Positions 1 through 34,455 of a stretch of 34,455 bases of DNA are shown here, piece after piece. Within the stretch, counting starts at the first letter, position 1. Every line of letters begins with the position of its first letter. The position numbers were made by a program, and so were the translations under genes. Under the pieces are notes generated by a model. The model worked only from the letters and a program-made list of their open reading frames with translations, was not told the DNA's origin and did no database searches. Source of the DNA: Lenisia limosa (lineage: Eukaryota > Protista > Breviatea); contig LPNZ01006643.1 of NCBI GenBank assembly GCA_001655205.1, forward strand, positions 1 to 34,455, read 5' to 3'.

Positions 1-109
1 TGAATTTGTTGAAATTCAAGTTAAAATACAAATTATGACAGTGGTGTGCTTGTCTGTTTGAATAATAGATTCACTGAGAATTTGATGAGGTTTATATTGA
101 CCTTCTCAG

Positions 110-3100
110 GAAAGACCGAGCTTATCACACACTGTGCTAAGGACCTCGGAATAGAACTTGTTGAATTTTCTCAGGCACCGTTCTACAGAGAACTGGGTTA
201 GCGAATACTGTCGGATATTTTTGGGCAATAGATCAAAATCGAAATTTACATATTATAGTATAGAAATACTATGTTCTGTGAAATTTGACTGAGTTTTGGA
301 TTTTGGTCATCTTTAAATATGAAGCACCAAAATGACAATAGCGGATAGTTTTTNNNNNNNNNNNNNNNNNNNNNNNNNNNNNNNNNNNNNNNNNNNNNNN
401 NNNNNNNNNNNNNNNNNNNNNNNNNNNNNNNNNNNNNNNNNNNNNNNNNNNNNNNNCTATGACTGATGATCCCTTTGTCGACAAGAGATCATACCTTGAT
501 GTACGTTTGGTTTCTATCATATGAGATACAGTTTTATAAGCAGTGTATTTTCTTATATTATTCTATACATCCACCATTCCACCCATATCGCTTCTACAAA
601 GATAATATTATAGTTTTTGAGTGACAAAGTTTACTCAAAATTTCCCTTATTTTTTTAGGATTTGGACGAGGGTCGAGCAAATGAGTTTGAAGAATTCCTT
701 ATTAAGTCATCATTCCCAACTCTGAAGCAGAAAACTGACACCAATAAACCAGGTACAGCAAAAGCTATCTTATTGTCTTTTAAATCATGGCATGGACAGC
801 TTCCGCCTCTGTCCAACAAAATATCAGTCTCATTTGTATCAATTCCTGTTTTTATGACATTGTAGACCACCCAGTCTTAATGAAGCGCTCAAGTGCCAAA
901 CGAAGCATCCCAACGTTCCAACTGCAGCCTCCTCAAAATGCCCCCGAGTTCAGCAGTCAAAACCCTCCATTAAGTCATGACCAGCAGTGGGGGCTAAGCT
1001 CTACCCAGTCCCAACAAAACACTCAGCAGACCCACCCCTGGATCCCCGGCTATCAAGATCCTCAACAAAACACTCCCCTCTCTCAATTTGAGATTTCTAT
1101 TTCTCCGTTTCAATCTTCACAAAGCAGCCAGATAAAGCAAGATCGCATCATTTCACGGTTTGTTGAAGAGTCATATAGTAATATCAACTTTAAATCATGA
1201 ATATTGGTCTGTTTTTTATTGAAATGAAAACACTTCCAATTTCAGGAGTTACTTTCAGGTTTGAGGTTCCTTCAAAAAAGAAAAAGAAGAAGTTCATCCC
1301 CACCCCTGTTGTCCCCCTGCCTGTTCCATGCAACGCCAGGTTTGCCTAAAATCCTTGAGAACTTGGCCTTTTATTGTATACAAAAGTTTGATTTACAGAG
1401 TTTCCCTAAGGTTCGAGTTAAAATTGTAATTCAATTCGAGATATTCGATCTTTTTATGACTGAAGGGATCGTATTGATACAGTAGAACTTCTTGTTATTT
1501 TCTGGTTATTATTTACTAAGACCTGATCTTTAGAGGCAACCATGTACCGGCCCCCATTCGCCACCAGTCTAGTGCCATGCATCCTCCCCCCTCAGTCGGT
1601 GGAAGAGCAATGAACTGTAGATCGAATACTGCCATTTCTTTTGAAATTAGATATTTATTCTCATGACAGCTCATGCCTTTTATCCGTTGCCCCCCTCTAT
1701 CTTTTTTGGCCAGCTTTTCCAGTCGCATTGCTTATCTTTTAGGATGCTTCATTCTTCGGTTCAATGCCTCAAGTCAATCCAAGAGGTCCACAGAATAGCT
1801 ATTCCAACCACCAGCAATACTCTCAGAATGCAAGCTCATTTGGCTTCTCAATTCATCGAGGCCCCTCCCAATTCCCCACTCAATCCCAACACTCACATGT
1901 TCCCACTCAATCAAACCCATATTCCCAATTCAATCAACCCCAGCCAGTCCAACAACTCCCTAAGCCTCATCACAGCGGTCCAATCAAACCCCCTTCAGCT
2001 CAATACCATAAACCTGAGGTACGTGGTGCACAGAGAGGGTATTTGGTTTTGAGGAAAACTGCGTTTCTAAAAATCTTAATTTTGCATTTTGACAGGGTAT
2101 CACAATGTTAGCTCTTTATACATGCCTATCATCTCATTGTTGCGCCTTAGCCTTGTACTTGAAATCCGTGTCATCAGACCGTAACATCTACCATTTGTTT
2201 ATTTTTTGTAGAACGCTAACTGTAAGAAGTTGGTTCTTATGGAGGATTTCATCGACTTTAAGCCAGCGTTTGGCTCCTCAAATCAGGCCCCTCCTTATGC
2301 AAGGGTATTTCTGATCTTTTATGATCTGATCTTTTAGATATTCTCAGGCGCTTTGAAGAAGGCTGGCGTGTGCAGTGGTATTGTGATTGTGACGGATAGA
2401 GAGTAGGTGGAGTGCGCTTTATCTAAACCTACCGCTACCGTACTATTTGTAGTCTGACAGGTGTCATTTTTTGAACTTCTTATTGTTTAGTTTTGTTTAC
2501 CGTTTACCTAGAGAGCTGAGAGATCGAAGTAAAGCGTTGCTTGTCAAGTGAGAAGGAACATATTTGTCATATTCTAGTTCTTGATGTCGCCAATAGTTTA
2601 TTTGTGATAACGTCTTAACAGAAATTATGTGAATGTACCCTTTTGTTTTTTGCTGACTATCACAGGATCAACCCAGTCACCCAAGCCGCGATGACCACTA
2701 AGCTTGTCAAGGTTCGAAATAAGGATTTTCTCGGTTTAGTTAGTATCATATATAAGTAACACTACAGATATGTAAAGATGAAAATCTCAAAGTGTCCAAA
2801 GACTTAATTAGAAGCGTCATCAGAGATGCCAAGTTTGTTGGAGTCTTTGAAAGTCTCACCTTTTTTGAAATTTGCAAAAAAAATTCCTAATTTATCTCAA
2901 CCATTTCCAACATTCTCCCCAACCATACACAACCATAAACACCCCCATATTCAGCCAGGACCTAAGATCAGCGATCAACAACTTGCAAGTCTATGCTGGG
3001 GTCTCTCCAAAGAGGCAGAAGGCGCCGAAGACGTTTTTTATTGATGTGCCGCAGGGTGTCCGAGATCAGCTTTATCATAAGTAGGTCTTCACCTGGTTCG

Positions 3101-5950
3101 AAAAAGACTGGTAACATATCGATATTTTTCAAGTTGGACACGAACGTTGTCCCACGTTCCATCTTTGATACCGTAATTTATTATTTGAAGAAATTAATTG
3201 ATAAACTTTTAAAATGAAGGGTCTACATGCGTTTTTGTTCAAAAAATCCTAATTCAATTTCAAAAAACATGTTTTTCTGTACTCTATCATCTATTTTCGT
3301 ACTTGACATTCCAATATTGCATTGAGCATTATTAAGCCTTGGTGATCTTCACTTACCCAATTAGGCAGCACAAGAAGATTGATCATAATGATCTATCGTA
3401 CAATCTCTTCCATGCTTGCTCGAAAGTGGTGTCCAATAAACGTTAGTCATATTGATGGTAACAATTACAGATAATTTATTTTGGGTTTTTCCGAACTAAT
3501 TATCCCCAAAGTATAAATTCGTAAATTCAGCTGGCCAATTTTTTTTTTTTTTTTTTTTTNNNNNNNNNNNNNNNNNNNNNNNNNNNNNNNNNNNNNNNNN
3601 NNNNNNNNNNNNNNNNNNNNNNNNNNNNNNNNNNNNNNNTCTAATTATTATTTCACATATCCCTTGAAAAGATGTAAGTGACTGAGGGAAATTGCCTTAA
3701 CTATCATCACATACACAAGTATACTATACTCTCACTACATGAAACATATGTGTGACATTCTTGCATATCATCTACATGTAGTGGTGTATTACATTCTTGC
3801 ATATCATCTACATGTAGTGGTGTATTACATTCTTGCATATCATCTACATGGTGGTGTAGTTTTATAACCCACATTTGAGTTTAATATCTAAGGTGGAGAA
3901 CATAGTACTGAGTCGCCCCTACCAAATGGACACCGAAGAGGAACACAATATCGAAGGTAGGCTTCGTGTTGCTTGTGTTTTATCCCCAAAACTCCTTTTG
4001 ATCTCATGGCACTTCACAAACCATCTCTTTTCATTGCGTTGAGTCGTCAGCCAATATTTTTCTTGGTCGATTCCGGACAGCATTTTGTCTCGATATATTT
4101 CATGAATCATTACTGTAATATGTACACAATTATATGATGCTCGTTTTGCTCTGAATAATGTGTTTGTAGGCCCTTCAGAGAGGAACCTGAAGATATATTT
4201 GCACAGTCTCATAGTGAGTTGTTTTTATGTGTTTTCAGTTTAAAATTACTATGCAACAACCATAGTAAACATGATTGTGTGGGCAATTTCATTCAGATCA
4301 CATCGTTCCTCGATTCCACATCTTGTTTTGGAAAGCCCAGAAACTAACCATTCACAGCGGACGCTCTCAATTTCTTGGATTATGTGGCCGAGAATATGTC
4401 ACTTTGGCACCAACACCCTTCCGACCTAACGTAGGCTTCCGAATAGACCCTAAGGGTTATTGGGTTTATGACAGAATTTTTTTATTCAAGATCCCCCTTT
4501 TAAGGGAGTAGTAAATCTTATACTTTGTCTTTTTAACTTCTGCCGCATTCCAATAACTCTTTTTAGATTTGCCTATGAACACATTCTCTTTGCTGAAAGA
4601 CTTCTTCATTTTGAGGTTGGGAACCTGTACTCTTTTCAACTTTTTCTGATTCAGCTCAGCCCGACAAAAAAATTCATTTTATCAGATTACACCTAATATT
4701 TTTGTTTATAATTAAAGCACTTACCATTTAGCATCGGGAGTATATGGCGGATATGGCTGTTTCTGTTGGCTTAAGAGGAGCCATGTTTGCTCCTGAGCAA
4801 GGCGCAGTCGCTATAACTAAGTTTGTTTAGTACAACTCAAAATTAATATTAATAAGTATCGGTATTATTCGTAGCTACTTTAGTACTGTGTCTGCTGTCT
4901 AAGACAGAATTTGAATCAATTGTCAAAAATCATCAGTTTATAAAAGAATATCAGCTTTGCTTGATTTTAGCGTCGGTGTTAGACTTTTCAAAACTGAATT
5001 GATTGAATTATGATATCCTCAGATTGCTCCAAACAAAGAAGCCAATAATGCGCGAAATCAAGGCGCAATCCCGCGCTCTACGGGACTCAGTAGATGCAGC
5101 TTTCCCCCCACGACCCCCTCTCTTCTCTGTATGCTATATCAGCTTCAAAGACTGTATACCTGTATCTAGGGCTTCCCTATGCTCCCAAAAAAGGACCGCT
5201 TGGCCATTCTTCGTCAGATTGTATGGAAGCCCCAATATAATGAGTAGTGTATTTATATAATACCCACATGCTTATATCATATACTATGTACATGTGACAG
5301 GTTGTGAAAGAAAGTACCAATGCCTATGAAGTTTTTCGAGGGAAGCACCATAATTCTCTGGTCTTACAAAACTACACAGGACAGCAGCCCACCCTACGGT
5401 GCTCTGTTTGAAAACGGCAAATGGATTGATGGGAGAGTTTGCCCTATTATTTCTGGCCCGGCCCGATTTAAGAACCTCCAGGACATGTCGTACCATTTGC
5501 CGCAGTCTAGTGGGGGGGGGGGCGATTCACTCAATCAGTCCGTTTGGCGATTCTTGTAATGCCGATTAGAAGGCTTCGTATCTTACCCTCAAATCCTATC
5601 CTATCCGTCAAATAGCGTACATTTATCTCTAGCAGAATTAACCCGTCTAGTGCCTGACGTGCAAAAGATAACTCTCGACCAACTTAACACGCACAACATT
5701 CGGCTTGATAAACTTGATGTACGTTTTGGCCTCTTCAACCTTGCTGTTGAACATCCTTTCTGCAAATGTTATCTGGGTATTCCCTCCACTTTGTCCCTTT
5801 TTGACTCTTTTTTTTTTCTCTATTCATATAATACAGCCTTGAATTACGTTTCAGGAAGAAGATGGGGACTTGGGGATGCTGGGTAAGTCAACCGATCGCA
5901 TCCAACGTCATGAGTTAATTCCCTATAACGCAGACCTAATTGAGGACTGA
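110..5950 (+). CDS. RAD17: Rad17/Rad24 checkpoint clamp loader large subunit (AAA+); multi-exon, 5' end lies outside the window
   Basis: Spliced exons reproduce Rad17 motifs in order: 110-196 Walker A GKTELITHCAKDLGIELVEF; 659-752 DLDEGRANEFEEFLIKSSFPTL (cf. human FKEFLLRATKYNKL); 2212-2304 KKLVLMEDF (Rad17-type Walker B, cf. KKIILVEDLP); ~2666-2712 KINPVTQAAMTTKLVK (cf. FNPVAPTIMMKFL); ~2955-3080 QDLRSAINNLQ (cf. GDIRSAINSLQ); ~3364-3441 DLSYNLFHACSKVVSNK (cf. LFLFRALGKILYCKR); ~4733-4819 HREYMADMAVSVGLRGAM (cf. LREYSTSIATRGVM); acidic tail EEDGDLGML|DLIED* ending TGA 5948-5950. Most joins checked are phase-compatible GT-AG; a few middle exons are uncertain. Confidence 0.9.
3756..3860. repeat. 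36-bp tandem minisatellite, ~2.9 copies, in a RAD17 intron
   Basis: Unit CATTCTTGCATATCATCTACATGTAGTGGTGTATTA starts at 3756, 3792 and 3828 (third copy degenerate at its end); head-to-tail with no spacers. Confidence 0.9.
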
Positions 5951-6421
5951 AACGTCCCTCAGTTTCTTCTGACAGGAGATTTCAAGAGGTCGCCGCAAAA
6001 ATGCCCAATCCTTATTGTTCTTGTTGCTGAGTTTAGCACGTGCTAGGGCTTGATGAAATTCATGAGTTTTGAACACTGGCAACCTGTCAACGTGTGAACA
6101 CAATGTGAACAACAAACAAATATTACTATCGGCTCTACATAATCGAAACCCCATAATTCAAATTATATTATTATATGAGGAGAGTAGAAGAAAGTAGTTC
6201 CCCGTTCGCCGGCGGGTCTAACTCCGACTTCACCTTTCATAACGGAACCAGAGAAGAGGACCCGTCGGCGGATCGGGAAGAAAGAGACGTGTTGAAGCAG
6301 AAATTCAAAGATCCTCCGTCATCAAGCGTCGTACAAGCCACAAGCCCGCAACCCTTCCTCTGCTCCAATAATAACAACTAAATTCCTACATTCCCACTAA
6401 TATACAGGACCATTGAAGGCA

Positions 6422-9400
6422 ATGCCGTACCGAATGATCATTCTCTTGGCCACATATCTTCTTCTTCACTTTGTCGCCTCGGCACTGTAGGTCGGGCCTC
6501 ACTGAGTATCGAGTGAGTATCATTTGTCCAGAGAGTTATCTATTTCCACTTTGGTGTAGATATGATGCCCTTTGTCTTTTTAAATAAGCTGTTTCCCAAG
6601 CTCAATCTCAATAACATGTCGATCTTTACCCACCTTTCCTGTTCTCATTTTCAGAGTTCTGGATGCAAAGAATGGACTAGAAGCCTCATTTGATGGTTGG
6701 TGCAGACTTTCAAAATCATTTGTTTCCTGGTATTTTTCTTTGTCATTGTATTTTTTTTTATCTATGTCCATCACCATCAATCTTCTTCTTCTCGCTCCCT
6801 CTAGATTTTTATCTTTTTGATATATTTTTTTTTCGGTGGGTTGCCTCTCAGTTCTCATCAATATTGATTTGATTTGGGATTTTTTTGTTTNNNNNNNNNN
6901 NNNNNNNNNNNNNNNNNNNNNNNNNNNNNNNNNNNNNNNNNNNNNNNNNNNNNNNNNNNNNNNNNNNNNNNNNNNNNNNNNNNNNNNNNNNNNNNNNNNN
7001 NNNNNNNNNTCTGTAGATGAGCTTATTGCCCTGATCCAGCAATATGGGGTAGGTGGGAACATTAATATTAGGGAATGTTGGTTGTACTTCAAATGAATGC
7101 TTACGACTGTACATATTTGATTACGTAGGGAGAATGCTTATGACTGTACATATTTGATTACGCAGGGAGAATTACCTTATTTGACGATGCAGGAATCAAC
7201 ATTCCGAAGCAGTGTTATGAGCACCACCACAACGTTCCTCGGTTCCCTTCCTGGTTGGGTGGTATTATCTCTTAAGACAAACAATTGGGTGATTGAATAG
7301 TATCAGATTATCACATGTATTAATGACTTCAGCCTTTCTCGTTGAATTTTTCATTTCGGCATCTAATACCAAATAGATAAGAAAAGGTGACTGTAATCCT
7401 TATTTAATCTGGTTGATATTAATACAATATCAGCCTGCTCCAAATCCTTTGTTCTGTCTTCACCATTTCCATGCAAATCTGCAAACAAGCTTCCTCACCC
7501 CACAGCTACATGGACCTCAGTCATGTCACTGACAGTTCCAATGACCGTGTATTCCAAGGTCATAGTTCGAGCCGAGATCTGTGCTGTGGTACGCAGATAA
7601 ATTGTAGCAAAAATGAAACAAGTAATGGTTATATGTACGTAATAATACGATGTGAAAAATAGAAATTACAATGTCAACCTATATTATCAAACCATTATTC
7701 CATACATTGTCTTTGTTTGAAGTAGTATTTTCTTTTTTTTGAAGACAGATATTGTTCTATCTTTTTAGCTATCTATTTGACCATTTGGTGCCACGTACTC
7801 AACAGTTAAGTGACAGTTTAGATTACTGGTGCGAACCTAATGCAATGTCGCTTCAATGATGGTAGGCTATCCTTAGGGTGTCACACCGTATATAACCTTA
7901 GAGGGGATAGAAGACAAGCCAATAAAGCTGCTTCTTGCAAAATGCACAAAATTCACGAACTAGTTTCTTTACTGTGAAAAGCCACGTTTTCTTTTTACCA
8001 GCCATAGACCTCCATCATCGAATTGTCGGACGGCCAAAAGCAGATGGTTTGTGATTGGGACATTAAAGCCGTTGTAAAATATAGTTATGTTGATATCAAT
8101 ACTGTTTAACCTTTGTTCAATTGTCTCTTTTCATTGTTGAATTAGGTTCTTAAAGCCCAGTTTTCTCCATTCTAGGTGATTATCGTTTCATCCAGAACAC
8201 AAATCAGTAACACAGCAGGGCTCATATGTCTTCCAATGACAACGTTCCTCGAGGGCTCTTCCGATATTATAGTCGACGTAAGCGGTAGTGAAGACAATGA
8301 GGGCTTCAATTAGTTCCCAAATAAGACATATTAATCCTAGACAACTCTTGATATTTTTCATCCTCTCTCGCCTGGTCAAAATACCAGCTTTTTCAAGGCA
8401 GCCTTGAAGATTCAATGGATTATATGCCTGTATCGTAACTCCCCAGATTAACTGCCAAGCCGCAGCTGGTGTTACGTTTGTCGGTGAATATTTAGGGAAG
8501 ACTATTGTCAATACTCTCTCTACGGGTAGGCCTGGAGAACAGAATCTTTGAAATGGTGGTGTCCCCCAGTAACCTCTCTGCATCCTAAGAATGGTATTTT
8601 TTTAATTGACATTTATAGCTACCATTCGTGGAGGATTTGATTCAACGGTTGCGGTCGGAATCACGGAAACTGTCACGTCGAACGCTCCCCAGACTAGTGA
8701 GCTCTTCTTCACTCGCACATACCTTGTGCTTTCCTCGGAAGAAGATTCAACTTTTGTGACAGATAGCCCTTTATTTTTTTGCTTTTCAAAAAAAACAACT
8801 GCAAATCTAGGCACCATTAATGCCACAGATTCAGCAGTTTTCAGTGCCGTTCCAAATTGGAATACTTCCATCACCGCTTCCGAGCCATCCATCGCCCTTT
8901 CCATCATGGACATTAGCACGCAAGTGTCCGGGTCAAATTGGTTCAACCCTGTTACTACTCTCACTGGTAAGGGGCAGACATTGATCATACAATTGAAGAA
9001 TTATCATATTCAATTGAAAACCAGAGTTTTTTTCTGAAGGTAGTCAGGGTTGGAGAGAAATCCTGCTTTAGCTTCAGATATCAACTATAAATTGCGACTT
9101 ATTAACTGAGCACATTTAACCAGTCAGGTCAACTAATCTAGTTGTCAATATCTCTTGTTTACTTATCATTTTTTTTGCTCATGGTGAAGTCATATTAATG
9201 TGTAAGGTGACACCAGAACAGTCCATGGAAGCCATTGGCAATTCGCTGTCAACTACGCAATCAGCCCAGTTCGGGTATCTGAGGTGTCCCCTGGTACGCG
9301 TGGGATGGGTCAATGGAAATATTGTTTTTGATATTATTTTATAAGTAATATATCTATTGTTTTTTATGAGCGAGGACATTATTGGAAGAAAACGGACATT

Positions 9401-11411
9401 GTTGAAGCATACCATATGATATTATATATGATACAGTAAATAGATGATCATATGAATATACTACACAAACTACATGCGCAACGATGAGCCTCTAATAACA
9501 TGTCAAGGTCCAGTCAGTACCACGCTTCAACAAGGCCAAGGAGTAGGGTAAGTGAGAAACAATATCGTTTCCACCATGGTCAGTTATCATAACAGTTGAT
9601 CACATTAGCTCTTCATGTATTCTCCCCTGAATATTTTACTCTTTTTACTGGGTCAATCTCTTTTGTCAACTAGTTGGACGGATTCATATGATTTATACTA
9701 ATTAGAGCTTCTCTACGCTCCCTGAATAACTCCAATTGTGATTGTAATCATAGGGCAGTTCTAACAACATCTGCTTATGAAAACCTATTCCAATATAGAA
9801 TACAGGGTCTCATACTTAGAACTATCGTTGTCCGAAATGGCCAAATTAACCTGGCTGCCATCCCAAGGACGAAGATTAACGACTATGACTAGTAAGTCGG
9901 GGTTCAGGAAGTAATTCTGGGGTAATAATTCCTTTTTCACAACTATTTCCCAAATGCTATTTTTTATTTCGACATCTCTGTATTATATTTATTTAATGCA
10001 AACTTCTCTCCATAATTGGTGATTTTAATTGGCAAATGACTGGGGGAAATATTTTTTTGATACATCAATATGTTTGATGAAAATGATGTGGATGGATTTG
10101 ACCAGATACTCCTTTTACTTCTCATTCTGCACCCAGCTCAGTCACAATAAGGTTATTTCTCTATATCATAAGGAAACAAACATAAAATGAAGCAGTTTTC
10201 TCTCATCAGTATTTCTGTCAAAAGAAAGACAGAATTTAGGCTTATACCCATAATGAATAACACCACAACATACTAACATGTGTACGTGACGTGAGCTCTG
10301 TATTGTTAGTTACATATAGCAATGAATAACCCTCCCAACTGTTTCACATTTTACGTTCAAGCTCCGACCGCGTTGTGGATATCAGCTTTGCATCTGAATT
10401 GTTTGCTGGGGGGTGTGGAATAGTGGTGTATATTCGAACTACTTCTTGATACATTTTAGCCTAACTGAATTTGCCATTTTGTTCACTGTGATCTCTGTAT
10501 CACTGTTTCAGTTTGATCGAATCAAAGACGTTTGCTCTAAATAAGCAGTCTGCGGTTTTGCTCTTTGCATCTTTCGGTGTCAATCCAACTGCTCCCCTAT
10601 TTACGGTCAATTTCTATGTGGGTGTCTGACTGCGTTGTGCGTGGTAACAACATAAAACACCACAATCAAACCTCAGTGTAAGAAGTTTTCTTGGAATTGG
10701 GTAAAGGGTTTATATATTGGGCTCGGTTAAGACTGCGTAACGAATCTGGTTTTGTAGACCTGTTTGAGTGTACCAAGTCTTAAGTTTTATTTGTTTATGG
10801 AATTTTTGGAGAAGAATGTACACTGTATTGTTCACAACCCAGGCAAACAACCATCTAATTGGCACCAAAGTGGTCGGATCGTGTGGTGTTAGTGGATCCG
10901 ATTCAGGTCTTCATCCTTCATGGTGAGTATGGTGCTTGGCCACAGGGGGTGGAAATGCCGACTTTGAAAAAAGTTAAAGTAGGCCAATTGAACCGGTGGT
11001 TTCACGAAGAAGTCTTCATACTTTTTTGTTGAGAAAGTTTCCAACCTTGTGGGCATTCTGGATGATTGATTTGGCAATCATGTAATCATAGTGGCCTTTT
11101 ATTTCCAAATAAATTATGCACCTCAGGTTTGCTACTTTGCCCCCTGGCCTCTACACGTTTTCAGCGTCAATCCAAGGATCCGTGGGGGGGGGGNNNNNNN
11201 NNNNNNNNNNNNNNNNNNNNNNNNNNNNNNNNNNNNNNNNNNNNNNNNNNNNNNNNNNNNNNNNNNNNNNNNNNCGTGATGGTGAACGGCTTCTGCCAAC
11301 CTATTTCTATTTCTCATCTCTATTCTGACATAATAATAGGGGACCACTTACGACGCAAGCAGCTATGGAATCATTTGGGACAACCACCTCAATACCATCG
11401 TCCTAAACTAA
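6422..11411 (+). CDS. Hypothetical secreted/surface Ser/Thr-rich, beta-strand-rich protein; multi-exon, interrupted by gaps, 3' end approximate
   Basis: Exon 1 (6422-6486) encodes a signal-peptide-like MPYRMIILLATYLLLHFVASA followed by a GTAGGT donor. Phase-compatible later exons include LELSISTLV|VLDAKNGLEASFDGWCRL, ITGANLMQCRFND, FNGLYACIVTPQINCQAAAGVTFVGEYLG, AVFSAVPNWNTSITASEPSIALSIMDISTQVSGSNWFNPVTTLTG, LIESKTFALNKQSAVLLFASFGVNPTAPLFTVNFY and FATLPPGLYTFSASIQGS|GTTYDASSYGIIWDNHLNTIVLN*. No family recognised; it could be more than one gene. Confidence 0.6.
7095..7172. repeat. 37-bp tandem repeat, ~2.1 copies, intronic
   Basis: GAATGCTTA(C/T)GACTGTACATATTTGATTACG(T/C)AGGGA at 7095 and 7132, partial third copy at 7169. 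Confidence 0.85.
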
Positions 11412-11587
11412 CTTGGAGTGATTCTAGTTCATACTGATGTTAAGTTTCTCGAGAGTGTTCTGTGACAAATAACTATTTCCGTTTCCAAGTCCAGCCAATA
11501 TTGTTTTGCGATCCCCCAAGAGTTACAAGCTATTGAAATTTTCATTTGTTGCATCACACATGCCATAAGTAGCTACCATTCCCGTCT

Positions 11588-14500
11588 CTATTTCTTCGGG
11601 AACAAACAGGTCATGATCAGCCCCACCAAAGACACTGATGAACATGCCAAAAAAACAACTTCCAAGCCTAAAAGTTAAAAAAACAGCTCAATACAATCAC
11701 TAAATCACCCCCCCCGCCCGCCCACCAAAATGATCATGAAGAGGCTGCATCATAGAGGCTCCAATAACAGCACCAACCTGAATGGTTACCGTCGCGAAAT
11801 TTATGACAGTAATATCTAATGATATATCACTCAATGTTTGATGATGCACCTTCATGTTTCATTTTACTGTCCATCAAATCAACAGACCTTGCCACACGCA
11901 GCTGCAAGACCATGTCCCAAAGGCCGCACAGAGGGCGGGAGAAGAACAGTGGGCCAAATGAAGGTGCTGGAGTTGGGGCCGAGGTTGGCGAAGATGAAGG
12001 ACGTAGTATCTGTGGTGAAGCCATATTAAAACTAGGAGAGAGGGGGGGGGGGGTCAAANNNNNNNNNNNNNNNNNNNNNNNNNNNNNNNNNNNNNNNNNN
12101 NNNNNNNNNNNNNNNNNNNNNNNNNNNNNNNNNNNNNNNNNNNNNNNNNNNNNNNNNGTACCCCTCCAGCAGTCTTCCACCCTCACCCTGCCTTCTCTAA
12201 CCAATTAACTAAGCCAGCCCGGCATACATATTCCCACAAAGAGTGTCGGTATTGAAGCTATGTCATCGAAACGCACGCTCAAAGTGACAAAAACAAGCAT
12301 CATTCCTAGGGTGGGGTGATACGCACAAAGGGAGAGGTGAATAATGCTCATTATTCCAGAAGCGGGTGGTGGTGATTGAAAAGTGATAACTTTTTTGGTT
12401 ACTTGAATCTAATAAGAATCTAATAAGAAGATTTACTTCACACATACGCATACGCAAACACACACACACAATCTGTATCCCCACCTGTGAACCCTATGGC
12501 TTGCATTGAGCGAAGTTTTACGCCCAAACGACGTGCTATTATTGCAAGGGGGAATCCTACAGAGTTACTATCTCTCACATCAGACGAATACAATTGTACC
12601 AAGTGCGTTAAATTTCTGAAATTACCAGCTTTTGAGATTTTACTGTTCTTCTTCCCATCAACAAGACAACATCCTCAAAAAAAAACAGTATAATACATAC
12701 TACACATGATAGAGTATAACATTTTATGTACTTTTTTTTTGTATTTCAGCTCATAACAAAGTTGTACAATAGACAAGATGATCAGGAATATTTGGCTTTT
12801 TTTCGCATGTAATATAATCGAGGTGTGTGTTGCTATTTACACTGTCAATACAAATGCTCCCAGTTACCAAGGAATTGGAGCAAACTGAGTATCAAGTTGT
12901 AGATGATAATGTCAGCTAAGTCGCTTCTCTCTGGCCTAAAACATCAGATATTGAGGTGCAGCTGTGCGTTTCCAACAATAACAACAAGGAAATTGCTAAC
13001 AATGTTTTCAATTAATATTGTGGACCAACTTTTCGACATCTTCATGGAAGGCTTTCTTGAGTACTACGGCTGAGAATACTGTGTTGGCATAGAACACAAT
13101 GTCAAATATGAGCCATGTCAGACCACACAGTGTGACTTTGCCAAAGTAGTTCTTCAACAGCTCTTTGAACGGCGAAGATGGCGCTGTCTTCTACTCGCAT
13201 CAAATGGAAATGGAGGATTTGCCAGGTCTCCCACACGTCACATCAAACGATAATTGTTAGTTACCTTGTTTGATGCGGAACGATCAGTCACAACCAAGAA
13301 GAGGATGACACTGAGAGTGGTAATCCCGGCAGCGGAGCCAGCAAGCACTCGGTACACTGTCAAAAGAGAAATCTGGGGAGGGAATTAAAATGGAANNNNN
13401 NNNNNNNNNNNNNNNNNNNNNNNNNNNNNNNNNNNNNNNNNNNNNNNNNNNNNNNNNNNNNNNNNNNNNNNNNNNNNNNNNNNNNNNNNNNNNNNNNNNN
13501 NNNNNNNNNNNNNNNNNNNNNNNNNNNNNNNNNNNNNNNNNNNNNATATTGTATTTAAATATATATATAATAGTATATGATAGTATGTGAAATATATGAT
13601 ATAATACTATGATAGATATATACAATATATTGTACTTTAATGAGTAAAATATGATATCAAGTTATTGGTATTTAGAGCAAATATATTGGATTATAGTATA
13701 ATAATAATTCACCCAATCATTTGCCTTACAACTCTGTGCACCTCCACAGCATACCAAATAAAATATCATTTTACACTTTTAATATATCATATGATTAAAA
13801 GTAATATCAGGCCGAAGCCATACTTGAAAAAAAGTCATTGCAAAAAAATATGTGAGAATCTACCTTTTCATAGTGCAATAACGCCGCAGCTGCACCATTA
13901 GCCACAATAAGACCGGCACCCTTGAATCGTAAGAAATGCCAACAAGAATGCCCCAGGGCTTTTCACAGTGAAACACCAATCAACTACGACCTGACAGTTT
14001 CAGCAAAGGATATCAAACAACAGGAATACAAGTAACGTTTTTCAAACTCACATATTTAAAAAAACCATGTGACCAAATGAATAATCCCCTCCCTAATGAA
14101 TCAAAATAGCGCCTCACATTGGCAGAAAAGACCACCAAAGTTCTGAGCTGCCTCTTTCTCATAACCAAGACATCTTCAGGCGCATCATCCGTTGAGACCT
14201 ATAGAATAAAAGGGGGAAACGGGGGTGGGGGGGGGGTGAAAATTGCCCGTTAATTCCAACATATCACCGTATATTTAATGAAGTGTATTCATGTGACTGC
14301 TCACATTCCTTTCTGTTTCATCTTCGGGAGTGCTCAAAAGAGGCGAACCTTCGCGAGGGATTAATTGACCATTTGAGCTAGTATGGGGTATCTGTGGAGT
14401 GAAACTAACCCCAAAAATAACAAAGAGTCGAAGGAGGGACAACAAAAAGTCTCAAATGGCGAAGGAATATCTATAAAAAGCACCAACATGCCATATTCCC

Positions 14501-16621
14501 CAAACAAAATAGGGAGGCTGGAAAACAACAACCACATACACTGACATTGTCGTTCTCCTGCAGTTGCTGTGGAGGTAAGAAAATACAATGGAAATGGTTT
14601 ATTATGCATAAAGTACTACAATAATGGCCTCAAATGTAATAACACCTCCTCGCACCTCTTGAGGGGACCTCCTCCCACCTCTTGAGGGGACCTCCTCGCA
14701 CCTCTTGAGGGGACCTCCCTCGCACCTCTTGAGGGGACCTCCTCCCACCTCTTGAGGGCACCTCCTCCCACCTCTTGAGGGGACGACGGAGTATCCGGTA
14801 CCTCCTCCGGGGTGGCAGCCGAGGCAGCAAGCGTGGCGCACACTGGATATGTTCCGCCAACCTGTGGTGGTGACTTATGGTTCCGAAGAAGGGATACACT
14901 ACGGTCGAAGACAATTGGTCAATAGTCTTCGAATACAGTATTTATCCAAGGTAATAGGCTGCTTGTTGTCTCATTTGGGATTGAGATGAAGCAAAAACTA
15001 TTTGGAAAAAATGTCCTTCTAAAATCTATAAGAGTTAATACAGACTTCGTAAATTGGTTGAATACCCCATAAAAGAACCATGAAGAAATGATTACACTAT
15101 ATTAAATATATCTATAGTATTATATACTATAATATACAATATAATACATGTACATACTATATAGTATATCAATATAGTATATAATATAGTATTATATAAT
15201 AGATAGTATATGTAATTATTATTCTGTTTTGAAAAGGGTGATTAGATACTACCTCCAAAACAGTATTTCACTATTATAAATAGCTTACGCCAATAGCCAC
15301 TACAAATCGTGCAGCCGCGAGGTAAAACGCCTCTTCTGCTACTGCCGATGCCAAAGATCCCAAAGCAATCAAAAGACCGGAAAACACAAGGGCAAATACC
15401 AAGCCTTTTGGGCCACCTAGGGTCATTAAGCAAATGATTGGGGAACACGAGATGATTGAAGGCGATCTCCTGTTTTCGTTTTCGTTTTCCCCTTGTCCTT
15501 TAATCCCCCTCCCCCAAATAATTGCTTACTTGCCATATGTCCAATCGTGAAGTCTCCAACAATGACACCTTTACAGGTTAATAGGAAAATGAGTCAATTA
15601 ATGACAATGGCAAAGTCATTGCTCACCTCCATCCAGAGAGCTTTTCGAAATGGTTTGGTTTACACTGGTGTGTATAGTGAATGATAAAATATTGTTTATA
15701 TAATGTTGTTGTGTTCAAACAGTGCCGATATCAACAAACAGACCTCGGTTCAGCACCAGCGTTTTGGTGGTTGTTTGAATATTCTAGGCACCNNNNNNNN
15801 NNNNNNNNNNNNNNNNNNNNNNNNNNNNNNNNNNNNNNNNNNNNNNNNNNNNNNNNNNNNNNNNNNNNNNNNNNNNNNNNNNNNNNATCAAAAGAATCTT
15901 GAGAGTAAGAAATGTAATAGGATATTCAGGAAGCAAATTGAAGGACAGCCAGTGCATTTGTCACCAAGACAGCTGAAGTTTTATGTCATCCCTATAAGAG
16001 CTTCATTTCCACTTAAATCGTATTTTTTTTTATTTTCAAATGGAATTTAAGCCCAAACCAACCATTCAGGTGTTTTAAAGGAAGCAACATCTGGCATACC
16101 GGGTTAATGACAAGAAGGGCAAAGTTGGAAGCAAGAAAGTTGAAGAACAGCACAGCAGTCACCGCAAAAGGCCCCCATGCTCTTTTCCGGGCTATGTACT
16201 TCACAGGAGCGTTTTCAGCCTGCAACATTAAGTCAATCAAACGGAAGTCATTAACTTGTATAGTAGTAGAAAAGAGACCAAAGCCACAATGGATTCCCAA
16301 AAATCTCAGTGTGTACCTTGTCCAACTTGGCCTGGTCGGCTTCACTCCTGAAGTCCCTTCCTCCCTCTGTGGCATCGACATGGTAACGCTTGTCTGTGAA
16401 CGGCGAGTTCTCCAAGCCTTCATTGAGAGGTTCAATCCTAACGGTCAAGGGTGACAAGTTTCCAGATAATAAATAGTATTGTATATTTCTTCTCACAAGT
16501 CATTACAAATGACTGAAAGAATATGCCTGCCTGAATACTCATTAACTTTTAATGTATTGAGATTATTAGCCTCATACCCTTCAACAATGTCAACGTCAAC
16601 CACCGCGCCTTGATCGGACAT
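11588..16621 (-). CDS. MFS transporter of the phosphate:H+ symporter (Pho84/PHT1-like) family; multi-exon
   Basis: Minus-strand exons give MSDQGAVVDVDIVEG|IEPLNEG...KLDK|AENAP...FAVTAVLFFNFLASNFALLVINP (TM1); AARFVVAIG|VGGTYPVCATL (cf. RFWLGFGIGGDYPLSAT; exon 14861-14772); RQLRTLVVFSAN|GAGLIVANG (cf. RGAFIAAVFAMQGFG); YRVLAG (cf. WRIIL); LTWLIFDIVFYANTVF (cf. TWFLLDIAFYSQNLF; exon 13190-13030); SFIFANLGPNSSTFIWPTVLLPPSVRPLGHGLAAACGK|VGAVIG (cf. [21 protein letters not shown]...CHGISAASGKLGAIVG; exon 12009-11888); last TM GLEVVFLACSSVSLVGLIMTCLFPKK* (TAG 11590-11588). Substrate not determinable. Confidence 0.9.
14643..14783 (-). repeat. 23/24-bp minisatellite (6 copies) overlapping an exon-intron junction of the MFS gene
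   Basis: Plus-strand core CACCTCTTGAGGG at 14653, 14676, 14699, 14723, 14746 and 14769 (periods 23,23,24,23,23). On the minus strand each copy contains CAAGAG|GTG(G/C)GA. Confidence 0.9.
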
Positions 16622-17009
16622 GATCGGCACACTTACAGAGATCTATGCTGTCGCGTATGGCCTTTTTCCACGTCCTTCTCTTCTTATCTTCTTGAAAAGG
16701 ATGAAAAGGGGAAAGAAGAACCTCTAAACGTGTGAAAAAGGAAATGTCTAAACCCTGCATATTCTTGTATATAAAGTCATCATCAAAAAAAAATTGCATC
16801 GACTCTTCTCTGCTGTACTAAATTAAATACACGCTAATTGCAAGCGATATCTTGTTATTTGGCCTTGGAAGGAGACCTTTTGTTTTTGCTCCCATAGTTC
16901 AATGGACAACCGTTACTGACTGCACTATTTCCTCAAGCTACTGTGGAGATAAAACCAACATTGTTTTAGTAGTAGAAACTGAGCGTTTGCCACCTTGCGG
17001 CAGGGCCAG

Positions 17010-19992
17010 ATGAGCGTCTACGACCCGACTGAGATCCTTAGGTCCCTGCGCCTTGGCAGTAGTACAGCCACTCTCGCCACCACCCATCATGGTTAGTTTT
17101 CCTGGTCTTTTTTTGACAGGTTCTCCCAATATACAATTGTCTCATATTCTAGCTCCTTCCGAACCGATCAGCCAGTCACCCATTGCTCTTGTGAACCATA
17201 GTCCCAATCTTCCCACCACTCCACCTACCACCCAGCAAGTAAGCTTGGTTAGATTGTAAACCCTCTGAATACTATATTTTTCGGCCATTTTCGGACTATG
17301 TTAGTGTCAAACCAAACTCATATTTGGCTTAGTGAACCTGCATGATTTTTACTCGTAACAAATTTCAACATCCATTCAAGTCAGCTCAAAATGGCTATTG
17401 ATATTTTAGGAGGCTCCAGCTTTCGAATATAACCCACGACATTTGATTTCTACTCAGGTTGGCTTGGCAAGAGGTAATAATATCCCTAAGAGATTATCAA
17501 TCTGTATTTCACCTCTTCAGTCGGTCCCGAGTATTCTCCGAACACGCTCATTGGAACCTTCAACGGTCATGCAGGTGAGTGTTGTGGCTTGTTTTCTACA
17601 CAATTCCCAAAAACGCTGAATTCTTCGATATATTCTCCATTGTATGAAGCCTTCTTACAGATAGGGTGAAACATCACGTGGATTTAGATTTCCTTCTCAT
17701 TTTATAGGGTAATGCGTCTAATATTGATGATAATGACTTCTCTCCTACTGAGCCTGCAGAATCTGGTATGATGACTGGGTTTGTTTGACATAAATGATAA
17801 ATAGTATCGTCCCACCCTCATTAGGATTGAGTTTCTAATCAGTCTTTGCTTTGCATATGGATATTGTAATTCTCTGTTTCAAAGAAAATGATATTGTTCT
17901 TTGATGTTTATTGTGCAGTTGGAGGACGGACGTTGGAAATGGGTATTGCCGACACAGCGTCAATAGTGCAGCGATGGAACAGCTTGGTGGATCAAGCCCA
18001 GACTGGAACGGAAATCAACGGTGGGAACTGCGTTTATTTCTCATTGTAATAACTAGTGCTTTGCTACTGTCCGAAAAAAATCGTCAAAATATCTAGATAT
18101 TCGGACTTTTAGTGATCATAATGAAACACTAATAATATCATACAATTGAAATATCGTACAGCTGTCTGTACAGAGTTGTAAGGCAAATGATTGGGTGAAT
18201 GAAGAGTACACTAGAATCCAATGATGGTGTGGACGCGGTCAGATATTCTGTGTTTTCTATTTCTCGTTTCTACATATACTAAGTAGCAGCACTTAAAGTT
18301 TCTCACTCTTGCAGTGCAGAATCAGATTTACGAGAATCTCCACCAGCAGCATATTGAGCTATTGGAGCAGTATAACATTTTGGAGTCAAAACACACTGCA
18401 CTTCAAGAAGACAACCTGTGTGTTATTTGTGATACAAAAAATACTGAATATCAAATGACCTGTTTTTGTATTGTTTTTTGTTATTATTATTTTATTTTTT
18501 TCTGTCTTGATCCATTGCTTTTATCAACTCCAAGGAATTCCGTGTTTTATGGTGCAAAATATTGAATAGTATGGAAGAAGTTCAGTTTTTGGATGAGCCG
18601 AAGTGAAGCCTCAATTAAGTTTTTAGTGAAGCACTTCGGCAGTTGGACGAGTTCAAAAATGTCCATTCAGAAGTGACAGACTTACAAAGTGGGCAGTGTT
18701 AGAGCATGCTTTTATAATGGACAAAAAGGGTATACCAAACCATATTCATAATAGTGTGTATATCATTTTCTCTTTTGAGAAACGTCATATGATTTCATTC
18801 ACAATTATGTATTCTGTGCTTTGAAGATAATATATGCGCACTTACCCAGTAGTGGAAGTAAGCTATCTTCAAGAACAGCTACGACTAGCACTTGAGGCTC
18901 AAGAGGTGAGACACTCAACGGCCTGAAGCACAGAATCCAATCTTTTTTATTTGTTAATCAAATTTCTGTTCGCTTTCACATTTCTCCAATACCCCTTACT
19001 TGACCTCACTTCTTCATATAACACTCAGAGTTGAATCGTGTATAACATTTTATTGGGAATCGGTTCAATCAATAGTAAGATTACTGTAATGTCTGATACG
19101 CCCTTTCTGACACTTTTCTAAGCAATATGACAAATTAGTTATTTTATTTCAATTAGTACTTCATTCTACAATATGAACACCAGAGTCCTACTTTTACTGA
19201 TGACTATAGTCCGCCTTAAACGCAGCTGCATCTGAAGCTCGATGCCGTAGGGATGCCGAGAGGGAGCTGAGGAAGGCCCGAGAGGACCTCGACCGACCCG
19301 CCAATGCCCATGCCAGCCTGGCCGCGGCTGAGGCTGGACGGAGGGCCCAGCTGCATGTTATGAGCAAGCTTGGCCAACCTTCTCGAGGGCCTCCAGTTGT
19401 GTCGTAAGCTGGGAGGGGTGGAAATTGGGGAGGGGGGGTTGCAGGTGTAAGGAGTGGTGGAGCGAGTTAGGAAGGAGGATTACTTAGGGATCGCTAGTGG
19501 GGGAGTTTGGTTGTTCTTATCGGGTCTGAACGGCTTTGGGATTTAAGTTAACAATTTTTGTTACTTTGCATCAAATCAGACCCTCATTTTCAGAAGGCTC
19601 ATACATGATGTATGTATGTAATAAAGTGGTTAACTTTCCCTTAGGCAGCCGCAAGGCAGACCACCCTTCATGTCGCGAGTTGCCTTATCATCGTCGCATA
19701 TCGCTGCTAATCCAAAAGTGAGCCGGATACGATTACGACCATTGAAACTTGAGCCTCTTTCGGTACTCAAAGAATGTACAATTATATTTTCCATTTTTAT
19801 GGAACCGTGAAACTCGAATAGAAACCCGTATCTCTCAACCGTGTTCCTTTATTTTATTTTTCTCTTCGCTCTGTGGGATCGCTGGTTTGTGTTTTGAACC
19901 GCCCCCCCCCCTCACAAGACTTTTGTGTCAATTTCATTTCTCAGGTGGCAGCGTTGAACCCTAGCCACGCGGCAAAGGTTATGCCGGTTTGA
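17010..19992 (+). CDS. Hypothetical protein: Pro/Ser/Thr-rich N-terminus plus coiled-coil region; multi-exon, start uncertain
   Basis: Exons with canonical splice sites: MSVYDPTEILRSLRLGSSTATLATTHH|GSPNIQLSHILAPSEP...TQQ; VQNQIYENLHQQHIELLEQYNILESKHTALQED (heptad-like, ~18315-18415); LRLALEAQE; SALNAAASEARCRRDAERELRKAREDLDRP (~19211-19403); SQPQGRPPFMSRVALSSSHIAANPK|VAALNPSHAAKVMPV* (TGA 19990-19992). Middle exon joins not fully resolved. Confidence 0.55.
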
Positions 19993-20215
19993 GGGAATGC
20001 TGTCGTAGATGGATTTGAAGTTCTGTTGACGATATTTAGAAGGCCAGTAAGGCGACCCCTATTCCGGTAGTGGCGGTGAACATTGATTAGGTCTTTTTTT
20101 GTAATTTTCTTTGTAATGGTTCCAATGTACTTTAGCTGTAAACTACAAATAAATAATGAAGCACTGCCACTCGCAGCTTCGAAACAGAACAAAAACGAAA
20201 TGAGAAACCATACCA

Positions 20216-23200
20216 TTAGATGGGAAGAGACTGCTGGTGGTGTCGCAGTGTGACCTCGCGTTGCCTTCGTGTTTTGGCGTTCTGAGACCTGACCAACGAG
20301 AGTACCACCAAAGCAAGTACGCCACAGGCCTGTGCAGTTAGAACTGACATTCTTCTACATTGTCTTTTTTTTTTACGTTCCTTGATTTGAGAACCCCAGC
20401 ATACCGAGAACGCAAACGCAACATAGATATTGCTTGTGGCTGAGACCGTAGGTTTCGGAGTGCCTGAAGGCGGGGCCTGGAACTGAAGGGGGCTTTCCTC
20501 ATCATCCATATCCACCTTGGTGAACGGATGGCTGTGCTGAAGTGGTAAGTTTCACTGTGAGAAAGATATAGCTCCCCCCCCCCCAGCAATATTTATAACA
20601 TTCTCCCACACAAATAATAATCAGAAAGAACTATTTAGCATTCCTACCACCATCTCATTTCAGAGCATGTTCCTTTTCCTTCTGTTATTATAATACCTGC
20701 TTAGTTCCGGTACGCCCCCCCCCCTCATACAGTCGCGTTACACGCTGTTGAAGGCCTGTTATACAGCTCAGTAAGGTCGACTTCAGGCCACGTCATCGGA
20801 ATGTTGGTGTTGTCCACGAAGGGTGTGACGAGAGCTGGGGCCTGGGCCAGCCAATTTGGGATAATCCCAAGCGAGGTGTACGATAAAAGGTCGGCAATCT
20901 GGAAAAGTGAATAGTTTGAATTTCATTTTGGACAAACCCTTTGTTTCAAAAAAGATAGAAAATCTCAAAGGTCTGGATACTTTACCAGCCCCCCCCCCCC
21001 CNNNNNNNNNNNNNNNNNNNNNNNNNNNNNNNNNNNNNNNNNNNNNNNNNNNNNNNNNNNNNNNNNNNNNNNNNNNNNNNNNNNNNNNNACTTCCGAGCA
21101 CGTGTCATCCGAATAAGTGTCGTCAAAACACCCGGTGTCCGAGAAAACAGCGATTCGCCCCCCGAGCCTCCCCGCAATATTGGTTGCCCATCTCCCTTTC
21201 GAAAACCCATCATGGTAGTTTTTCGGGACAGGAGGAGCCGGGGCGTTTGTGTGGGGTTCCGATGGGAGGTCTGAGCGGACCTTTGGACAGTTAGTTATGC
21301 TAGCAATAACATTTGATAAGATATTAATAGGATATTTAGTAAAAAAAAAAAATAGGATTTCATGAGCTTTGAAAATAATCACTTGTGTCACATAAAACTA
21401 CAATTTCAATCTCAACAGCATATTCAAAAAAAGTCAACATTTCATATTCGGAGTAGCAATAAAGATTCCCCTCTGTCCCAACCAGTTCAAATTTCTCGAT
21501 CTTTGATAATATAAATATGTAAGGACTTGTTCGGACCATATTTGATAAGGTTTATCATTTCCCTTAAGCCAGCATACTGAGAGAAGTCCAACGATTGGGT
21601 AGAGTCTTTGGGACACTGGGCCTGCTTTGAGGAAAGAAGCGGCGTCATTACTGCACTTCGTTGACGCGATTGTACCCCCAGCTGTGAATATCAGATATGT
21701 CAGCAGTGTCAAATGAATATTTGGGATCAACTGTACCACCAGTTGGAGAAGTGGATTGTAGAAGGGGCAGGAAGGTCTTCTAACACAATACTATTAAAAA
21801 CTAAATATATCGATATATAGTATATTACTATTAAATATTATCATGTTCAGAACATTTTTTACTGAAGTGAAACAGAATTTTCATCAAGTCGTAGAGCACC
21901 CCCCACCTGGCCACACTGAAATCGCAGCCCCTGATGAAATATCAATCTGAAGAGTAAACTGCGACCCTTGCAGGATGAGATCAAATGAGAAGAATATCTT
22001 GTTCATAATACGACATGTATCTTTTGACAATAGTCTAAATATCTGCCTTTTCGGTCAAATTAGAAGCCAAACAAATTACTTACCATCTTTGCTCCGAGTG
22101 CAAACTGTCCCGTAATCACATCCGATCCAAAAGCAATTCCAAAGGAGGAAAGAAGACGGTTAATGCCCGGGAGATGGCTGCCAGCTGAAAACGTTGGAAA
22201 ATGATGGGGTAAATGATGAAATAATTAGACGGAATGGGGGTTAAGACCGAGATGAAAAATGTGTTTGTAAACAGAAAAAACATACACTCAAATATCTGGC
22301 AAAATATGCGAAATAATACTTGACAAAACCAGAATATTACCAGTAAATTTCATAATATTATACGGAACGAGTGATAGGATTGGAGTCCTACCGGTGACAG
22401 GGGACCACCATTTATGACCGGAGTCGTCATAGAAACGAAGCGAGGCCATTACATCAGGGTGGTACCACTCGGGGAGAACTAGGAGGGAGAGGCCGTGTGA
22501 CACAACATCTTTTTCCAGCTAATAGCGTAAAAAGATGACATTTGGAGGGTGGGTAATGGTAATAGGTGAGGGGGTGATATATCGGAAATAATAGGGTGGC
22601 AATGGATTGATATGATCAAATGATCTGTATATATATATGATGATATTATATGTATTGTATTATTGGGGGGAAAATAAAGGCAGTTGTGTTGAGCCAAATG
22701 TAACACCTTTTGACAACTCCTCAAAAAGCAAAACAAAAGATAGAAAGAGGGGGCGCGGGCAGGGGGTAGGAAAACAATCCCAAAAAGATTCACTATCATA
22801 AGAATACCTTCATGATTTCTTCCGGTTGGAAAGCACTTTCAGGGTCAGCAATAACGAAAGTAGAATAGAGGGTGGCATCGAAGCACTGGGCAGGGCGGTG
22901 GAGCGTTTCAATGAAATAACCAGAAGCTCGCAGCAAGGTATACAACGACTAATACGTCAGCACATCTTTTATTAAAACCTTTTTTTGATAATACTCTGTA
23001 GCACCAGCTTCCCCACAAAATAAAATACTTCGTATACCCTGATACCTTGAAATTAGTATGTGGGTGGTCACCATGCCAATCAAGAGGGTCGTTTGAGCCA
23101 GAAATGCTATCACGTGGGAAGTATCCAACCGGGTATTGCAGATTATGGGCCTAGGGGGTTATTATTGACATCTTACGTACGTACCAGACTCCATCAATAA

Positions 23201-26200
23201 TGTCGTGCATTTACGAATAAACAACCCCTTATCAAAATCCCAGCTATTTTTGGTTGTACCAAATTAAAATCCAGCATATTGCGAGTAATAAACTCTCACC
23301 ATTATCAATAAAACCCACCATGTCCCATAACACCCTTTGATGCCTTAGAGGGGGAGCTATCACTTTAACAGTGAGCAGCACACGAACCTCCGCGGGTCCT
23401 GGAGCCTATTTGGTTACACTATCCTTTAAAAGCTTCACTTTGGTACGAAAAAATACCATACTTCAAGATAAATCCTCAAAAACTATCGATATACTACCGA
23501 TCATGTTCTAACTGGAGTGAAGCTCTAGTCCTAATCTCTTAGTGCACAGAGCTTACCGATTTGTCAACCCCTTGGAGAGCGTATGAGATTTCTCCCCTTG
23601 ATATACCTTCTTCCTAAACGGTATTAAGACCGTTTGGAGTACAAAACTTCTAATATTATGATACGATACGGTGATATACGATATCGATACGATATGTTTA
23701 TTGGAATATTATCAAGAAATGAACATAATGAAAACTGAATTCTAACCACTCACTTCAACAAATGGAGCCGAAATATAGACGCCAACAGACCCTGTGCCGG
23801 GCCAAATAAACGGAACTGTTTCGAAGGTCACCTTCAACTTGGGACCGGAAATGTGGTGATATTCTGGAGGTGACAAGAGGCCTGAAAAGTGAATCTTTCA
23901 AGACAGCCCAAACAGGTGTTGTCAAGGCTGCAGATCAGGGTCTGGTTCACGATAACTGGCATGGCTGTTTCGTAGAGGGGCTGTGACGACCAAGGCCACA
24001 TGAAGGGGTCTGTGAAGTCCAAGTTTGGCGGCTGCGCGGAGACCTGAGGAACTCAGCAGAATGCGGGAATCAAGAAAATAATTGTCATTTTGGGATGTTG
24101 ATAATTTTTTTGTGATAATAAAAGTCGTACACATTTGAGGATTCAGAAAATAGTCAAAATCAGTCCATATTTAACTGTCTTCGTAGAATAGTATTAATAC
24201 CACACTCTTATCACTGTCCCCTTACCATCGGCTGAAAATCTTTAAAAAAGAGATAAGCGTCAAACGCATCGACTATTCCGTAACCGGATTCGAAAACATT
24301 TGTCTGCAGGTCATTAGTTATAGAAATGAGAATAAAAAAATGACAGTACACTGAAAGCCGTTTACCATCACGCTGATAATTAAATGCGACATAGAATATA
24401 ATATCCAAGAAAATCAATTGAATAAAGTCAAAGGATACAAATAAATACAGAAAGAAATCCACAAACACAATTACGGAGAATTGAAGATTCAACTGATAGT
24501 TAACATGAAGCACACAAACACTATCTTACGTAGATTTTGAAAAAAAGATTGTGAAACCACACCAAATTAGTAATTTTCAATAATTGGCAGAATTTATTTC
24601 ACAACCCTTTACCGGGGCATTTAATGGCTTAGCAGAATGGTGTAGAGCTTGTTTGATAGCAGCCGGTCTGATCCTTCGAGGAATATCGGGATTGGCTGAG
24701 ATGTTAGGCGGTCGTCTGTCTGAAGTAGGATCCAAAGATAGATAGCATACTAGAAAACAAAAACTCAACACGCGGAACAAAAAAAGTGATCAGCCCTCAA
24801 CCACCGGATTCGCATTCACCTCACCAGAAAGTAAGAGTGCAGCTACACCTGCAACCTGAAAAAGTGAAATGGTTTTCCCTCTGCCTTCAAAAGAACACTT
24901 GATTTTGAAAGCTTTAATTCGTATTTTCAATGAGTTTATGTGGCAGCTACGAATTTGACAGCATTTTTAACAAGAGGGTTGAGATTCCCATTGATGCCCC
25001 TTATATCGTACCTGAGGGGTGGCCACTGAAGTACCGGAGAGAAGACGACATCGGTGCCTTGTGTCACTTGATAGTACTTTGGATCCTGAATTGGTAAATA
25101 GACAATTACACATTATGATATGCTTATGATAAAACTTATCTTCTTTTTTGTATCATATGATACATATAGTATATAATATACTGTGTGATATATATAATAG
25201 GCTTCACCCACCGGTAAACAATCTGGTGTCTCACAAACCAAATTTTAACCACAAACAGGGTAAAACCGATTTACATCCAAGATCCCACCCTCACCCACCC
25301 AAAGCCATCATATCGGGTTTGGTTCGTCCGTATCCGAGTTCGCTTTCCCACAAAGTCATGCCCCTACTGGAGAATGTTGCGACCTTGGGGTTAGAAAAGA
25401 ACCGTGGACACAGTGGACAGTGTTTAACTTGTCTTCAAAACGCCGATTCTACGCTAAATCGCCCAACATACTTCGCCCTGTTGATCCACTGCTCCGACAG
25501 CGATTACGTCGGCTTGGTCGGCTGGGTTGTTGGCAGTTCTGAGGTGAGTAACTATAAATCCTCTAATATAATAATAATAATCAATGATACTAATATATGA
25601 TTTGTTACGTTATTGAGATAATTAATGTTTATATAATATGCTATCATATCATGCTATGTCTAATGACTCCTTCTTCCCCAACCCGTAAAGAGGTCCGTCG
25701 TTGCCTATCGCTGACACCACGACAATTCCGTTTGCAGAGGCCTCCCGAACTTTATCCACAAACGGCGAGTCACTGCAAAGTCAAACTGAGCTATTCATTT
25801 GATCCGCCTCTCTCCCACCCACCACTACCACTAGAGAGAAAAAGAAACAAAATATATCCTCACACTTCTCCCCAGAAGTACCTAAAATCGGGTCCACCGA
25901 TGCTCAGATTTGCAATGTCAATTTCCAAGAATATGGCGTAATTGAAGGCATCGAGGAACCAGGATGTAAGGGAAACTGGTGAAGTAATTGTTTTTCAGAA
26001 TGAGACAAAAAAAAAACGAATCAACTGATACCTAGGACATAATAACAATAAAAAAAAACTGTAGGTTTTTAGGTATTCAAGAATTCAGTTCCCGAAATAA
26101 AGTGTCAGATTGAGTACAATAAAATATACTCTCTTTATTGTATAAATAGCAGTAGAATCCAAGTTTAAGAACAACAATTACTCCAAACTCTCCATAAATG

Positions 26201-27723
26201 TCAATCACAAATAACCCATTAGTGGCGATACTGTTCCCGAAGTGAATCGACCCACCATGCTTCTTGGTAAAGACCTTGAAGATGTAGAGGTCAACATCGG
26301 GTGCAGGACCAGGGCATGTCAATGACTGGCTTGCAATAGACTATCGTCAGAAAAATAGTTTTTTGCAGTGTAATATGAGCCATAATCAGATAATGAGCAA
26401 TAGTTACATCAACACAATAATTACTGATTTCAAAGAGTATTCTTTGCATAAGAAAAAACCTGGAGCTTCATACACGTTTCCAAAATCATGTCTAATAGTG
26501 ACATTTATTTGAACCGAAAGTGAGGCTCTCAAAAAACCCATTGCCCACTCCAGCAACAAATGTACCATGTCCAACGTTGTCATTCATTCCCTCTTCTGAC
26601 GTCCAATTGGTGATCTCCTAGAGGTTTGAAACATTAAATAATAAATGATGACTTTTTAATTATCAAATCAATTCGTATAATAAAATACTGCTGCCCAACA
26701 CCCAATAAATGCAGCAAAATAAGAAGCATAATGTCATTATAGCCCTCCATATCAGATATAACGACTAACTTTTACATTTCGAAAGTGAGGGTGATTCTCC
26801 TGAAGCCCAGTGTCAAAAATCGCCACTTTGACACCTTTGCCTAAGCAATGGTCAATTCTAGAACAATCTGACCTTCGATTAAGTAGCTGTCCAACCCCCA
26901 CATCATACCTGTAATTCCTCTCTCCCATAAATGTGAGACTTTAAGAAATGCCGCTGATGTTTGCCCTAATGTTGTGAAAAACGAACAACAGGAACACCCC
27001 TCCTCTTCTTTGTTTTTTCACCAACCTTCTGAGGATAAAAGAGTTCTTTGGATTGGAGAAGGGCTGAGAGGTAAAACATGACTTTTACTTTAAACGCAGA
27101 ATAAAGTAACCCTACATACTCTATATCTTGCGGACTTGTTCTCAGAGCTTCATCTTCAAATATCCTCTTGACAAATTTTAAAGATTTGAGCTCCCTGAAA
27201 AGTAAAGGCTCGTTATTTTATGAACCGAAAGTTATAAGGGAAAGAGAGGATGTGATGTACAATACACTATTTTATAAGTTTGCACAATATAGTATACACG
27301 TAGAAAGCTATGTGTAGAGTTCTAAGGCAAATGGTGTGGACGGCCTCTGCCAGCTGTAAACATTCATTTCCAAACCTGAAACACGCATCTTCGTCACCGC
27401 TGTCAACCTGAGGAGATAATCAGAATCATAACATCGAATATTCCTCCAGAACTTCATTTGATTGATGTAAAAACTCTCAAGATTTCATGAAAAATCCAAC
27501 AACACCAAGCTACCGTGAATTTGAGATAGTCACTTGGAGCTTTCCTGGCAACCAATCGATGCGGTAACAGAACCAGGGAAGAACATGAAGGCGGTATGTC
27601 GAATTGCTCAAGGCTTTTGACTGGTTCGCGTTGTGTGAACTGCAAGATATGGACAGTGGGCTGATGCAAGCCAAAGGTAAAGGCAGTACATAGTAGTACA
27701 AAGGCAGGAATGCACCCTTTCAT
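20216..27723 (-). CDS. MBTPS1: Membrane-bound subtilisin-like site-1 protease (SKI-1/S1P, peptidase S8) homologue; complete, multi-exon
   Basis: Signal peptide [18 protein letters not shown] (ATG 27723). Catalytic Asp [22 protein letters not shown] (26840-26776); His [11 protein letters not shown] (~26561-26569); [13 protein letters not shown]...NLSIGGPDF; oxyanion Asn [12 protein letters not shown]|[15 protein letters not shown]; [21 protein letters not shown]; Ser [10 protein letters not shown]|VAG (~25027-25035). C-terminal S1P blocks [13 protein letters not shown]...[26 protein letters not shown]...[20 protein letters not shown]...[40 protein letters not shown]|[13 protein letters not shown] then a basic tail, TAA 20218-20216. 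All blocks are colinear with human S1P as recalled. Confidence 0.95.
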
Positions 27724-28124
27724 TTTCAATTACTAATTACTCGCTTGTGTTTCCAACGCTATTTCATTCAAAGAAAACACTAGGCGCTCATCTCACAAAT
27801 GATGTCTATCATCATCTCTCACATGTAGGAGAGGCAGGGGTGGCAACGAATAACGAAGTGGACTGAGTGGAGGGCCTTTTCTTTGTTGTTCCTTCTTCCT
27901 TCTCATTCCAGGGTGATGAGGGGTTTACTGCTTGAGTAGCGGTTTGCAAGCACGGGGTGGGTGTGGGTGGTATATAAAATAAGACATGGGGTTACTCTGA
28001 ATGATCTATCACATGGGTGGTGAGTTGAAGGTTACTTACGATCAGTAAGAGCATTGATGAACCCAATAATAGGGCTTGAATAGGGCTTAGGAAGGTTTTT
28101 AGGCTTTTGTGAGCACCTATCGCA
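27724..28124. promoter_or_regulatory. Putative bidirectional promoter region between head-to-head MBTPS1 and dCache-PDE genes
   Basis: 401 bp between two divergent ATGs (27723 on -, 28125 on +); contains TATATAAAA near 27971 and several GGGTGG motifs. Positional inference only. Confidence 0.35.
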
Positions 28125-31100
28125 ATGCGGGGCGGAAAGCAATATCCTATTCAACCTTTTGAAACAGAAACACCATCAGGACATGCCCTACTGAAGCATC
28201 CGCGCAGTGCTAGGACAACAGGGTCAGCTGTGAGCGGAAGGAGCTCTCGCCGCGGAAGCTATGCTAGTTCTCTTGGGAAGTTTTCAATTCGGAAATCAGC
28301 AGGCGGAAGCACGAATTCGATTCAGGTTTGGAAAAAGGGCGAAGCCGTTTTATGTTTTCAGAGCTTCGTATCTGTATATTCCTCGCAATATCAGCTTCCT
28401 GACTGCCCAATCCAGCCTCCTGCAGGGTTTCAATCCAAATCAACATGGAATGTGAGGAGGATTTTCCATAATAATAATCGCTTTAGACAATAATTCAGCT
28501 TACGGTGGCCTTCTTTATTCCTGCTATGTTCCTTTTATCGGCTACATTCTTCGCTTTGTACGAGAGAGAGCTCGATGGTTCACACACCGCTTTGGAGATC
28601 ATTGAATTGGAACACCTTTCGGTAGGCCTGGTAGTCTGATCCGAATATATCTTTATTGAATTAGTACATACACACTGCGGGGGCTTGTTTTTGAAAAGGG
28701 GAGATATTTTACCTTGAAGCATGAACTGTCATTTTTTATTCCCACTGACAACGCCTCATTCTCTTGTTTATACCTAGTTTTCATTGTTAGGTATGTGTTA
28801 GGGTGATTATAAAACATACACTAACAGATAGATCCTATATTTGAACATAATTAATCTTTTGTGAGCACACTTTCTACCTTTCCACTATTTGTGGTCAGTG
28901 TTGGCAAAAGACAGTGCAGAGCACAGGCAGTAGCTGCCAGATTGATTTCAGCCCCCCTCATTATAATGAGTTTAGATGTTATTGCTGTCATCCTGCTTTC
29001 ATCATATTGTACAACTCTCCGTTTTTCCACTTACGGATAAATAAACATTTAACGGAGTTATTTTCCGAACCACCTTTTCATTCACGTATGTTTTTGATGA
29101 GTTTATCGGATCTCCCCGAAAAAGAACGAAATAGTCTGTACTCCCTGTACTCATGTGATCTGTCATGTTTTGGTCCGTAAATAATCGATAATAGCAGGTC
29201 TCATACTCTATCCCTTTTTCTTTTTCCTCAATTCCGAACCCCATGTAGCATTTGATATTTGACGCTATTCAGCAAGTTCAAGCTGTACAAGTCAACCGCC
29301 TCATCAACCTGCCGCCTGATATGAACTTCCTTGACGCTGCTGTTCTGAGGGAGTACAAGGCTGACAACGGAACCACTTTCCAAACGGTGAGTTCTACAAG
29401 ATGTCAAAAGAGCCTTGTCATTTCAGGAATTCGTTTTTAAAAAGGGACAAATGGGTATTAGTATGTCATAATTCAGAACATAGCTTATTAGTAGAGCTCC
29501 GGGCAATTAGTATTAATAAAATATTAATATTATTAATACATATCAGACCGTCCACTATCTGTGAAAACAAGCCAAATGAACATTTTCCTTGATAGAANNN
29601 NNNNNNNNNNNNNNNNNNNNNNNNNNNNNNNNNNNNNNNNNNNTCTCGCCAATAAAAATGTTGTCATCAACAAAAAAAAGTTATTGTCATTTTTGTTAGC
29701 AACAAGAGTGTTACAACAATTCTCTTAGTTATATGCCATATTTTTAGCAAAATTTTTCGTATATTTCAAAAAATTCACAGATAGAGGAAAATTCACAGAT
29801 ATAATATGGACGTTGTGATATCATATTTTAATATCAAAGTATTAATTTTCCAACATTATACATTATAAAAGGAGTATTAATAAATATAAATACTGAAGAA
29901 GCAGTATTAACAAATCAGAAAACAGAAGAACAAAACAATCAACGGAATGAAACCCATTTTTTAACAACATTGTTCTTGCATAATCAACGAACATCCCCAC
30001 TCCCCCTGAGTTATTGACCTTTTGTCTTTGTTAATTTTGTGTCTTCTATTCACCACCACCACCACAGACTGACGACATTCCGACGGCGATCTCATTGATC
30101 GAACTGACTTTCAAAGACTTTGGTTCAGCCAGACCGAAATTCAACCAGGTACTGCGGAGTCATATGTGGTCAGCCCATTGAGAAAGCTAAGTAACCCTTT
30201 CGTTGAACTGTAAATTGTGAGGTGATCTTTTTATAACCGTATTGACCCCCCCCCCNNNNNNNNNNNNNNNNNNNNNNNNNNNNNNNNNNNNNNNNNNNNN
30301 NNNNNNNNNNNNNNNNNNNNNNNNNNNNNNNNNNNNNNNNNNNNNNNNACAAATGGCGAATCCATAATTGTAAGAGGGATACCGATTCTTGGAGGCTGTT
30401 CTTTTGATTATCTTTTGTTATTACAGGGTTGATTCGATTTTGTTCTTTCAACATTACAAATACTGTATTTNNNNNNNNNNNNNNNNNNNNNNNNNNNNNN
30501 NNNNNNNNNNNNNNNNNNNNNNNNNNNNNNNNNNNNNNNNNNNNNNNNNNNNNNNNNNNNNNNNNNNNNNNNNNNNNNNNNNNNNNNNNNNNNNNNNNNN
30601 ATGTTATAATCCAAGAAATGTAAGTGTTAAATAAAACTAATGACCGTGTATTGGACTTGGTCTTTTATCTCTTATCAACATTATTTTGCATTCGCCTTCT
30701 TCTATGACTTGGTAGTGGAGAACTGTACTTCTCGCGCCTAGACCTCAACATTGAGAACGGCGCGGTCGAAGTGCCTTATCGCCCAATGCTGCGCTACGGC
30801 CAACACTTCTACAGTGCCGACAAAGACACTCATGGTGTTGTTCTCATTAACTACGCTGGTGAGTGGCCTTATTGTATGTTATCAAATGAGAGATAATAAA
30901 GGGAAAGCAGTCAATGCTGTCATCATATTTATCCGAGATAACCTCGTTTGTCTTACAATTCCGTGACCGGTATTATATGTTTCTTTAGTGGGTGTTTTTT
31001 GAATATAATATAATAGCTATACTATTATATTATATAGCTATATGATAGTATGATATACTACATGTTATATACTATTATGTATATGTATATACTATGTAAT

Positions 31101-34100
31101 ATATATGTATAATCAAATATTATTTGATATTTTTTTGGGTGAAAGATTGCCAAGATTTCACAACTCAGCCGAAGATATGTTGACATCCCTAAGAGCTTTG
31201 GGTTCATCTGATTCCCAGGTATTCCTGATTGACTACTATGGGTGGGCGGTTGTTGGCTTGGACTGTATTTGAGATATGATTAAATTGAATGTAACTTATT
31301 TCACGTATTTTAGTCTACTTTTTTCAAGATTTGAGAACACAAATGACACTTTCACGTCCGTGTGACCTTCTAACCGCCTCCAGCTACTTCATCATGTCGT
31401 CAAGTGCTCCTGATGATGACTGGGGATGGATGCTGGGTAACGACACCGTTAATATGAAGCTACGCCACCCCCATGCTTGGACTTCTATCTCTAAGATGAT
31501 TGAGAACAAGGAGATCGATGGTTCGTTGACCTAATGCCTGACCTCGCTTCGCTCCTTTTGGGTATCCACGGCATCATGCACAAAATTTAAAAACAATTGT
31601 GATTTTTTAGGGCAAGTACATCTCGACGACGGACTATACACTTTCAAAATTAGCGCTCCTCAGTATATTTCCTGCCACTCTTCCACTGTTGATGCAACCA
31701 ATTCAACCCACCCATGCAAAGCTATTGTGAGAGGGCACTTCACTTGGTATTAAAGAAGCATTGGTTATTTTTGGATGTTATCGAGGCAGATCATGAACTA
31801 TTTTTTTTATCCTTTTTCCTTCTCATTCCTCTAGTATGATCTTGACCACAACAACATTTGGATTATGGTGACGTTTGTACCGAAGAGCTCTTATGATGAT
31901 GAAGCCATTTTCAATAGCAACTTCACTACCTGGTTTGTTGGCGCATTCAGGCTGACAACAATACTGTATTTCTGTCGTTTTACTTTTTATCGGAATGCAG
32001 ATCCTTTTTTTACCCGATCGGTCACACCTCAGGATTATTTCGTCCCTCTTGCTGTTGTTTGTTGCCATTCTCGCGGCCTACCTCATCATGCGTTCAGTTG
32101 TTGACGAGAGGTGGAAGAAATATGACAAGAACGTCTTGCTCTACCAGGTAGGTGTTCCCTCCCCTGACGTAATGGAGTCAATATTCCAAGCAATATACAC
32201 CCTCCTACTTGTGTAGGGCAGAGTTCATATCATTACGGCAATTTACTCGCTTCCATTGTTCCTCCCCTCGCTCCCAAAGTTCAATTTTGTATATATTTTG
32301 TACTCTGGCTGTCGCTTTATTTAGAGCGACAATACATTAAACACTAAAGGCTGAAACAATGCTCCGGCGCTTCCTTGAGGAGAAGAAGCGGACCAAAACC
32401 CTGCAGAAGCGTATTGACGACATTACATCAGGAAAGGTCTGTAGAGTCTTGGATTTAGAAATACTCTGTATCAAAAGGAAAGGATATCATATACTTGCGA
32501 AAAGACAATAGTCAGAACATATATGATATTAATATATCATACACATATAGTATAATATATGTACATATTATATCTACAAAACCCAGGGCTTCCTTCCAAA
32601 CAAATACCATCTTCTGAAAGCAATTCCTCACGCTTCAGGTCAATGGAATGTCTGTTTCTTCGCCTTTTGAGTCAGCCATGAAACTCTTAAAGACTGTAGG
32701 GTGGGGTTCTACTACAGCTTTGAGTCATAACGCGCTACACGGCTTCGGCCCAATATTGTGTGTATTTTTGTTTTGAATTGCGTGATGGCATGGTAGGACT
32801 ATTCAACCTGGAGGTATCTAGAATTTTCCGTTTGAGTTTCATAAATTTCAAATTCTCACTCATTTTGGTTTTTTTCTGTTTTAGAAATCATCTCTTTACC
32901 AGTGATGGGATGCGGTGCTGNNNNNNNNNNNNNNNNNNNNNNNNNNNNNNNNNNNNNNNNNNNNNNNNNNNNNNNNNNNNNNNNNNNNNNNNNNNNNNNN
33001 NNNNNNNNNNNNNNNNNNNNNNNNNNNNNNNNNNNNNNNNNNNNNNNNNNNNNNNNNNNNNNNNNNNNNNNNNNNNNNNNNNNNNNNCGATATTTTGGCC
33101 GCTAACTCCCGAGAGCTCTTCCGACCTGATATGGAGAAACAGGTGGGTGGGACCTTCAGCTGAGAGAAAAAAATTGAAAACCTCTTTTCATCATTATTCT
33201 GGCATGAATCAACTAAAATTATTTATTGCACACTATTCTCTTGAACAATCATACGCTGGGTGTAGAGAATCGAAGTAAATGATTGCGATGTTGGCAGTAA
33301 CGATGATGTAGTGACATTCTCTCCTCCCAGGGGTGATTTGGGGGGGGGGGGGGTTTANNNNNNNNNNNNNNNNNNNNNNNNNNNNNNNNNNNNNNNNNNN
33401 NNNNNNNNNNNNNNNNNNNNNNNNNNNNNNNNNNNNNNNNNNNNNNNNNNNNNNNNNNNNNATGAGGAGACGGAAGCATGGTTGTTCTACGAGCTTGCTA
33501 AAAAGAAGGACAGCAGCCAGACCCGGGTGGCAAGTGCTCAGCAAACTACAACAAGTGACACGCCTCTTTCAGGCGCCATGTCTATTGCTGTTCCCTGTAG
33601 GGGGGGGGGTGCCATGATATTTGTGGGGCATGAAGCACCCTCAGTTCTCAGCTCTCTATACTTTTGTCAGCAAAACCGTTGTGATGATCCGTGGTTCACC
33701 TTACAGCCATGAATGTGCCCAAAACAAGAATGTCGCCCTTCGAGGCAATGTTGTCCAGCCTTCCGCAGAACTATATTCCAGATATCAGAAAGTAGGTCTT
33801 CTTTATTCTTTTTTTTTTTCATATTGTCCCATTTCACGCTATCTCTCTCCCGACTTATAATGTAGACACCTTTCAGCCCCTTCAGCCTTGGTTATGGACA
33901 CAAAGTCCTTGGCCCAATCATGTGGCGGAACTCCCCTTATTGTTGCGGCGATGCATGTCATGGAAAAGCACAGCATCTTCCAAAAGGTGTGTGGGGCTGA
34001 TATGCTATCTATATTGGATTATCAAGTCAAGACCCTCTGCTAATATTCAAAAATGCAAAATTCAAGTCTCCATCCAAATTGGCCAATTTGTACCAATGTC

Positions 34101-34455
34101 CATCACATTTCATTCTTCCCGGATGTGCAAATGCAATAATCTATTATGCTTATCACACTGATCTTTTTACAGTATTCAATTTTTGGTCATTTTGACAGGT
34201 GTTGACTATTATCATATCCACTCGTAGATAGTTGAGTTTTCAATGATACTCTGACACTTGTTTGATTTGTTTTAAAATCACATCACCAGGTGAGTTTGGA
34301 CGTGGAGGTGTTCAGACGCTTTGTCTCCGCAATCGAATCAGGATACGTCACCTCCAATGACTACCACAATAAGTTAGGTTATTCACATTAAAATACTTGT
34401 GATGCCATTGATATGATGTTGTTTGGATCATAATCACCAATTGCTACCCCCCCCC
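28125..34455 (+). CDS. Putative two-TM receptor phosphodiesterase: extracellular dCache-like sensor plus cytoplasmic class I 3',5'-cyclic nucleotide PDE; 3' end lies outside the window
   Basis: Ser/Arg/Gly-rich N-terminal exon from ATG 28125; TM1 exon 28499-28621 LTVAFFIPAMFLLSATFFALY; ectodomain exons incl. 30716-30858 GELYFSRLDLNIENGAVEVPYRPMLRYGQHFY...GVVLINYAG, 31384-31520 APDDDWGWMLG...RHPHAWTSI, 31611-31726 GQVHLDDGLYTF, 31835-31932 WIMVTFVPK; TM2 exon 32033-32147 IISSLLLLFVAILAAYLIM; coiled coil 32350-32436; PDE-associated SPFESAMKLLK, SRELFRPD, EAWLFYE; catalytic-domain start 33866-33986 VMDTKSLAQSCGGTPLIVAAMHVMEKHSIF and 34290-34372 VSLDVEVFRRFVSAIESGYVTSNDYHN (class I PDE YHN motif). 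Joins from 31384 onward are phase-compatible wherever no gap intervenes. Confidence 0.85.
29273..31932 (+). other. Exons of a bacterial-type double-Cache (dCache_1-like) extracellular sensor domain
   Basis: LPPDMNFLDAAVLREY, FKDFGSARPKFNQ, NGESI, DLNIENG...P...R, GVVLINYAG, VFLIDYYG, WGWML...YP/HP..W..I, GLYTF and W.MVTFVP follow the motif order I recall from periplasmic dCache domains of bacterial sensor kinases and diguanylate cyclases; bounded by TM1 and TM2. Confidence 0.75.
33866..34372 (+). other. N-terminal part of a class I cyclic-nucleotide phosphodiesterase catalytic domain
   Basis: D..SLAQSCGGTPL (cf. FDIFEL...GRPL) and F.RFVSAIESGY..NDYHN (cf. NFLRAIE.GY..NPYHN). The metal-binding H...HD...D residues would lie beyond the window end and are not seen. 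Confidence 0.85.

What the first reader, a model, noticed from the sequence alone, without database searches (positions are those of the whole stretch)
28125..34455. Candidate ligand-gated 'receptor phosphodiesterase': bacterial dCache sensor fused through TM and coiled coil to a class I cyclic-nucleotide PDE
Seen: one spliced reading frame with topology cytoplasmic N-tail - TM1 - ~300-aa ectodomain - TM2 - coiled coil - PDE-like region ending in GY..NDYHN. Established: TM-dCache-TM is the sensing module of bacterial chemoreceptors, histidine kinases and diguanylate cyclases; regulatory inputs of characterised class I PDEs are GAF, PAS, receiver (Dictyostelium RegA), calmodulin-binding or rhodopsin (choanoflagellate RhoPDE) modules. 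Inference: this is a single-chain surface receptor that converts extracellular small-molecule binding directly into cAMP/cGMP hydrolysis, the degradative mirror of receptor guanylyl cyclases. I recall no characterised protein with this architecture but could not search.
Basis: partly seen in the sequence, partly recalled or inferred. Interest (0 to 1): 0.88.

Follow-up and report, generated by a model that had tools for sequence, protein, structure and literature searches.

The report
Bacterial-type sensor fused to cyclic-nucleotide phosphodiesterase
An expressed, intron-rich protist gene joins an outward-facing sensor domain of a kind otherwise seen here only in bacterial signalling proteins, through a membrane helix, to the start of an enzyme that destroys cAMP/cGMP, which suggests a surface receptor that signals by degrading the second messenger rather than making it.

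Summary
PolyA-RNA contigs confirm 16 of the splice junctions. They run in one open frame across the two assembly gaps that lie between the sensor and the PDE. One 925-nt contig links the end of the TM2 exon to the PDE exons.

The product so far is about 734 aa: a basic N-tail, TM1, a roughly 323-aa acidic ectodomain that carries all four glycosylation sequons, TM2, a roughly 184-aa linker, then the start of a class I PDE.

The ectodomain is a clear member of the bacterial double-PDC (dCache-type) sensor family Pfam PF21623. It scores 156-164 bits against profiles I built from bacterial members. Those members match PF21623 and the solved Vibrio structure 3LID. It is not dCache_1 (PF02743) in the strict sense.

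A 37-aa peptide spanning the window's end hit only class I PDEs in the PDB (53 of 53). The rest of the catalytic domain lies beyond the window, so activity is unknown. The coiled coil is not supported.

None of the 120 best bacterial relatives carries a PDE, and no paper describing this fusion was found. First-stage notes of this scan report several similar receptor-type PDE genes elsewhere in the same genome; those notes are unchecked.

Ligand gating is inferred, not shown.

The parts
28125..28451 (+). First coding exon(s): the start codon and a basic, Ser/Arg-rich cytoplasmic N-tail. It contains an optional in-frame 36-nt intron at 28326-28361.
   Evidence: An in-frame stop lies at 28110-28112. 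RNA contigs cover 28078-28325 and 28333-28451. A spliced form joins 28325 to 28362 through loose letters that are unique at 28362.
28452..28486 (+). A tiny 35-nt GT..AG intron.
   Evidence: The RNA joint 28451|28487.
28487..28621 (+). Exon encoding TM1 (residues about 114-134) and the start of the long N-terminal helix of the sensor.
   Evidence: An RNA contig covers 28487-28572. There is a hydropathy peak of 2.07. The donor at 28622 is inferred.
29249..29386 (+). Sensor exon (N-terminal helical part).
   Evidence: An RNA contig covers 29294-29386 and joins to 30068. The acceptor at 29248 is inferred.
30068..30148 (+). Sensor exon.
   Evidence: RNA joints 29386|30068 and about 30148|hidden exon.
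30349..30369 (+). Visible 3' end of a 69-nt exon. Its first 48 nt are hidden in gap 30256-30348.
   Evidence: RNA contig arithmetic and a loose end behind 30369. A DNA contig gives 51 real letters for the gap.
30601..30619 (+). Inferred visible tail of an exon otherwise hidden in gap 30471-30600. RNA shows at least 52 nt of that exon.
   Evidence: Loose RNA letters follow 30369. There is a GTAAGT donor at 30620 and the frame fits exon 30716. RNA does not cover this tail.
30716..30858 (+). Sensor exon carrying the family's most conserved motif (S.LDLNIENG..E.P.RPM.R).
   Evidence: RNA joint 30858|31169. This piece retrieved the bacterial relatives at 44-49% identity.
31169..31241 (+). Sensor exon.
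   Evidence: RNA joints 30858|31169 and 31241|31384.
31384..31520 (+). Sensor exon (conserved WG.M, P..W).
   Evidence: RNA joints 31241|31384 and 31520|31611.
31611..31726 (+). Sensor exon (membrane-proximal module).
   Evidence: RNA joints 31520|31611 and 31726|31835.
31835..31932 (+). Sensor exon (last strand, conserved W).
   Evidence: RNA joints 31726|31835 and 31932|32033.
32033..32147 (+). Exon encoding TM2 (residues 458-476) and the start of the basic cytoplasmic linker.
   Evidence: An RNA contig reaches 83 nt into it. Its last 12-14 nt head the 925-nt PDE contig. The hydropathy peak is 2.75.
32350..32436 (+). Linker exon (charged, probably helical).
   Evidence: RNA contig with joint 32436|32639.
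32639..32696 (+). Linker exon.
   Evidence: The RNA contig runs on into 40 letters hidden in gap 32921-33087.
33088..33142 (+). Visible 3' part of a linker exon. Its first 40 nt are hidden in gap 32921-33087.
   Evidence: The RNA contig bridges the gap and the frame is open.
33462..33596 (+). Visible part of a linker exon. Its first 25 nt are hidden in gap 33358-33461. It encodes a Ser/Thr-rich stretch.
   Evidence: RNA and DNA contigs bridge the gap; the DNA contig shows ..CCTTCCAG just before the exon.
33707..33791 (+). Exon upstream of the PDE core.
   Evidence: RNA joints 33596|33707 and 33791|33866.
33866..33986 (+). Exon for the N-terminal helices of the PDE catalytic domain.
   Evidence: RNA joint 33986|34290.
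34290..34372 (+). PDE exon ending in ..NDYHN. The mRNA continues beyond the window with N-C-H-A-A-D-V.
   Evidence: The RNA contig carries 222 letters beyond 34372, of which 30 are shown. The 37-aa peptide hits only class I PDEs.

Best explanation
This is one expressed eukaryotic gene, probably of the breviate protist that earlier notes of this scan name for this assembly. It encodes a type of receptor phosphodiesterase.

Shown:
- One spliced frame gives a cytoplasmic N-tail, TM1, a roughly 323-aa extracytoplasmic domain, TM2, a roughly 184-aa linker and the start of a class I cAMP/cGMP phosphodiesterase catalytic domain.
- The extracytoplasmic domain is a bona fide member of the bacterial double-PDC (dCache-type) sensor family PF21623. 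In bacteria this domain sits in front of histidine kinases, diguanylate cyclases, EAL domains, class III nucleotide cyclases and SpoIIE phosphatases.
- The gene keeps about half of the family's most conserved residues, including the S.LDLNIENG..E.P.RPM.R motif.

Inferred:
- As in its bacterial relatives, a small molecule or ion binds the membrane-distal pocket of a dimeric sensor.
- The resulting shift of TM2 and the helical linker changes the activity of the dimeric PDE on the cytoplasmic side. An outside cue would then lower or raise cAMP/cGMP directly.

The ligand, the sign of regulation, the substrate and the integrity of the remaining catalytic residues are unknown.
For: - Splice joints, and RNA bridging of the gaps in one open frame.
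- Two TM peaks. Positive-inside charge pattern and 4 of 4 glycosylation sequons in the ectodomain.
- Exon 30716-30858 retrieved 15 metagenome loci with uninterrupted ORFs.
- The spliced model matches those ORFs at 68-95 bits over residues about 105-511.
- It scores 163.6 bits (E 3e-52) against an HMM built from 12 of them and 156 bits against an HMM of 128 family members.
- In 40 of 82 highly conserved columns the model has the consensus residue; 11 more are hidden in assembly gaps.
- The bacterial ORFs match PF21623 at 59-116 bits over the same region (one cut ORF below the cut-off), and their output domains are HK or GGDEF.
- One bacterial homologue matches PDB 3LID/2P7J at E 4e-19. That structure is a double-PDC sensor (PMC8534201) and is listed under dCache_1 in PMC4822843.
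- The PDE peptide gave 53 of 53 PDB hits to class I PDEs, all aligned at the start of the catalytic domain. The best hit is PDE7A at E 0.0012. The YHN and HAADV histidines are present.
Against: - The catalytic domain beyond HAADV is not in the window, and only 30 of the 222 further RNA letters could be read. The HD..H..N metal site is therefore untested.
- First-stage notes report paralogues in this genome with dead PDE domains (unchecked).
- No ligand is known for this sensor subfamily; phosphate in 3LID is a crystal ligand (PMC8534201).
- The TM2 exon and the PDE contig are joined by only 14 nt of RNA.
- The RNA evidence consists of assembled contigs from one study, not reads.
- The Pfam models themselves could not be run on the spliced protein.
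- The linker shows no clear heptad pattern.
Confidence: 0.6

Rival explanations
1. It is a receptor with a catalytically dead PDE domain. The same sensor and membrane architecture would be present, but the PDE-like module would bind cyclic nucleotide or partners without hydrolysing it, acting as a scaffold or cNMP sensor.
For: First-stage notes list several receptor-like pseudo-phosphodiesterases with replaced metal ligands in the same genome (unchecked). The downstream catalytic motifs of this gene were not seen.
Against: Both catalytic-site histidines visible so far (YHN and HAADV) are intact, and the peptide aligns well with active PDE7, PDE8, PDE1 and PDE4.
Confidence: 0.2
2. It is a membrane-anchored PDE that is constitutively active. 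The ectodomain would serve for localisation, adhesion or dimerisation only, and would not gate the enzyme.
For: No ligand is known. The linker has no recognisable HAMP or S-helix domain and only a weak heptad signal.
Against: The sensor keeps the family's most conserved residues. In every bacterial relative examined the domain precedes a signalling output.
Confidence: 0.12
3. It is an artefact: either two neighbouring genes (a sensor protein and a PDE) or a scaffold mis-join that was read as one gene.
For: DNA does not bridge gap 32921-33087. The RNA link from TM2 to the next exon rests on 14 nt of one assembled contig.
Against: One 925-nt RNA contig spans that gap and the next one in an open frame. 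All 19 or more exons lie on one strand in phase, with no stop. No RNA ends were reported between them.
Confidence: 0.04

Closest known systems
Bacterial PF21623 (HK_sensor_dom_bact) double-PDC sensors, e.g. Vibrio parahaemolyticus VP0354, PDB 3LID/3LIE/2P7J
   Same: The sensor domain is homologous, is flanked by two TM helices and shares the conserved motif residues. It scores 156-164 bits against family profiles.
   Different: The bacterial proteins signal through histidine kinase, GGDEF/EAL, class III cyclase or SpoIIE outputs. This gene is eukaryotic, is split by many spliceosomal introns, and its output is a class I cAMP/cGMP PDE.
Rhodopsin phosphodiesterase (Rh-PDE) of choanoflagellates
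   Same: It is a single-chain membrane receptor joined by a linker to a cytoplasmic class I PDE (10.1101/2020.04.14.040642, abstract). It is the characterised example of a receptor PDE that I know of.
   Different: Its input is light through an N-terminal rhodopsin domain. Here the input module is an extracytoplasmic chemosensor domain between two TM helices.
Bacterial dCache-GGDEF/EAL enzymes and PF21623-class III cyclase fusions (e.g. P0183, P0188 and P0194)
   Same: The logic is the same: a periplasmic dCache-type sensor controls second-messenger turnover across the membrane.
   Different: The enzymes differ (c-di-GMP turnover, or cNMP synthesis). None of the 120 best relatives carries PF00233.
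Receptor guanylyl cyclases of animals and the CHASE-domain adenylyl cyclase G of Dictyostelium
   Same: An extracellular sensor, a membrane span and a cytoplasmic cyclic-nucleotide enzyme lie in one chain. ACG is named as a CHASE-domain enzyme in PMC5447177.
   Different: Those enzymes make cNMP, whereas this one would degrade it. The sensor families also differ.
Eukaryotic dCache_1 proteins (calcium-channel alpha2delta, CACHD1)
   Same: They carry a Cache-superfamily ectodomain in a eukaryote.
   Different: PMC8915833 states that all eukaryotic dCache_1 proteins it found carry a VWA insertion. This sensor aligns collinearly with bacterial ones without such an insertion and is fused to an enzyme.

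Membership tests
PF21623 HK_sensor_dom_bact (double-PDC / dCache-type sensor) | Significant, collinear sequence match to the family profile over the whole domain | tested here: met
   The Pfam HMM itself could not be run on the spliced protein, because that protein has no reference. I therefore used HMMs built locally from bacterial ORFs; ten of these were checked against Pfam and nine pass the PF21623 cut-off, and the 120 added for the larger HMM carry precomputed PF21623 annotations. The model scores 163.6 bits (E 3e-52) and 156 bits against them, with HMM positions 8-388 aligned to model residues 105-511.
PF21623 HK_sensor_dom_bact (double-PDC / dCache-type sensor) | Extracytoplasmic position between two TM helices | tested here: met
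   Hydropathy peaks at residues 114-132 and 458-476. The charge pattern and the glycosylation sequons place the domain outside. This rests on prediction only.
PF21623 HK_sensor_dom_bact (double-PDC / dCache-type sensor) | Family-conserved residues (LQ.K..RYYF, S.LDLNIENG..E.P.KPM.R, G..LNY, WGFM, P..W, GQ, W) | tested here: met
   Of 82 columns with at least 75% conservation, 40 are identical in the model, 11 are hidden in assembly gaps, and many of the rest are conservative changes.
PF21623 HK_sensor_dom_bact (double-PDC / dCache-type sensor) | Double PDC fold | not testable with these tools
   The fold is inferred only. Homologue L131 matches the solved double-PDC structure 3LID at E 4e-19. 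The spliced protein could not be handed to the structure predictor.
PF02743 dCache_1 in the strict sense | A match to the dCache_1 profile above its cut-off | tested here: not met
   The bacterial relatives reach only 21-32 bits against a cut-off of 45. Local HMM and hhalign profiles of Pfam-verified dCache_1 sensors give no signal with the model. The 2016 classification did place 3LID in dCache_1 (PMC4822843).
Class I cyclic-nucleotide phosphodiesterase (PF00233 PDEase_I) | N-terminal catalytic-domain helices ending in YHN..HA.DV (the acid histidine and the first metal histidine) | tested here: met
   The 37-aa peptide gave 53 of 53 PDB hits at E up to 1, all class I PDEs and all aligned at chain positions about 50-130. 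The best hit is PDE7A at E 0.0012. The functional roles assigned to these two histidines come from my own knowledge.
Class I cyclic-nucleotide phosphodiesterase (PF00233 PDEase_I) | The HD..H..N metal-binding signature and the rest of the roughly 240-aa catalytic core | not testable with these tools
   This part lies beyond the window's end at 34455. The RNA contig has 222 more letters there, but only 30 are shown.
Ligand-gated receptor enzyme (functional class) | Ligand binding to the ectodomain changes catalytic activity | not testable with these tools
   This needs biochemistry. It is inferred only from the behaviour of bacterial relatives.

The most novel reading that the evidence does not exclude
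This protist carries a family of chemoreceptor phosphodiesterases: bacterial periplasmic sensor modules (PF21623 dCache-type here; Cache-like and BMP-like in other genes, according to unchecked notes of this scan) wired through a TM helix to class I PDE domains. These proteins would convert extracellular ligand binding directly into cAMP/cGMP breakdown. Such a class of eukaryotic surface receptor has not been described, and it would be the chemical counterpart of rhodopsin-PDE.
Probability: 0.45. Interest if true: 0.85.

Novelty: new variant of a known kind. Interest (0 to 1): 0.72.

Why it matters
The characterised class I PDEs that I know of are controlled from inside the cell (by GAF, PAS, receiver or calmodulin inputs) or by light (Rh-PDE). 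A PDE driven by an extracellular chemosensor would add a new input route to cyclic-nucleotide signalling.

It would also show that a bacterial periplasmic sensor can be re-wired to a eukaryotic enzyme after gene transfer. It would be an exception to the reported rule that eukaryotic dCache domains carry a VWA insertion. And it would offer a template for chemically gated tools that lower cAMP/cGMP.

It also gives a handle on the still unknown ligand of a large bacterial sensor family, which had at least 721 members in one search.

Tried and rejected
Tried without result:
- Single exons against Pfam, against the PDB and in the ESM Atlas gave nothing, because the pieces are too short.
- The one whole-library phmmer job, run with the 40-aa PDE exon, returned only spurious hits to repetitive proteins (HYR, NB-ARC and Arm repeats). 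Neither this gene nor a close relative of that exon is in that library.
- I fetched 120 chemoreceptor loci by a conserved MCP motif and confirmed dCache_1 sensors among them by Pfam. I then gathered 120 PctA-like dCache_1 proteins and built profiles from them. None detects the ectodomain. This shows that the domain is not close to that branch.
- A tblastn of the model against the rest of the window found no paralogue.

Rejected:
- A coiled coil stated as fact.
- Two separate genes.

Full report
**What is in the sequence.** The region is eukaryotic DNA of about 40% G+C, with many GT..AG introns. I built an exon model from ATG 28125, which is preceded by an in-frame stop at 28110-28112, to the window's end. 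The model gives about 734 residues:
- a basic Ser/Arg-rich N-tail (residues 1-113);
- a hydrophobic helix at 114-134;
- an acidic domain of about 323 residues;
- a second hydrophobic helix at 458-476;
- a charged and then Ser/Thr-rich linker of about 184 residues;
- about 74 residues that end in ..GYVTSNDYHN at the window's edge.

**Gaps and splicing (the test asked for first).** One public polyA metatranscriptome run (X1) and one DNA-like run (X2) from the same study hold this stretch. Their contigs were laid on the window in two calls.

- RNA contigs show 16 joints. Wherever both ends of the skipped stretch are readable they are GT..AG. They include two tiny introns of 36 and 35 nt in the N-tail. 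The 36-nt intron is in frame and is also seen unspliced.
- Gap 29598-29643 lies inside an intron that the RNA skips.
- Gaps 30256-30348, 30471-30600 and 33358-33461 are bridged by DNA contigs. Their true lengths are 51, 89 and 40 nt, and each hides part of an exon.
- Gap 32921-33087 is bridged only by RNA.
- A single 925-nt RNA contig starts with the last 12-14 nt of the TM2 exon, a string that is unique in the window. It runs through both later gaps and all linker and PDE exons in one open frame, then continues 222 nt beyond the window. The letters shown there read N-C-H-A-A-D-V-V-F-M.
- Only the joint 28621|29249 and the short exon tail 30601-30619 are inferred.

The single reading frame is nevertheless real.

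**Topology.** The 15 residues before TM1 and after TM2 are net positive. Those after TM1 and before TM2 are net negative. All four N-x-S/T sequons of the protein lie in the middle domain. This fits a topology with the N-terminus inside, the sensor outside and the PDE inside. It is a prediction, not a measurement.

**The ectodomain.** Single exons found nothing in Pfam, the PDB or the ESM Atlas. Profiles that I built from Pfam-verified dCache_1 chemoreceptor sensors did not detect the domain either.

The decisive step was a scan of metagenome contigs with the stop-free stretch around exon 30716-30858.
- It returned 15 loci with uninterrupted, bacterial-type ORFs of up to about 1200 aa.
- My spliced model matches these ORFs at 68-95 bits over residues about 105-511, that is, TM1, sensor and TM2 in collinear order.
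- It scores 163.6 bits (E 3e-52) against an HMM built from 12 of them.
- It scores 156 bits against an HMM of 128 family members.
- Pfam assigns the matched region of the bacterial proteins to PF21623, "Bacterial histidine kinase, sensor domain", at 59-116 bits in nine of the ten tested. There are only sub-threshold matches to dCache_1. The domain is followed by PAS, HAMP, HisKA/HATPase_c or GGDEF.
- One homologue matches the solved sensor domain of Vibrio parahaemolyticus VP0354 (PDB 3LID, 3LIE, 2P7J) at E 4e-19. This is a double-PDC structure with phosphate in the crystal (PMC8534201; PMC8694187), and Upadhyay et al. filed it under dCache_1 in 2016 (PMC4822843).
- Of 82 columns conserved in at least 75% of the family, the protist protein has the consensus residue in 40, and 11 more fall in the assembly gaps. 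The striking motif S.LDLNIENG..E.P.(K/R)PM.R is kept, as are WG.M, P..W and the terminal W.

The family should be named PF21623 rather than PF02743.

**The PDE.** The Pfam PDEase_I model begins at the YHN motif (my own knowledge), so almost none of it is inside the window. A 37-residue peptide made of the last exon plus the ten residues read from the RNA was searched against the PDB. All 53 hits with E up to 1 are class I cyclic-nucleotide PDEs (PDE7A, 8A, 1B, 4D, 3B, 4B and parasite PDEs). All align at the same place near the start of the catalytic domain. The best E-value is 0.0012. The histidines of YHN and HAADV are present. The HD..H..N metal site and the rest of the core could not be seen, so activity is open.

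**The linker.** The roughly 45 residues after TM2 are charged and probably helical. The best heptad register has only 47% hydrophobic a/d positions, against a background of 35%. The coiled coil is therefore not supported as stated. There is no room for a GAF or PAS domain.

**How it most likely works.** Shown: the architecture, the expression and the family memberships above. Inferred: the sensor dimer binds a small ligand in its membrane-distal pocket, as its bacterial relatives are thought to do. TM2 and the following helix then transmit the change to the dimeric PDE, so that the outside signal sets the rate of cAMP/cGMP hydrolysis inside the cell. The main rival is a catalytically dead PDE module. 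A constitutive anchored PDE and an assembly or transcript artefact are less likely.

**Comparison and novelty.** A search seeded with a bacterial homologue's sensor found 721 proteins. The best 120 all carry PF21623. Their outputs are histidine kinase, GGDEF, EAL, class III cyclase (PF00211) or SpoIIE, and none is PF00233. Full-text searches found no paper that combines Cache/dCache/CHASE with a class I PDE. The nearest characterised receptor PDE that I know of is rhodopsin-PDE. Gumerov et al. report that every eukaryotic dCache_1 protein they found has a VWA insertion (PMC8915833); this one has none. I could not query a domain-architecture database, and the protein libraries searched do not contain this gene, so uncharacterised database entries with the same architecture cannot be excluded.

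**Within this scan.** First-stage notes list eight other phosphodiesterase notes on other pieces of the same assembly, seven of them receptor-like, some called pseudo-enzymes. They are unchecked. If they hold, this gene is one member of an expanded family rather than a one-off. Other notes assign the assembly to the breviate Lenisia limosa and describe tiny introns. I saw two tiny introns here, both ending in AG, but I did not verify the organism.

**Verdict.** This is a new domain combination of known modules, and its regulation and activity remain to be shown.

Noticed in passing
window 29456-29855: DNA contig depth in run X2 jumps from about 30 to 3,000-8,500 in the AT-rich intron around gap 29598-29643, with several variant letters. 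This looks like a very high-copy repeat or satellite, and it probably caused the gap.
   Followed up: no
window 28326-28361 and 28452-28486: Two tiny GT..AG introns of 36 and 35 nt sit beside introns of 74-681 nt in the same gene. The 36-nt intron is in frame, and RNA contigs show it both spliced and retained, so the N-tail may come in two forms that differ by 12 residues.
   Followed up: partly
window 27700-27913: A separate RNA contig (291 nt, depth 8) covers this stretch upstream of the start codon and ends at 27913. It could be a 5' UTR exon of this gene or the end of a neighbouring gene.
   Followed up: no
window 30246-30255, 33333-33357, 34447-34455: Homopolymer runs of C or G border the assembly gaps and the window's end. 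The stated gap lengths (93, 130 and 104) overestimate the real ones (51, 89 and 40 nt).
   Followed up: partly
loci L121-L134 and proteins P0124-P0243: The bacterial PF21623 sensors share near-invariant residues (LQ.K..RYYF, SPLDLNIENG..E.P.KPM.R, WGFM). This is unusually strong conservation for a ligand-binding domain and suggests one common, still unidentified ligand. Several members are fused to class III nucleotide cyclases (P0183, P0184, P0188, P0194, P0216, P0229).
   Followed up: partly
loci L002, L015, L022, L101, L103: Five of the 20 chemoreceptors scanned whole against Pfam have periplasmic domains of 250-290 aa with no Pfam match at all. These are unclassified sensor domains.
   Followed up: no
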